Of a stretch of DNA of 11,099 nucleotides, positions 1-11,099 are shown in pieces; positions within the stretch are counted from its first letter, which is position 1; the number at the start of each line of letters is the position of its first letter. The stretch comes from a virus. The notes below the pieces were generated by a model, which had not been told where the DNA came from, ran no database searches, and saw only the letters and a list, made by a program, of their open reading frames with translations. The stretch is from UHGV virus genome UHGV-0313617. One strand, given 5' to 3'. Made by a program: the position numbers and the translations under genes.

Positions 1-80
1 AGGCAAAATGCAACGGCGCTAACCAATAAGAGACAATGAGACGGGAATTATTATTACACGCGTGCGCGCCCGTTTCAATA

Positions 81-109
81 TCCAAAGGATTTGACACCTT
101 TCGGTTTTA
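81..109 (+). promoter_or_regulatory. Sigma70-like promoter candidate upstream of the first gene
   Basis: TTGACA (81-86), 17-nt spacer, TAGTTT (104-109). A GAGGG Shine-Dalgarno lies at 139-143, 7 nt before the ATG at 151. Confidence 0.5.
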
Positions 110-150
110 GGTGTAGTTTCGTTGGTCATTAACCAACTGAGGGCAGAGCA

Positions 151-480
151 ATGAATGTAAACGACGCAATCGAAATGTTAACGCAGACTGTTAGCAGTGA
201 AACAAGCCGGTCATGGGCTTATACCGATGCCGTTGGGGCGGTGCTGTTTGAGGTCGAGCGCCTGCGCAGTGTAGAAAAAGAATTACGCGCCAGGCTGGAA
301 TTGCTCAACGGTACGGCGGCGAGCAAGCTGCAAAAACACAATGAGGAAATGGAAGAATACAAAAAGCAGGTTATCCGTTTGCGCGCCGAGGGCAAATCAT
401 GGGCAATGATTGCCGAGTTGACCGGAATTAATCAGAGCACAGTGCGCTCCTGGGTACGCAATAATAAAACTTCTAAGTAA
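151..480 (+). CDS. Small putative DNA-binding protein with a C-terminal helix-turn-helix
   Basis: 109-aa ORF with a promoter and RBS upstream. C-terminus (GKSWAMIAELTGINQSTVRSWVRN) looks like a short HTH. It sits 10 nt upstream of the replication gene. Confidence 0.6.
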   Translation: MNVNDAIEMLTQTVSSETSRSWAYTDAVGAVLFEVERLRSVEKELRARLELLNGTAASKLQKHNEEMEEYKKQVIRLRAEGKSWAMIAELTGINQSTVRSWVRNNKTSK

Positions 481-490
481 GGCCGCGGCA

Positions 491-2755
491 ATGAGCTTAA
501 TTAAATTCGCTGTAACAAGACCCGCTAAAAAAGGCGAAAAAGCCAGGGCGGAAAACTTCCAGATGACCACCGATGAATTTTTCGAATTTATCAAAGATGC
601 GAAAGAAATCTCCTCGGTGCATATCAACAAGACGGAAGATAAAGCCGAGTATGCGCGCCGCAAGCGTAAGGCCGACGGCATCGTGGCGTATACCAGTGAC
701 GGATTGCGTCGTAAGACCAGTGCGGTGGACCGCTCGATCCTGTTCTTCGATATCGACCGTACCGACACCCGCACCCTACGCCGCTGCCGTAAGGCGTTCA
801 TTGACGCGGGTCTGGAACATGTGTTTCACACCACAACCGGCGACCGTCACCCGCTTAAAGGTGGAACGCGTTGCGCTCGATTCCTGGTGCTCACTGACAA
901 GCCTGTACCGGCTGAAGACCTGGGCCGCGTCCAGTATGCACTATTACACCAACTGGGTCTGTCAGATGTGGACTTCGACGATTGCACGAAAGACACAAAC
1001 CGCCTGATGTACCTGCCACACCAGCAGTCTGTTATTAAGTGCCACTATGGCAAGCGCGCCCGCGTCCGTCGTCTGCTCCGCCTGGCTGACAAGCTGGGGG
1101 TGGAAAAAGAGGAAGTACGCCGCGAGCTTACCCAGGGCGACGACGCAGTGGCAGACGGTATTCTGGACTGGTGCTTCCAGGCAGGATTCGAGGAGTTATC
1201 TTCCGGGCGGGGCTATGAAGTGCCGTGCCCGAACGAACATCTGCACAGCGGCGAAGGGTCCACCGCTATTATGGTCAAGGATGGCGAGATCCGTTTCAAG
1301 TGTATGCACACCGGCAACGAGTGTTGCTCGGAACTGAACAGACACCAGCACCTGGCGCTGCGTCTTATCGGGATCCCGGACCACCTGAACGTCGAGCCAC
1401 ACAATATGTCCCGTAAGCAAATCGCCGCCATCCTTCCGGGGCTGGACGACGAGGAAGTCGAATCCTTATATGAACATATTGTTGATGCGGTTGGCGACGG
1501 CGAAGAATACGGCGTGTGCACCGATGCGGATCTGGATAACGAGCCGGTTGCGCTGTTCAGTAAGCACGACCCGATTATCGAGGGGTTGATTAACTTTAAA
1601 TCGACCTGGTACATGGCGGGTGAGTCGAATATAGGTAAGTCTTTCTACGTGCTGGGCCAGATGGGCGCGGTTGCCGCGGGTATTCCGTTTGGCGGTGCGA
1701 AGGTCGTCCAGTCTCATTGCTTCTATTTTGACGCGGAAGGTGGCGAAGCCTCCAACCAGCGTAAAGAAGCATTGCAGATTAAATATGAGCACGACCTGGA
1801 CAAGCTGCACATTATAGACCTGCAGTCACGCGGCTGGGATATCACCAGCAAATCAGGCTTGCGCGAAGTTATCAGCTTTATCAACCGCACCGCTAACGGC
1901 GAACCGGTTGGCCTGGTGGCGTTCGACTCACTCAACCAGACTGTTGCGTTGCGGTCCGCTGATGCTAAACCGTTCGACGAGAACAACGCCAGCGATATGG
2001 GTGAAGTGGTCAAAGCGCTGAAGGCCATCGCGGAAAATACAGGTGGCAGTGCGGGCGTCATCCACCACCCGGCTAAAGGTGCAAACGGCAGCAGAACGCC
2101 ACGCGGGTCCGGCGCGCTGCATGGTGCTGTCGATTCTGCGTTCTTCCTGGAACAGCCGGACGACAACCAGCCCGGACAATTGAACCTGTATCACGAAAAG
2201 TCACGTAACGGCATCAAGCAAGCGCCGCGCGGCTTCGTCCTGCTCAAGTGCAAGGTGAAGGTGGATCTCCGCAAGTCAGAAGCGTTCGAGGCGCACCAGT
2301 CCACCAGCACCGGGCCAGACTTTGGCGACGTGGTTGCCGGATGGGACGTCAAGCCGATTGCCTCCACGCCACGCGACGAGACTCTCTACCTCGTACCGGT
2401 TGCCCTGGCACCTTTCGCTATTGAACAGGCGAAGGCGGCGGGCAAGGCCGCGGTTAAGGAAGAGAACACCGCCGGACCGCGCAACGAAAAAGAGAAAGTG
2501 CTTTATGCGGCACTGGAAAAACTGATGGAAGATAACCCGGACCATACTGGATTCAGTAAATCGGCAATTGTCCGCCAGGCGGGACTCGCAAAAGGGGGCA
2601 CGTCGACGAAGGCAATCGACGATATGGTGGAGCGCGGAGTAATAGGTTTTTATACCGATCCGCACACCGGGGCCCTCTATGGGTCGTCTAATTTGGTCAT
2701 CAAATCGGATATCCCTATCACGCTTTCAGCGACCGATGACGATTTAAAAGATTAA
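491..2755 (+). CDS. Replication protein: primase-polymerase-like N-terminal domain, Cys/His zinc-ribbon, RecA-like (AAA_25/RepA-type) ATPase, C-terminal putative winged-helix domain
   Basis: 754-aa ORF. Acidic DxD motif ILFFDIDRTD (nt ~741-764). Cys/His cluster CPNEHLHSG...FKCMHTGNECC (nt ~1225-1325). Walker A GESNIGKS (nt 1619-1642) and Walker B-like LVAFDSL. C-terminal ~100 aa look like a small helical DNA-binding domain. Confidence 0.85.
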   Translation: MSLIKFAVTRPAKKGEKARAENFQMTTDEFFEFIKDAKEISSVHINKTEDKAEYARRKRKADGIVAYTSDGLRRKTSAVDRSILFFDIDRTDTRTLRRCRKAFIDAGLEHVFHTTTGDRHPLKGGTRCARFLVLTDKPVPAEDLGRVQYALLHQLGLSDVDFDDCTKDTNRLMYLPHQQSVIKCHYGKRARVRRLLRLADKLGVEKEEVRRELTQGDDAVADGILDWCFQAGFEELSSGRGYEVPCPNEHLHSGEGSTAIMVKDGEIRFKCMHTGNECCSELNRHQHLALRLIGIPDHLNVEPHNMSRKQIAAILPGLDDEEVESLYEHIVDAVGDGEEYGVCTDADLDNEPVALFSKHDPIIEGLINFKSTWYMAGESNIGKSFYVLGQMGAVAAGIPFGGAKVVQSHCFYFDAEGGEASNQRKEALQIKYEHDLDKLHIIDLQSRGWDITSKSGLREVISFINRTANGEPVGLVAFDSLNQTVALRSADAKPFDENNASDMGEVVKALKAIAENTGGSAGVIHHPAKGANGSRTPRGSGALHGAVDSAFFLEQPDDNQPGQLNLYHEKSRNGIKQAPRGFVLLKCKVKVDLRKSEAFEAHQSTSTGPDFGDVVAGWDVKPIASTPRDETLYLVPVALAPFAIEQAKAAGKAAVKEENTAGPRNEKEKVLYAALEKLMEDNPDHTGFSKSAIVRQAGLAKGGTSTKAIDDMVERGVIGFYTDPHTGALYGSSNLVIKSDIPITLSATDDDLKD

Positions 2756-2830
2756 ATTCTGCGCGCATTGGTTGCCGATATGGGAATTCCCATATCGGTA
2801 AAAGATTAAATTCTGCGCGCATTGGTTGCC
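2745..2830. repeat. Two identical 32-bp direct repeats flanking a 20-bp perfect palindrome
   Basis: TAAAAGATTAAATTCTGCGCGCATTGGTTGCC at 2745-2776 and 2799-2830. The first copy overlaps the stop codon of the replication gene. Between them lies GATATGGGAATTCCCATATC (2777-2796), a perfect palindrome. Each repeat holds the 8-bp palindrome TGCGCGCA and ends in ATTGGTTGCC. Confidence 0.9.
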
Positions 2831-2915
2831 ATTTTGAGTGTTTTTATCTGGTCGTATTGGTTGCCGTGTAGTGTAAATATAGTGAATAGTTATGCAATAA
2901 AACTGCATAAAGTAA

Positions 2916-3018
2916 GCGGGACAAAAAGCGGGACAGACCAGGGGCGGGACAAAGCGGGACAGCACCCCTGTCCCGCCCCGGATGACGCGGCCTGGCGAGG
3001 AGCGGGACAGCGGGACAG
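2916..3018. repeat. Array of seven GCGGGACA(G/A) iteron-like repeats including a perfect 9-bp-stem hairpin
   Basis: Copies at 2916, 2928, 2944, 2954, 3002 and 3010 (forward) and 2968-2976 (inverted). 2954-2976 reads GCGGGACAG-caccc-CTGTCCCGC. An AT-rich stretch (2866-2915) precedes the array. Confidence 0.85.
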
Positions 3019-3024
3019 CACCCC

Positions 3025-3073
3025 AGTCTTTCAGACTAGACGGGGGGTCTGGCACCCCCCTCGTCTGAGACTG
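3025..3073. repeat. Imperfect inverted repeat / hairpin with a GGGGGG...CCCCCC core
   Basis: CAGTCTTTCAGACTAGACGGGGGG-tctggca-CCCCCCTCGTCTGAGACTG. The arms CAGTCT/AGACTG, CAGAC/GTCTG and G6/C6 pair, with bulges. Confidence 0.7.
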
Positions 3074-3232
3074 CATAAAATCCGGGATTGCATAATACAC
3101 GGCAACAAGATGCGAATTGCGGTCGTCGATGAACTAGGCAACCAATGCGAGTTGCAGAATGGTGGGTGAAAAATGCAGTTTGCAGTTTCAGCAGATAGCG
3201 ATCAACTTTTTCATACGCGTGATTAATATTGG

Positions 3233-3261
3233 TTGCGCCCACCCCAGCACCCTGCTATATT
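3233..3261 (+). promoter_or_regulatory. Promoter candidate for the downstream small-gene cluster, overlapped by ATTGGTTGC motifs
   Basis: TTGCGC (3233-3238), 17-nt spacer, TATATT (3256-3261). ATTGGTTGC copies at 3228-3237 and 3259-3268 overlap the -35 and the -10/+1 region. Confidence 0.4.
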
Positions 3262-3289
3262 GGTTGCACACCAACATGAGGACTGAACG

Positions 3290-3595
3290 ATGAGAGCTTT
3301 AATCTGGAATTACACAATGGCGGTGGCGAAGCTGTATGAAGCGAAGCACACAGACAGCAACGCAGACGACGCGCGCCAGGTTGTCATCCTGGCCCAGCAG
3401 GGAATCATGCACGCGTTCGATGATATGTTTGCCAGCCTGGACGAACTGGAACCGCTGCGCGTGGCAATCTGCGAATATGCGATGGCTTTTGCCCGCGAGC
3501 GCCTGGCGTATCGCTTCGGGATCGGTGAGACGGCAGTGACAAACGTCGCCCGGATTAAAGCCCAGCGCGAGCTATTCGCCCAGCTTGCGAAATAA
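3290..3595 (+). CDS. Hypothetical protein
   Basis: 101-aa ORF with a GAGGA Shine-Dalgarno 7 nt upstream of the ATG. No recognisable motif. Confidence 0.6.
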   Translation: MRALIWNYTMAVAKLYEAKHTDSNADDARQVVILAQQGIMHAFDDMFASLDELEPLRVAICEYAMAFARERLAYRFGIGETAVTNVARIKAQRELFAQLAK

Positions 3596-3604
3596 GGGGG
3601 CAAA

Positions 3605-3874
3605 ATGGACCGCAGACGCGCAAAACGGCTTTCCTGGAGCATTAGCCTGCATTGCGTACGAATATGGGCTGAGAATGCGAATGAGGGCGATTCTGTGTTC
3701 TGGAGTTATCGCGACGATGTGAAGCCATTAACGCAGACCCGCTACTTGCGCCAGTTCGCAGCGAAGCACGGATTCTATGTGCGGACTTCCTTGCAACCAA
3801 TGGGTGTTCGTATTACATTACGCCGGAAGCCTGCCATTGAGCGGGCAGGAAAACACTGGAGACTGAGCAAATGA
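3605..3874 (+). CDS. Hypothetical basic protein
   Basis: 89-aa ORF with an AGGGGG Shine-Dalgarno just upstream. Arg/Lys-rich. Its stop overlaps the next start (ATGA). Confidence 0.6.
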   Translation: MDRRRAKRLSWSISLHCVRIWAENANEGDSVFWSYRDDVKPLTQTRYLRQFAAKHGFYVRTSLQPMGVRITLRRKPAIERAGKHWRLSK

Positions 3875-4035
3875 ACAAGCAACCTGAACGCTGGCGGAGT
3901 AAGGCCACGCGACTGACTTACTTCGTGACAGAAGAAGCAAACGGCAACGTGACTATTTCACACCCTAAGTGTGGTACTCGCCGCACTATCTCGCGCCTCA
4001 CATTAGTTCGTAACTACAGGAGATTGACAGAATGA
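3871..4035 (+). CDS. Hypothetical small protein (54 aa)
   Basis: Not in the supplied ORF track; read by hand as MNKQPERWRSKATRLTYFVTEEANGNVTISHPKCGTRRTISRLTLVRNYRRLTE. ATGA overlap with the upstream gene (3871-3874) and with the downstream gene (4032-4035). GGAG lies 9 nt upstream. Confidence 0.45.
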   Translation: MNKQPERWRSKATRLTYFVTEEANGNVTISHPKCGTRRTISRLTLVRNYRRLTE

Positions 4036-4571
4036 AAATGATATTCCGCAATAAGCATAATGGGAGATTCCTTACCCCGATTGAAGTGCTGCCGAACTAT
4101 GTTCGCATGTACCATGAAGCCAGCGACCGCGTATTCTGGTACAAGAAAGCCACCCTGCATGAGCATTTGCAGGTAGTGCACCATGACGTCCGCGTAGGTG
4201 ATGTGCTGCGTGATGTGCGTGACGGGTCGCTGTTAGAGGTGCTCCGCGTGAGCACGGACGGCGTTATGCTGCGCAGTGGTAAAACACAACGCGGCGTTCT
4301 GCTCACGGGCCTGGTGAATTACGCCCGCGTAGGCCGTAACTATAAACTTAAGCGCCCTGGTGTAGTGGCGAAAGAGATCACCCGTACGGAACACCCATAT
4401 ACCAAATACGACGAGCGCAAGGTGCGCGAGCATATCGACAACGCCAGGGCGCAAGCTGCCGCCATGATTCAGGCTGGCAACGATGCCAAACGATTTGGGA
4501 TTGGTGTTATTCTGGTCTACCCCGACGGCAGCATGAAGTCTACCGATCCGCGCGGGGTCATTCAGAAATGA
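4032..4571 (+). CDS. Hypothetical protein
   Basis: 179-aa ORF with an AGGAG Shine-Dalgarno at 4018-4022, 9 nt before the ATG. Protein-like composition and no Cys. No recognisable motif. Confidence 0.65.
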   Translation: MKMIFRNKHNGRFLTPIEVLPNYVRMYHEASDRVFWYKKATLHEHLQVVHHDVRVGDVLRDVRDGSLLEVLRVSTDGVMLRSGKTQRGVLLTGLVNYARVGRNYKLKRPGVVAKEITRTEHPYTKYDERKVREHIDNARAQAAAMIQAGNDAKRFGIGVILVYPDGSMKSTDPRGVIQK

Positions 4572-4708
4572 GTGCGACGATCCGGGATATGCTTCAGCAT
4601 AACCGCTTTGAGATAGGCGGTCGGGTATTTCGCAATTACTTCGTGGCGCGTGCATGGGCGCGCCATATTGGCAAGCCGGAAGGGGCAATTCGATGCTACA
4701 CGATTTGA
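4568..4708 (+). CDS. Hypothetical small protein (46 aa)
   Basis: Read by hand: MSATIRDMLQHNRFEIGGRVFRNYFVARAWARHIGKPEGAIRCYTI. Its ATG overlaps the stop of the upstream gene (ATGA at 4568-4571). No strong Shine-Dalgarno, so it would depend on translational coupling. Confidence 0.35.
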   Translation: MSATIRDMLQHNRFEIGGRVFRNYFVARAWARHIGKPEGAIRCYTI

Positions 4709-4980
4709 TATATTGGTTTGGATTGGGGTGTGCGACACTCTTTGCTATGGTGCTGGCGCTGTTGGTGTGGGTCTTCCTGATTTGGCCCGCTGTGGAAGCT
4801 GCCAGTATTACCCGCATGACGTTCCAGATATACAAGCGCCGTGGAATCACGGAGCACCCGACCAGGTTGCGCATGTGGTGGCTGTGGTATCGCGATATGA
4901 TAGGGGGCCGGATGTTCGAGGCCGTCCGATCGGAAGGGTGGGAGTGGAAAGGCGTCGGCAAGTGGTCCATTTTCGATTAA
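4693..4980 (+). CDS. Hypothetical single-pass membrane protein with a Trp/Arg-rich C-terminal region
   Basis: AAGGGG Shine-Dalgarno at 4681-4686, 6 nt before the ATG at 4693. One hydrophobic helix (IYWFGLGCATLFAMVLALLVWVFLIW). The track's longer version starts at 4654 in the same frame but has no RBS. Confidence 0.55.
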   Translation: MLHDLIYWFGLGCATLFAMVLALLVWVFLIWPAVEAASITRMTFQIYKRRGITEHPTRLRMWWLWYRDMIGGRMFEAVRSEGWEWKGVGKWSIFD

Positions 4981-4997
4981 TTATGCAAGCGTGATAT

Positions 4998-5032
4998 AGT
5001 CCCAGTGAGATAAAACTTACTGGGACTTTTTT
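4998..5032 (+). terminator. Rho-independent terminator candidate directly abutting the holin start codon
   Basis: Stem AGTCCCAGT (4998-5006) pairs with ACTGGGACT (5017-5025), followed by TTTTTT (5026-5032). The next base is the ATG at 5033. Confidence 0.6.
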
Positions 5033-5323
5033 ATGGATAAGCTAAACGAGTGGTTATTCGCCCTTGCGTGTCTTGCTGGTGGCTTCGTAGGCGCACGCAT
5101 TCATGGCGAGGCAACGAAAGGGCCGTTGAACTTCGTTTTATATATCGTGGTTGGCTTCCTGTGTGCCATATTTGGTGCTCCAGCTATTGCCGAGTGGTCT
5201 GGTTTGTCTGGCGAGCGCACTGTCGCCGGTTTGGGCTTCGTAACTGCCATCTTCTGGATGCCAATAGCTGACCGGATCCGGGAGACAATTGCGACGCTAC
5301 ACCTTCCGGGGGGCGCGAAATGA
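5033..5323 (+). CDS. Putative holin (three predicted transmembrane segments, charged C-terminus)
   Basis: 96 aa. Hydrophobic segments WLFALACLAGGFVGA, LNFVLYIVVGFLCAIFGAPAIA and VAGLGFVTAIFWMPIA. Sits immediately upstream of the endolysin. Stop overlaps the next start (ATGA). Confidence 0.7.
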   Translation: MDKLNEWLFALACLAGGFVGARIHGEATKGPLNFVLYIVVGFLCAIFGAPAIAEWSGLSGERTVAGLGFVTAIFWMPIADRIRETIATLHLPGGAK

Positions 5324-5565
5324 TTATTACCGTCCTGTTGTTTGTTATCATAGGGGCTTCGTCCCTGTTTAACGTGTATGCGCCGTCCGTCCAGGACGGC
5401 ATCTTAGGCCGGGTGTTGTATCTGTTAACGGCAATGGTCTGTATTATCGGATTGTTGCAAACAGGAGACGTATCAGATACCACCTGGACCGCGTTAATCT
5501 GGCTGTTTGCATTGCGCACCCTGCGTAATGCTGTTTTGAATGGGGTAAAACATGCGATTCAGTGA
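5320..5565 (+). CDS. Second holin-like small membrane protein (holin, antiholin or partner)
   Basis: 81 aa with 2-3 hydrophobic segments (IITVLLFVIIGASSLF, ILGRVLYLLTAMVCIIGLL, WTALIWLFAL) and a basic C-terminus. Overlaps both neighbours. Confidence 0.65.
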   Translation: MIITVLLFVIIGASSLFNVYAPSVQDGILGRVLYLLTAMVCIIGLLQTGDVSDTTWTALIWLFALRTLRNAVLNGVKHAIQ

Positions 5566-6043
5566 CAACGGTCTACGATTTACGGCAGCCTGGGAGGCAT
5601 TCAGCCCAGTGCCGTATTTCGCGACCAAGAAAGAGCAGGCCCGCGGCCTGTACACCTGGGGCTATGGTCACACCGGCACTAATCCGCCACGAAGCATTAC
5701 CCGTGCGGAAGCGCTGGAACTGCTCAAGCGAGATGTGGCGTATGCCGAGGACTGGGTGAACAAATACGCACATCCGAGCATTAACCAGGCGCAATTCGAC
5801 GCGCTGGTGGATCTGGTAATCAACGCCGGTCCTGGTCCGATCGTGCCGGATGACGTCGCGAACGATTTCGATGATGCGGTGCGACTGGGCGACTGGGCGA
5901 AGGTCCGTGCTATTCTGCCGCAGTTCCGCAAGCAAGGCGGATCGGTGCTCTTAGGTCTGGTCCGTCGCGCAATCGGCAGGCAAGCACTATTCGAGGGTAA
6001 GCAGTGGGACGTTGCCGAGAAAATCGGGCGTAACGCAGCATAA
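5552..6043 (+). CDS. Endolysin, phage lysozyme (glycoside hydrolase family 24-like)
   Basis: 163 aa. Motifs typical of T4/P22-type lysozymes as I recall them: N-terminal Glu (WEAF), GYGHTG, NQAQFDALVDLVINAG, and a C-terminal RRAIGRQALF. Positioned after the holin genes. Confidence 0.8.
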   Translation: MRFSDNGLRFTAAWEAFSPVPYFATKKEQARGLYTWGYGHTGTNPPRSITRAEALELLKRDVAYAEDWVNKYAHPSINQAQFDALVDLVINAGPGPIVPDDVANDFDDAVRLGDWAKVRAILPQFRKQGGSVLLGLVRRAIGRQALFEGKQWDVAEKIGRNAA

Positions 6044-6059
6044 TACGAGGTAACACAGT

Positions 6060-6473
6060 ATGTTAAAAAGCATTCTTGATCATAACGCCGACGCACTTGC
6101 TGCACTGGCTAAAACCGAAGACCCTGGCGCACGCGCTATCATCGCGGACACTATCAGCCATGCAGGCGTCTTTGACGCTAAGCTGCCGAGTGTTCCGGAA
6201 AGAAAGCCCGTGAAAAGTGCTACCGTGACTATCACACCGAATTCAGTCGCAGTTGACGGAACGGCTACTGCTTCTGTTGACGTCTTGCCCGCTGACGCGA
6301 CTAACAAGACAGGGGTCTGGGTGTCTACGAACCCTGCCGGTGCAGAAATCGATGCAAAAACTGGCAAAATCACAGCAAAATCGGCAGGTGGCGTTTATAT
6401 GTTTTGGGTGGCTGCCGACGGTAGTGGGGTGCTGGGGTCTGCGACCATCAACGTAACGGAAAAAGTAGAATAA
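6060..6473 (+). CDS. Big_2 (bacterial Ig-like) domain protein of unknown role
   Basis: 137 aa with a GAGG Shine-Dalgarno 9 nt upstream. The C-terminal ~85 aa (ATVTITPNSVAVDGTATASVDVLPADATNKTGVWVSTNPAGAEIDAKTGKITAKSAGGVYMFWVAADGSGVLGSATINVT) match the Big_2 beta-sandwich pattern. No signal peptide or transmembrane segment. Confidence 0.7.
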   Translation: MLKSILDHNADALAALAKTEDPGARAIIADTISHAGVFDAKLPSVPERKPVKSATVTITPNSVAVDGTATASVDVLPADATNKTGVWVSTNPAGAEIDAKTGKITAKSAGGVYMFWVAADGSGVLGSATINVTEKVE

Positions 6474-6479
6474 AACACA

Positions 6480-6503
6480 AGCCCGGAATCAACCGGGCTT
6501 TTT
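6480..6503 (+). terminator. Rho-independent terminator after the lysis cassette
   Basis: Stem AGCCCGG (6480-6486), loop AATCAA, stem CCGGGCT (6493-6499), then a T-run to 6503. Confidence 0.75.
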
Positions 6504-6508
6504 ATTGC

Positions 6509-6537
6509 TTGACTCGCAACCAACATAGGCCCATACT
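6509..6537 (+). promoter_or_regulatory. Weak promoter candidate carrying two GCAACCAA motifs
   Basis: TTGACT (6509-6514), 17-nt spacer, CATACT (6532-6537, poor -10). GCAACCAA at 6516-6523 and 6538-6545. A strong Shine-Dalgarno (GAGGAGGAGGA, 6548-6558) follows. Confidence 0.35.
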
Positions 6538-6568
6538 GCAACCAAACGAGGAGGAGGAGTAACACATC

Positions 6569-6655
6569 ATGGCGCGTAACGATATTTATGTAATAGCAAT
6601 ATGGTCCGCAGCGGCCTTTATTGGAATGGCAATTTGTGAGGTGATGAATGGCTGA
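6569..6655 (+). CDS. Candidate 28-aa hydrophobic micro-protein
   Basis: Read by hand: MARNDIYVIAIWSAAAFIGMAICEVMNG. GAGGAGGAGGA lies 10 nt upstream. The stop TGA sits inside the sequence AATGGCTGA that contains the next ATG. Confidence 0.4.
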   Translation: MARNDIYVIAIWSAAAFIGMAICEVMNG

Positions 6656-6722
6656 GTTAATCCGCCTTATGGCGCGAGATGAACACGTAAAAGTCACATT
6701 CTACGATGGTGGGAAGTGTTGA
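6648..6722 (+). CDS. Candidate 24-aa micro-protein
   Basis: Read by hand: MAELIRLMARDEHVKVTFYDGGKC. Start overlaps the upstream micro-ORF. Its stop (6720-6722) is one nt before the ATG at 6724. Confidence 0.3.
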   Translation: MAELIRLMARDEHVKVTFYDGGKC

Positions 6723-6723
6723 G

Positions 6724-6936
6724 ATGATTAGACAAGTATTCATGAGCACGCAGGCCACACGCCTGAAAGAGCTACGCAAACAACTCGAAGGCTTGCGCCG
6801 ATTCGAACGAACGGCAACGGCAATAGGCATGTCAATCAGTGAGCGGATCGAGATACTATCTCAAATACGCTACACAGAAGGCGCCATACGCGAAGTAGAA
6901 AGCATGTTAACCCGATACTACGGTCGCGCCGTTTAA
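6724..6936 (+). CDS. Hypothetical small protein (70 aa; alternative start at 6706)
   Basis: ORF in the track as 6706..6936. The ATG at 6724 is immediately after the upstream stop (TGTTGAGATG). Helical, charged sequence. A terminator follows. Confidence 0.5.
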   Translation: MIRQVFMSTQATRLKELRKQLEGLRRFERTATAIGMSISERIEILSQIRYTEGAIREVESMLTRYYGRAV

Positions 6937-6943
6937 CCCTCCC

Positions 6944-6969
6944 AGCCCGCCGATTTGGTGGGCTTTTTT
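6944..6969 (+). terminator. Rho-independent terminator
   Basis: Stem AGCCCGCC (6944-6951) pairs with GGTGGGCT (6957-6964), with one G-U pair. Loop GATTT. T-run 6964-6969. Confidence 0.65.
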
Positions 6970-6983
6970 GTGCCTGTTATAAT
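6955..6983 (+). promoter_or_regulatory. Extended -10 promoter candidate for the packaging operon
   Basis: TGtTATAAT at 6975-6983 (perfect TATAAT at 6978-6983 with an upstream TG). A weak -35 TTGGTG (6955-6960) lies 17 nt upstream, inside the terminator's 3' arm. Confidence 0.5.
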
Positions 6984-7053
6984 CCCCCTTAGATGGCAGG
7001 GCCGTCTCCTATGTTGCCGATGGTCGGCGCATATGCACAAAAGGGCTTAAATC

Positions 7054-7605
7054 ATGGCAGAAATCAAAGTTAAGGGCCGTCGCGCCAAACTGGACGGTAG
7101 AGTGGCAGTTACCCCGCGCCGTAAACCAGGCGAGCAAACCGAACATACCAATCTCGGACCTGAGATCGAATATGGCAAGCGTCGTAAAGGCGGCAAATGT
7201 GGGCGCCCGACAGACTACCGCACTGTGTATTGTGACCAGCTTCGTCGCTATTTCGCCGATGCCGTAGCCTGGCAGATCAACTACTCCGACAAGGGGGCTG
7301 CGCAGGTAATCCCTCGCAACAAAATGCCAACCTTCGGCAGATTTGCCGCGGAAATCGGTGTGGGCGTCGCTTGCCTGTATCGCTGGGCGCGCGCACATGA
7401 GGAGTTCGCCGAGGCGATGGCGGACGCTATGGAATTGCAGAAAACCTTCCTGATGGAAGCTGGCGGCGTGACAATCGCGGCGGGCTTCGCTACGTTCCTG
7501 CTTAAAGCCAACCACGGAGTCCGCGACGATATCCCACTGGATGACGACGAAGATGATAACGGCGACGTCGTTGTTGAGCCTACCGGCAAAGGCCAGGGTG
7601 AGTAA
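7054..7605 (+). CDS. Terminase small subunit
   Basis: 183 aa with an AAGGG Shine-Dalgarno 8 nt upstream. The central region (KMPTFGRFAAEIGVGVACLYRWARAHEEFAEAMADAMELQKTFLMEAGG...FLLKANHG) resembles HTH-type small terminase subunits. Acidic C-terminal tail. Stop overlaps the large-terminase start (TAATG). Confidence 0.75.
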   Translation: MAEIKVKGRRAKLDGRVAVTPRRKPGEQTEHTNLGPEIEYGKRRKGGKCGRPTDYRTVYCDQLRRYFADAVAWQINYSDKGAAQVIPRNKMPTFGRFAAEIGVGVACLYRWARAHEEFAEAMADAMELQKTFLMEAGGVTIAAGFATFLLKANHGVRDDIPLDDDEDDNGDVVVEPTGKGQGE

Positions 7606-8990
7606 TGCGTAACTATGCGGCGGAACACCGCGCACTTGAACGAGCGATCGCAAAGCGCAACCGACCTCCACGCCCAACGCGCGTTGCGCAGGCCGTCCGC
7701 CTGTACCAGCCTGATTGCCTTCCGCACCAAGTGGAACTACTGCGGGACACGAAGACTAAAATCCTCGGCCTGTGTTCTGGCTTCGGTGGTGGAAAGTCAT
7801 GGGTCGCGGCGCGTAAGGTCATCCAGCTTCTGACACTGAACCCGGGGCATGACGGCATCGTGACCGAGCCGACTATCCCACTCCTGGTTAAAATCATGTA
7901 TCCGGAATTGGAGAAGGCTTTCGACGAGGCTGGCTTCCGGTGGAAGTTCAACAAGCAGGACAAGATCTATAGCGTTCTGGTGAAAGGCAAATGGACCCGC
8001 GTTATCTGCGAATCAATGGAGAACTACACCCGCCTAATCGGGGTTAACGCCGCGTGGATTGTTGCCGACGAGTTCGACACCACGAAGCAAGACGTCGCAA
8101 TGGCGGCTTATCACAAATTGCTCGGTCGTCTGCGTGCAGGACTTGTCCGCCAGTTCGTCATCGTGTCCACGCCGGAAGGCTTCCGGGCGATGTATCAAAT
8201 TTTCGAAGTGGAGAAGGATAGCCAAAAACGGTTGATCCGGGCGAAGACCACCGACAACCACCATCTACCGGCAGACTTTATCGACACTCTGCGAAGCCAG
8301 TACCCGGCTAACCTGATTGATGCGTACCTGAACGGCATGTTTGTCAACCTCACATCTGGCGCGGTATACAAGATGTTCAACCGTGAGGAGAACGCCAGCA
8401 CCGAGGAAGTGCAACCGGAAGACACGCTGATTATCGGTATGGACTTTAACGTCACTAAAATGGCGGCGGTCGTGTATGTCAGACGGCAGCGCATCACAGA
8501 GAACAAGGAGTTCCGCGACGAGATTCACGCCGTGGATGAATTCGTGGACCTGTTTGATACCCCGGCTATGATTGAAGCGATCGAGGAGCGCTACCCCGAT
8601 CATTGCGCTGCCGGTCGTGTTGTCGTTTACCCGGATAGCAGTGGTAAGTCTCGTAAGACTGTAAACGCTTCGTCGTCCGATATCGCGCAACTGGAAGACG
8701 CGGGCTTCGAGGTGGAATACGACAGCGTTAACCCACCTGTGAAAGACCGATTGATCGCGATGAATACGATGATGTGCAACTCGAAGGGCGTGCGCCAGTA
8801 TTTTGTCAACCTGGATAAATGCCCTACACTAGCGAAATGTCTGGAACAGCAGGTGTACGACCTGAAGAAAGGCGAACCGGATAAAACTGCCGGTGTGGAC
8901 CACATGAATGACGCAGCGGGATACCCTATTGCGCACTTGTTCCCTGTGATTCGTCCGATCGCCGTTGTTCCAACTGTAGACTTCTACTAA
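7605..8990 (+). CDS. Terminase large subunit (ATPase plus nuclease)
   Basis: 461 aa. Walker A-like GFGGGKS, Walker B-like WIVADEFD, and C-terminal acidic motifs (IGMDFN, VDHMNDAAGY) consistent with an RNase H-fold nuclease. Sits between the small terminase and portal genes. Confidence 0.85.
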   Translation: MRNYAAEHRALERAIAKRNRPPRPTRVAQAVRLYQPDCLPHQVELLRDTKTKILGLCSGFGGGKSWVAARKVIQLLTLNPGHDGIVTEPTIPLLVKIMYPELEKAFDEAGFRWKFNKQDKIYSVLVKGKWTRVICESMENYTRLIGVNAAWIVADEFDTTKQDVAMAAYHKLLGRLRAGLVRQFVIVSTPEGFRAMYQIFEVEKDSQKRLIRAKTTDNHHLPADFIDTLRSQYPANLIDAYLNGMFVNLTSGAVYKMFNREENASTEEVQPEDTLIIGMDFNVTKMAAVVYVRRQRITENKEFRDEIHAVDEFVDLFDTPAMIEAIEERYPDHCAAGRVVVYPDSSGKSRKTVNASSSDIAQLEDAGFEVEYDSVNPPVKDRLIAMNTMMCNSKGVRQYFVNLDKCPTLAKCLEQQVYDLKKGEPDKTAGVDHMNDAAGYPIAHLFPVIRPIAVVPTVDFY

Positions 8991-9001
8991 GGAAACCGAC
9001 C

Positions 9002-10522
9002 ATGACCGTTAACGTTGACAACCAGCACCCGCTCTATGCGCGCATCGCGCCAGAGTGGAAAATGATCCGGGATTGTGTAGCAGGTGAGCGCGCCGTGAAG
9101 GCGTGCGGCCCTTTGTATCTGCCACATCCAGCCAGCGGGGACAACACCGACCCTAAATCGCGGGCGCGGTATAAAGCATATAAGCAACGCGCTGTATTCC
9201 TGAACGCTACCGCCCGCACACTAAACGCGCTGTTAGGTGTTGCCTTTGCGAAACCGGTAAGTCTGGACCTTTCCGGGGCAATGGCTGACCTGATTGACGA
9301 CGTAGACGGCAGCGGCATGCCATTACCTCAACTCCTGCGCGGTGCTATGTCGGAAGTGCTGCAATCGGGCCGCGCGGGCTTTATGGTGGACTATGACCGA
9401 CAGGCGCATTTTGACGAACTGGGAAACGTAGTGCCGCAGACAGCCGCTGAGATGGCGATGCATCGCCCGCTTATCCGCCTGTATACGGCAGAACAGATCA
9501 TCAACTGGCGGCAGACCCACGGTGTCGACACGCTAATTGTGCTGAAGGAAACGGACGAAATCAGCACCGAAGACCCGGACGACTTCGCAAACCACGAAGT
9601 AACGATTTGGACCGAGCTTCGCATGATTGACGGCAAGGCACACGCCCGCCGCTGGTTTTACAACGCTGACACGTCCGAGGTGCAGATGGACTTGCCGCGT
9701 GGGTTTACCCGCACCGACCTTGTACCGCTGGTGGATGCCTCCGGTAATGCGCTTACTCAACTGCCATTTTGCTGGTGTGGCGCAGTGGACAACAACGCGA
9801 CACCGGACGCCGCACCGCTGGCGGATATTGCGTCCATCAACATTAAGCACTACAACGCCGAAGCAGACGTCGCCGAGATTGCGCACATCGTGGGCCAGCC
9901 TACGCTCATTACAACCGGCCTGACTCAATCGTGGGCGGACAAAAACCTGAAAGGCGGCATTGCGCTCGGGGCAACTAAGGGCGTTATCCTGGGCCAGAAC
10001 ATGGACGCTAAACTTCTTCAGGCGGAGGAGCGCAACCTGTCTGTTGCACTGTGTGAGCGCCGCGAATTGCAAATGGCTAAACTGGGCGCGGCCCTGGTCG
10101 AGAAAGGGACCGCACCTAAGACGGCAACTGAGGCGGCTTATGATGCGCAGACTGATAACAGTATCCTGTCGCTGATTGCCGGTAATGTTGAGAAGGCTTT
10201 CAACCGTGCGCTGCAAATCGTCCAGCTATTCACGGGGGACACCGCAACCCAGCGCGTAACGCTGAATAAGTTCTACACCGAAATCACGGTTGACGCACAG
10301 CTTATGACCGCGATGATGGCAGGTGTGCAGACCGGTACTGTCCGACTGGCTGACTTTATCAAGTGGATGATGGCACAGGGGGTCATTGATGACTCGCAGA
10401 CCGTCGAGCAGGTGGAAGACGAGTTGCGAAATCAGAACCCATTGCCTCAAATGTCCCCGGATGCGGTAGAATCTACCGAAGAAGACCCGGACAAGGTAGC
10501 GGACGATGGCGAGAACAATTAA
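9002..10522 (+). CDS. Portal protein (putative)
   Basis: 506-aa ORF with an AAGGAA Shine-Dalgarno upstream. Lies directly after the large terminase and before a MuF-like gene. Acidic C-terminal tail. The call rests mainly on synteny and size. Confidence 0.7.
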   Translation: MTVNVDNQHPLYARIAPEWKMIRDCVAGERAVKACGPLYLPHPASGDNTDPKSRARYKAYKQRAVFLNATARTLNALLGVAFAKPVSLDLSGAMADLIDDVDGSGMPLPQLLRGAMSEVLQSGRAGFMVDYDRQAHFDELGNVVPQTAAEMAMHRPLIRLYTAEQIINWRQTHGVDTLIVLKETDEISTEDPDDFANHEVTIWTELRMIDGKAHARRWFYNADTSEVQMDLPRGFTRTDLVPLVDASGNALTQLPFCWCGAVDNNATPDAAPLADIASINIKHYNAEADVAEIAHIVGQPTLITTGLTQSWADKNLKGGIALGATKGVILGQNMDAKLLQAEERNLSVALCERRELQMAKLGAALVEKGTAPKTATEAAYDAQTDNSILSLIAGNVEKAFNRALQIVQLFTGDTATQRVTLNKFYTEITVDAQLMTAMMAGVQTGTVRLADFIKWMMAQGVIDDSQTVEQVEDELRNQNPLPQMSPDAVESTEEDPDKVADDGENN

Positions 10523-11099
10523 TCAATATATGGCGGATCGCATGATCCGCCGTCACATCTTCACCCAGCGCCTGAGCAATGACCAGGCGCGGCGGGTGTT
10601 GGCTATGTGGGAGAAGTTCCGGCCCACGTTACTGGGTAAGCTGACCGAGTTACTTGATGGCAAAAAGTCCATGAACAACAAGGCACTTACCACTCTGTTA
10701 ACGCAACTCGACAAGACCGTTAAAACAGAACTGCGCACCGAGTTTAAGGTGTTGGCGGAAAGCCTTCAGGAGTTCGCCGACACCGAGGCTGATTATCTCG
10801 CCGACACATTAACGGCAGCGATCCAGCCTGTGGTTGCCGTACCGGCGGTCGAGGTGGTTAGCGTAGTGACCGGTGCGCAGATCGCAGCGACGGCAATGAA
10901 AAACCCGTTCCAGGGTAATACGATGATGCAATGGCCTGACTCACTTTCTGAGTGGACCAGGACGCAGATCGGTAATCAGGTGCGGGCGGGATTCATCCAG
11001 GGCAAGCCAACGATGGAAATTATCGCGGACGTGAGGCGCGCGCTAGGCGGTCGTAGTGCGCAAGCTATCTCGAGCGTTGTTAAATCCGCAGTAAACCAC
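10506..11099 (+). CDS. Head morphogenesis protein, Mu F / SPP1 gp7-like (partial, 3' end beyond the window)
   Basis: Open frame running to the window edge, absent from the track for lack of a stop. Candidate starts at 10506 (17-nt overlap with portal), 10530 or 10542. Sequence (ARRVLAMWEKFRPTLLGKL...) and position fit minor-head MuF-like proteins. Confidence 0.6.
   Translation, partial: MARTINQYMADRMIRRHIFTQRLSNDQARRVLAMWEKFRPTLLGKLTELLDGKKSMNNKALTTLLTQLDKTVKTELRTEFKVLAESLQEFADTEADYLADTLTAAIQPVVAVPAVEVVSVVTGAQIAATAMKNPFQGNTMMQWPDSLSEWTRTQIGNQVRAGFIQGKPTMEIIADVRRALGGRSAQAISSVVKSAVNH

Follow-up and report, generated by a model that had tools for sequence, protein, structure and literature searches.

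The DNA analysed here, a window of 11,099 nucleotides, is Dhillonvirus DNA, i.e. it comes from an E. coli siphophage. Its primase-helicase gene (491–2755, plus strand) encodes a protein of 754 aa that we propose as the replication initiator. Between the stop codon of this ORF, at 2755, and the start of the next conserved gene, at 3290, there is a gap of 534 bp. Conservation was assessed in an alignment of 19 Dhillonvirus loci, such that 18 relatives are available for per-relative counts. The downstream gene (3290–3595, plus strand; 101 aa, PHROG 9839, function unassigned), which sets the right boundary of the non-coding interval, is intact in 18 of 18 relatives, and its variable columns number 57, 52 and 84 by codon position, reflecting a third-position bias. 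Among the ORFs in the gap, that at 2822–3169 (plus strand) is intact in two of the 18 relatives, that at 2744–3100 (minus strand) in none of the 18 and that at 3159–3293 (plus strand) in 11 of the 18. The third-position bias is absent from all three and present in both flanking genes. The 'hypothetical proteins' annotated over the interval in StarDew (gp50/gp51), B2 and SECphi18 (gp06/gp07) are, by the tests of ORF integrity and codon position, not genes. The fraction of invariant columns is 0.70–0.90 in the motifs described below, 0.41 in the remainder of the interval and 0.18–0.19 at the third positions of the neighboring genes. Judged by these comparisons, positions 2756–3289 are non-coding and under selection. 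The original prediction had placed an origin-like architecture after the primase-helicase gene and had considered none of the large ORFs to be coding. All of the features it listed were found where it had located them, a conserved gene across the interval was searched for and not found, and the conserved, non-coding and recurrent layout supports its reading.

The conserved core presents, in order, an AT-rich 40-mer with a TGAATAGTTATGCA box, seven copies of GCGGGACA, a compound hairpin and a CACGGCA box. The AT-rich candidate unwinding element (2866–2915) includes the TGAATAGTTATGCA box at 2883–2896 and a TGCATAA at 2904–2910. Positions 2876–2915 are 78% AT, the highest value for any 40-mer in the 11-kb window, and abut the first iteron. 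The TGAATAGTTATGCA box is 86% invariant among the Dhillonvirus loci. An exact scan of IMG/VR for this box returned chiefly chance matches, the only relevant loci being L034, L039, L053, L078, L132 and L134. The iteron sequence GCGGGACA occurs eight times in the window (0.57 expected per window from shuffling, with 0 of 200 shuffles reaching eight). Seven of these copies lie within 102 bp at 2916–3017 on the plus strand, six being direct (starting at 2916, 2928, 2944, 2954, 3002 and 3010) and one inverted (2969–2976). A ninth base, G, is present in only five of the seven array copies. Exact copies number five to seven in 14 close relatives and 70% of the repeat columns are invariant, while a full-text literature search on the repeat sequence gave no informative match. 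The perfect hairpin that had been noted among the seven repeats is present here, although the paralogous second module (see below) lacks the inverted iteron that makes it. The 'terminator' annotated in phage CS16 is this iteron hairpin, which has no T-run, and was rejected as such.

Beyond the iterons lies a compound, hairpin-capable inverted repeat (3024–3073) of the form CAGTC-tt-TCAGAC-ta-GAC-G6-loop-C6-TC-GTCTGA-GACTG, which contains the G6/C6 inverted repeat noted earlier. Its stems are kept in all 29 Dhillonvirus copies, while the loop takes 11 different sequences. It is followed, at 3072–3106 on the plus strand, by TGCATAA repeats (3072–3078 and 3089–3095) and the box ACACGGCAAC (3097–3106), and CGGCA[AG]C[AG] is found 3' of the hairpin in every lineage examined. 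The CTGCATAAA copies that had been described as bracketing the block are both present, at 2903 and 3071, but the second reads CTGAATAAA in about half of the relatives.

The left edge of the interval should be considered separately. At 2745–2830 (plus strand), two 32-mers that are 100% identical (2745–2776 and 2799–2830) enclose the 20-bp palindrome GATATGGGAATTCCCATATC (2777–2796), and a degenerate third copy of the 32-mer follows at 2834–2865. The first 54 bp, comprising the first 32-mer and the palindrome, form a polymorphic insertion that re-creates the last codons and the stop codon of the gene. As this insertion is missing from nine of the 18 aligned Dhillonvirus relatives, we place it outside the conserved core, and on this comparison the 32-mer and palindrome are dispensable. 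The original prediction had counted both as part of the origin and had proposed a cross-phage alignment as a check. That alignment bore out the GCGGGACA array in close relatives but not the insertion, which is an indel.

Two conserved ATTGGTTGCC sites also mark the left edge of the module (2821–2829 and 2856–2864, within 2821–2864 of the plus strand), with 80% of their columns being invariant. Further copies are found at 2767–2775 (inside the indel), 3138–3146 (minus strand), 3228–3236 and 3259–3267. For ATTGGTTGC, seven exact copies were counted in the window against 0.13 expected, six of them within 2767–3267. The ATTGGTTGCC motif is, moreover, spread over the SECphi18 genome, chiefly in intergenic positions upstream of genes, and variants of the form TTGG[TC][TCA]GC flank sigma-70 promoters in distant relatives. 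By its distribution, ATTGGTTGC is a genome-wide, promoter-associated dispersed motif and not an origin-specific iteron. A candidate promoter for the downstream genes may lie at 3226–3267 (plus strand), with an extended −10 element TGCTATATT at 3253–3261 that ATTGGTTGC sites overlap and precede. The sigma-70 consensus scan gave no site at 3226–3267; the equivalent place in L024, L026, L029 and L053 reads TTGAC(A/T)-17-TATT(G/A)T.

In every Dhillonvirus checked, the module occurs a second time, between the tail-chaperone gene and the tape-measure gene; in complete genomes, this copy lies 16.5 kb from the first, just upstream of the tape-measure gene. The paralogous modules of a genome have in common the iterons, TGCATAAA and the hairpin, while their spacers have diverged. 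The second module keeps four left and two right iterons, and the genus as a whole retains both copies. Concerted evolution of the pair was ruled out, as identity within a genome (75%) equals that between genomes (74%). A third copy in StarDew was likewise ruled out, the third BLAST 'place' being part of the second module.

The 754-aa protein combines domains of differing certainty. Its N-terminal domain is unclassified and carries conserved DxD, H and Cys/His motifs; no primase fold was matched there in Pfam or NCBIfam, and fold searches were dominated by the helicase. A RepA/DnaB-type RecA-fold helicase occupies about residues 355–600 and is followed by a low-confidence linker (619–661). Within the last ~90 residues, a winged helix is predicted (residues 665–735, encoded at 2483–2695 on the plus strand, or 665–740 by the predicted fold), followed by an acidic tail ending in ...DDDLKD. 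The only Pfam match of the protein is AAA_25 (RecA fold) and its best folds are RepA, DnaB and T7 gp4, while a phmmer search against all PDB chains gave no match at E≤0.01. According to these predictions, the helicase is RSF1010-RepA-like, with a RecA-fold RepA/DnaB (SF4-like) motor, and not SF3. A homologue search with the C-terminal 121 aa alone returned two matches and was uninformative. It should also be considered that a winged helix is a generic fold, which counts against the origin reading given below.

The layout of the module is not restricted to close relatives. The order of AT-rich box, iterons, hairpin and CGGCARC box recurs 3' of homologous genes at 37–48% protein identity, with repeats that differ per lineage (ACGGGACA, AGGGACAA, CGGACAA, CCGACAG, AGGGATAA, GGGGATCA, GGGGATGA, GGGGGAGA, TTCCGCACA and ACTCGCAA). 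In distant lineages, the hairpin structure is kept with other stems (CATC/GATG, CCTC/GAGG and TCTCC/GGAGA). Over the same range of protein identity, the TGAATAGTTATGCA box is kept in L024, L026, L029, L053, L150 and L158, and is inverted in L156. In these lineages, iterons stand on both sides of the box, whereas the AT-rich element of Dhillonvirus is flanked by iterons on a single side, in which it departs from SaPI origins as well as from its own distant relatives, a point against the origin reading. Where reverse genes have been inserted after the helicase gene, a reduced module is found behind the inserts. AAA_25 proteins (752 and 771 aa) are also encoded on two contigs that do not resemble Dhillonvirus at the DNA level; in one, ~15 CGGGACAA repeats begin directly after the stop codon, and in the other, eight repeats lie about 2.1 kb downstream, behind three reverse-strand ORFs. 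Neither 5,426 E. coli genomes nor 72,556 plasmids contained a match to the module (2866–3110) and, therefore, no borrowing of the module by satellites or plasmids was found.

The repeats also change together with one part of the protein. Across 13 lineages, which are phylogenetically related and not independent, iteron distance correlates with winged-helix distance (Mantel r 0.45, p 0.0012). The same set of related lineages gives a correlation with the distance of winged-helix helices 2–3 (Mantel r 0.58, p 0.0002) and no significant correlation with primase (r 0.20) or helicase (r 0.19) distance. When primase and helicase were controlled for, the partial r between iteron and winged helix was 0.55. 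There are counter-examples: L024 and L026 have similar recognition helices and quite different repeats, while L187 and L189 both have CGGGACA and dissimilar C-termini. The small HTH protein encoded upstream was considered as an alternative iteron binder and ruled out, as it is non-homologous between groups with common GGGACA-type repeats and, within its own family, does not covary with the repeats (r 0.20, p 0.09). The idea of the original prediction that the C-terminal domain may bind the GCGGGACA repeats is supported by three independent lines, namely the predicted winged-helix fold, its domain-specific tracking of the repeats and the recurrence of the layout with lineage-specific repeats.

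As the same layout follows homologous genes and as repeat change tracks the winged-helix domain, we consider ~2866–3110 to be, with somewhat better than even confidence, a candidate iteron-type origin recognized by the 754-aa primase-helicase itself. In such an origin, the C-terminal winged helices of a presumably hexameric RepA/DnaB-type helicase would bind the seven 8-bp iterons, thereby concentrating the protein beside the 78%-AT element, where melting would allow the helicase to load itself. The putative N-terminal primase domain would then prime for the phage family-A DNA polymerase. The hairpin element, if single-stranded early, may signal priming or loading or form a boundary, and the second module could be a second origin or a cis-acting partner site. 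Consensus searches for DnaA boxes, IHF and Fis-like sites matched none, and the missing DnaA and IHF sites are neutral for a self-loading system. In the literature searched, no measurements of replication, binding or melting were found for these phages, which counts against the origin reading. In one complete genome, the cumulative GC-skew minimum falls not at the module but about 3 kb upstream of it, where the divergent early promoters lie; as skew follows gene orientation and transcription direction, it is uninformative here.

Several known systems are relevant to this proposal. P4 alpha joins a DnaG-like primase to an SF3 helicase, and its C-terminal domain binds octamer repeats at ori and at a distant region required in cis. 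The two repeat clusters, 16.5 kb apart in Dhillonvirus, resemble this arrangement, and the earlier comparison with P4 alpha stands as an analogy. The 754-aa protein, however, does not belong to the P4 alpha family, as it matches AAA_25/RepA, with a RecA-fold RepA/DnaB motor and not SF3, and no solved chain, the P4 alpha C-terminal domain included. At the oriV of RSF1010 (IncQ), three separate proteins (RepA, RepB' and RepC) act on 3.5 iterons of 20 bp. The likeness here lies in the RepA-type, presumably hexameric helicase, whereas all three proposed activities would reside in one polypeptide, the repeats are 8 bp long and seven in number, and no separate initiator gene is evident beside the primase-helicase gene. 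The single-strand initiation hairpins of RSF1010 can be compared with the conserved hairpin-capable element and its variable loop, for which a priming role is hypothetical. In SPP1 (oriL/oriR, G38P) and lambda (ori, O protein), a phage initiator binds repeated boxes beside AT-rich DNA, within or beside the replication genes, and a further copy of the SPP1 origin is located in the late region. G38P and O are, however, no helicases themselves and depend on other proteins as loader and helicase, whereas the initiator proposed here is the helicase itself.

The SaPI pri-rep-ori arrangement offers a further parallel. In SaPI Rep and PriRep5, 6–12 short iterons that lie directly 3' of rep and surround an AT-rich region are bound by a winged-helix C-terminal domain. 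A single protein is both initiator and helicase, PriRep5 having a fused primase as well, specificity differs by element and the helicase is thought to self-load (PMC9371898). The Dhillonvirus locus resembles this in its proposed one-protein initiator-helicase, predicted winged-helix C-terminus and iterons with AT-rich DNA 3' of the gene. Nonetheless, SaPI Reps are AAA+-type helicases with 3'-5' translocation and their iterons are of 5–6 bp and flank a central AT-rich region (PMC9371898), whereas the motor here is a predicted RecA-fold RepA/DnaB (SF4-like) helicase and the iterons are of 8 bp and confined to one side. Sequence searches revealed no similarity between SaPI Rep and the 754-aa protein. 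The candidate origin would be of a familiar type, while the protein, by its sequence matches, is outside the SaPI Rep and P4 alpha families.

A further, more tentative extension of the iteron-type origin reading, which we regard as possible but doubtful, is a two-site system in which both modules, the one in the tail operon being old and maintained by selection, are bound by the primase-helicase and cooperate, each firing as an origin or one of them serving as a crr-like looping partner of the ori, with the hairpin acting as a primase single-strand initiation signal as in RSF1010. If true, this would represent plasmid-style replication, independent of a host initiator and capable of strand displacement, in a lytic siphophage, and origin specificity might be reprogrammable by swapping the ~90-residue winged helix together with the 8-bp repeat.

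The module stands where the replication genes give way to the block of small-gene, lysis and packaging functions, and its second copy stands just upstream of the tape-measure gene. Both positions would also suit control of transcription at the boundary between early and late genes. In this case, the repeats would be bound by a DNA-binding protein of the phage, perhaps the winged helix of the helicase as an autoregulator, which would switch the downstream promoter or would stop or pause, at the hairpin, read-through out of the replication operon. In agreement with such a role, near-consensus sigma-70 promoters are found 60–150 bp after the hairpin in distant relatives, and a co-occurring TTGGYNGC motif flanks the promoters of relatives and other intergenic regions genome-wide. 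As these promoters are near consensus and lie 150–250 bp from the repeats, beyond a large hairpin, they should not, however, need an upstream activator array. Moreover, seven to fifteen irregularly spaced sites are atypical of an operator, and the repeats track the helicase C-terminal domain and not a dedicated small HTH regulator. Scans of 2500–3500 for sigma-70 promoters and intrinsic terminators found no consensus and no site in the interval, with counts equal to those of shuffles, and the hairpin lacks a T-run. We thus regard transcription control as unlikely.

Invariant stems with a freely varying loop across the 29 copies, stem sequences that differ by lineage while the structure is kept, and the location of both copies inside long co-directional transcription units or at their end could also point to an RNA or single-strand structure as the functional unit, with the hairpin and flanking repeats serving in long operons as an mRNA 3'-end stabilizer, processing site or antitermination element. 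DNA inverted repeats and RNA helices are, however, indistinguishable here, and a structure alone leaves the 7–15 short direct repeats, the AT-rich box and the covariation with a protein domain unexplained. The predicted hairpin fold is more stable on the non-transcribed (minus) strand in seven of eight comparisons, which argues against an mRNA element, and the Rfam 15 covariance models, applied to the whole window at E≤1, gave no match within 2745–3289. We therefore consider an RNA element improbable. Clusters of short repeats are known from pac sites, for instance that of P1. That the array is a terminase packaging (pac) recognition site is nonetheless highly improbable, even though PhageTerm assigns a headful pac mechanism to a Dhillonvirus, BF9 (PMC10059673). 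The small-terminase gene (7054) is found 4.3 kb downstream of the module, and the module is duplicated at a distance of 16.5 kb. In all lineages, moreover, the module is attached to the helicase gene, with whose C-terminus it covaries, and not to the terminase genes, and no public record among those listed begins with it.

Few coliphages and Salmonella phages are isolated as often as Dhillonviruses and the related Guernseyvirinae (Kagunavirus and Jersey-like phages), and both the BASEL collection and phage-therapy work make use of them. In the literature searched, no origin is named for either group. If the iteron-type origin reading is true, an origin of ~250 bp with its reader domain could serve for minimal replicons, for origin-targeted engineering and for interpreting defence systems that sense or block replication. 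The natural matched pairs of repeat and winged helix would provide a ready data set on the evolution of initiator specificity, and the second copy in the tail operon would be a tractable case of origin duplication.

The interval downstream of the primase-helicase gene (non-coding 2756-3289) was matched by 159 phage records, which with few exceptions come from phages of Escherichia or Shigella in the genus Dhillonvirus; at least 80% of the interval is covered in 143 of them. In complete genomes such as SECphi18, the gene for the 754-aa protein (491..2755, +) is the second of a rightward early operon, after a small helix-turn-helix (HTH) gene, and lies opposite a leftward operon encoding a family-A DNA polymerase, an SSB-like protein, a nuclease and a SNF2 helicase; small genes lie beyond the interval on its right, followed by lysis, terminase and structural genes. 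Coding capacity and conservation were considered in an alignment of 19 Dhillonvirus loci. The three ORFs annotated within the interval in some records, 2822-3169(+), 2744-3100(-) and 3159-3293(+), are intact in 2, 0 and 11 of the 18 relatives, respectively, and their variable columns at codon positions 1/2/3 (54/49/42, 43/41/52 and 22/16/19) present no third-position excess in this alignment. Such an excess is present in the 3' end of the helicase gene (13/5/40) and in the gene at 3290 (3290..3595, +; 57/52/84), which is intact in 18/18 relatives. Indels of one and two bases are seen within the interval. ORF integrity and codon positions thus agree with the original prediction that the large ORFs here are non-coding, and a conserved gene across the interval, which that prediction had named as counting against it, was looked for in the 18 relatives and not found. 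Invariant columns account for 70% of the iterons, 80% of ATTGGTTGC, 86% of TGAATAGTTATGCA, 90% of TGCATAA, 77% of the hairpin and 41% of the rest of the interval; third codon positions of the flanking genes are invariant in 18-19%, below every part of the interval. Three loci (L002, L013 and L016) have an additional small gene after the promoter-like region and ahead of the gene at 3290 (the equivalent of window 3284-3290), with the GAAC..ATG junction duplicated around it. Elsewhere in the window (4982-5034 and 6380-6550), NsiR1 (28 bits) and Trp_leader (24-26 bits) matched below the Rfam threshold; these are probably mere intergenic hairpins or terminators.

Every feature listed in the original prediction was found in the sequence. 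The iteron, GCGGGACA, occurs in eight exact copies in 11 kb, seven of them inside 2916-3017; shuffled windows hold a mean of 0.57 copies, and none of 200 shuffles reaches eight. Its clusters also rank top in an unbiased search for clustered 7-mers in one complete genome. The predicted AT-rich DNA beside the iterons was borne out, as the 40-mer at 2876-2915, directly abutting the left side of the first GCGGGACA, is 78% AT, the highest of any in the window. Iterons, AT-rich DNA and hairpin stand as parts of the proposed architecture, and the 32-mer with its palindrome does not belong to the core: the first 32-mer and the 20-bp palindrome are a 54-bp insertion (2745-2798) carried by only half of the aligned phages. 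This insertion, which duplicates the last codons and stop of the 754-aa gene, combines a palindromic core of 22 bp that includes an EcoRI site with a copy of the final 32 bp about the helicase stop codon, and its presence or absence looks like the result of a small insertion with target duplication, or of slippage. Bracketing of the block by CTGCATAAA on both sides is present in the window, and in many relatives the second site reads CTGAATAAA.

The second motif, ATTGGTTGC, has seven exact copies in the window (2767, 2821, 2856, 3138(-), 3228, 3259 and 3793(-); shuffle mean 0.13), six of them inside 2767-3267. The SECphi18 genome (L004, NC_073071) holds 16 exact copies, and those outside the interval are mostly intergenic, upstream of genes and often paired (positions include 13664, 13677, 34469, 34486, 41716, 41732 and 44756). 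The context TATATTGGTTGCACACCAACA...GAGGA precedes two different genes in SECphi18, and in distant relatives a related motif, TTGG[TC][TCA]GC, is found near positions -38 and +1 of promoters close to consensus. Given this dispersal, ATTGGTTGC is not an origin-specific repeat, and we regard it as a regulatory motif in its own right whose sites also flank the module. Variants in other lineages (TTGGCTGC, TTGGCCGC and TTGGCAGC) often form pairs flanking promoter -35 and +1, and motifs of this type are conserved across lineages with unrelated small HTH regulators.

The same layout, with other repeats, is found with distant homologues of the 754-aa protein (37-48% identity) from viral contigs, Salmonella phage St162 and Serratia phage Tsm2. 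The homologous gene is followed by AT-rich DNA holding (T)GAATAGTTATGCA once or twice, a repeat array, a compound hairpin, a CGGCA[AG]C[AG] box and a promoter, in that order. The arrays are of short repeats, both direct and inverted, which vary by lineage (ACGGGACA, AGGGACAA, CGGACAA, CCGACAG, AGGGATAA, GGGGATCA, GGGGATGA, GGGGGAGA, TTCCGCACA, ACTCGCAA and TCGCAA) and, as in SaPI origins, lie on both sides of the AT-rich box. Where reverse-strand genes are inserted after the helicase gene, the module, often reduced, is still present behind them. The box (A)CACGGCA(A/G)CA(A), at 3097-3106 of the window, follows the hairpin in all lineages, including those with as little as 37% protein identity, and in locus L027 a box of this type is enlarged to six tandem GCATGGCA units. 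Two contigs without nucleotide similarity to Dhillonvirus, L189 (11491-13996) and L187 (177-4781), encode a 752-aa and a 771-aa AAA_25 protein, respectively, the former 26% identical to the window protein across the helicase core. About 15 CGGGACAA repeats start directly after the stop codon of the 752-aa protein, and eight repeats lie ~2.1 kb downstream of the gene for the 771-aa protein. These repeats, CGGGACA(A), have the same core as the Dhillonvirus iteron although the C-termini are dissimilar.

In Pfam, the 754-aa protein matched AAA_25 only, and its N-terminal domain (window 491-1540) had no match in Pfam or NCBIfam. Residues 665-740, preceded by a low-confidence linker (619-661), are predicted as helix, strand, helix, helix and beta hairpin, with a mean pLDDT of 78 when the domain was modelled separately. 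Between lineages with unlike repeats, this predicted winged helix has diverged more than any other part of the protein (St162 and L026 share 83% identity in the primase, 83% in the helicase and 56% in the winged helix), and it is the best conserved where repeats are the same (96-99% in homologues P0004-P0007, against 59-75% in the N-terminal domain). Among 13 lineages, whose relatedness means that the p-values overstate independence, repeat-weight-matrix distance correlated with winged-helix distance (Mantel r 0.45, p 0.0012), most strongly for helices 2-3 (r 0.58, p 0.0002), and not significantly with that of the N-terminal (r 0.20, p 0.085) or helicase domain (r 0.19, p 0.087); with both of the latter controlled, the partial correlation was 0.55. 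Pairs at odds with this covariation are L024 and L026, and L187/L189 versus Dhillonvirus. The small upstream HTH protein was rejected as the iteron binder, as groups sharing GGGACA-type repeats have unrelated families of it and, within the Cro-type group, it did not correlate with the repeats (r 0.20, p 0.09; winged helix r 0.52, p 0.003). That the repeat array is a transcription-control region is unlikely and would leave part of the evidence unexplained. From the helicase domain onward, P0004, P0006 and P0007 share 96-100% identity with the window protein, and only 59-75% in the N-terminal (primase) domain, a mosaicism that suggests recombinational exchange of the latter. The C-terminal-domain profile matches the TALE-like repeat protein BurrH (4cja; summed E 8e-31 over 21 individually weak repeat matches) through the motif GFSxx(E/D)I(V/I)KxAGxxGG, which covers helix 2 and the loop leading into the recognition helix (window 2555-2620, residues ~688-710); either chance or convergence may lie behind the match.

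A second cluster is present in complete Dhillonvirus genomes, after the stop of the frameshifted (G/GT) tail assembly chaperone and ahead of the tape-measure start (19258-19640 in SECphi18; 3504-3886 in StarDew, L185). It fills a 383-bp non-coding gap and is conserved across the genus. Its parts are a box-A-like sequence, which may have either orientation, TGCATAAA, copies of GCGGGACA in the four-plus-two arrangement of the first module, that module's hairpin and two additional ~77-bp units bearing more repeats. A 22-mer from the hairpin has two exact copies in 13 of 16 IMG/VR Dhillonvirus contigs. The parts common to the paralogous modules are precisely the repeats, TGCATAAA and the hairpin. 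Between genomes, identity is 83% and 88% for orthologous copies and 74% for paralogous copies; as the two copies in one genome are equally alike (75%), the duplication is old and both copies have been maintained in the absence of gene conversion. St162 has no second cluster, and Tsm2 has one extra inverted pair only.

The hairpin (3024-3073) keeps its stems in all 29 Dhillonvirus copies, with 11 different central-loop sequences, and across lineages the structure persists while stem sequences differ. No T-run follows it. The predicted fold favours the minus strand by 3 to 11 kcal/mol in seven of eight comparisons (window 3018-3110 and its equivalents in seven other lineages), which implies G-T/G-U wobble pairs on that strand; as weak evidence, this preference would be more readily expected of a single-stranded DNA signal than of an mRNA element. 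An RNA or mRNA-stability element as the functional unit is more doubtful than transcriptional control and likewise fails to account for part of the data.

A pac site is the least plausible reading of the repeats and very improbable: a Dhillonvirus does package by a headful mechanism (PMC10059673), but part of the evidence again does not follow from it. Among experimentally characterised systems, the SaPI Rep/PriRep5 origins and P4 alpha with its ori and crr come closest, as does RSF1010 for the motor domain and hairpins. The 754-aa protein falls outside the P4 alpha and SaPI Rep families, because its helicase class differs and a sequence match is absent, and its system differs from that of IncQ, which has three separate proteins and 20-bp iterons. 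We found no description of an origin in Dhillonvirus or Guernseyvirinae in the literature searched. The iterons of SaPI Rep/PriRep5, 6-12 short repeats placed around an AT-rich region directly after the gene, are bound by a winged helix at the C-terminus of the protein, and the helicase is considered to load itself (PMC9371898). The main line of the original prediction is retained, corrected for the 54-bp insertion, the bracketing and the specificity of ATTGGTTGC: as the simplest account of the evidence, the interval is probably a replication origin read by the 754-aa primase-helicase itself.

Follow-up and report, generated by a model that had tools for sequence, protein, structure and literature searches.

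The window (the whole stretch of DNA that was analysed, 11,099 nucleotides) was assigned to Dhillonvirus, the HK578/SO-1-like coliphages of E. coli. The gene for a small HTH protein is the first in an operon that contains the primase-helicase gene, which had correctly been called a replication gene in the preliminary description of this DNA. The primase-helicase gene is followed by a non-coding region, referred to here as region B, and a sequence repeat and a palindrome lie at the left edge of this region (Table 1).

Table 1. Features of the primase-helicase operon and of region B, in positions of the whole window.
Feature	Position	Strand	Description
Small HTH protein	151..480	+	109 aa; Pfam HTH_23 / HTH_28 / Sigma70_r4_2; PHROG 9366
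Primase-helicase gene	491..2755	+	754 aa; AAA_25 (Pfam); PHROG 3228 replicative helicase-primase
Repeat copy 1 (X1)	2745..2776	+	Gene 3' end, TAA stop, then TGCGCGC-ATTGGTTGCC box
Palindrome	2775..2798	.	Perfect, 24 bp, CCGATATGGGAATTCCCATATCGG; core 2777-2796; spacer of the 54-bp unit
Repeat copy 2 (X2)	2799..2830	+	32/32 identical to X1
Repeat copy 3 (X3)	2834..2865	+	Degenerate, older, 63% identity; retains the 3' part ATTGGTTGCC
GTGAATAGTTATGCA, then hairpin TTATGCA-N7-TGCATAA	2882..2910	+	Conserved; in AT-rich trough (30-36% GC)
GCGGGACA cluster	2916..3017	.	Seven repeats, six direct and one inverted; 68-78% GC; common to SO-1 'region A'
Long GC-rich inverted repeat CAGTCTTTCAGACTAGACGGGGGG...CCCCCCTCGTCTGAGACTG	3024..3073	.	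Also in SO-1 region A
Promoter-like site for ORF 3290	3233..3261	+	TTGCGC (box end), 17 nt, TGC-TATATT overlapping the next box; read by eye
ATTGGTTGC box, exact copies	2767-2775 (+), 2821-2829 (+), 2856-2864 (+), 3138-3146 (-), 3228-3236 (+), 3259-3267 (+), 3793-3801 (-)

An exact 32-bp duplication, its first copy holding the last codons and the stop of the upstream gene, had been described at this site, and both points were confirmed: TAAAAGATTAAATTCTGCGCGCATTGGTTGCC occurs at 2745-2776 and 2799-2830 with 32/32 identical positions and 54 bp from start to start, and the stop TAA (2753-2755) of the primase-helicase ORF (491-2755) lies inside the first copy, which begins with the last 11 nt of the gene, stop included. 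The perfect palindrome reported between the copies, with its central GAATTC (2784-2789), is also real (GATATGGGAATTCCCATATC at 2777-2796), although its length is 24 bp rather than 20 bp as it borrows 2 nt from each flanking copy. By our own rough estimates about 1e-11 pairs of exact 32-mers and about 7e-4 perfect 24-bp palindromes would be expected in 11 kb, and the duplication and the palindrome are therefore not due to chance. The EcoRI site GAATTC is neither avoided nor enriched in the window (3 sites versus 2.5 expected). The third, degenerate copy was present in every relative examined.

Open reading frames that span region B (2822-3169 on the plus strand, 2744-3100 on the minus strand) were rejected as spurious; they match no family in Pfam or PHROG, and their annotation in public records is inconsistent, being placed on one strand, on the other, or omitted. 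That some records end in region B had suggested genome termini or a pac site there, which was likewise discarded because the point at which a record starts is arbitrary and Dhillonvirus phages are predicted to package by headful.

The orthologous site was compared base by base in 25 relatives. A single unit and no palindrome was found in six of them (phiEco273, SO-1, EK99P-1, YD-2008.s, SM_A2, and one IMG/VR contig), two units spaced by 7 nt (period 32 bp), again without the palindrome, in three (Ioannina, Kenya-K19, and LM40P1), two units 54 bp apart with the palindrome in 12, and a deletion form consisting of X1, palindrome and X3 box in one (LM40P1 OZ035780). The remaining three genomes carry more units, tandem and in register (PNS1 three, SM_S24 five, and Teewinot six), counts above three being uncertain as they come from short-read assemblies in which, for Teewinot, 150-bp reads cannot span the 315-bp array; alleles of one or two units are short enough to be covered by single reads. 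Conservation of the duplication in relatives, suggested earlier as a check, thus holds only in a variable form of one to six units, with array lengths of 62, 94, 116, 170, 281, and 315 nt and with 0 to 5 palindromes per genome, the upper values being subject to the same assembly limit. Conservation of the palindrome, the other half of that check, was not borne out: across the database 157 related records matched the region, 84 of which covered at least 80% of the palindrome-junction query, so that the junction is absent from about 73 records (~46%), including the closest relative of the window and all from viable isolated phages. Such an outcome had been named in the preliminary description as refuting its reading. 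In a neighbour-joining tree of the flanking sequences the unit-number classes were intermixed, and sister pairs differed in unit number (the window with two and phiEco273 with one; StarDew with two and SM_S24 with five, the latter an assembly-dependent count; SO-1 with one and SECphi18 with two).

Substitutions were shared between the copies of individual genomes. Both copies in the window read AAATTC where most relatives have AAATTT, Envy carries GGTCGCC in both copies (its near-twin Gluttony in X1 only), and the copies of PNS1 share the derived variant AATTTGTG; X1 and X2 were free of mismatches in 5/12 genomes, though the copies differ between genomes. Since derived substitutions are common to the copies within a genome, the units evolve in concert. 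Nucleotide diversity was lowest in the X3 box (0.013), intermediate in the box parts of X1 and X2 (0.056-0.073), and higher in the X2-X3 spacer (0.116) and in the pseudo gene-end of X2 (0.20), which decays in relatives while the box part of X2 is conserved. This pseudo gene-end is the most variable segment and is therefore not translated, and read-through of the helicase into copy 2 (which would give ...ILRALVADMGIPISVKD*) was rejected.

Head-to-tail units, a copy number that varies independently of phylogeny, and concerted evolution are the marks of a minisatellite or VNTR, and we consider it probable that the duplicated gene end and the palindrome together represent one allele of a tandem array that is hypervariable and that forms the left margin of a conserved control region, itself non-coding, after the Dhillonvirus primase-helicase gene. 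Each unit would contribute one box, (TGCGCGC)ATTGGTTGCC, unequal recombination or replication slippage between units would make the array grow and shrink, and gene conversion would homogenise the copies within a genome, which would explain why the two copies in the window are identical. The palindrome, 22-24 bp long, would be a mere spacer of the 54-bp unit, able to form a 13-bp hairpin in RNA or DNA that the phage does not need. An extra unit would enlarge by one a set of two to seven putative binding sites, so copy number is presumably near-neutral and gain or loss of a unit would be expected to have at most a modulating effect. The earlier suggestion of a recent event or recombination scar therefore came close, in that the window holds an allele of a copy-number-variable array, with exactness arising from turnover or gene conversion; the accompanying argument that exact duplication speaks for selection found no support, as exactness reflects repeat turnover. 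Bacterial and phage VNTRs and promoter-proximal arrays (TTTTGAT heptads, the ctxAB promoter) similarly consist of head-to-tail units with variable copy number and concerted evolution, and like them each unit in the window carries a probable protein-binding site; the unit of the window differs in being long (54 or 32 bp), in overlapping the stop codon of a gene, and in containing a perfect palindrome. The array is a practical marker for strain typing, and it is also a warning for short-read assemblies of Dhillonvirus phages.

The palindrome might nevertheless be functional in an accessory role, either as the operator of a dimeric regulator or as a hairpin at the 3' end of the mRNA (terminator, stabiliser or RNase III site). 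The dyad symmetry expected of an operator is present, being perfect over 24 bp in the window and over the 20-bp core in 7/12 two-unit carriers, and the RNA was predicted to fold (MFE) into a stable GC-containing stem-loop with a 13-bp stem and a 4-nt loop, the 131-nt region having z = -4.7 versus shuffles. Diversity of the core (0.061, with 5/20 sites variable versus 17/35 in neighbouring spacers) was slightly below that of the adjacent spacers (p about 0.08 by our own rough Fisher estimate), a difference compatible with weak constraint on the palindrome, and an identical palindrome recurs in E. coli prophages. However, neither the site nor its symmetry is conserved in relatives: besides its absence from nearly half of the genus and its variable copy number, the core is imperfect in 5/12 carriers, the stem substitutions in bob, StarDew, and Envy are uncompensated, no compensated substitution was found at all, and most units of Teewinot have a non-complementary left arm, ATTTTGG. 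No T-tract follows the stem (TAAAAGATTAAATT follows on the plus strand and CAACCAATGCG on the minus strand), a consensus scan of 2600-3400 called neither a sigma-70-like site nor a terminator at the feature, and by eye TTGCCG at 2772 is not accompanied by a -10 element at 16-18 nt. An accessory function of the palindrome is consequently judged unlikely, and its proposed use as an operator or as a nicking or initiation site could not be upheld.

The succession of direct repeat, inverted repeat, and direct repeat also resembles that of a MITE or IS remnant, a small mobile element flanked by its target-site duplication. This reading was rejected on dimensions and is highly improbable: the 'insert' would be only 22 bp, the 'target duplication' of 32 bp is far longer than known target-site duplications, tandem amplification at this one site reaches six units (in an assembly-limited count), and within Dhillonvirus genomes the palindrome is confined to one locus, the two places per record returned by the palindrome search being the two strands of one site.

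A foreign source of the spacer was considered as well, namely a piece of about 25 nt from a KilA-N gene or its prophage remnant that was taken up in break repair or template switching before being amplified with the unit. Over 23-25 nt the sequence CCGATATGGGAATTCCCATATCG(C/G) matches KilA-N genes exactly (coliphages 673R7 and PhiR5_2; Rouxiella), where it encodes D-M-G-I-P-I-S, an identical intergenic site lies upstream of hokD/gef in lambdoid prophages of 1010/5426 E. coli genomes, and most Dhillonvirus alleles end in CGCT like the KilA-N genes and not in the symmetric CGG. On the other hand, the similarity ends at the palindrome edge, local alignments reaching 23-27 nt and revealing no extended homology to KilA-N genes or hok-upstream DNA beyond the palindrome. 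If palindromes are common, any given 20-bp palindrome should turn up about once in the genome collection, and among 82 matches with differing flanks agreement at a few further bases carries no significance. The left arm could also have come from the native ATTTTGG/AATATGG found after the box in palindrome-free alleles. We therefore regard such a capture as rather unlikely.

The same matches would take on another meaning if CGATATGGGAATTCCCATATCG, which is identical in KilA-N genes (DMGIPIS), upstream of hokD/gef (~19% of complete E. coli genomes), and in the Dhillonvirus array, were a recurrent functional DNA site in enterobacterial phages and the target of a widespread phage or prophage protein, possibly the KilA-N domain itself. 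Over 20-25 nt the sequences are the same, but it is coding in the KilA-N genes and a non-coding spacer in the array. This idea seems very unlikely to us; if it were true, virulent Dhillonviruses might gain and amplify CGATATGGGAATTCCCATATCG as a decoy or recruitment site in prophage-carrying hosts, and host-dependent selection, not neutrality, would account for which members of the genus carry it.

Returning to the array as a minisatellite, about half of the relatives lack the palindrome, and it is therefore the conserved box in each repeat that is likely to be the functional part. The 9-mer ATTGGTTGC occurs exactly seven times in the window, six of these within 2767-3267. It is the part of the feature that was conserved throughout and it recurs at promoter-like sites across the genome, and in relatives with helicases of 68%, 48%, and 44% identity both the box and the overall arrangement are retained. 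The complete genome of SO-1 contains 14 exact boxes, 10 of which are in the 6.5% of non-coding DNA; nine sit 18-192 nt upstream of a same-strand gene, and 10/14 lie outside region B, mostly at intergenic promoter-like sites. At such sites elsewhere in the genome the TTGC(A/T)N end of the box forms the -35 hexamer, or the box falls in the spacer or -10 region. Four SO-1 boxes have TAnnnT 16-17 nt after TTGCNN (background rate 3%), repeating the layout of the promoter-like site for ORF 3290 in the window, which the consensus scan did not call as its -35 element matches at 3 of 6 positions. The three left-hand boxes of region B are not ordinary promoters, as each ends in TTGCC and lacks a recognisable -10 element. 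Given its promoter-like placement elsewhere and its conservation across genera, the box is probably a sequence-specific protein-binding or promoter-associated element, and the small HTH protein is one candidate for its binder.

A more specific role would be that of iterons in a phage replication origin, bound by a C-terminal winged-helix domain of the adjacent primase-helicase, in which case the duplication would supply a further iteron and the hairpin might assist melting or priming. This description agrees with that of a minisatellite and differs in the job given to the box. Iteron arrays next to or inside initiator genes are known from phage P4 (ori and crr, with the alpha primase-helicase), from lambda (ori iterons inside gene O), and from plasmid Rep systems, and the P4 alpha protein binds its ori and crr repeats. 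As in these systems, the window has short direct repeats at the end of a replication gene, an AT-rich stretch beside them, and, if the structure prediction holds, a C-terminal winged helix in the replication protein. The box cluster directly adjoins an AT-rich trough (30-36% GC, 2850-2924), which is followed by the GC-rich repeats. The C-terminal ~75 aa of the primase-helicase (encoded roughly at 2480-2700) are predicted to form a winged helix: an AlphaFold model of residues 604-754 had pLDDT 84-90 over model residues 61-120 with an H-H-H-strand-strand layout, and all Foldseek matches of this model were winged-helix proteins (MarR family, ORC WH domains, ScpB), though with weak E-values (best 0.025). 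A PDB sequence search gave no match, and a homologue search with the C-terminal 151 aa alone gave one trivial match.

The comparison across genera also points in this direction. From Dhillonvirus to Jerseyvirus both the box and the helicase have been retained, and in each of the four lineages the central cluster has boxes on either side, one box lying at the 3' end of the helicase gene or inside it. The small HTH protein encoded upstream, in contrast, switches from one family to another (HTH_23 to HTH_3/HTH_31), and the GC-rich repeats differ along with it (GCGGGACA, TTGCGAGT, GGGGGAGA). This covariation suggests two protein-DNA pairings, of the box with the helicase and of the GC-rich repeats with the small HTH protein. 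Unlike known iterons, however, the box is also dispersed over seven or more other intergenic promoter-like sites, which is unusual for an origin, and its spacing in region B is irregular (54, 35, 282, 90, and 31 bp). Moreover, the minimum of the cumulative GC skew of SO-1 lies near 37 kb in a divergent promoter region, ~3 kb upstream of region B, a position confounded by gene orientation. A literature search found no experimental origin mapping and nothing specific on origins, promoters or repeats in Dhillonvirus. We hold the iteron reading to be possible but doubtful.

The preferred reading, in which the box-bearing units form a minisatellite, has consequences for annotation, since the eye-catching perfect palindrome with its exact flanks would be a product of repeat turnover and not a regulatory site, and the conserved signal of the control region would be the ATTGGTTGC box together with the GTGAATAGTTATGCA hairpin module. 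The comparison delimits this non-coding control region downstream of the primase-helicase in both Dhillonvirus and Jerseyvirus, with three separable repeat families; the motif GTGAATAGTTAT occurs in Jerseyvirus as well. An Rfam covariance scan of 2500-3500 returned only two sub-threshold chance matches. In SO-1 the orthologous non-coding sequence after the primase-helicase gene was annotated by its depositors as the repeat_region 'region B' (GenBank GQ502199, 40178-40657) with 'direct, inverted and palindromic repeat sequences; sequence similarity with region A', and no paper describing it was found in our literature search. It has the boxes, the GCGGGACA cluster, and the GC-rich hairpin in common with the window, but it carries the one-unit allele without the palindrome, and the quoted part of the annotation does not mention copy-number polymorphism.

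Intramolecular template switching is known to make quasi-palindromes more perfect and to invert hairpin loops. The palindrome of the window is 'more perfect' than the majority form (CGG versus CGCT), and the loop of the nearby hairpin with the 7-bp stem (2882..2910) occurs in exactly inverted, flip-flop forms among relatives. Both features would be the expected products of such template switching.

A Megablast search, with 159 matching records at 85-97% identity, placed the window in Dhillonvirus, a genus of virulent E. coli siphophages resembling HK578, SSL-2009a and SO-1. X1, X2 and X3 denote the repeat copies at the end of the primase-helicase gene, a unit is one box-bearing copy, and the box is the 9-mer ATTGGTTGC. 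Protein-coding ORFs across the gap that follows this gene were rejected, since none could be assigned to a family and public records disagree on their annotation. In Sodalis phage SO-1 the orthologous gap bears the repeat_region annotation "region B" and is described as resembling "region A", which lies upstream of the tape-measure gene. From left to right, region B of the window holds the three direct boxes of X1, X2 and X3, an AT-rich trough (30-36% GC) with a small hairpin and GTGAATAGTTATGCA, then seven copies of GCGGGACA in sequence of 68-78% GC, a long inverted repeat rich in GC, a single box in inverted orientation, and two direct boxes overlapping a promoter-like site for ORF 3290 (TTGCGC-17 nt-TGCTATATT). 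The module of GCGGGACA cluster, GC-rich inverted repeat (CAGTCTTTCAGACTAGACGGGGG...CCCCCTCGTCTGAGACTG) and CTGCATAA motifs has a second copy in region A of SO-1, outside the window, and no ATTGGTTGC boxes were found in that copy.

Coordinates of genes, repeats and related loci
Feature	Position	Remarks
Small HTH protein ORF	151-480	HTH_23, sigma-70 region-4-like
Primase-helicase ORF	491-2755	AAA_25; PHROG "replicative helicase-primase"
Modelled C-terminal part	2300-2752	residues 604-754
X1	2745-2776	TAAAAGATTAAATTCTGCGCGCATTGGTTGCC
TAA stop	2753-2755	within X1
Non-coding gap	2756-3289	534 bp
Palindrome	2775-2798	24 bp, two bases from each copy
20-bp core of palindrome	2777-2796	GATATGGGAATTCCCATATC
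X2	2799-2830	identical to X1
X3	2834-2865	degenerate
Six exact boxes	2767-3267	one inverted
Hairpin	2890-2910	TTATGCA-ATAAAAC-TGCATAA
GC-rich module	2916-3073
Further exact box	3793-3801	outside 2767-3267
Box-like pair	6516-6546	minus strand
Region A module, SO-1	L013 11214-11597
Counterpart of box-like pair, SO-1	43627 and 43650
Tandem duplication, phage bob	L001 729-883	77 bp
Array, SM_S24	L018 880-1140	five units
Array, Teewinot	L017 790-1100	six units
Loci of distant relatives	L232 5190-5710; L233 5250-5880; L234 5240-5620	primase-helicase 68%, 48% and 44% identical

The exact 32-bp duplication reported in the preliminary description, including the final codons (L K D) and stop of the primase-helicase gene, was confirmed. 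A palindrome does separate the copies, but the length of 20 bp assigned to it was too short. Overlooked were X3, which retains only the 3' part ATTGGTTGCC of the repeat, and the box, of which the window carries seven exact copies. The majority form of the palindrome among relatives ends in CGCT; the window ends in CGG, which gives the 24 bp and is a derived "perfecting" change.

The site of X1, palindrome and X2 was read base by base in 25 genomes and is a copy-number polymorphism. One unit without palindrome (62 nt) is carried by six genomes (phiEco273, SO-1, EK99P-1, YD-2008.s, SM_A2 and one IMG/VR contig), two units at a 32-bp period with a 7-nt spacer A(A/T)(T/G)(A/T)TGG and without the right palindrome arm (94 nt) by three (Ioannina, Kenya-K19 and one LM40P1), and two units at a 54-bp period with the palindrome, the form of the window (116 nt), by 12. 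Three units are present in PNS1 (170 nt), a deletion form of X1, palindrome and X3 box in LM40P1 OZ035780 (59 nt), five units with a higher-order duplication in SM_S24 (281 nt) and six in Teewinot (315 nt); because the Teewinot assembly used 150-bp reads, any count higher than about three units is uncertain. Alleles with one or two units are short enough for single reads and were found in dozens of independent records. The block duplicated in SM_S24 is X-palindrome-X-spacer; in Teewinot ATTTTGGGAATTCCC is the sequence at most junctions between the six units, and one unit is cut short (CATTGG joined to GAATTC). Both arrays, each from a short-read assembly, look as if unequal crossing-over had taken place inside TGGG. 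In phage bob a 77-bp tandem duplication, annotated as repeat_region, lies within the primase-helicase coding region, and the annotated CDS ends some 50 nt short of the normal stop codon, which fits a frameshift; the duplication is either genuine or an artefact of assembly.

In a neighbour-joining tree built from the flanks, the allele classes are intermixed, with sister pairs formed by the window (two units) and phiEco273 (one), StarDew (two) and SM_S24 (five), and SO-1 (one) and SECphi18 (two), so unit gains and losses are recurrent and recent. The copies also share derived changes within genomes. AAATTC occurs in both X1 and X2 of the window versus AAATTT in most relatives, GGTCGCC is present in both copies in Envy and in copy 1 only in the near-twin Gluttony, and in PNS1 AATTTGTG is common to units 1 and 2 and AAATTCTG is found in unit 3. 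In some other genomes, for instance IMG/VR 13837, X2 is clearly old and diverged (CTAAAATGTTAATTTGTGCGCGC versus TTAAAAGATTAAAATTTGCGCGC in X1), and the "TTAATTTGTGCG" signature of this second copy recurs on the deepest branch in the alleles with a 32-bp period. When the 24 nt starting at TAA are compared, no mismatch separates the copies in 5 of 12 two-unit genomes. The shared derived changes amount to concerted evolution, by gene conversion or by expansion and contraction, which explains the exact identity of the copies without selection for identity. The recent event proposed earlier was essentially the right explanation.

We consider it probable that the window carries one allele of a minisatellite whose units each bear a box and which lies at the margin of a conserved control region. 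Slippage or unequal recombination, acting with gene conversion, would create and homogenise the units; the palindrome would be a dispensable spacer, and with every extra unit the bank of two to seven boxes would gain one. The site adds a new case to a known type, the tandem repeats of variable copy number within phage control regions.

Nucleotide diversity, computed over the twelve two-unit alleles alignable without gaps, was 0.013 in the X3 box, 0.056-0.073 in the box-bearing parts of X1 and X2, 0.061 in the palindrome core, 0.116 in the X2-X3 spacer and 0.200 in the pseudo gene-end of X2, the last value indicating that X2 is not translated. By this measure the palindrome does not clearly seem freer to vary than the boxes. 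Stem mismatches occur in bob, StarDew and Envy, Gluttony and IMG/VR 011231 are altered at one of the two paired positions in the centre, and the left arm in most Teewinot units is the non-complementary ATTTTGG, which is the sequence after the last box; no compensatory changes were found among the two-unit alleles. Database-wide, the region was matched by 157 records and the palindrome junction covered by 84, so about 46% of the genus lack the palindrome. Given this absence, the uncompensated changes and an exactness that needs no selection, the earlier suggestion of selection, an operator or a nick site is unsupported. An accessory operator or RNA 3' hairpin is quite unlikely: the predicted fold, as RNA or DNA, is a strong hairpin with a 13-bp stem, but a consensus scan found neither a T-tract 3' of it nor a promoter overlapping it.

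The 20-bp core has 82 exact matches among GTDB species representatives. Of these, 53, from many phyla, fall within ORFs of 100 aa or more that carry the signature of KilA-N genes, ...LSxDMGIPISxLVQxxKGG...QGTWVHP; the core there encodes D-M-G-I-P-I-(S), and it is also found inside KilA-N genes of phages 673R7 and PhiR5_2. Among complete E. coli genomes 1010 of 5426 contain it, mostly in non-coding DNA just upstream of hokD/gef in lambdoid prophages. Captured KilA-N DNA is an unlikely source of the spacer, since similarity to the Dhillonvirus array does not extend beyond 23-27 nt; the footprint of a MITE is barely credible. Under the appropriate null model, in which palindromes are common, about one occurrence of any particular 20-bp palindrome is expected per such collection; by a rough estimate, the Dhillonvirus palindrome would match one present in coliphage DNA by chance with a probability of 1e-3 to 1e-2, which is low but not overwhelmingly so. 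The coincidence may reflect capture of foreign DNA, convergent formation of palindromes or a shared binding function.

The complete SO-1 genome contains 14 exact boxes, with 10 in the 6.5% of the DNA that is non-coding, 9 located 18-192 nt upstream of a same-strand gene, and 4 having TAnnnT 16-17 nt past TTGCNN (background rate 3%). Boxes often form pairs, 14-31 bp apart, at promoter-like sites, where they overlap the -35, the spacer or the -10; by eye, the box forms the -35 hexamer, falls within the spacer or covers the -10 element and start site. An example is the 21-nt module TATATTGGTTGCACACCAACA, followed by GAGGA, which is identical before SO-1 gp7, SO-1 gp49 and ORF 3290 of the window. 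The box is a real, conserved cis element that in Dhillonvirus is associated with promoters. The box-like pair at 6516-6546 (GTTGGTTGC and TTTGGTTGC, one mismatch each, 22 bp apart) adjoins a bidirectional terminator-like hairpin (AAAAAGCCCGG...CCGGGCTT), and no promoter-like -10 element is evident there; SO-1 shows the same layout at 43627 and 43650.

The box could be bound by RNA polymerase and a regulator, or by a winged helix of the helicase. The C-terminal ~75 residues of the primase-helicase are predicted as a winged helix (pLDDT 84-90), for which Pfam has no annotation; Foldseek matches of this model were winged-helix proteins only (MarR family, ORC WH domains, ScpB), all weak (best E-value 0.025). 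A role of the boxes as iterons of an origin, serving the helicase, fits the anatomy but sits poorly with their genome-wide dispersal, and we regard it as doubtful.

In more distant relatives the box is kept, always downstream of the primase-helicase gene. All three retain the order of small HTH gene, primase-helicase and long non-coding gap, with a TTGG(T/C)TGC box, which takes the form AATTGGTTGCCAC in the 68% relative (a tandem pair of inverted copies), TTGGTTGCAA in the 48% relative, and ATGTTGGCTG(C) fused to GTGAATAGTTATGCA in Jerseyvirus FSL SP-031 (44%). From Dhillonvirus to these lineages the GC-rich repeats change (GCGGGACA, TTGCGAGT, GGGGGAGA) in step with the family to which the small HTH protein encoded upstream belongs (HTH_23, HTH_3, HTH_31), which suggests that repeats and protein form a matched pair. 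Only the shared palindrome and this joint change of repeat families and DNA-binding proteins between genera appear worth following up.

The loop of the hairpin at 2890-2910 reads ATAAAAC in 12 of 25 Dhillonvirus loci and its exact reverse complement GTTTTAT in 9, and both forms are mixed among close relatives on the flank tree, a pattern that indicates recurrent inversion of the loop at this 7-bp stem.

Follow-up and report, generated by a model that had tools for sequence, protein, structure and literature searches.

Does a single polypeptide of 754 residues, encoded near the start of an 11,099 nt stretch of viral DNA (UHGV virus genome UHGV-0313617; that whole stretch is here called the window), prime and unwind DNA, and might it also recognise the origin at which it does so? 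A sequence-only reading had suggested this from an acidic DxD motif, a Cys/His cluster, a Walker A/B ATPase and a C-terminal helical tail, all in one chain. The open reading frame (ATG start; its coordinates take in the stop codon) and its motifs are present exactly as described, the motifs are invariant in homologues, and the interpretation is supported, with origin recognition as conjecture.

The gene is an already catalogued phage replication gene, and its type of architecture is already published. The window has ~90% nucleotide identity to Gluttony, Envy and SECphi18, i.e., it is from a Dhillonvirus (HK578-like E. coli phage). The whole protein matches PHROG 3228 (phrog_3228), ‘replicative helicase-primase’, end to end (E=0), phage UAE_MI-01 has an annotated helicase-primase with 99.7% identity to it, and many GenBank records, including those of the relatives with ~90% nucleotide identity, already carry that name for the gene. 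A Shine-Dalgarno-like AAGG lies 8 nt 5′ of the ATG. Salmonella homologues are 44–48% identical (by taxonomy FSL SP-031 is a Cornellvirus), and Jerseyvirus-type proteins have the ATPase half alone in common with it. Conservation was judged in a main alignment of 32 homologues (44–99% identity) and, for the N-terminal domain, in a diverse alignment of 19 sequences with identities of only 19–33%.

Very probably the product is a replicative primase-helicase, one multidomain polypeptide in which a primase domain of archaeo-eukaryotic type (AEP, primase-polymerase) is followed by a zinc module, an ATPase resembling RepA, a winged-helix-like domain and finally an acidic tail (Table 1). The motifs are not there by chance: the homologues without exception retain D87, D89 and D163, the Cys/His five, both Walker motifs and D751-L752.

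Table 1. Positions in the window of the helicase-primase gene, its parts and its neighbours
Feature	Coordinates	Strand	Basis
109-aa helix-turn-helix (HTH) protein, HK578 gp45 equivalent	151..480	+	Pfam HTH_23 and HTH_28, residues 71-105
Complete helicase-primase ORF	491..2755	+	ORF list; phrog_3228 E=0; UAE_MI-01 99.7%
AEP (primase-polymerase) catalytic domain, residues 1-205	491..1105	+	
AEP motif I FFDIDRTD, residues 85-92, metal-binding D87 and D89	743..766	+	Invariance; S-2L alignment
Probable AEP motif II strand K123-GGTRCA-R130, Arg for canonical His	857..880	+	R130 invariance; hhalign
AEP motif III D163, then Arg (R171-L)	971..1018	+	Conservation; S-2L alignment
Zinc-binding domain, residues 218-335; candidate ligands C246, H252, C271, H273, C279 (nt 1226-1327)	1142..1495	+	Conservation; model
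RepA-like (AAA_25, RecA-fold) helicase ATPase, residues 357-620	1559..2350	+	Pfam; PDB match; Foldseek
Walker A G377-ESNIGK-S384	1619-1642	+	Invariant in 32 homologues
Walker B LVAFD479	1913-1930	+	Invariant in 32 homologues
HHPAK (H525-K529)	2063-2077	+	Pairs with RSF1010 RepA HHASK
Presumed Arg-finger block RGSGALHGAVD (starts R538)	2102-2134	+	RGSGAL pairs with RSF1010 RepA RGSSVL
Winged-helix-like domain, residues 660-740	2468..2710	+	AlphaFold model, topology alone
Conserved acidic tail ATDDDLKD	2729..2752	+	Conservation
Conserved non-coding region directly 3′ of gene; repeats and stem-loop; candidate cis-acting site	2756..3289	.	

The N-terminal domain as a probable primase

What is the N-terminal half, for which neither Pfam nor NCBIfam has a match? 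With the whole protein as query, curated AEP profiles gave no Pfam family besides AAA_25 at E<=1 and zero matches in NCBIfam, and so of the Pfam models proposed beforehand AAA_25 was matched while PrimPol, Prim_Zn_Ribbon and PriCT gave nothing. A profile of the domain had zero matches among PDB sequences, and indexed proteins, queried with the diverse alignment of the domain, likewise gave zero. It is structure comparison alone that reveals the AEP catalytic fold, with its RRM-like core, in residues 1–205, and such a comparison had been foreseen as the check on this domain. The nearest structural neighbour is S-2L PrimPol, with RepB′ also among the best, and both are members of the PrimPol-PV1 supergroup. 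Remote relatives of the domain carry PriCT_2, VapE, D5_N/DUF5906, DUF3987 or AAA_25, and since these are classic AEP partners they too count for an AEP primase domain, the recognition of which is part of the modest added value of the analysis.

The DxD motif had been assigned to a primase-polymerase-like domain, and there it belongs: D87 and D89, together with D163, are invariant in the 32 homologues, and the three, with R130, are unchanged across the 19 diverse domains. An hhalign alignment of low probability (23%) pairs D87, D89 and D163 with E85, D87 and D146 of S-2L PrimPol, for which the roles of the catalytic residues are described (PMC8065100), and R171 with its R154. The three acids would coordinate two catalytic metals, and the conserved basic residues K58, R73, R127, R130 and R171 would contact nucleotide triphosphates. 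Acidic motifs I and III are features of PrimPol-PV1 also present here; motif IV of that supergroup is a conserved Arg and then a hydrophobic residue beyond motif III (Kazlauskas 2018, PMC5862659), and R171-L172, nearly invariant in the family and 8 residues past D163, is the candidate for it and for a counterpart of PolpTN2 R231.

And motif II? The same alignment, at its low probability of 23%, sets R127 against K115 and R130 against H118 of S-2L, and judged from sequence an Arg-for-His variant, with R130 in the place of the histidine, is probable. The nearby H120 varies across the diverse N-terminal set. In the DR0530-like family Arg or Lys is known to take the place of the motif II histidine (PMC5862659). 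The named families of PrimPol-PV1 are, in contrast, defined by a motif II His or Gln, where this protein apparently has Arg130; sequence-level assignment to those named families yielded none, and the names of Escherichia and Salmonella phages are absent from the searched supplements of PMC5862659.

Could the domain instead be a degenerate AEP remnant, non-catalytic and kept for contacts with DNA or protein, with the host DnaG doing the priming and the phage protein being a helicase or helicase loader only? That AEP sequence profiles miss the domain, and that the motif II His is without a clear candidate, would suit this. However, the three metal-binding acids and several of the basic residues are strictly invariant even at 19–33% identity, the zinc module, a companion of active primases, is invariant also, and there are other AEP families known to have Arg or Lys in place of that His (PMC5862659); loss of catalysis is thus very improbable indeed.

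From zinc module to acidic tail

Beyond this primase domain, the Cys/His cluster that had been picked out has five residues, C246, H252, C271, H273 and C279 (C-H-C-H-C), which are all invariant, both in the 32 homologues and in 13 diverse ones. The domain is modelled with β-strands in 241–271 plus helices, at pLDDT 77–91. Pfam scans of its members had zero matches, Prim_Zn_Ribbon, zf-CHC2 and Toprim included, and PRC1 and Thy-1, found with the zinc-domain profile among PDB sequences, were set aside as chance matches. By analogy with the PriCT/zinc domains that come after AEP in other primases, it would grip template ssDNA at dinucleotide formation.

The proposal of an AAA_25-like ATPase is borne out by Pfam AAA_25 on residues 357–531 (E 2.3e-19; 70.2 bits, where the gathering score is 27), and the domain is RepA-like: the sole PDB sequence match of the region, a marginal one (E 0.025), is RSF1010 RepA. 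Foldseek matches are to RecA, Rad51 and DnaB, with the ATPase domain and the linkers modelled at low confidence (the full-length monomer model has mean pLDDT 66.6 and pTM 0.35). HHPAK has the pattern of the RepA-type sensor His (HHxxK), and the RGS block is the one that in RepA holds the arginine finger. By analogy with RSF1010 RepA, the ATPase would assemble as a hexameric ring and unwind DNA with ATP, 5′-3′ being the direction to expect of a RepA-like enzyme.

What had been called a C-terminal helical tail is modelled as two parts, a domain of winged-helix-like form and an acidic tail. In the AlphaFold model helices 666–681, 690–697 and 703–715 are followed by two strands (pLDDT ~70–84), and on that topology resemblance to a winged helix is probable. 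A Pfam scan of the domain had zero matches. The only PDB match to its profile, BurrH (E 4e-37), was rejected as a repeat-summation artefact because 21 near-identical TALE-like repeats each score 3–13 bits on one helix-turn segment. The tail, whose consensus is D-E-D-L-E, has D751-L752 invariant in the 32 homologues. Either winged helix or tail may contact DNA or the polymerase.

Proposed priming and unwinding in one chain

How does the arrangement compare with that of known systems? In T7 gp4/DnaG-type proteins, too, one chain unites zinc module and primase with a RecA-fold ring helicase and acts alongside a phage-encoded polymerase, and an acidic C-terminal tail is common to T7 gp4 and the Dhillonvirus protein. 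In T7 gp4 that tail touches the polymerase. The domain order had been thought to set the present protein apart from these, and so it does, as their primase is of Toprim type with the zinc module first, whereas here the primase is AEP with the zinc module after the catalytic domain. Though correct, the contrast is unremarkable since the order AEP, PriCT/zinc domain, RepA-type helicase and winged helix is published for PrimPol-PV1 primases and is standard for AEP-helicase fusions (Kazlauskas 2018, PMC5862659). Among the latter, PrimQH and the All3500-like ones especially have the domain order seen here, with a P-loop helicase that is RepA, DnaB, VirE, DUF3987 or D5.

S-2L PrimPol (PDB 6ZP9) has only ~14% sequence identity to the Dhillonvirus protein, has PriCT-2 where the latter has its Cys/His module, and has a VirE/SF3-like ATPase in contrast to a RepA-like RecA-fold one. 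In RSF1010 three different proteins serve as helicase (RepA, PDB 1G8Y), primase (RepB′, PDB 3H25) and origin binder (RepC), whereas in the Dhillonvirus protein, whose sequence similarity to that system is marginal (E 0.025), helicase and primase are fused, and possibly the origin binder too.

Complete related genomes carry their own DNA polymerase gene, and in them it lies, with genes for an ssDNA-annealing protein and an exonuclease, in an adjacent divergent operon. With such a polymerase available, the protein most likely opens the fork and primes for it. We infer primer synthesis, hexamer formation and helicase polarity: the ring would open the fork, the tethered primase domains would place lagging-strand primers, and the phage’s own polymerase would extend them. 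Might the AEP domain rather be mainly a DNA polymerase (PrimPol) that copies or repairs the phage genome, as in S-2L or NrS-1, and not a primase making short primers? Priming and polymerising are combined in many PrimPol-PV1 enzymes, and the closest structural neighbour is itself the replicative polymerase of cyanophage S-2L. However, in S-2L the PrimPol is the sole polymerase, while in Dhillonviruses and a Serratia relative a DNA polymerase of ~740–760 aa is encoded separately, beside the replication module, which makes a second replicative polymerase unnecessary, and we regard a mainly polymerising role as improbable.

Genetics gives one further line of support. HK578 escapes the P2 OLD defence by mutations that fall within gp46, the helicase-primase, and within the gp45-gp46 promoter (bioRxiv 10.64898/2026.07.10.737580), which ties the gene to replication initiation. 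The same report describes gp45-gp46 as an operon. In the window just 10 nt separate the stop codon of the HTH reading frame from the helicase-primase ATG, and the two are probably co-transcribed.

The downstream element and the question of an origin

Directly 3′ of the gene, repeat finding and counts against shuffled sequence give seven copies of GCGGGACA at 2916–3017, i.e., within 100 bp, and motif counts against shuffles give six of ATTGGTTGC in the region 2756–3289 as a whole. A conserved stem-loop at 3024–3073 (-15.1 kcal/mol, z -4.1) begins 270 nt past the stop codon. The downstream repeats are invariant in four phages. A related genome has a second copy of the repeat/stem-loop element within the tail-gene module, at a distance of ~16 kb. 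In a phage with just 47% identity in this protein, other repeats, TTCCGCACA, occupy the same two kinds of place. The region is a candidate cis-acting site, either origin or regulatory. An Rfam scan of 2600–3400 gave nothing credible, and a consensus promoter and terminator scan of 1–3400 did no better than on shuffled sequence. A cos site was also considered and dropped, the published Dhillonvirus cohesive end ATCTTAAGGG being absent from the window. Two related records end at window ~3186–3188; HK578 numbering starts at the terminase gene by convention.

Is the protein, then, an origin-recognising initiator as well? Phage P4 alpha and pRN1 ORF904 are single-chain proteins with primase, helicase and C-terminal winged helix, and each has a cis-acting origin near its gene; the pRN1 operon, moreover, opens with a small DNA-binding protein. 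The enzymes themselves differ, as the primase of P4 alpha is Toprim and the helicase of ORF904 is SF3, in contrast to AEP and RepA-like here. The P4 alpha helicase is also SF3. If the likeness extended to function, the target of the winged helix would be the GCGGGACA iterons or else the stem-loop, and the protein would melt the DNA there, load itself and prime the leading strand; this would extend the primase-helicase explanation and is compatible with it. The seven repeats and conserved stem-loop right beside the gene, the duplication of the element in a related genome, and the distinct repeats of the 47%-identical relative at corresponding places all favour it. So does P4, where two clusters of octamer iterons, ori and crr, are bound by the winged helix of the alpha protein. 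For pRN1 a stem-loop just downstream of the AEP-helicase gene serves as origin (PMC4234260), and a role in binding origins has been proposed for the winged helices of AEP-helicase fusions (PMC5862659). However, every copy of the element, in either genome, heads a late-gene block in the direction of transcription, so that promoter, activator or terminator modules fit equally well; the neighbouring HTH protein is no worse a candidate for binding it; and ATTGGTTGC is dispersed over the genome, often intergenic or near gene starts, and so looks regulatory. An initiator role is accordingly possible though doubtful. A fuller version, in which a self-contained P4-alpha-like initiator with an Arg-for-His AEP primase would read GCGGGACA octamers and stem-loop through its winged helix, the two copies of the element would form a two-site origin like P4 ori/crr, and the D-D-L tail would bring in the phage polymerase, is unlikely.

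As discovery the gene offers little. What has been added to the predicted primase-helicase is the structural evidence for AEP, a probable Arg-for-His motif II, and definition of the zinc ligands and the acidic tail; the repeat-rich element downstream is the more intriguing item. Nevertheless, residue-level domain limits could guide the biochemistry of a primase-helicase family present in ~240 sequenced enterobacterial phages and, with HK578 escaping OLD through mutation in its helicase-primase (in that 2026 preprint), could aid in reading escape mutants.

An annotated phage replication gene

The helicase-primase has been annotated before as a phage replication gene, and its type of architecture is in the literature. 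The entire window has ~90% nucleotide identity to Dhillonvirus (HK578-like siphoviruses, Escherichia phages, e.g., Gluttony_ev152, Envy, SECphi4 and SECphi18), and in the matching phage records, 159 in total, orthologs are named "replicative helicase-primase", "DNA primase/helicase" or similar. PHROG 3228, "replicative helicase-primase", matches it over its full length (E=0), and the annotated helicase-primase of phage UAE_MI-01 is 99.7% identical. Relatives covering at least 80% of the protein come from 243 phage records; the full-length ones include those of Salmonella Cornellvirus (e.g., FSL SP-031, ~45% identity) and Serratia phages of the Guernseyvirinae (~47%), and that of phage Bas70 has 34% identity over 90% of the query. 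Many 'helicase-primase' proteins of other Guernseyvirinae (Salmonella Jerseyvirus-type, Kagunavirus) match only residues ~342-698, the ATPase half, at ~32% identity, and so the N-terminal primase module differs between related genera, the helicase being common to them.

Coordinates of the helicase-primase, its motifs and the non-coding element that follows it
Feature	Position	Strand	Details
Helicase-primase ORF	491-2755	+	754 codons
FFDIDRTD	residues 85-92		
Cys/His cluster	C246, H252, C271, H273, C279		
Walker A	G377-ESNIGK-S384		
Walker B	D479		
Conserved non-coding region	2756-3289		534 nt, helicase-primase stop to next ORF
32-nt perfect direct repeat TAAAAGATTAAATTCTGCGCGCATTGGTTGCC	2745-2776 and 2799-2830		first copy spans last codons and stop
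15-nt palindrome	2772-2801		between the 32-nt repeat copies
ATTGGTTGC motifs	within 2756-3289		six, versus 0.13 expected in the entire window
GCGGGACA motifs	within 2916-3017		seven, one inverted, versus 0.57 expected
Stem-loop	3024-3073		-15.1 kcal/mol, z -4.1

Eight nt 5' of the ATG is AAGG, a Shine-Dalgarno-like ribosome-binding sequence. The ORF and motifs listed in the sequence-only reading were all found, and with 32 aligned homologues of 44-99% identity they are no chance pattern: D87, D89, D163, all five Cys/His residues and both Walker motifs are invariant, as are HHPAK (525-529), RGSxALHGAVD (538-548) and the C-terminal D751-L752. The AAA_25-like ATPase proposed there is borne out by Pfam, in which AAA_25 covers residues 357-531 at E 2.3e-19, well over threshold. 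Whether the whole protein or the domain profile is used, the sole PDB sequence match is the hexameric helicase RSF1010 RepA, with HHPAK paired to HHASK and RGSGAL to RGSSVL; structure searches match RecA, Rad51 and DnaB. The overall interpretation, a primase, a zinc module and an ATPase in one chain, is supported.

The primase domain and its partners

AAA_25 was the only Pfam match in the helicase-primase and NCBIfam gave none; the Pfam check for primase and zinc-ribbon models that had been proposed returned no match. The N-terminal domain is not recognised by these sequence profiles. When residues 1-345 were compared exhaustively with 1.84 billion cluster representatives by HMMER, only 26 clusters came up at E<=0.001, and the distant ones carry PriCT_2+VapE, PriCT_2+AAA_25, D5_N/DUF5906 or DUF3987, which are the usual domain partners of archaeo-eukaryotic primases (AEPs). 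The structural neighbours of the domain (scores in brackets) are S-2L PrimPol (6ZP9, 8.8), HP0184 (2ATZ, 8.1), Prim-PolC (6SA0, 8.1), a CRISPR-associated Prim-Pol (7NQD, 7.6), RSF1010 RepB' (3H25, 7.5) and human PriS (8B9D, 6.7), with LigD polymerase domains, archaeal PriS, mpox E5, human PrimPol and ASFV C962R ranked lower. With the full-length model, Foldseek put 6ZP9 in second place (E 4.7e-5), and a structure search of viral models yielded phage primase-helicases whose helicase partners are diverse. Among 19 N-terminal domains of 19-33% identity, K58, R73, D87, D89, R130 and D163 are invariant. In a profile-sequence alignment to S-2L PrimPol (E 8.7e-4, probability just 23%), D87, D89 and D163 pair with E85, D87 and D146, the three catalytic acids of that enzyme (PMC8065100). 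Because of the structural neighbours, the conserved acids and this residue pairing, the domain is an AEP, as its acidic DxD (D87/D89) had led the sequence-only reading to propose. The same 23% probability alignment pairs R127 with K115 and sets the invariant R130 opposite H118, the histidine of motif II. The domain probably has Arg where this canonical His would be, as is already known for another AEP family (PMC5862659).

The PrimPol-PV1 supergroup consists of bacterial and mobile-element AEPs (Kazlauskas et al. 2018, PMC5862659). In its fusions the AEP domain is followed by a PriCT or zinc-binding domain and then by a RepA, DnaB, MCM, VirE, DUF927 or DUF3987 ATPase, and the C-terminal winged helix has been proposed as origin-recognising (PMC5862659); these fusions share the architecture of the helicase-primase. 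S-2L PrimPol (AEP, PriCT-2, VirE-like helicase) and RepB', among the best structural neighbours, both belong to the supergroup (PMC8065100). The zinc module precedes the catalytic domain in T7 gp4 and DnaG, whereas here it comes after, so that the contrast in domain order drawn earlier is correct for those proteins, but the order is normal for AEP fusions. No named PrimPol-PV1 family is assigned, since motif II does not appear to match the His or Gln signatures of those families and Dhillonvirus-type phages are unmentioned in the Kazlauskas 2018 supplements (PMC5862659).

Residues ~218-335 are modelled (pLDDT 77-91) as one helix, then three or four strands, then two more helices. Across 13 diverse members, C246-P-N, H252, C271, H273, C279 and Q286 never vary. 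Judged only by this conservation pattern, the segment is a zinc-binding domain. What stands of the proposed zinc ribbon is the invariant cluster, but Prim_Zn_Ribbon, zf-CHC2 and all other Pfam models, and likewise PDB sequences, gave no match to these residues. Residues 660-740 are modelled as three helices and then two strands, the winged-helix order (pLDDT ~70-84), and the chain ends in an invariant acidic D-D-L motif; profile searches of PDB sequences and Pfam returned no family for the C-terminal domain. TALE-like BurrH did score E 4e-37 there, but the value is inflated: its near-identical repeats match a single helix-turn segment (GFSxxxIVxxAGxxxGG) weakly, and ~20 such matches are summed. 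This was set aside as an artefact, at most a curiosity. The likeness of that segment, GFSKSAIVRQAGLAKGG (window 2570-2640, residues ~686-705), to the Burkholderia BurrH repeat GFSQADIVKIAGNNGG is probably chance or convergence.

Replication context

Complete genomes of relatives have a replication module, with divergent transcription from the region directly left of the window, of an exonuclease (DUF2800), an ssDNA-annealing/binding protein, a ~760-aa DNA polymerase (annotated Pol A-like in one relative) and an SNF2-like ATPase; a Serratia relative has the same gene set. On the most economical reading the RepA-like ring helicase would unwind the fork, the tethered AEP domains would make primers for the phage polymerase, the zinc module may help with template binding at initiation, and the acidic tail and winged helix may contact partners or DNA. 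The searchable literature holds no enzymatic assay of any family member. Genetic support for a replication role comes from a 2026 preprint on HK578, where mutants escaping P2 OLD defence are mapped to gp46, the helicase-primase, and an OLD-escape deletion to the promoter of the gp45-gp46 operon (bioRxiv 10.64898/2026.07.10.737580). The 109-aa ORF at 151-480, its stop codon 10 nt before the helicase-primase ORF, matches gp45 in position as the next gene upstream in the same operon. Its only motif is a C-terminal HTH_23/HTH_28, and it is probably a small regulator sharing the operon, as gp45 does with gp46. PHROG 9366 and phage Envy call it 'transposase'; 5' of it, in region 81-120, are TTGACA (91-96) and an inverted repeat, ACACCT-N9-AGGTGT (94-114).

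The downstream non-coding element

Rfam has no match to the conserved non-coding region. Its repeats and stem are invariant, and its loop variable, in four phages. In several relatives the alignment begins only at query position ~60, an indication that they differ at the 32-nt repeat and perhaps have a single copy. ATTGGTTGC copies lie within 2767-3267, with a further copy at 3793-3801, and has 16 genome sites in SECphi18 (45 kb) versus 0.5 expected, often intergenic or close to gene starts; several copies are directly 3' of a TATATT- or TAATAT-like hexamer. With such placement, ATTGGTTGC is more probably linked to promoters or bound by a regulator than an iteron of an origin. The deposited sequences of two Dhillonviruses, Zar3M and BMA1, stop at one point in the intergenic region (window ~3186-3188); ATCTTAAGGG, the only published Dhillonvirus cohesive end (phage EE09), was not found in the window. 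Farther along, in the endolysin-small terminase interval (6044-7053), Envy and SECphi18 carry a ~1.1-kb calcineurin-like phosphoesterase ('DNA repair exonuclease') gene; that ORF is absent from the window, where an ORF of 137 aa with a Big_2 Ig domain (6060-6473) and another of 76 aa (6706-6936) take its place.

Could the element be an origin? SECphi18 has a second GCGGGACA-plus-stem-loop element at 19258-19580, directly before its tape-measure gene. Serratia phage Otaku, whose helicase-primase is 47% identical, has in the equivalent gap four copies of another 9-mer, TTCCGCACA (26491-26550), the sole other exact copies being an inverted pair in a structural-module intergenic gap (15472-15501), i.e., the same two kinds of place as for the SECphi18 element. 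This recalls P4, where ori and crr form a two-site arrangement. In pRN1 the origin stem-loop is downstream of orf904 (PMC4234260), just as the present element is 3' of the helicase-primase. A two-site, P4 ori/crr-like origin it could be. However, since every copy of the element also heads a late-gene block, it fits a late-gene module with activator sites or a terminator just as well.

Follow-up and report, generated by a model that had tools for sequence, protein, structure and literature searches.

A short asymmetric box recurs at predicted promoters and around an origin-like region in Dhillonvirus and related phages

Introduction

What reads a nine-base word that recurs along the genome of a virulent phage, and what would it do there? 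The window studied here, the whole 11,099-nucleotide stretch from virus genome UHGV-0313617, belongs to Dhillonvirus, the virulent HK578/SO-1-like E. coli siphophages. A first-pass annotation reported nine copies of a 9-mer, some overlapping promoter candidates, and took the word to be probably the recognition site of a phage-encoded regulator or of the replication initiator. No published description of the box was found in the literature.

Count and layout of the box

The 9-mer ATTGGTTGC occurs exactly seven times in the window against 0.13 expected, and its 8-mer core TTGGTTGC nine times against 0.47 expected; none of 200 shuffles reached seven 9-mers or nine cores. The recurrence first noticed between 2767 and 6545 is therefore borne out, far above expectation, as nine core sites. 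As a count of 9-mers the figure of nine falls to seven, the other two sites being 8-mer cores, and allowing one mismatch to ATTGGTTGC in the window gains only these two (Table 1). The box spans about 9-10 bp, lacks symmetry and is present in both orientations. Six copies do cluster in non-coding DNA, as had been proposed, in a 534-bp stretch at 2756-3289, and the four upstream copies of this cluster have the 13-mer CGCATTGGTTGCC in common.

Table 1. Boxes, predicted promoters and associated features of the window
Feature	Coordinates	Strand	Remarks
Near-box ATTGGTTAG	19..27	-	Downstream of leftward promoter-like site 78-50; invariant in relatives
Predicted promoter TTGACA(91-96)-17-TAGTTT(114-119)	91-119		HTH + primase-helicase operon
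Palindromic box variant TTGGTCATTAACCAA	122..136	.	Immediately after -10 of promoter 91-119
109-aa HTH protein, candidate reader 1	151..480	+	Long helix, then C-terminal GerE/resolvase/sigma-r4-type HTH
Primase-helicase (AAA_25), candidate reader 2	491..2755	+	Box clusters at its 3' end
Box ATTGGTTGC, exact	2767..2775	+	Within 13-mer CGCATTGGTTGCC 2764-2776
Box, exact, origin-flanking left side	2821..2829	+	Within 13-mer CGCATTGGTTGCC 2818-2830
Box, exact, origin-flanking left side	2856..2864	+	Overlaps GTTGCCGTGTA (2860-2870)
GCGGGACA iteron block, likely origin core	2914..3017	+	Boxes on both sides
Box, exact, reverse orientation	3138..3146	-	Within GGCAACCAATGCG 3137-3149
Box, exact	3228..3236	+	Last four bases TTGC start -35 hexamer of promoter 3233-3261
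Sigma70-like promoter TTGCGC-17-TATATT	3233..3261	+	Serves gene block starting 3290
Box, exact	3259..3274	+	Overlaps -10/+1 of promoter 3233-3261; runs into 15-bp palindrome
Internal promoter-like site TTGCAA(3791)-17-TACATT(3819)	3791-3819		In gene 3605-3874
Box, exact	3793..3801	-	Inside gene 3605-3874; at -35 of internal promoter-like site
Sigma70-like promoter TTGACT-17-CATACT	6509..6537	+	Downstream of terminator 6479-6500
Box core GCAACCAA	6516..6523	-	Spacer of promoter 6509-6537
Box core GCAACCAA	6538..6545	-	Directly after -10, positions -6 to +2

The copy at 2767 lies directly 3' of the primase-helicase stop codon, within the first unit of a 32-nt direct repeat, and is present in some genomes and absent from others. 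The copy at 2821 is invariant in 16 distinct Dhillonvirus sequences and that at 3138-3146 in 19 distinct sequences; the latter is a perfect 13-nt inverted repeat of the copies at 2764 and 2818 on the other side of the iteron block. The box at 3793-3801 is conserved in genomes L001, L002 and L010, and the core at 6538-6545 is degenerate (GCGACCAA) in some genomes. The sites gave no match to a known RNA family (Rfam, gathering score) or a tRNA.

The box at 3259 enters a 15-bp palindrome, TTGGTTGCACACCAA, at 3260-3274. Palindromes of the form TTGGT-N5-ACCAA, with N5 as the only spacing, number three per genome and four in L005, whose terminal region is repeated. One of them lies at the +1 region of the HTH/primase-helicase operon promoter; an exact box replaces the palindrome at 122..136 in the more divergent relatives L006-L008.

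Boxes within predicted promoters

The promoter at 6509-6537 was found by a consensus scan, and those at 3233-3261, 91-119 and 3791-3819 by a looser scripted scan and by eye. Their spacing is of sigma70 type, with -35- and -10-like hexamers 16-18 bp apart and a gene block downstream, and equivalent sites occur in L002, eiAU and L158. The overlaps between boxes and promoters that the first-pass annotation described are confirmed by the coordinates, both for the boxes at 3228 and 3259, on the -35 (TTGCGC, 3233-3238) and the -10/+1 (-10 TATATT, 3256-3261) of promoter 3233-3261, and for the cores in the spacer and directly after the -10 of promoter 6509-6537. The -35 of promoter 3233-3261, which lies ~40 bp inside the reported left genome end, reads TTGCAT in most relatives. 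Promoter 6509-6537 stands at the head of a unit that continues into the terminase and structural genes. At 3791-3819, the -35 is made of TT (3791-3792) and the first four bases of box 3793-3801.

We assigned position classes relative to TTGnnn-16..18-TAnnnT in the window, L002, eiAU and L158 by scripted and manual mapping. Forward boxes start at -39/-40 in nine cases and at -7/-8 in five, reverse boxes at -33/-34 in four, at -28/-29 in three and at -5/-6 in two, and boxes of either orientation lie at -21/-22 in four, the -35-overlapping class being partly circular, as TTG and TTGCA are part of the box itself. About 10 promoters have a box between -40 and +3, and of the ten promoters mapped manually in L002 all but two carry an exact copy at -22 to +3. 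One short word lying over the core of many different promoters is what would be expected of a dispersed operator. No transcriptome or transcription start site data for Dhillonvirus were found in the literature.

These positions bear on whether the box is itself a promoter part, that is, an extended -35-like element (TTGCA) for sigma70 or a phage-modified RNA polymerase, comparable to T4 MotA. The commonest class does put TTGC(A) exactly on the -35, and the reverse class also gives TTGCAA, but boxes point either way and also fall at -22 to -15, over the -10/+1 and at the origin flanks, where no convincing promoters lie beneath them; moreover, the TTGG half, which lies outside the -35, shows no more variation than the TTGC half. 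We regard such a promoter element as highly improbable.

Enrichment and conservation across genomes

The first-pass annotation had suggested that the motif be counted across the full phage genome and its intergenic regions, and it proves to be enriched in both. Six Dhillonvirus whole genomes carry 19-23 boxes each against about 2 expected (phiEco273, the closest full genome, has 19 against 1.9), and ~70-80% of Dhillonvirus boxes fall in the 6-8% of the DNA that is intergenic (P ~1e-13 to 1e-16). In PaulFeyerabend 17 of the 21 copies touch intergenic DNA, which makes up 7.8% of the genome (P=6e-16); 15 of 21 are intergenic in SO-1 (P=5e-14) and 17 of 23 in eiAU (P=5e-13). Eight of the 20 intergenic regions of at least 40 bp in L002 contain a box.

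Among 13-20 distinct genomes the boxes are invariant and the promoter spacers between them variable; the boxes are conserved more strongly than the surrounding non-coding DNA, again as dispersed operators would be. Relatives whose primase gene is only ~70% identical have intergenic DNA that can no longer be aligned, yet their orthologous promoters keep the exact box. The box also recurs unchanged in Edwardsiella phage eiAU (Eiauvirus), which keeps the same promoter architectures (e.g. TTGGTTGCAT-N17-TATAGTTGGTTGC), in Serratia phage Tsm2, and at the same promoter and origin positions in a third lineage (L156-161, L178). SE1-like Salmonella phages carry the variant TTGGCTG at the same origin-flanking positions, and only two box variants were seen across the whole phage group.

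Intergenic enrichment, invariant boxes among variable spacers, recurring promoter positions and convergent origin-flanking copies together support the view that the box is the site of a DNA-binding factor acting at promoters and possibly in replication. To this extent the proposal of a regulator or initiator site stands; the HTH protein that had been named with it is not supported as its reader, as discussed below.

One candidate for this factor is a conserved DNA-binding protein of the host (Enterobacterales), recruited at promoters and origin. The restriction to two variants is in its favor, as is the persistence of one 8-mer across phages of Escherichia, Shigella, Sodalis, Edwardsiella and Serratia, among which neighboring phage regulators have been exchanged and phage proteins are only 45-70% identical. 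The half-site TTGGT presumably also resembles the operators of FadR-subfamily GntR proteins such as PdhR, UxuR/ExuR and LldR. However, PdhR-type N3 spacing never occurs, we know of no E. coli global regulator whose motif matches TTGGTTGC, and it would be unusual for so many promoters to depend on a minor host factor. A host reader therefore seems to us quite unlikely.

The origin-like region and the primase-helicase

The iteron block that follows shortly after the primase-helicase gene is flanked by four convergently oriented boxes. All lineages examined have box clusters that adjoin the 3' end of this gene or extend into it, regardless of which small regulator lies upstream. Origin-flanking clusters are found in Dhillonvirus, eiAU, the L156 group and Tsm2, and the variant has the same layout in SE1-like phages. 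The window has six boxes within 500 bp after the primase-helicase stop codon; the linked cluster holds ten boxes in eiAU and three to six variant boxes in SE1-like phages, and Tsm2 has four direct copies inside the gene itself, comparable to lambda ori inside gene O. The origin-flanking site looks like the ancestral location of the box.

This arrangement, a cluster adjacent to or inside an initiator gene as with origin iterons, argues for replication-initiator boxes in the manner of DnaA boxes, with TTGGTTGC read by the primase-helicase or a partner loaded with it. The cluster would then be part of the origin, the promoter copies would couple initiator occupancy to transcription, or promoter opening would load the helicase, and the operon-promoter palindrome would serve autoregulation, as with plasmid Rep proteins. 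Also consistent with this reading, iterons specific to each lineage and a conserved hairpin lie between the boxes, the HTH/primase-helicase operon promoter carries a palindromic or exact box, and the primase-helicase is among the replication proteins present in all box-bearing phages.

Against it, the box is neither confined to the origin nor seen to co-evolve with an initiator DNA-binding domain: it is unchanged where the primase-helicase C-terminal domain diverges, and most copies are dispersed in promoters, those of Dhillonvirus being mostly promoter-embedded rather than at the origin. The predicted winged-helix-like C-terminal domain, the likeliest part of the primase-helicase to contact DNA, although its structure model is of low confidence (pLDDT 48), is not conserved between Dhillonvirus and eiAU, though both share the box, and in that comparison is more similar to that of SE1, where the box is a variant. 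Co-evolving behavior is shown by the lineage-specific iterons GCGGGACA, TCCGACA, AGGGATAA and TTGCGAGT, which differ between lineages at the origin-like position and which the variable domain fits better; Dhillonvirus region A has no box, though GCGGGACA iterons are common to regions A and B. Judged from sequence comparison, the C-terminal domain appears to track these iterons and not the slowly evolving box, and we consider an initiator of this kind an unlikely reader.

The HTH protein and other candidate readers

The 109-aa HTH protein, the one regulator that can be recognized in the window, had been singled out as a protein to assay for binding. It matches the Pfam families HTH_23 (30.8, threshold 24.6), HTH_28 (28.5, threshold 25) and Sigma70_r4_2 (27.8, threshold 25.7), all above the gathering thresholds. 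Its structure model (pLDDT 83.5) is a 59-residue helix followed by an HTH with a tri-helical fold. The last 34-36 residues of the model superpose at about 1 Å on SdiA, GerE, NarL, IstA and Sin; Foldseek searches returned no significant E-value. If the box were the operator of this protein, one would picture a coiled-coil dimer whose flexible GerE/resolvase-type HTH heads pick out individual 9-mers in varying arrangements, much as NarL does with its heptamers. In keeping with that, Dhillonvirus-like lineages combine a hypervariable N-terminus with an HTH domain that hardly varies, just as the box stays invariant among them, and a box or palindrome comes after the promoter of the protein itself.

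The distribution of the protein, however, tells against it. The candidate is weakened because eiAU has the box without a homolog; none was found either in Tsm2 or in the L156 group, which have the same box and architectures, and the locus is occupied by an XRE-type protein in eiAU and the third lineage. No members of the family were found beyond Dhillonvirus-like phages; the HTH_23 protein co-occurs with the box only within these. In four Dhillonvirus records the match to the HTH protein falls below 60% identity; one of them, CHD5UKE2, has 47% identity yet keeps all 20 boxes and lacks the palindrome at the protein's own promoter. We therefore doubt that this protein is the reader. The XRE proteins showed no clean covariation with the T/C box variant, and none of the other proteins examined could be tied to the box.

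Comparison with known systems

P1 C1 operators are asymmetric and dispersed over many promoters in either orientation, some being doubled into partial palindromes, and the box shares each of these properties genome-wide. P1, however, is temperate and its 17-bp operators are read by C1, whereas the phage here is virulent, its box is 9 bp, and the box also flanks the origin. Like DnaA boxes, it is an asymmetric 9-mer found in either orientation in an origin-like cluster and in promoters, including that of the replication operon; unlike them, most copies lie within core promoters, the initiator is a candidate reader only, and ATTGGTTGC, read directly, does not match TTATNCACA.

Iterons with Rep autoregulation (P1 RepA, F RepE, pSC101; lambda O, P4 alpha ori/crr) likewise cluster beside or within the gene of the initiator, and the promoter of this gene has a version with inverted half-sites, but here separate, fast-evolving iterons (GCGGGACA and others) already lie between the boxes in each lineage, and the box is slowly evolving and dispersed genome-wide. 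T4 MotA boxes are also 9-bp phage-specific words at host-polymerase promoters near the -35; the MotA box, however, has one position (-30) and one orientation and replaces the -35, whereas the box occupies at least six position classes in both orientations with -35-like hexamers retained. NarL/GerE heptamers are short asymmetric units, single or paired, with variable spacing and orientation inside promoters, and the window's HTH protein is predicted to have the same HTH type, but the sequence differs, there is no receiver domain or known signal, and beyond Dhillonvirus a connection with the HTH protein finds no support.

Proposed role of the box

What we observe of the box, namely its enrichment, placement, conservation and cross-genus distribution, leads us to infer protein binding, repression and a likely kind of reader. 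On this sequence evidence we think it probable, though by no means assured, that a single sequence-specific DNA-binding protein recognizes (A)TTGGTTGC and would, through it, occlude promoters and mark the origin. The reader is most likely phage-encoded and conserved well beyond the genus Dhillonvirus. In Dhillonvirus, one to three copies are built into the core of each box-bearing predicted host-RNA-polymerase promoter, at the -35, in the spacer or at the -10/+1, and a protein bound there would compete with RNA polymerase. The outcome would be one common negative control over the phage transcription units, which might serve temporal shut-off, for instance, or buffer copy number. The operon of the HTH protein and the primase-helicase, with the palindromic box just after its promoter, would come under this control as well. 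The same protein would mark or insulate the origin through the four convergent copies at the iteron block.

Repression of so many promoters, including one that runs into structural genes, is an unusual logic. The box-bound protein may also activate, or act in both ways, since class II activators bind in the region taken up by the commonest class (-39 to -32). That one conserved reader, whether a conserved replication protein of the phage (the primase-helicase, for example) or a protein of the host, both marks the origin and gates most promoters strikes us as a rather poor prospect.

If such a reader were nonetheless at work, a single 8-9 bp box would serve both ends in a virulent phage that depends on host RNA polymerase. 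The circuit would be older than the genus, being common to Eiauvirus and, as a variant, to Guernseyvirinae, and would have outlived the swap of the neighboring small regulator (XRE-type versus HTH_23-type). It would represent a DnaA-box-like coupling of replication and transcription in phages.

Source phage and gene layout

Almost all of the 159 phage records that match the window are Dhillonvirus, the HK578/SO-1-like virulent siphophages of E. coli with genomes of ~44 kb, and the closest record is phiEco273 (98% identity over 2500-4100). Dhillonviruses are frequent in phage collections such as BASEL, among the SECphi phages and among phages used for therapy and for testing defence systems. 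Two independent records, WF5505 and Zar3M, both start at window position 3189, and WF5505 ends on the right with a repeat of its first ~2 kb. This puts the probable physical left end of the genome, and with it the start of a direct terminal repeat, at about 3189, ~40 bp upstream of the promoter at 3233-3261.

Features of the window and of related genomes, with the positions of boxes relative to promoters
Feature	Position	Strand or orientation	Remarks
HTH protein, 109 aa	151-480		
Primase-helicase, 754 aa	491-2755		AAA_25
Non-coding stretch, 534 bp	2756-3289		Repeat 'region B' in SO-1 record
GCGGGACA iterons	2914-3017		8 copies in window; core of region B
ACGGCARC, example	2860-2867	-	
ACGGCARC, example	3099-3106	+	
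Later genes of the window, in order	After non-coding stretch		Small genes of unknown function; holins and endolysin; Big_2 protein; terminase and portal
Nmad5 gene	L002 5004-5768	-	Outside window; lone opposite-strand late-region gene with its own two-box promoter; most Dhillonviruses
Box class 1	Start -39/-40	Forward	TTGC begins -35 hexamer
Box class 2	-33/-34	Reverse	Yields TTGCAA
Box class 3	-28/-29	Reverse	
Box class 4	-21/-22	Either	Directly upstream of -10
Box class 5	-7/-8	Forward	Yields TATATTGGTTGC
Box class 6	-5/-6	Reverse	

Number and distribution of boxes

The 9-mer ATTGGTTGC, here called the box, has the 8-mer core TTGGTTGC and had been described in the first-pass annotation as recurring nine times. 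Every copy lies where it was placed; seven are exact 9-mers, but those near 6516 and 6538 carry the 8-mer core only. The claim that this is far above chance stands, with 7 copies of ATTGGTTGC against 0.13 expected and 9 of TTGGTTGC against 0.47, counts that no shuffle reaches, as does the placement of six copies in the non-coding stretch. The genome-wide count that had been proposed as a check also shows enrichment: six full Dhillonvirus genomes hold 19-23 boxes each, against ~2 expected, and these are mostly intergenic. Intergenic DNA is 7.8% of the PaulFeyerabend genome and is touched by 17 of its 21 boxes (P=6e-16), while 15 of the 21 boxes of SO-1 are intergenic (P=5e-14). In L002, one of the phage genomes and metagenomic loci compared, boxes are present in 8 of the 20 intergenic regions of at least 40 bp, with none in the intergenic regions within the late structural operon or in 'region A'.

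A weight matrix built from 94 distinct sites reads A-TTGGTTGC-A/c. Its flanks add no information, and on this matrix the box is asymmetric and 9-10 bp long. In comparisons of 13-20 distinct Dhillonvirus sequences, each box is unchanged together with a few bases next to it, and the promoter spacers between the boxes vary.

We found no published description of promoters, operators or the motif in Dhillonvirus. Our literature searches on Dhillonvirus, HK578 and SO-1 likewise found nothing on their origin or transcriptomes, a full-text search with the motif string returned primer sequences only, and the SO-1 record annotates regions A and B merely as repeat regions.

A different 8-mer, ACGGCARC, is ~10-fold over-represented, with 46 copies in L002 and 13 in the window. 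Its copies favour one strand (36 versus 10) and fall in every reading frame, which a simple codon effect would not produce; the word may be Chi-like or skewed for some other reason. ACGGCAAC is the top 8-mer of a Kagunavirus locus and is frequent in Bas71.

Boxes in predicted promoters

Promoters were predicted from the pattern TTGnnn-16..18-TAnnnT with the -10 hexamer set as -12 to -7, and box positions were obtained both by manual reading in the direction of transcription and by a scripted scan, which were concordant. Boxes occupy a few recurring positions relative to this pattern (classes 1-6 in the table). Two copies had been reported to overlap the -35 and +1 of the promoter at 3233-3261, and two more to lie in and just after that at 6509-6537; these prove to be boxes of classes 1 and 5 in the former and of classes 3 and 6 in the latter, which a consensus scan also detects and which a terminator at 6479-6500 precedes. 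Of the ten L002 promoters placed by hand, eight have an exact box between -22 and +3, where any protein on the box would necessarily collide with RNA polymerase. Each genome has three TTGGT-N5-ACCAA palindromes (four in the compared sequence L005, where the terminal region is repeated), which were never seen with a spacing other than N5. The palindrome at 122-136 lies directly 3' of the -10 of the HTH/primase-helicase operon promoter and is invariant. For the promoter-like sites of the window, transcription starts are predicted ~7 nt downstream of 119, 3261, 3819 and 6537.

On balance we favour, with moderate confidence, the reading of the box as a protein recognition site of the operator type. 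A protein on the promoter boxes would occlude RNA polymerase and would thereby put the phage transcription units under one common negative control, by which the replication operon would also regulate itself, and the convergent boxes around the iteron block would mark or insulate the origin. The -35 sequences supplied by classes 1 and 2 are what an intrinsic promoter element might provide; the box also takes several other positions, in both orientations, and flanks the iterons, and we regard this explanation as highly improbable.

Two further promoter-like sites were observed. The in-gene box copy at 3793 builds TTGCAA-17-TACATT (3791-3819) inside the gene at 3605-3874; other genomes keep this site, which could serve as a promoter for the genes beginning at 3871. 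On the minus strand of window 1-78, a strong leftward promoter-like sequence, TTGAAA-17-(TG)AATAAT at 78-50 (10/12 matches), is followed by a hairpin, AGCGCCG...CGGCGCT, and a T-run just outside the window. Together they would yield an RNA of ~60 nt with AUUGGUUAGC. This stretch is invariant in 6-20 genomes and may encode a small RNA between divergent operons; Rfam gave no match for it.

The origin-like region

The four upstream boxes in the non-coding stretch share the 13-mer CGCATTGGTTGCC; across the GCGGGACA iteron block, those at 2764 and 2818 each pair with the reverse copy at 3137-3149 as perfect inverted repeats. The iterons, of which there are 7-18 copies per genome, some of them in 'region A' of SO-1 (outside the window), are lineage-specific: GCGGGACA in Dhillonvirus versus TCCGACA, AGGGATAA or TTGCGAGT between the boxes of related lineages. 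The block is probably the true origin, with initiator iterons. The iterons change fast, as does the C-terminal domain of the primase-helicase, which was modelled at low confidence with the order H-H-H-strand-strand. Since the two change in step, the domain could plausibly read the iterons, but it is an unlikely reader of the box, which evolves slowly.

Other elements were noted in the same region. A near-perfect 30-bp palindrome at 2772-2801, containing GATATGGGAATTCCCATATC, lies inside a 54-bp duplication (2745-2830) whose 32-nt direct repeat occupies 2745-2776 and 2799-2830; the duplication is present in the window and PaulFeyerabend, partial in LM40P1 and absent in phiEco273, SO-1 and WF5505. 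The element TGAATAGTTATGCA (2883-2896) adjoins a box and is kept in Dhillonvirus, in SE1-like phages and in the relatives that are 70% identical; it seems similar to an ARG box and also to a relaxed DnaA box. On the 3' side of the iterons (3024-3073) is a conserved hairpin rich in G/C, AGACGGGGGG...CCCCCCTCGTCT, whose loop varies.

Boxes beyond the genus

At orthologous promoters, metagenomic relatives with a primase gene of only ~70% identity still have the exact box; one exact copy lies downstream of the HTH promoter. In the Edwardsiella phage eiAU (Eiauvirus), where the primase-helicase shows 45-47% identity, 23 boxes were counted and 17 of these are intergenic (P=5e-13). Ten of the 23 come after the primase-helicase gene and five are in the eiAU 'region A'; the remainder form promoter pairs with the same architectures as in Dhillonvirus. 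In Serratia phage Tsm2 the primase-helicase gene has four direct copies inside its 3' end, and a fifth box lies in the divergent control region.

A survey of primase-helicase relatives in IMG/VR covered 42 loci. Every Dhillonvirus-like locus has the box, and so do a group at 48-49% identity (L156-161 and L178, here the L156 group) and an eiAU-like locus; the exact box was absent from the SE1-like loci of this survey. SE1-like phages carry the variant (A)TGTTGGCTG in the same layout, with two copies inside the final 60 bp of the primase-helicase gene, two inverted copies beside the conserved TGAATAGTTATGCA and one before the first downstream gene. Two box variants are therefore distributed across at least three taxa. 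The most conserved location of the box is the flanks of the origin-like region by the primase-helicase gene.

IMG/VR was also scanned for clusters of three boxes no more than 30 bp apart. The matches listed were almost only unrelated tandem or coding repeats, and none encoded relatives of the window proteins. A few iteron-like clusters among them adjoin replication genes (one within a DnaD-like initiator gene in L046, one by a DUF3987 gene in L122); we rejected these as evidence, as they are a product of the scan's selection of hits.

Candidate readers of the box

The HTH protein had been named, together with the replication protein, as a candidate binder. Its Pfam hits exceed the threshold, and its model (pLDDT 83.5) combines a 59-residue helix with an HTH that superposes on those of GerE/LuxR, IstA and serine recombinases, so it is a credible DNA binder. 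Across lineages its N-terminal ~45 residues are hypervariable and its C-terminal ~60 nearly invariant; profile and PDB sequence searches found no informative relatives. That the box is the operator of this protein specifically, a proposal that overlaps our main model, is unlikely. The protein has no homologue in eiAU, Tsm2, SE1 or the L156 group, which have an unrelated XRE-type protein at its locus, and yet the box keeps its sequence and its places in eiAU and the L156 group. Four records match the HTH protein at <60% identity; among them, CHD5UKE2 represents phages with a cassette-like replacement of 149 aa and different promoter-proximal sequence. Its HTH is only 47% identical, yet it retains all its boxes.

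For three other candidates we looked for segregation with the T/C difference between the box and the TTGGCTG form of SE1-like phages. The recognition helices of the XRE proteins do not segregate cleanly with it, nor does any residue pattern in the primase-helicase C-terminal domain, whose single-sequence model is poor. Nmad5 (PF18757) is encoded in each of the three lineages whose boxes are embedded in promoters, but some loci of these lineages lack it. Published work describes its gene as toxic to clone, mutating to escape Tmn defence and deletable in PhiSMS22 (PMC11846954). We rejected Nmad5 as a necessary reader because of this deletability, its lack in SO-1, which retains 21 boxes, and its absence from Tsm2 and SE1-like phages despite their origin-flanking boxes. 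A universal 57-aa C4 zinc-ribbon protein ('Lar-like', outside the window, without a Pfam match) has a loop motif that does segregate with the variant; this represents one evolutionary transition only and is confounded by phylogeny, and we treat the protein as a lead only.

The reader is possibly a conserved phage protein or a host factor. A host factor would accord with boxes that persist while adjacent phage regulators are swapped; to our knowledge, none of the CytR, PdhR, sigma54, marbox and IHF motifs fits the box, and we consider a host reader quite improbable.

Comparison with known systems

The closest analogues of the box are the dispersed asymmetric operators of P1 C1, DnaA boxes, Rep/iteron autoregulation, T4 MotA boxes and NarL heptamers. 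Its conserved place beside the origin-like region would suit an initiator box of the DnaA type, but its sequence does not match DnaA boxes and, unlike iterons, it is neither confined to the origin nor co-evolving, and we give this alternative little weight. Unlike T4 MotA boxes, it is not at a fixed position. Its placement and conservation are those of a dispersed operator of the P1 C1 kind, and no cognate protein was established among the HTH, XRE, primase-helicase C-terminal, Nmad5 and zinc-ribbon candidates.

Significance

The box provides a sequence-level map of Dhillonvirus transcription units and of the probable origin, and a ready pull-down handle for the putative master regulator, with TTGGTTGC changed to TTCCTAGC as the mutated form. 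It is also useful to build and tune synthetic phages, because box promoters can be recognised and de-regulated. Its conservation across genera despite swapped adjacent regulators poses a testable question: what reads the box?

Follow-up and report, generated by a model that had tools for sequence, protein, structure and literature searches.

A conserved operon of small genes between the primase and lysis genes of Dhillonvirus phages

The DNA analysed here, a window of 11,099 nucleotides, derives from a siphophage of E. coli, a Dhillonvirus of the HK578/SO-1-like type, and the six small genes at 3290-4980 probably constitute a conserved, non-late operon of small accessory genes that is present throughout the genus and whose counterpart, by position and layout, is the nin region of lambdoid phages. 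Under the mechanism that we propose, host RNA polymerase would read the operon ahead of the late genes, and a protein binding TTGGTTGC boxes would control it, the same boxes being found at the nmad5 and anti-Tmn promoters. Coupled translation would deliver the products together, and the basic, soluble ones would act on nucleic acids or on the transcription or replication machinery of the host, the effect being to condition the cell or to blunt its defences. The block is an ordinary, already annotated, nin-like set of hypothetical genes; its operator motif, which is phage-specific, recurs at promoters that precede two genes tied to Tmn defence, and the search for function is now narrowed to six real genes, five core and one cassette, of which orf1 and orf4 evolve fast and orf6 appears not to be a lysis gene. 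Few siphophages of E. coli are isolated as commonly as Dhillonviruses, and SECphi4, SECphi18, and the BASEL phages serve as test phages in many studies of defence systems.

Bases 3200-5050 match phage phiEco273 (PP786691.1) at a nucleotide identity of 99.4%; over the full 11 kb of the window, the match to any record was at most about 92%. phiEco273 already annotates the six CDSs of the block, all as hypothetical proteins, and differs in its shorter orf6 (77 aa). The same operon occurs in about 150 other Dhillonvirus genomes: it corresponds to bas18_0053-0060 in Oekolampad and to gp49-gp53 in the notes of the SECphi4 record, which borrows its numbering from Sodalis phage SO-1, where gp50-53 cover the block. 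Other Dhillonvirus phages carry different alleles of orf1 and orf4 and different cassettes in the slots.

Architecture of the operon

The coordinates of six small ORFs on one strand (+), as given in the original prediction, were confirmed. Downstream of the primase-helicase gene (491-2755) lie orf1 (3290-3595; 101 aa, PHROG 9839), orf2 (3605-3874; 89 aa, pI 11.3, PHROG 12533), orf3 (3871-4035; 54 aa, pI 11.2, an accessory cassette gene of 'family A'), orf4 (4032-4571; 179 aa, pI 10.1, PHROG 10243), orf5 (4568-4708; 46 aa, pI 10.8, PHROG 13628), and orf6 (4693-4980; 95 aa, PHROG 2531), followed by two holin genes (5033-5565) and the endolysin gene (5552-6043). The products of orf2, orf3, orf4, and orf5 are strongly basic, all with pI > 10. 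The ATGA start-stop overlaps reported at 3871, 4032, and 4568 are all present, as is the 16-nt overlap of orf5 and orf6 (4693-4708), and 9 nt (3596-3604) separate orf1 from orf2. Each start is preceded at 6-11 nt by a purine-rich, Shine-Dalgarno-like stretch, the weakest of which stands before orf5. This geometry recurs in relatives, which keep the ATGA junction of orf4 and orf5, the 16-nt overlap, and, wherever an insertion is absent, the 9-nt gap. When the region 3200-5040 was shuffled 500 times with its dinucleotides preserved, none of the shuffles (0/500) gave six chained ORFs that start with ATG, encode 40 aa or more, are joined by gaps of -20 to +15 nt, and include three ATGA junctions; the longest chain held four ORFs and arose in 4/500.

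All six genes are under purifying selection (dN/dS or pN/pS 0.08-0.40) and show an excess of third-position variation. The dN/dS values, from 19-24 related loci, are 0.38 for orf1, 0.21 for orf2, 0.39 for orf4, 0.08 for orf5, and 0.20 for orf6, and pN/pS is 0.40 for the orf3 family. The two small ORFs that had been called by hand, orf3 and orf5, are therefore real genes by both signals. That they are chance reading frames is hardly credible: both are short (54 and 46 aa), orf3 is without a PHROG match, and the Shine-Dalgarno site of orf5 is weak, but the comparative data already contradict this reading. The dN/dS of 0.08 for orf5 comes with 11/7/34 variable sites at the three codon positions and homologues in 152 records, all of them from Dhillonvirus, while the orf3 family, with its pN/pS of 0.40, keeps frame and length at 50-64% identity, and the chain of ORFs was unreached in the shuffles. 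Indeed, orf5 is the most constrained gene of the block, windows over residues 19-36 giving a pN of 0.00 and those over residues 13-24 a pN of 0.01, at a pS of 0.19-0.38.

The mechanical ORF for orf6 begins at 4654; the start at 4693 that the original prediction had assumed is favoured because of the Shine-Dalgarno site GGAAGGGG and because PHROG 2531 coverage runs from residue 14. A pattern match to TGATATATT lies within orf6 at 4706. An additional ORF of 44 aa (3159-3293, +), listed as a CDS in several GenBank records and joined to orf1 by an ATGA junction, was rejected as a seventh gene, given a dN/dS of 0.82, variable sites distributed 36/32/28 over the codon positions with no bias among them, and frameshifting 1-nt indels in three loci (L001, L008, and L009). 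This ORF is non-coding and overlies the conserved DNA of promoter P1.

P1 and its leader (3229-3282, +) were delimited from an alignment of 20 loci and from box positions, and conservation in these loci supports the promoter candidate first noticed at 3233. The element reads as an extended -10 sigma-70 promoter, in which a -35 hexamer TTGCGC (3233-3238) and a 17-nt spacer are followed by TG (3253-3254), c, and TATATT (3256-3261), so that the extended -10 is TGcTATATT (3253-3261). Its flanks are invariant and its spacer is variable, and a consensus scanner missed it because the -35 matches at only 3/6 positions. Two invariant TTGGTTGC boxes surround the promoter, one (3229-3236) overlapping the -35 and the other (3260-3267) lying inside the palindrome TTGGTtgcacACCAA (3260-3274), ahead of a Shine-Dalgarno GAGGA (3278-3282). 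The TTGGTTGC 8-mer occurs 9 times in the window versus 0.47 expected, and 21 times in the SM_S22 genome versus 2.3 expected. Pairs of it stand at P1, upstream of nmad5, and upstream of anti-Tmn; it is absent at the promoter-like sites preceding the holin gene and the small terminase gene (terS). A 109-aa protein encoded at 151-480, with matches to HTH_23 and to sigma-70 region 4, would be a better candidate for the protein that binds these boxes than orf1.

At its downstream end, the operon is closed by an intrinsic terminator (4998-5032, +) in which a stem of 12 bp (4998-5027) is followed by a T run directly adjoining the start codon of the holin gene (ATG at 5033). With a fold energy of -24 kcal/mol, the terminator is near-invariant in 20 loci, and in the most divergent locus (L007) its stem is longer by one extra C-G pair. 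A candidate promoter, P2 (4992-5000, +), recognised as an extended -10 TGaTATAGT by pattern match and by conservation that includes L007, overlaps the 5' arm of the hairpin; it is likely to be the start of the lysis transcription unit, and if it functions in this way, transcription would begin inside the hairpin. An Rfam scan of 2700-7100 returned only sub-threshold terminator-like matches, and the internal matches of the promoter scanner (3381 and 4032) are weak (9/12) and lie inside coding sequence. The genes abut or overlap on one strand, with a promoter upstream and a terminator downstream, and junctions, promoter conservation, and shuffle test agree on the co-oriented, coupled unit with its own promoter that had been postulated; judged from sequence, the six genes form one tightly packed, translationally coupled operon.

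Core genes, a cassette slot, and two variable proteins

The order orf1-orf2-(slot)-orf4-orf5-orf6-holin is kept in all 24 related loci that we compared. orf1, orf2, orf4, orf5, and orf6 are present in 24/24 of these loci, orf3 alone is accessory, and homologues of the core genes are found in about 150 Dhillonvirus records. By this distribution the genes, orf3 excepted, qualify as core rather than as loose ORFan cargo. orf2 in particular has the record of a core Dhillonvirus gene: it was found in 157 phage records, all but two of which are named Escherichia, Shigella, Sodalis, or Dhillonvirus and none of which comes from a recognised other genus, and it is without a match in Pfam, NCBIfam, PADLOC, or PDB. 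orf3, by contrast, occurs in only 25 of the about 157 records. The slot between orf2 and orf4 may hold family A, B, C, or D, combinations of these, or nothing, and it is one of several hot spots at which small cassettes are swapped. The cassette in the window belongs to the basic family A and not to the very acidic family (pI 4.1) that is seen in other relatives. When the proteins of operon and slot were compared all against all by BLAST, only family D proved similar to the second module of orf4 (E 9e-7), the one other similarity being that of family B to its long form; the idea that orf3 represents one isolated beta module of the orf4 type was discarded at an hhalign probability of 0.1%.

Two of the core genes vary strongly between relatives. 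Across the related loci, homologues of orf1 are 56-99% identical and those of orf4 37-100%, in mosaic alleles that assort independently of each other, as in L016 (orf1 57%, orf4 96%) and L005 (orf1 96%, orf4 37%). Identity in the neighbouring primase and lysis genes is mostly 91-100% (for the primase mostly 97-99%), with lower values in L007 and L011. Within orf1, variation falls in the middle (residues 19-53), and the C-terminal half is near-invariant.

The original prediction had recognised no motif in any product, and this held in our searches: against Pfam, PHROG, NCBIfam, and PADLOC, the six proteins matched only PHROG families of unknown function, and neither the six single sequences nor the alignment profiles of orf1 and orf4 found anything in the PDB at E < 0.2. 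Pfam scans of all members of the orf1 and orf4 alignments gave sub-threshold matches only. Likewise, homology to defence or counter-defence proteins was found for none of the six products in Pfam, PHROG functions, NCBIfam, PADLOC, or PDB, and homology and structure searches assigned no structural or replication function to any ORF. Given this absence of functional homology, what we say below on the roles of the products is inference. In proteomic work on the Dhillonvirus EE09, the six ORFs are not among the proteins named as detected; few non-structural proteins were detected there, and only four phage proteins were seen in infected cells (PMC10673088).

Structures were predicted for two of the proteins. 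orf1 is predicted to fold as an up-down four-helix bundle. Its near-invariant C-terminal segment, RERLAYRFGIGETAVTNVARI, can be read as helix-turn-helix-like, and weak matches to HTH_Tnp_4 and Cro appear in 23/35 and 6/35 homologues, respectively. Neither profile nor fold, however, makes orf1 a Cro-like helix-turn-helix regulator: the best Pfam E values are 0.028 (HTH_Tnp_4) and 0.077 (Cro), the bit scores lie far below the cut-offs, the matches are not mutually independent, and the model gives the four-helix bundle instead of a helix-turn-helix fold. Residues 1-105 of orf4 are predicted to form two tandem five-stranded Tudor/SH3-like modules, and the five-stranded barrel superimposes on known members of that class; the rest of the model consists of a low-confidence linker and a C-terminal module of a helix and a hairpin. 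The Tudor-like fold is common to many unrelated RNA-, DNA-, and protein-binding domains, those that bind RNA polymerase including the PcrA/UvrD C-terminal domain, the RID of CarD and Mfd, and the KOW domain of NusG/Spt5. orf4 shares 6-17% sequence identity with these polymerase-binding domains and has no profile match to them. A Foldseek search of BFVD with the orf4 model returned only Dhillonvirus relatives and weak matches (TM-score at most 0.3), the relatives recovered by an exhaustive HMM search from the alignment of orf4 all belong to the lineage, and only 23 proteins out of 1.84 billion represent the family. Because the family is so small, any product that were a takeover or anti-defence factor would represent a new protein family.

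Possible roles of the products

A host-directed role in the broad sense, whether takeover or counter-defence, has in our estimate a little less than an even chance, and a phage-internal accessory role in regulation, replication, or recombination somewhat less than that, the small remainder going to some other role. In its strict form, the host-directed reading holds that at least one product directly inhibits a bacterial immune system, the arms-race surfaces being orf1 and orf4, which are hypervariable, and the orf3 slot with its exchangeable cassettes. The operon has the usual profile of anti-defence genes, being small, presumably early, and ORFan; orf1 (56-99%) and orf4 (37-100%) are far more variable than flanks that are mostly 91-100% identical; the slot holds alternative small genes that include the very acidic family; and the TTGGTTGC boxes are arranged at P1 as at the promoter that precedes the proven anti-Tmn gene (PMC11846954). 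However, we consider this strict form unlikely. No product matches any defence-related model, five genes of the six occur without exception in the relatives, which argues against classic accessory cargo for these five, and the cassette of the window is the basic one of family A, not the acidic one. No window of orf1 or orf4 has a dN/dS clearly above 1, and as the raised dN/dS of the two genes does not exceed about 1, it is accounted for equally well by relaxed constraint and by an arms race. The anti-defence and trigger genes that experiments have identified in Dhillonvirus also lie elsewhere in the genome, and none of them was found inside the block: anti-Tmn, a proven Dhillonvirus anti-defence gene (PMC11846954), is on the other strand (25924-26388 in L004), Ksap1 is flanked by genes for a methyltransferase and a phosphatase, and nmad5 and the SECphi4 56-aa protein, which is of unknown function and tied to escaper mutations mapped to its upstream intergenic region, are likewise placed outside.

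If the operon instead served the phage itself, orf1 might be a Cro-like autoregulator acting on the TTGGTTGC boxes, and the basic products of orf2 to orf5 might act at the origin-like region or in late transcription. orf1 is indeed the first gene behind a promoter bracketed by two invariant boxes, and it has the helix-turn-helix-like RERLAYRFGIGETAVTNVARI segment with weak HTH_Tnp_4 (23/35) and Cro (6/35) matches among its homologues; the repeat-rich intergenic region 3' of the primase gene leads straight into the operon, four products have a pI > 10, and orf5 is almost invariant, as expected for the partner of an invariant site or machine. The Pfam matches of orf1 are, however, far below threshold and not mutually independent, the protein is not basic (pI 6.1), and the 109-aa protein encoded upstream at 151-480 is the better candidate for binding the boxes, so that this specific module, too, seems to us rather doubtful. 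More speculative is the notion, suggested by the fold predicted for orf4, that this protein is an adaptor to host machinery. The PcrA/UvrD, CarD, and Mfd domains dock on the beta subunit of RNA polymerase, and the Tudor-like barrels of orf4 might likewise dock on that subunit or on another nucleic-acid machine, the mosaic alleles of orf4, the face of the orf1 bundle that varies, and the swappable slot together being a locus for counter-defence and takeover that diversifies as the host exerts pressure. We rate this as improbable; if it were true, the TTGGTTGC-box regulon as a whole, which comprises nmad5 and the anti-Tmn operon besides the present one, would be an early programme of host interaction. 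If, on the other hand, no product is a takeover or anti-defence factor, the block is a typical one of phage hypothetical genes.

orf6, Jerseyvirus, and the lambdoid nin region

The original prediction described the last product as a single-pass membrane protein with a Trp/Arg-rich tail next to the holin. A single hydrophobic peak (residues 5-34) bears out the first part, and the flanking charges, -1 N-terminally and +3 C-terminally, predict a bitopic inner-membrane protein with an N-out/C-in orientation and a cytoplasmic Trp/Arg-rich tail. The juxtamembrane motif WPxVEAxSxTRMT is conserved and the tail is constrained (dN/dS 0.01-0.22), the membrane segment being free to vary. The adjacency to the holin is physically correct but does not extend to a functional tie: a terminator lies between the two genes, and the position of the homologue differs in Jerseyvirus, the genus of the Salmonella phages Jersey, SETP3, and sidste. 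There, the orf6 homologue (e.g. sidste gp11; 36% identical over the full length, E 4e-22) is found after the lysis genes, and orf6 is therefore not tied to the holin.

These observations bear on whether orf6 is a lysis accessory (an antiholin, a regulator of lysis timing, or a spanin substitute) that works with the adjacent holins. It is a membrane protein encoded immediately before two holin genes, no spanin is seen after the endolysin within the window, and orf6 is the only gene of the operon common to Jerseyvirus, which also shares lysis genes, namely holin 2 (35% identity) and the endolysin (about 50%), in addition to terS (36%). Against this role speak the nearly invariant terminator between orf6 and the holin and the Jerseyvirus arrangement, in which the lysis cassette and several small ORFs stand before the homologue and terS directly after it. 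A spanin function would also conflict with the predicted N-out/C-in topology, which puts the conserved domain in the cytoplasm. orf6 has no PHROG lysis annotation and no canonical lipobox; read from the sequence, its GLGC (residues 10-13) does not qualify as one and has no signal sequence before it. A lysis accessory function is therefore very improbable in our view, and by its position relative to the terminator and in Jerseyvirus orf6 appears to stand outside the lysis cassette.

Similar to the Dhillonvirus operon, the Jerseyvirus block carries the orf6 homologue as the last of a run of small coupled ORFs, and a terminator-promoter pair and then a late gene come right after it. It differs in its location, the lysis cassette coming before it and not after, and in its other genes (NinH-like, DUF2737), which are unrelated to orf1-orf5.

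In position and layout, the operon has a parallel in the nin region of lambdoid phages, where ninA-ninI lie between the replication gene P and the antiterminator gene Q. The correspondence does not extend to the proteins, as none of the six has a Pfam match to NinB, NinG, NinH, or another nin protein, nor to the control of the block, which has its own promoter and terminator, whereas transcription enters nin from an early promoter further upstream. No gene for a Q-like antiterminator was recognised, and five of the six Dhillonvirus genes are fixed across the genus. What the two regions have in common is their place and their layout: both lie between replication genes and lysis or late genes, both are strings of small genes that share a strand, mostly look dispensable, and have starts and stops that abut or overlap (ATGA), and both are mosaic in gene content, with slots that differ between relatives.

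A tightly packed operon in a mosaic Dhillonvirus

The region spanning 3200-5050 shares 99.4% nucleotide identity with Escherichia phage phiEco273 (genus Dhillonvirus) and is matched by 157 phage records, nearly all of them Dhillonviruses of E. coli, Shigella, Salmonella or Sodalis. Across the full 11-kb window, identity to any one record stays at or below about 92%, which makes the source a new mosaic member of Dhillonvirus. The gene order starts with a 109-aa helix-turn-helix protein (151-480) and a primase-helicase (491-2755), followed by a repeat-rich intergenic region, the six ORFs, two holins (5033-5565), an endolysin (5552-6043), an Ig-domain protein, the small terminase (terS), the large terminase, and the portal. 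The Ig-domain gene is full-length (137 aa) in the window and truncated in phiEco273. A calcineurin-like phosphoesterase (DNA repair exonuclease) gene, which separates the Ig-domain gene from terS in SM_S22, phiEco273, JLBYU60, Bas84, and EE09, is absent from window 6060-7054 (compared with SM_S22 43022-44690), as well as from two further related loci, L005 and L016. The origin-like region, at 2744-3150 after the primase gene, contains two ~54-bp repeats, each ending in a TTGGTTGC box (aaaagattaaattctgcgcgcaTTGGTTGCc), a GCGGGACA iteron run around 2917-3015, and several TGCA-containing repeats.

All six ORFs lie on the plus strand where the original prediction had placed them: orf1 (3290-3595), orf2 (3605-3874), orf3 (3871-4035), orf4 (4032-4571), orf5 (4568-4708), and orf6 (4693-4980). 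The predicted ATGA junctions at 3871, 4032, and 4568 are present, as is the 16-nt overlap of orf5 and orf6, while orf1 and orf2 are separated by 9 nt. For orf6, a start at 4693 is favored, as it is preceded by a good Shine-Dalgarno site and fits the span of the PHROG 2531 match, and the phiEco273 record carries the same six CDSs, annotated as hypothetical proteins. When comparable ORF chains were scored in 500 dinucleotide-preserving shuffles of 3200-5040, the longest had four members and three ATGA junctions were found in none of the best chains (0/500). Together with a conserved promoter and a conserved terminator, the junctions and shuffles lend good support to a tightly packed operon.

Codon alignments of 24 related loci (15 from IMG/VR and nine GenBank records) revealed excess third-position variation for all six ORFs. 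Nei-Gojobori dN/dS values were 0.08 for orf5, 0.20 for orf6, 0.21 for orf2, 0.38 for orf1, and 0.39 for orf4, with a pN/pS of 0.40 for the orf3 family and dN/dS values of 0.07-0.12 for the flanking primase, holin, and endolysin genes. Judged by these substitution patterns, all six ORFs are real coding sequences. None of their products is among the proteins named as detected in EE09 proteomics, which recovered only four phage proteins from infected cells (PMC10673088). A 44-aa ORF at 3159-3293, which likewise overlaps orf1 through an ATGA junction and appears as a CDS in several Dhillonvirus entries of GenBank (e.g. JLBYU60_51 and SM_S22 CDS0056), was rejected as a gene given its dN/dS of 0.82, lack of codon-position bias, and frameshifting indels in three loci. 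This segment is conserved regulatory DNA overlying the operon promoter, and its CDS annotation is probably a mis-annotation.

Core genes, cassette slots and uneven divergence

Five of the genes (orf1, orf2, orf4, orf5, and orf6) occur in the same order in 24/24 loci. tblastn located orf2 in 157 records; the count was 152 for orf4 and again 152 for orf5, and every one was a Dhillonvirus-type phage. About 150 genomes already carry the genes as annotated hypothetical proteins. Among 5.8 billion proteins searched, matches came only from contigs of ~44-45 kb or shorter fragments, and none of these matches carries a Pfam domain; when 1.84 billion representatives were searched exhaustively with a profile of the orf4 alignment, 23 proteins only were retrieved, all close relatives or fragments.

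orf3 is present in 25 records and occupies a variable slot between orf2 and orf4, which, depending on the phage, holds family A (orf3), an acidic family B, family C, family D, combinations of these, or nothing. ATGA coupling is retained whatever the content, and family D is paralogous to the second module of orf4 (E 9e-7). Smaller insertion slots occur between orf4 and orf5 and between orf5 and orf6, the latter of which can carry a 33-aa membrane peptide. Four loci have an extra ORF that either sits between the promoter and orf1 or is joined to orf1, yielding forms of 158-160 aa. The orf1 of some relatives carries an in-frame 58-aa N-terminal extension, giving proteins of 145-160 aa (Bas84 2838-3317; P0056, P0057, P0060, P0063, and P0098); given that the internal Shine-Dalgarno site and ATG are retained, long and short forms may both be made. 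JLBYU60 (3406-3837) has orf2 and orf3 annotated as a single 143-aa fusion lacking the ATGA junction, which is either real or a sequencing error.

Between loci, identity of the flanking genes mostly falls at 91-100% (for the primase, mostly 97-99%), with lower values in the divergent loci L007 and L011; for orf1 it spans 56-99% and for orf4 37-100%, and the alleles of these two genes assort independently (e.g. L016 vs L005). Residues 19-53 of orf1 are variable (dN/dS about 0.7-0.8) and residues 66-101 strongly constrained. In orf5, windows over residues 19-36 had a pN of 0.00 at a pS of 0.19-0.38, and residues 13-24 a pN of 0.01. No window is clearly above a dN/dS of 1, and these values therefore do not demonstrate positive selection. 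The products of orf2, orf3, orf4, and orf5 have pI values of 10.1-11.3.

Promoter boxes and a terminator that overlaps a candidate promoter

Upstream of orf1, the promoter candidate at 3233 gained support from conservation across loci, as an invariant -35 block (3233-3238; TTGCGC or TTGCAT) and an invariant extended -10 element (3253-3261; TGcTATATT) flank a variable 17-nt spacer. This promoter (P1; with its leader, 3229-3282) was missed by a consensus scanner solely owing to its weak -35. The 8-mer TTGGTTGC lies on each side of the core promoter (3229 and 3260) and is enriched in the window (nine copies vs 0.47 expected) and in the complete SM_S22 genome (21 vs 2.3). The window sites are at 2768, 2822, 2857, 3229, and 3260 (plus strand) and 3138-3145, 3793-3800, 6516-6523, and 6538-6545 (minus strand). 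Copies of the motif are mainly paired, intergenic, and in promoter-like positions; among them are sites in the leader of the Tmn trigger, nmad5, and ahead of the operon whose first gene is ORF35 of SM_S22, which encodes anti-Tmn (PMC11846954). It was not found at the two other extended -10 candidates of the window, TGATATAGT (4992, before the holin) and TGTTATAAT (6975, before terS). The boxes are probably the operator of a phage regulator and, by inference, define a non-late promoter class.

In SM_S22, the P1 promoter and its leader recur (TATATTGGTTGCACACCAACA..GAGGAC..ATG; 5745-5850, minus strand) 81 codons inside the annotated CDS0006, which we take to be nmad5 from its position and the 80-81-codon offset. 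This offset matches the 80-residue difference between 'full' and 'truncated' nmad5 (PMC11846954), and the shorter start may thus be the real one. At 6509-6936, a promoter-like TTGACT-17-CATACT with two inverted TTGGTTGC boxes around its -10 precedes a strong Shine-Dalgarno site and two ORFs, of 28 aa (hydrophobic; 6569-6655) and 76 aa (6706-6936). Lying between the lysis genes and terS, these elements may form another small unit controlled by the boxes. Within the orf5/orf6 overlap, TGATATATTGGTT (4706-4714) resembles the P1 -10 and box start (TGCTATATTGGTT) and might serve orf6 as an internal promoter, unless the likeness is a coincidence of the coding sequence.

The 52-nt interval between orf6 and the holin is almost invariant in 20 loci and contains a 12-bp terminator hairpin (4998-5027; about -24 kcal/mol), followed by a T run whose end coincides with the holin ATG. 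The hairpin is kept in the most divergent locus, where the stem has one extra C-G pair, and this conserved hairpin and T run indicate that the lysis genes are insulated from the operon. Within 4992-5033, the left (5') arm is overlapped by a conserved extended -10-like TGATATAGT (4992-5000), and no clear Shine-Dalgarno site precedes the holin. A transcript initiated ~7 nt past TGATATAGT would lack the left arm and hence escape termination, so that a single sequence might both close the upstream operon and open the lysis unit. A similar terminator-then-promoter pair precedes terS (6945-6983), with a GCCCGCC...GGTGGGC terminator plus T6 and, 5 nt past it and ~70 nt upstream of the small terminase gene, a perfect extended -10 TGTTATAAT (6975), likely the start of the packaging and structural transcription unit.

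orf6, defence links and related phage systems

As predicted, orf6 encodes a single-pass membrane protein with a Trp/Arg-rich tail: it has one hydrophobic segment (residues 5-34), which is free to vary, while a juxtamembrane motif and the tail are constrained (0.01-0.22). Flank charges predict an N-out/C-in topology with the conserved Trp/Arg-rich domain in the cytoplasm. Its placement next to the holin holds in the window, but this adjacency is not conserved. Unlike orf1-orf5, orf6 has homologues reaching into Jerseyvirus: full-length matches occur in ~400 records, most of them from Salmonella Jerseyviruses (tblastn, 35-40% identity, E about 1e-13; pairwise with sidste gp11, 36%, E 4e-22). There, the homologue closes a block of small ORFs (NinH-like, DUF2737), which follows holin-holin-lysozyme and directly precedes the small terminase. 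Given this position, and given that Jerseyvirus and the window share holin 2, endolysin, and terS at identity similar to that of orf6, we consider orf6 an old companion of the late-gene neighbourhood. A role as lysis member or spanin is unlikely, since holin adjacency is not conserved, a terminator separates the two genes here, and the predicted topology is unfit for a spanin.

It is possible, as proposed originally, that the block serves anti-defence or host takeover. Three features mildly favor such a role: orf1 and orf4 are variable, orf3 sits in a cassette slot, and the TTGGTTGC motif is common to P1 and the promoters upstream of anti-Tmn and nmad5. Against it, most of the block (five of six genes) is core, not accessory. 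The Dhillonvirus genes with experimental defence links all map outside the block: anti-Tmn and nmad5 (PMC11846954), Ksap1, the trigger of KpAvs2 (PMC11564622), and the SECphi4 DNA polymerase, SSB, and 56-aa protein, all tied to escaper mutations (bioRxiv 10.1101/2022.08.27.505566). There is a modest chance that a new host-interaction family is hidden in the block. The block itself is a genus-conserved set of small, lineage-specific genes with its own promoter and terminator. While it shares no homology with the lambdoid nin region, we take the two to be alike in position and layout.

Follow-up and report, generated by a model that had tools for sequence, protein, structure and literature searches.

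Lysis timing sets phage fitness and burst size and, to our knowledge, the silencing of holins during early transcription in small virulent siphoviruses is largely unstudied. In phage lambda, the terminator tR' stands directly before the lysis cassette. T4 AsiA and gp39 of the Thermus phage P23-45 disable sigma region 4, and middle and late promoter classes associated with them are of an extended -10, -35-less type. A further arrangement is known from the T4 genes e, soc, 49 and I-TevI, whose long early transcripts form an inhibitory helix and whose late promoters are located in the DNA encoding the 5' strand of that helix (PMC3014915); the source for the initiation hairpin of gene e (lysozyme) is McPheeters et al., 1986 (PMC311593), reviewed in PMC3014915. 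No description of a combined terminator, translational lock and promoter was found in the searchable literature for the phages treated below, in which the site is annotated only as a terminator.

The window, the whole stretch of 11,099 nt from virus genome UHGV-0313617 that was analysed, belongs to Dhillonvirus (HK578-like E. coli siphoviruses), to which it is 85–96% identical. Its features up to the end of the lysis cassette are the following:

151–480, + strand: gene for an HTH protein, the first gene of the window
491–2755, + strand: primase-helicase gene
after the primase-helicase gene: repeat-rich noncoding stretch of 535 nt
3233–3261, + strand: candidate promoter of the upstream operon, TTGCGC-17-TGcTATATT, with an equivalent site at HK578 38719
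3290–4980, + strand: tightly packed operon of small genes, co-directional with the holin gene
4693–4980, + strand: last gene of the upstream operon, encoding a 95-aa membrane protein of PHROG 2531, function unknown
5033–5323, + strand: first holin gene, 96 aa, PHROG 2359
5320–5565, + strand: second holin-like gene, PHROG 2508
5552–6043, + strand: endolysin gene, Pfam Phage_lysozyme
6060–6473, + strand: gene for an Ig-like (Big_2) protein, the final gene of the cassette
6479–6504, strand ".": bidirectional terminator-like hairpin closing the lysis cassette

The Ig-domain gene is followed, in order, by a terminator, small ORFs, a second terminator and the genes for the terminase small and large subunits and the portal; no tRNA genes were found in the window. 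A scan of the window revealed no terminator-like site on the + strand between the 3233–3261 promoter and position 4998. This predicted promoter is likely the source of the transcripts that enter the hairpin described below, and the packed operon at 3290–4980, together with the absence of a terminator-like site, suggests that earlier co-directional transcription would enter the holin gene.

The junction between the upstream operon and the first holin gene is made up of these overlapping parts:

4992–5000, + strand: extended -10 promoter-like element TGaTATAGT, ending in the 3 nt that open the 5' arm
4998–5009, + strand: 5' arm of the hairpin, AGTCCCAGTGAG, the anti-Shine-Dalgarno (anti-SD) strand
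5007–5008, + strand: predicted transcription start, G/A, 7–8 nt past the -10 and derived from -10 geometry
5010–5015, + strand: loop, ATAAAA, the sole part of the element that varies within the genus
5016–5027, + strand: 3' arm, CTTACTGGGACT, holding the SD-like GGGA at 5022–5025
5027–5032, + strand: run of six T residues, serving as terminator U-tract and as SD-to-AUG spacer

The stem (4998–5009/5016–5027) contains 12 bp, six of them G-C and one a G5007.U5018 pair, around a 6-nt loop, and the RNA 3' of the stem reads UUUUUAUGG, a U-rich tract that begins immediately after it. An earlier reading made from the letters of this DNA (the sequence-only reading) had described a hairpin whose U-tract runs into the holin start codon, and this description holds, with T residues at 5027–5032 and the ATG at 5033. 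The 40-nt segment folds at -19.8 kcal/mol (z = -6.76), and none of 200 dinucleotide shuffles folded as well. A terminator scan returned the hairpin at 4998–5027 as the best terminator-like site in the window; it has the sequence features of intrinsic terminators (a GC-rich stem of about 5–14 bp, a loop of 3–8 nt and a U-tract directly 3'), and the equivalent site in phage PTXU06 is annotated as an ARNold terminator. Together, hairpin and U-tract would act as an intrinsic terminator for upstream transcripts. An Rfam scan of the whole window gave nothing at threshold, the only match being to NsiR1 at 28.1 bits against a cutoff of 39. An RNase III site was rejected because the stem is only 12 bp long, and a bidirectional terminator at 4998–5027 because the minus strand carries no U-tract.

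The ATG at 5033 is the true holin start: there is no other in-frame start, the MDKL N-terminus is conserved in Kagunavirus homologues, and MDK(L/F) is common to holin homologues at 46–50% identity. No second in-frame start one or two codons away, of the lambda dual-start type, was found near this single ATG (N-terminus MDKLNEW). Contrary to the sequence-only reading, there is space for a Shine-Dalgarno sequence before the start codon: GGGA at 5022–5025 is present within the 3' arm at a spacing of 7 nt from the ATG and can pair with the 16S 3' end (G.U, G-C, G-C, A-U). GGGA is a weak SD; relatives carry GGGG, GGGGA, GGAG or GGAGGA at the same place. On folding, the GGGA is fully paired in read-through RNA, its probability of being unpaired, P(unpaired), being 0.000 in RNA 4900–5080. 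Among 60 HK578 initiation regions, that of the holin ranks first for occlusion in silico (0.095 versus a median of 0.476), in agreement with the earlier proposal that the hairpin is able to occlude holin initiation. RNAs starting at 5004–5010 leave the SD about 0.40 unpaired, with weak residual structure of about -10 kcal/mol. Translational coupling of the holin to the upstream gene was rejected, as the upstream stop codon (4978–4980) is too far away, 18 nt 5' of the hairpin and 52 nt 5' of the holin ATG.

TATAGT within the 4992–5000 element matches the -10 at 5/6 positions and is of the extended type, with no recognisable -35 (TTCGAT, 2/6), and TGaTATAGT is invariant in Dhillonvirus. RNA from the predicted start at 5007–5008 would miss 9–10 of the 12 nt of the 5' arm. 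Since the start would lie about 7 nt past the -10, the resulting RNA would be without the hairpin, and the conserved promoter-like element in the 5' arm probably lets lysis-gene transcripts begin in this way. The sequence-only reading had overlooked this conserved extended -10, which would offer a simpler route to expression, with transcription starting inside the hairpin and the same start codon used. A literature search for transcription start or RNA-seq mapping in Dhillonvirus, Kagunavirus and Jerseyvirus returned only a time course of Kagunavirus at gene level, which covers neither the holin nor promoters.

The best model, to which we assign a probability of roughly 0.55, is that the element combines a terminator and a translational lock on upstream transcripts, both of which are bypassed by an embedded promoter. 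Polymerase arriving from the upstream operon would terminate at the hairpin and U-tract, within the T run and start codon. Read-through RNA would carry the hairpin, and the first holin would not be translated from it because the 3' arm holds the holin SD, GGGA. The -35-independent extended -10 promoter TGaTATAGT (4992–5000) would start transcription near 5007–5008, inside the 5' arm, and the lysis mRNA would therefore be neither terminated nor locked; this mRNA of the cassette's own would have no hairpin and would expose the SD with its U-rich spacer. Transcription of the cassette would be closed by the bidirectional terminator at 6479–6504. The element is thus probably a compact junction between the upstream operon, itself probably early or middle, and the lysis cassette.

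By analogy, the holin element would on balance be a holin version of the T4 gene e mechanism. In T4 the lysis gene lies downstream of earlier co-directional transcription and its SD is held in a helix in long transcripts; here, co-directional transcription is predicted to arrive from the upstream operon, and such pairing is found in silico for the GGGA. The promoter within the 5' strand may have a counterpart in the putative promoter, whose motif and geometry recur from lineage to lineage. Late promoters of T4 are gp55-dependent (TATAAATA), whereas a host sigma-70-type extended -10 motif is found here. The T4 hairpin is not a terminator, whereas the hairpin here, as in the Jersey and KLB22 lineages, has a U-tract abutting the start codon. 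The gene controlled is a holin rather than an endolysin gene, and it belongs to small siphoviruses that are unrelated to T4 and in which the arrangement is predicted from sequence. If the model is true, unrelated phages with host-type promoters would have either evolved or retained the logic of T4 gene e.

The resemblance to lambda pR'-tR' with Q and the sdi stem-loop consists in a terminator upstream of the lysis cassette and a stem-loop over a G-rich SD that tunes holin initiation. In contrast to lambda, no Q-like gene or dual-start motif was seen here, MDKL... being the only start of the holin. In lambda the terminator is located about 200 nt from S and does not contain the S SD, and the stem-loop does not block initiation but divides it between two starts. 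With ordinary Rho-independent terminators at operon junctions the element shares a GC-rich stem, a short loop, a U-tract and a position just after a stop codon. It differs from these, including those at 6479–6537 and 6944–6983 of the window, in that the -10 precedes and overlaps the stem, an inverted order, and in that the 3' arm and the U-tract also provide the next gene with its SD and spacer. The arrangement is neat and conserved across several genera but unsurprising to specialists. If the model is correct, a 40-nt element would unite terminator, translational lock and promoter, a very compact insulator with potential uses in synthetic operons and phage engineering, and for annotators a "terminator" right before a lysis cassette need not mean control by read-through or antitermination.

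Conservation within the genus was evaluated in 30 related Dhillonvirus copies, representing 14 distinct sequences when that of the window is counted. Hardly any change was seen in the 52 nt between the two genes: -10-like motif, stem, T run and ATG are constant, and variation is confined to a few intergenic sites in the upstream flank and two loop positions. Such invariance shows strong constraint and leaves no covariation inside Dhillonvirus. In the divergent LM40P1 group (holin identity 70%), one more C-G pair is present and GGGG replaces GGGA, again with T6 abutting an ATG.

Holins of one family, at 25–46% identity, are found in Dhillonvirus, Kagunavirus, Jerseyvirus, Scapp/Smarc4, KLB22/KW1E, Tsm2/Otaku, phiEap-2, MED16 and RF1. 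The comparison covers eight sampled groups from six or seven sequence-distinct lineages that share ancestry, with hairpins picked by eye. The elements of six lineages other than Dhillonvirus, from hexamer to start codon, are:

Kagunavirus: cgTG[g/c]TATCCTCCAG - loop - CTGGAGGAT tcatc TTG
Jersey/Ent3: TG[c/t]TAATCTCCGAA - loop - TTTCGGAGATT TTTTATT GTG
Scapp/Smarc4: gcTAATCT GGCCCC - loop - GGGGCT tcaa TTG
KLB22/KW1E: TACTAT TCCCCGGA - loop - TTCGGGGA T7-8 ATG
Tsm2/Otaku: TATACT GCCTCGG - loop - CTGAGGC ttcac ATG
phiEap-2: TATACT GCCCCTG - loop - CAGGGGT taatccgttt ATG

The stems of these six lineages are wholly different in sequence and cannot be aligned position by position. Each nevertheless carries an SD-like purine run in its 3' arm, 6–11 nt from the start codon, and the P(unpaired) of this run is ≤0.008 in a 140-nt RNA that includes the hairpin. 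In short RNAs it rises to 0.17–0.59, except in Jersey, where the SD stays covered by weaker alternative pairing with the coding region (0.019); in MED16 the SD is exceptional in lying in the loop and not the stem. Kagunavirus, Scapp-like phages, Tsm2 and phiEap-2 have kept the hairpin and have no U-tract. Because a U-tract after the stem is limited to Dhillonvirus, Jersey and KLB22, the feature common to the lineages is predicted SD sequestration and not termination. Erwinia phage RF1 is a natural control for the hairpin: its holin gene opens a divergent unit with no co-directional genes upstream, the hairpin is absent, and an AAGG SD is exposed. Two homologous holins in different contexts were set aside, that of Salmonella phage PCSE1, whose start overlaps the endolysin stop, and that of Pectobacterium phage Arno18, in which the intergenic element is absent.

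The position of the promoter-like hexamer is likewise conserved. In every sampled lineage the final base of the 5' arm is preceded at 4–11 nt by the end of a TAnnnT hexamer, which long arms overlap and short arms directly follow. Transcription starting 7 nt past the final T of the hexamer would therefore always begin at or near the end of the 5' arm, leaving 0–5 nt of that arm in the RNA of any of these lineages. Besides Dhillonvirus, the hexamer is preceded by TG in Kagunavirus (TGnTATCCT), Jersey (TGnTAATCT) and MED16 (TGcTATCGT), and occurs without TG in the remaining lineages (TATACT, TACTAT, TAATCT), where it matches TATAAT at just 3–4 of 6 positions. From locus-wide frequencies, a TAnnnT would fall by chance within the observed range of 8 positions with a probability of 5–15% per lineage, and the product for the eight groups, about 1e-9, overstates the significance because intergenic DNA is A/T-richer than the locus average, ancestry is shared, and Tsm2/Otaku and phiEap-2 have the same hexamer and may not be independent. 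Among 34 distinct Kagunavirus sequences, TG and TAT..T are invariant while the 'n' of TGn is among the most variable positions, which is the pattern expected of a TGn motif. The Kagunavirus stem is fixed in these 34 sequences save for one A-to-G change that gives a G.U pair, and in two variants (L058 and L071) it is lengthened by changes on opposite arms. A small conserved palindrome, TTAGGATAATTCCTA, was also observed in Kagunavirus (L020–L022, L039–L079) about 45–60 nt upstream of the holin start, just 5' of TGnTATCCT and in the position of a -35 or operator.

Motifs of the same class recur elsewhere in these genomes. TGnTATnnT occurs 10 times in the window against 3.6 expected, nine times on the + strand, and the three intergenic copies precede the 3290 operon, the holin gene and terS. 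The complete HK578 genome is 6.5% noncoding, yet 4 of its 6 TGnTATAnT and 13 of its 63 TGnTAnnnT sequences are located in noncoding DNA. Nine HK578 matches lie 28–73 nt upstream of + strand gene starts, ahead of scaffold, tail genes, tape measure, minor tail, tail fibre, small-gene operon, holin, exonuclease and terminase, and none of the nine has a good -35. This resembles the AsiA and gp39 phages in that + strand modules of Dhillonvirus are preceded by TGnTAnnnT with poor -35 hexamers; it differs in that no AsiA-like or gp39-like factor was identified here, and the link is a lead only. At HK578 14144–14183, between the tape-measure stop codon and the minor-tail gene gp18, the architecture of the holin element is repeated, with TGaTAAAAT, a hairpin (GGCCCTCAC/GTGGGGGCT) whose 3' arm contains a G-run, T5 and ATG. 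This copy is conserved across Dhillonviruses (also L096–L106), apart from a variable loop and a single wobble change in the stem. Since the upstream stop codon is just 7 nt 5' of its 5' arm, unfolding by ribosomes, i.e. translational coupling, is possible at gp18, and conservation of the A-rich hexamer there could simply reflect pairing with the U-tract.

A simpler account of the holin junction is a plain leaky terminator or attenuator that lacks an internal promoter: part of the transcription from upstream would read through, the hairpin would constitutively damp translation of the first holin and keep its synthesis low, and the hexamers would be incidental products of A/T-rich flanks. Canonical terminator anatomy, the annotation of the PTXU06 site, the weak -35 of the putative promoter and the alternative explanation of the gp18 hexamer by U-tract pairing all fit this account, as does the fact that holins are required in small amounts, lambda S too being tuned by a stem-loop over its SD. 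It leaves unexplained the constant distance from TAnnnT to the arm end in six or seven lineages with wholly different stems, the fixed TG and TAT..T beside a varying 'n', and the lineages that, without a U-tract, lock a strong SD (GGAGGA) in a perfect helix of 9–13 bp. An essential cassette would moreover depend on leakage past -19.8 kcal/mol and then on an SD that is 100% paired. We regard leakiness alone as a serious but rather unlikely explanation. More speculative, and clearly improbable as a whole, is an extension of the embedded-promoter model in which the module times lysis independently of factors, is common to several siphovirus genera and is reused at late genes such as gp18. Early polymerases would traverse, and so occlude, the embedded -35-less promoter before terminating, because the terminator lies downstream of it, and read-through RNA would be locked; the holin clock would start once early transcription subsides or, alternatively, once the disabling of sigma region 4 hands transcription over to extended -10 promoters.

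The sequence-only reading had instead offered two routes of lysis control. In one, the lysis genes are on only when a Q-like or N-like phage antiterminator permits read-through, which would give late timing. A terminator directly before the cassette, as at lambda tR', and an upstream operon that is co-directional and has no other terminator are in its favour. This route is doubtful, and we consider it quite unlikely, because no antiterminator is annotated in complete HK578 (nor was one seen among the 16 window proteins scanned) and because antiterminated RNA would still contain the hairpin, with the holin SD paired. The lack of a U-tract in Kagunavirus, Scapp-like phages, Tsm2 and phiEap-2 further argues that termination is not the conserved feature. 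The other route was leaderless or structure-gated translation of the holin; considered here is leaderless or SD-independent initiation, either on an mRNA that starts at or just before the AUG or through ribosome recruitment by the U-tract via protein S1. In favour of it, the SD is weak, six U residues stand immediately before the AUG, and S1 can bind U-rich leaders. Leaderless translation is unlikely: none of the hexamers that end 5–9 nt before 5033, at 5024–5028 (ACTGGG, CTGGGA, TGGGAC, GGGACT and GGACTT), fits TAnnnT, so that no promoter is placed to start at 5033; in addition, an SD-like G-run at 6–11 nt is conserved in all lineages and is strong in Kagunavirus (GGAGGA). SD-independent initiation in either form is, in our estimate, extremely improbable. 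Some probability is also kept for explanations outside these readings. Taken together, built-in control of the lysis genes, which the sequence-only reading had proposed, is reasonable because the site has all the sequence features of a terminator and its SD is occluded in hairpin-containing RNA, although neither the antiterminated-only nor the leaderless route to it is favoured.

Several further observations were made in the window and in HK578. The 535-nt noncoding stretch (window 2745–3290) contains five direct and one inverted copy of ATTGGTTGC, two of which flank the -35 and -10 in the promoter predicted for the 3290 operon, an arrangement that looks like an operator. The same stretch has five direct GCGGGACA iterons plus inverted copies and is origin-like, and a perfect 32-nt direct repeat (2745–2776/2799–2830) flanks a 15-nt palindrome. 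The 109-aa product of 151–480 has an HTH scoring above the Pfam cutoffs for Sigma70_r4_2 and HTH_23, and its HK578 equivalent is annotated 'transposase'; it is a candidate phage transcription regulator and possibly binds the ATTGGTTGC box.

Downstream of the holin element, terminators and promoters occur in the opposite order, terminator then promoter, at 6944–6983 and 6479–6537. Ahead of terS, a consensus extended -10 promoter, TGtTATAAT (6975–6983), has its -35, TTGGTG, in the 3' arm of the terminator at 6944–6969, and the bidirectional terminator at 6479–6500 is followed by TTGACT-17-CATACT (predicted promoter 6509–6537). The sequence after a -10 at the terminator-promoter junction, TATAaTCCC..T.AGAT, resembles TATAgTCCC..T.AGAT of the holin element. 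In HK578 an inverted repeat at 42240–42275, GGACCGTG-N10-CACGGTCC, surrounds the -10, TGaTATATT, in the promoter predicted for gp59, an exonuclease gene that is absent from the window; the repeat looks like an operator or a hairpin around the promoter. The second holin gene contains, 20 nt before the endolysin ATG at 5552, a hairpin of 10 bp with TGTTTTG after it (5509–5531). This hairpin may be an internal attenuator, may influence initiation at the endolysin gene, or may have arisen by chance. Just after the 6509–6537 promoter, an unlisted 28-codon ORF at 6569–6655, MARNDIYVIAIWSAAAFIGMAICEVMNG, is located behind a very strong SD, GGAGGAGGAG, and may encode a small membrane peptide.

Follow-up and report, generated by a model that had tools for sequence, protein, structure and literature searches.

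The closest described counterparts of the locus analyzed here are found in other phage genomes. SSL-2009a orf65 (AV954_gp65, YP_008550178.1) and Shigella phage 1b WOZ53407.1, both recorded as 29-aa hypothetical proteins, are direct homologues of its first gene, ORF1, at 75% identity by tblastn; they share the position, promoter, Shine-Dalgarno sequence and hydrophobic core of ORF1 and differ in that their 3′ ends overlap an alternative second gene, ORF2B. For the second gene, ORF2′, the counterparts are KarlBarth bas17_0064 (QXV81980.1) and WF5505_00011 (QBQ80511.1), hypothetical proteins of 56–57 aa that correspond to full-length ORF2. Their first 23 residues are nearly identical to those of ORF2′ and the same ATGGCTGA overlap joins them to ORF1, whereas ORF2′ lacks residues 25–57. 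The third gene, ORF3, has full-length counterparts in Sodalis phage SO-1 gp59 and the family phrog_20931, which likewise lie directly ahead of a terminator and the small terminase subunit gene; no difference of substance separates ORF3 from this family, although in our sequence it is preceded by a truncated ORF and not by gp58.

In its organization, the locus resembles lambdoid morons, which in HK97 and HK022 are reportedly extra genes with their own promoter and terminator lying between conserved modules. Like a moron, the locus appears to have its own sigma-70-like promoter and intrinsic terminator, lies between conserved modules and varies in content. The moron concept comes from temperate phages, in which the prophage expresses these genes, whereas Dhillonviruses are treated as virulent and the unit described here is multi-gene, with gp59 carried by all relatives read whose sequence reaches this point. 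AcrZ, MgtS, MgrB, KdpF and SgrT of enterobacteria are small proteins that span the inner membrane once and modulate larger membrane proteins. ORF1 shares with AcrZ/MgtS-type proteins a length below 50 aa, one hydrophobic helix with charged ends, a ribosome-binding site of its own and a conserved peptide sequence; unlike them, it is phage-encoded, and it bears no sequence relationship to them. Its likeness to type I toxins (Hok, Ldr, TisB, Ibs, ShoB and Fst) extends only to being a small hydrophobic peptide: translation of these toxins is kept low, whereas the Shine-Dalgarno sequence of ORF1 is strong and exposed. ORF1 has neither the architecture of a holin (at least 60 aa with a charged C-terminal tail) nor that of a spanin (a lipobox or periplasmic domain). 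Among further candidates for comparison, the Dhillonvirus anti-Tmn gene ORF35, with a rod-shaped product of N-terminal helices and a C-terminal beta-sheet, is by description unlike all three products, and the KanT1 membrane proteins belong to the cor locus.

The window, by which we mean the whole 11,099-nt stretch of virus genome UHGV-0313617, is identified by its matches to Dhillonvirus genomes as a Dhillonvirus (HK578-like) phage. PHROG matches to holins (5033–5323 and 5320–5565) and an endolysin (5552–6043) upstream, and to the small terminase subunit (7054–7605) downstream, agree with the initial annotation, which had placed three tiny, tightly coupled ORFs behind a strong Shine-Dalgarno sequence between lysis and packaging modules. 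Its coordinates and overlaps for these ORFs are correct to the base, GAGGAGGAGGAG does precede the ORF1 start codon at 6569, and the three start positions (2, 0 and 1 modulo 3) lie in different frames. We propose that positions 6509–6970, flanked by the lysis operon and the terminase genes, form an accessory transcription unit complete in itself, its promoter and terminator being assigned by sequence match, and we put the probability of this explanation, taken as a whole, at roughly 0.7. The features run from an upstream terminator to a second one behind ORF3 (Table 1).

Table 1. Predicted features of the accessory unit and its borders, with positions numbered along the window.
Feature	Position	Strand	Description
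Terminator-like hairpin, intrinsic type	6479–6500	+	AAGCCCGG-loop-CCGGGCTT followed by a T run; predicted to close the lysis transcription unit
P1, sigma-70-like promoter	6509–6537	+	TTGACT (−35), 17-nt spacer, CATACT (−10); 9 of 12 consensus matches
Shine-Dalgarno of ORF1	6548–6559	+	GAGGAGGAGGAG, 9 nt ahead of the ATG
ORF1	6569–6655	+	28-aa predicted single-helix hydrophobic micro-protein
Shine-Dalgarno of ORF2	6638–6644	+	GAGGTGA, inside the last codons of ORF1
ORF2′	6648–6722	+	24-codon truncated remnant of the 56–57-codon accessory gene ORF2A
Deletion junction	6717–6719		GGGAAGT/GTTGAG (slash marks the junction)
ORF3 (gp59 in SO-1 numbering; phrog_20931)	6724–6936	+	70 aa, predicted two-helix hairpin
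Terminator-like hairpin, intrinsic type	6944–6964, to 6970 with T run	+	predicted to close the cassette; labelled terminator in WF5505

The terminators and promoter that frame the cassette are conserved in relatives. The upstream hairpin occurs at the equal position in all relatives read and is labelled a terminator in the WF5505 and WFI records, and both P1 hexamers are nearly invariant, with a spacer that is variable in part. Maverick has an intact ORF1 although the −10 region of P1 is deleted, which suggests that P1 is not the sole possible source of transcription. The ORF1 Shine-Dalgarno sequence of relatives, at equal distance from the start codon, is GAGAGGAG, AAGGAG or ACGAGGAG; the triple-GAG version is a local expansion found only in the window and one assembly (L034). 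Comparison of relatives indicates that the usual form of the unit in the genus is P1, ORF1 (26–29 aa), an optional cargo gene, a palindrome, gp58, gp59 and a terminator. Its content nevertheless varies among close relatives: ORF1 may be present or absent, the next slot holds ORF2A, ORF2B or nothing, and gp58 may be present or absent, while in two phages (101114BS4 and EK99P-1) a 70-aa gene lies ahead of ORF1.

The pattern of substitution across relatives indicates that ORF1, with the product MARNDIYVIAIWSAAAFIGMAICEVMNG, is a genuine gene under purifying selection. Its pN/pS is 0.185 in 15 sequences and 0.23 in 21 distinct sequences, compared with 1.1 and 2.2–2.5 for the other sense frames, and variable sites number 6, 4 and 17 of 24 at codon positions 1, 2 and 3, respectively. 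None of the 21 distinct sequences contains an in-frame stop codon. The antisense frame that shares third positions with ORF1 has a ratio of 0.37 but holds stop codons, and the remaining two antisense frames give 1.2–1.8. A Shine-Dalgarno sequence precedes ORF1 in every relative, even where it lies behind another gene (101114BS4 and EK99P-1). Together with ratios of 0.12 for full-length ORF2A and 0.10 for ORF3, these values favor translation in the proposed reading frames.

ORF1 homologues were found by tblastn against phages in 111 phage records (109 near full length), all named Dhillonvirus or coliphage-type. No homologue outside Dhillonvirus emerged from this search or from pattern scans of IMG/VR and GTDB genomes, the GTDB scan returned no bacterial or prophage copy, and no family match was found in PHROGs (E ≤ 0.01), Pfam (E ≤ 0.1) or NCBIfam (E ≤ 1). 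The suspicion that annotation overlooks this gene was well founded: 42 of the 60 records among the tblastn matches listed have nothing annotated under it. The usual gene-calling limit is 90 nt (the Prodigal default), and ORF1 falls just below it, so it is left out of most annotation; SSL-2009a orf65 and WOZ53407.1 were annotated because they reach 90 nt, and the 26- and 28-aa versions are absent from the protein collection. A literature search found no transcriptome or ribosome-profiling data for Dhillonvirus. Judged by its distribution, ORF1 does not depend on gp58: the gp58-less KarlBarth, IMGVR_UViG_3300013837_000002, L029, L031–L035 and the window retain it, and it is lost from the gp58-bearing EE09, Teewinot, LM40P1 and SO-1. 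The 111 tblastn records with ORF1 compare with 157 that hold this region, so that tblastn did not find it in a sizeable minority, and several relatives read also lack it; ORF1 is therefore dispensable under some conditions.

The features of the ORF1 peptide are consistent with the initial description of a hydrophobic product. Residues 6–23 form a predicted 18-residue hydrophobic helix with a mean Kyte-Doolittle value of 2.19 and a summed Hessa free energy of −0.75 kcal/mol, the GRAVY of the peptide is 1.09, and its ends are charged (N-terminal MARND, and E24 close to the C terminus). Thirteen columns, including R3, D5, W12, F17, C23 and E24, are invariant across variants, which range from 26 to 29 aa, have 2–5 residues beyond the helix and lack a lipobox. 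The entire peptide is conserved rather than a single motif, and tandem codons for Trp, His, Leu, Phe or Thr are absent from ORF1. We suggest, tentatively, that ORF1 may be an early-expressed trans-membrane micro-protein that binds a host inner-membrane protein and alters the outcome of infection, and that the slot behind it may be a hot spot for exchangeable counter-defence cargo (ORF2A, ORF2B or none). Such a micro-protein could, for example, neutralize a membrane-anchored defence system or block DNA entry of a superinfecting phage.

ORF2′ encodes a 24-aa product, MAELIRLMARDEHVKVTFYDGGKC, and its ATG (6648–6650) lies inside ATGGCTGA, 2 nt ahead of the ORF1 stop codon (6653–6655). In relatives, the linker GAGGTGA(T/C)nnATGGC stands ahead of either of two alternative second genes, ORF2A or ORF2B, which are unrelated to each other. 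By alignment, ORF2 in the window is a remnant of ORF2A cut by a deletion: full-length ORF2A has 56–57 codons in WF5505 and KarlBarth, and against KarlBarth the window shows a 91-nt gap after GGGAAGT, which cuts ORF2A after codon 23. An AlphaFold2 model of ORF2A (pLDDT 70) consists of a helix, three strands and a helix, of which the window keeps residues 1–24 only, corresponding to the N-terminal helix and the first beta-strand; the best match of this model among structures had E = 0.24. The 24-aa ORF2′ product is probably inert. Elsewhere, too, ORF2A shows decay, with a 5-codon internal deletion in L029 and a lost cysteine in P0001. Its family is tiny, comprising two phages in the phage collection and four clusters at 90% identity among 5.8 billion proteins; an exhaustive profile search of 1.84 billion proteins gave two real representatives and added one divergent 57-aa relative. 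A 997-aa tandem-repeat translation that also scored as a homologue was rejected as an artefact, its score being the sum of 11 weak repeat matches. ORF2B also occurs in Pectobacterium and Pantoea phages, at about 58–60% identity. Neither ORF2′, full-length ORF2A nor ORF2B matched a family in PHROGs, Pfam or NCBIfam.

The deletion also accounts for the spacing of the genes. Most relatives carry gp58, a 380-aa protein combining an HTH with a calcineurin-like phosphoesterase, which is absent from the window; compared with WF5505-type genomes, the window is missing the 3′ part of ORF2A, the palindrome and all of gp58 (about 1.3 kb). Since the break lies a few nucleotides ahead of the gp59 start codon, the truncated ORF2′ frame stops 1 nt before the gp59 ATG, and it is the deletion that gave ORF2′ its 24 codons and placed it 1 nt from ORF3. 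The 76-aa read-through form of ORF3 served to find the junction allele in Logan and ENA assemblies. An identical junction is present in five public assemblies from other samples (L031–L035), which makes it a circulating allele; the exact junction had no match in IMG/VR. The allele could have originated from a KarlBarth-type genome by loss of 91 nt at a G microhomology or from a full-length genome by loss of about 1.3 kb at a GGAAnTG microhomology, and both origins fit. The tight coupling of the genes is a product of modular gene insertion and deletion, not of attenuation. The initial annotation did not recognize ORF2 as a truncated 56–57-codon gene, nor the layout as the scar of a deletion that removed gp58.

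ORF3 is, by comparison with relatives, an ordinary conserved genus-wide phage protein of 70 residues. Its residues 1–70 match positions 1–70 of 70 in phrog_20931 (E = 3e-47), a family whose function is annotated as unknown. The conserved ATG at 6724 lies one nucleotide past the ORF2 stop codon (6720–6722), whereas the mechanical ORF list starts the gene at a window-specific upstream ATG (6706), giving 76 aa. In relatives, the gp59 start codon shares bases with the stop of the gene before it (ATGA), and its ATG follows GGAAATGTTGAA without a strong Shine-Dalgarno sequence. The AlphaFold2 model of ORF3 is a helical hairpin with a mean pLDDT of 95; its top PDB matches, designed hairpins, CdsO and CHMP3 among them, had E values no better than 0.5 and gave no clue to function.

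Several other explanations of the locus deserve consideration. The initial annotation likened the layout to a leader peptide or a coupled regulatory cassette, in which case ORF1 would act in cis as a leader or arrest peptide whose translation controls gp58 and gp59 (in the window, ORF2 and ORF3) through attenuation or ribosome stalling. ORF1 is indeed short and has a promoter immediately upstream and larger genes downstream, its stop codon in most relatives is about 13 nt before the conserved hairpin or palindrome upstream of gp58, and some arrest peptides (TnaC, SecM and MifM) are conserved at the amino-acid level. However, no obligate linkage exists, as ORF1 occurs without gp58 and the palindrome in some genomes and gp58 without ORF1 in others, and ORF1 has four different next neighbours (none, ORF2A, ORF2B and truncated ORF2A) with no single downstream gene tied to it. 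In the two phages where another gene precedes ORF1, the transcript does not begin with ORF1. Furthermore, ORF1 lacks tandem regulatory codons, no terminator/antiterminator arrangement follows it in the window, and the hairpin of relatives has no T run and leaves the gp58 Shine-Dalgarno sequence uncovered. The RNA fold of 6544–6970 is unremarkable (z = −0.9), with the 3′ terminator as the sole stable conserved hairpin, and an Rfam scan found no family at gathering score, with sub-threshold matches only over the two flanking terminators. A peptide of 26–29 codons is also wholly inside the ribosome exit tunnel at termination, so on general grounds a MifM-type sensor of membrane insertion is not possible. 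We therefore regard a leader function as very unlikely; the layout physically suits translational coupling, but the regulatory device is unsupported. It is scarcely credible that the small ORFs are untranslated and that a DNA- or RNA-level role explains the conservation of the region. This would suit the absence of ORF1 from the annotation of most genomes, but third codon positions take most of the substitutions in ORF1, full-length ORF2A and ORF3 (pN/pS 0.10–0.23), the other frames have ratios of at least 1 except for the one stop-containing antisense shadow frame, and all ORF1 copies have a Shine-Dalgarno sequence at the correct distance; the absence of an Rfam family and of unusual folding argues the same way.

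The initial annotation also suggested that the ORF1 product is a small membrane toxin or an accessory peptide of lysis. A contribution of this kind to killing or to the timing of lysis, whether holin-like, antiholin-like or depolarizing, appears unlikely as well. The peptide is hydrophobic, single-helix and of type I toxin size, and its gene adjoins the lysis cassette and has a strong Shine-Dalgarno sequence, yet the 6479–6500 terminator and its own promoter separate it from the lysis genes, and EE09, Teewinot, LM40P1 and SO-1, in which ORF1 is absent or disrupted, retain holins and endolysin. No Pfam or NCBIfam family, Hok, Ldr, TisB, Ibs and Fst included, matched the peptide, and a consensus scan, which a weak promoter could escape, found no minus-strand promoter-like site over 6500–6700 that could drive an antisense antitoxin RNA. 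A depolarizing peptide under a host-type promoter should, moreover, trigger the holins prematurely. HK578-group phages already have a Jersey-family two-component spanin (PMC6139136). We consider it quite improbable that the 24-aa ORF2′ is itself functional, as a new micro-peptide that arose through the deletion and has been maintained by selection. Six sequences from different samples with different flanking backgrounds do carry the identical truncated frame intact behind a good Shine-Dalgarno sequence, but these six copies differ at only two positions, so descent alone predicts intactness, and selection on the peptide is neither demonstrable nor excludable from two differences. Compared with the parent fold, ORF2′ is also missing two strands out of three as well as the C-terminal helix, and its parent is rare and decaying elsewhere.

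If the locus is an accessory transcription unit, as we favor, its transcription by host RNA polymerase would begin at P1, consistent with the consensus match and conservation of this promoter, and ribosomes would load at the strong Shine-Dalgarno sequence to make ORF1. The predicted peptide would then insert in the inner membrane as a single N-in/C-out helix and act there in trans, probably by binding a membrane protein. We infer this membrane step from the hydrophobic helix, its small-xxx-small residues and selection on the amino-acid sequence; transcription from P1, translation of the three ORFs and membrane insertion are likewise predictions from sequence. Translation of ORF2′ would start at its own Shine-Dalgarno sequence within the 3′ end of ORF1, and its termination beside the gp59 ATG could allow reinitiation on gp59, which itself lacks a good Shine-Dalgarno sequence. 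The ORF2′/gp59 stop-start may thereby replace the ATGA overlap with gp58 of full-length relatives, a coupling suggested by geometry and by at most two independent deletion events.

A conserved 26–29-codon gene under purifying selection is thus carried by about 110 sequenced coliphages, including members of the BASEL collection, and is missing from most records. The locus also provides a natural example of alternative cargo behind a shared linker, with the Shine-Dalgarno sequence and start codon inside the preceding gene, of deletions that spare stop/start coupling to the next conserved gene, and of a truncated allele circulating on different phage backgrounds. It does not bear on any long-standing open question. 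Use in therapy or biocontrol is being studied for some Dhillonviruses, and if ORF1 does act on a host membrane protein, it would be a very small phage effector in such phages.

The opposite strand of this region has also attracted gene calls. Two records place a spurious opposite-strand ORF over ORF1, and in the window a 100-aa minus-strand ORF (6395–6697) was rejected as an antisense gene, as it passes through the terminator and the promoter.

The initial annotation described three small, coupled ORFs in different reading frames behind a Shine-Dalgarno sequence, and the window matches this description exactly; its placement of them between lysis and packaging modules agrees with the PHROG matches on either side. 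Since terminator-like hairpins lie at both ends and a sigma-70-like promoter (P1) precedes ORF1, ORF1-ORF3 are predicted to form a small transcription unit of their own. We document the anatomy, conservation, coding signatures and deletion history of this locus. The initial observation was correct but its interpretation has to be revised: the locus appears to amount to an overlooked, conserved micro-gene with a predicted membrane product, a stump left by a deletion and a conserved small gene of ordinary type.

Features of the ORF1-ORF3 locus and its neighbors in the window
Feature	Position	Description
Holins	5033-5565	PHROG matches
Endolysin	5552-6043	PHROG match
Terminator-like hairpins	6479-6500 and 6944-6964	flank the three ORFs on both sides
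Promoter P1	6509-6537	sigma-70-like, TTGACT-17-CATACT
Shine-Dalgarno of ORF1	6548-6559	GAGGAGGAGGAG
ORF1	6569-6655	28 aa, MARNDIYVIAIWSAAAFIGMAICEVMNG
ORF2	6648-6722	24 aa; ATG within ATGGCTGA, immediately 5' of ORF1 stop codon
ORF3	6724-6936	70 aa; ATG 1 nt past ORF2 stop codon
Small terminase subunit	7054-7605	PHROG match

Window positions 6400-7060 matched 157 phage records by blastn, nearly all Dhillonvirus (HK578-like) coliphages; only KarlBarth (Bas17) aligned throughout (89% identity), and most others aligned from 6712 on only, that is, over ORF3 and downstream. In 18 relatives picked to span the similarity range, the stretch from terminator to gp58/gp59 most commonly ran terminator, P1, Shine-Dalgarno, ORF1, palindrome, gp58, gp59, terminator, with an ORF1 of 26 aa (consensus MARKDIWVLAIWTTAAFIGMVICELI). 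In typical relatives (AV129, WF5505), ORF3 is the 70-aa gp59, and its start codon overlaps (ATGA) the stop codon of the preceding gene, gp58, whose 380-aa product matches an HTH domain weakly and contains a calcineurin-like phosphoesterase domain (phrog_704). EE09, Teewinot and LM40P1 have lost ORF1 by deletion, and SO-1 has an internal deletion in it; deletions have removed gp58 from KarlBarth, one IMG/VR contig, L029 and the window. In 101114BS4 and EK99P-1, a gene for a 70-aa product (phrog_16851) precedes ORF1. In Maverick (L010 686-760), the P1 -10 region is deleted between two GCAACCAA repeats, with ORF1 and its Shine-Dalgarno intact.

Where a second gene follows ORF1, ORF1 is 28-29 aa long and its last codons hold that gene's Shine-Dalgarno and ATG (GAGGTGATnnATGGC). 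The gene is either ORF2A (57 codons, MAELIRLMARDEHVK...; WF5505, KarlBarth and the IMG/VR contig) or the unrelated ORF2B (57 codons, MAFKPQRD...; Opt212, SSL-2009a and Shigella phage 1b; L006 and L007 871-1044, L013 1070-1243). Because this linker is common to both and ORF2B has relatives in Pectobacterium and Pantoea phages (about 58-60% identity), the slot takes exchangeable cargo genes, and ORF2B has therefore been exchanged between unrelated phage groups. As an accessory cassette with a variable slot, the unit resembles a moron.

Immediately 5' of gp58, most relatives read carry a conserved palindrome (GGACCGTGG-TATATTGT-CCACGGTCC; L003 1835-1862) that is missing from the window. Its loop reads TGGTATATT, resembling an extended -10 element, and in LM40P1 a change in one arm is compensated in the other. 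The palindrome may be an operator that covers a second promoter and is possibly bound by the gp58 HTH domain, or it may form an RNA hairpin; the WF5505 record labels it a terminator, and no T run follows it.

Substitution patterns indicate that ORF1 is a real gene, and the frame conservation check proposed in the initial annotation gave a coding signature. Among 15 sequences, pN/pS was 0.185, compared with 1.12 and 2.49 for the two remaining sense frames, with 6, 4 and 17 variable sites in ORF1 at codon positions 1, 2 and 3; in a set of 21 distinct sequences that took in the disrupted copy from SO-1, the ORF1 ratio was 0.23, with no in-frame stop codon. Antisense frames had ratios above 1 or contained stop codons, and a properly spaced Shine-Dalgarno precedes each copy. 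By tblastn, ORF1 matched 111 records, 109 near full length, with no annotation under the match in 42 of the 60 rows listed. ORF1 had no Pfam, PHROG or NCBIfam match; all IMG/VR copies were on 42.5-45.2 kb contigs, and none was found in GTDB (one genome per species). In a 15-billion-protein collection, only the 29-aa (90-nt) versions occur as called proteins; the absence of shorter ones is consistent with a gene-caller length cut-off. SSL-2009a and Shigella phage 1b each encode a 29-aa protein, annotated as hypothetical, that is a homolog of ORF1. In Opt212, ORF1 is called as 49 aa from a start further upstream (gp05). JL1 gp04 (L015 699-881) and EK99P-1 gp61 (L011 1002-1130) are minus-strand ORFs annotated over the promoter and an unannotated ORF1, and are probably misannotations because the substitution pattern favors the plus-strand ORF1. 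In the window and L034 the ORF1 Shine-Dalgarno contains GAG four times, and in the otherwise near-identical alleles L032 and L035 it reads ACGAGGAG; this expansion looks like triplet slippage and would alter ribosome-binding strength.

The hydrophobic character ascribed to the peptide holds: it has a hydrophobic run of 18 residues (6-23; mean Kyte-Doolittle 2.19) flanked by R3/D5 and E24, and 13 positions are invariant among 11 variants. By the positive-inside rule, its topology should be N-in/C-out, and the spacing of A10, A14, A15, G19 and C23 resembles helix-packing motifs. A leader peptide, one earlier reading of the cassette, is contradicted by gene linkage, codon content and RNA structure. 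The peptide might alternatively be a toxin or lysis peptide, but both the operon structure and the pattern of loss among relatives count against these roles. We favor a product that inserts in the membrane and acts in trans, on a unit that host polymerase would transcribe from P1. The chief value of the locus lies in annotation and as a lead towards a very small phage membrane effector.

ORF2 is a remnant of ORF2A, homologous to bas17_0064 and WF5505_00011. Full-length ORF2A (56-57 aa, pN/pS 0.12) is modeled by AlphaFold2 as a helix, three strands and a helix (pLDDT 70); the window form, ORF2', retains only residues 1-24, the first helix and strand, and its product is presumably without function. 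Aligned with KarlBarth, the window has a 91-nt gap right behind GGGAAGT. An assembly error at the junction (GGGAAGTGTTGAGATGATT) is ruled out by a 76-aa read-through form of ORF3, made by this junction and already on record, and by the identical junction in five assemblies from other samples (L031-L035), which have differing ORF1 alleles and an upstream gene of 55 or 137 aa. ORF2' copies differ at two positions only (n=6). The very small ORF2A family comprised two phages in the phage collection and four clusters in a 5.8-billion-protein search, and an exhaustive search added one divergent relative; an internal five-codon deletion in L029 suggests erosion outside the window too.

ORF3 is a highly conserved, full-length phrog_20931 member (E = 3e-47), and here too the frame check gave a coding signature (pN/pS 0.10; 7, 1 and 19 variable sites at codon positions 1, 2 and 3). 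Relatives are all at least 81% identical over full length, save three shorter, fragment-like sequences. The AlphaFold2 model is a two-helix hairpin (pLDDT 95) with no significant structural neighbors. In full-length genomes, the gp59 ATG, preceded by GGAAATGTTGAA, shares bases with the gp58 stop codon, which suggests that gp59 depends on translational coupling, putatively through reinitiation. Both gp58-less junction types preserve a stop codon at or beside this ATG: the KarlBarth type joins ORF2A in frame to the final two gp58 codons, and in the window type ORF2' stops 1 nt 5' of it.

Elsewhere in the window, a candidate promoter for the packaging and structural operon is located at 6975-6983, past the cassette terminator and ahead of the gene for the small terminase subunit: TGTTATAAT resembles an extended -10 element but lacks a -35, and it was not among the hits of the consensus scan. 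The gene 3' of the endolysin (6060-6473) fuses the 55-aa gp57 (phrog_11068, residues 1-48) to an Ig-like domain at the C terminus (Big_2, Pfam E = 4e-9). Gp57 without this domain is the sole form in many relatives, and the same truncated cassette has one form beside it in L031 and L034 and the other in L032 and L035. Just 5' of a large helicase gene (491-2755), a 109-aa ORF (151-480) matches phrog_9366 (E = 1e-62), which is labeled 'transposase', and gives weaker matches of HTH type.
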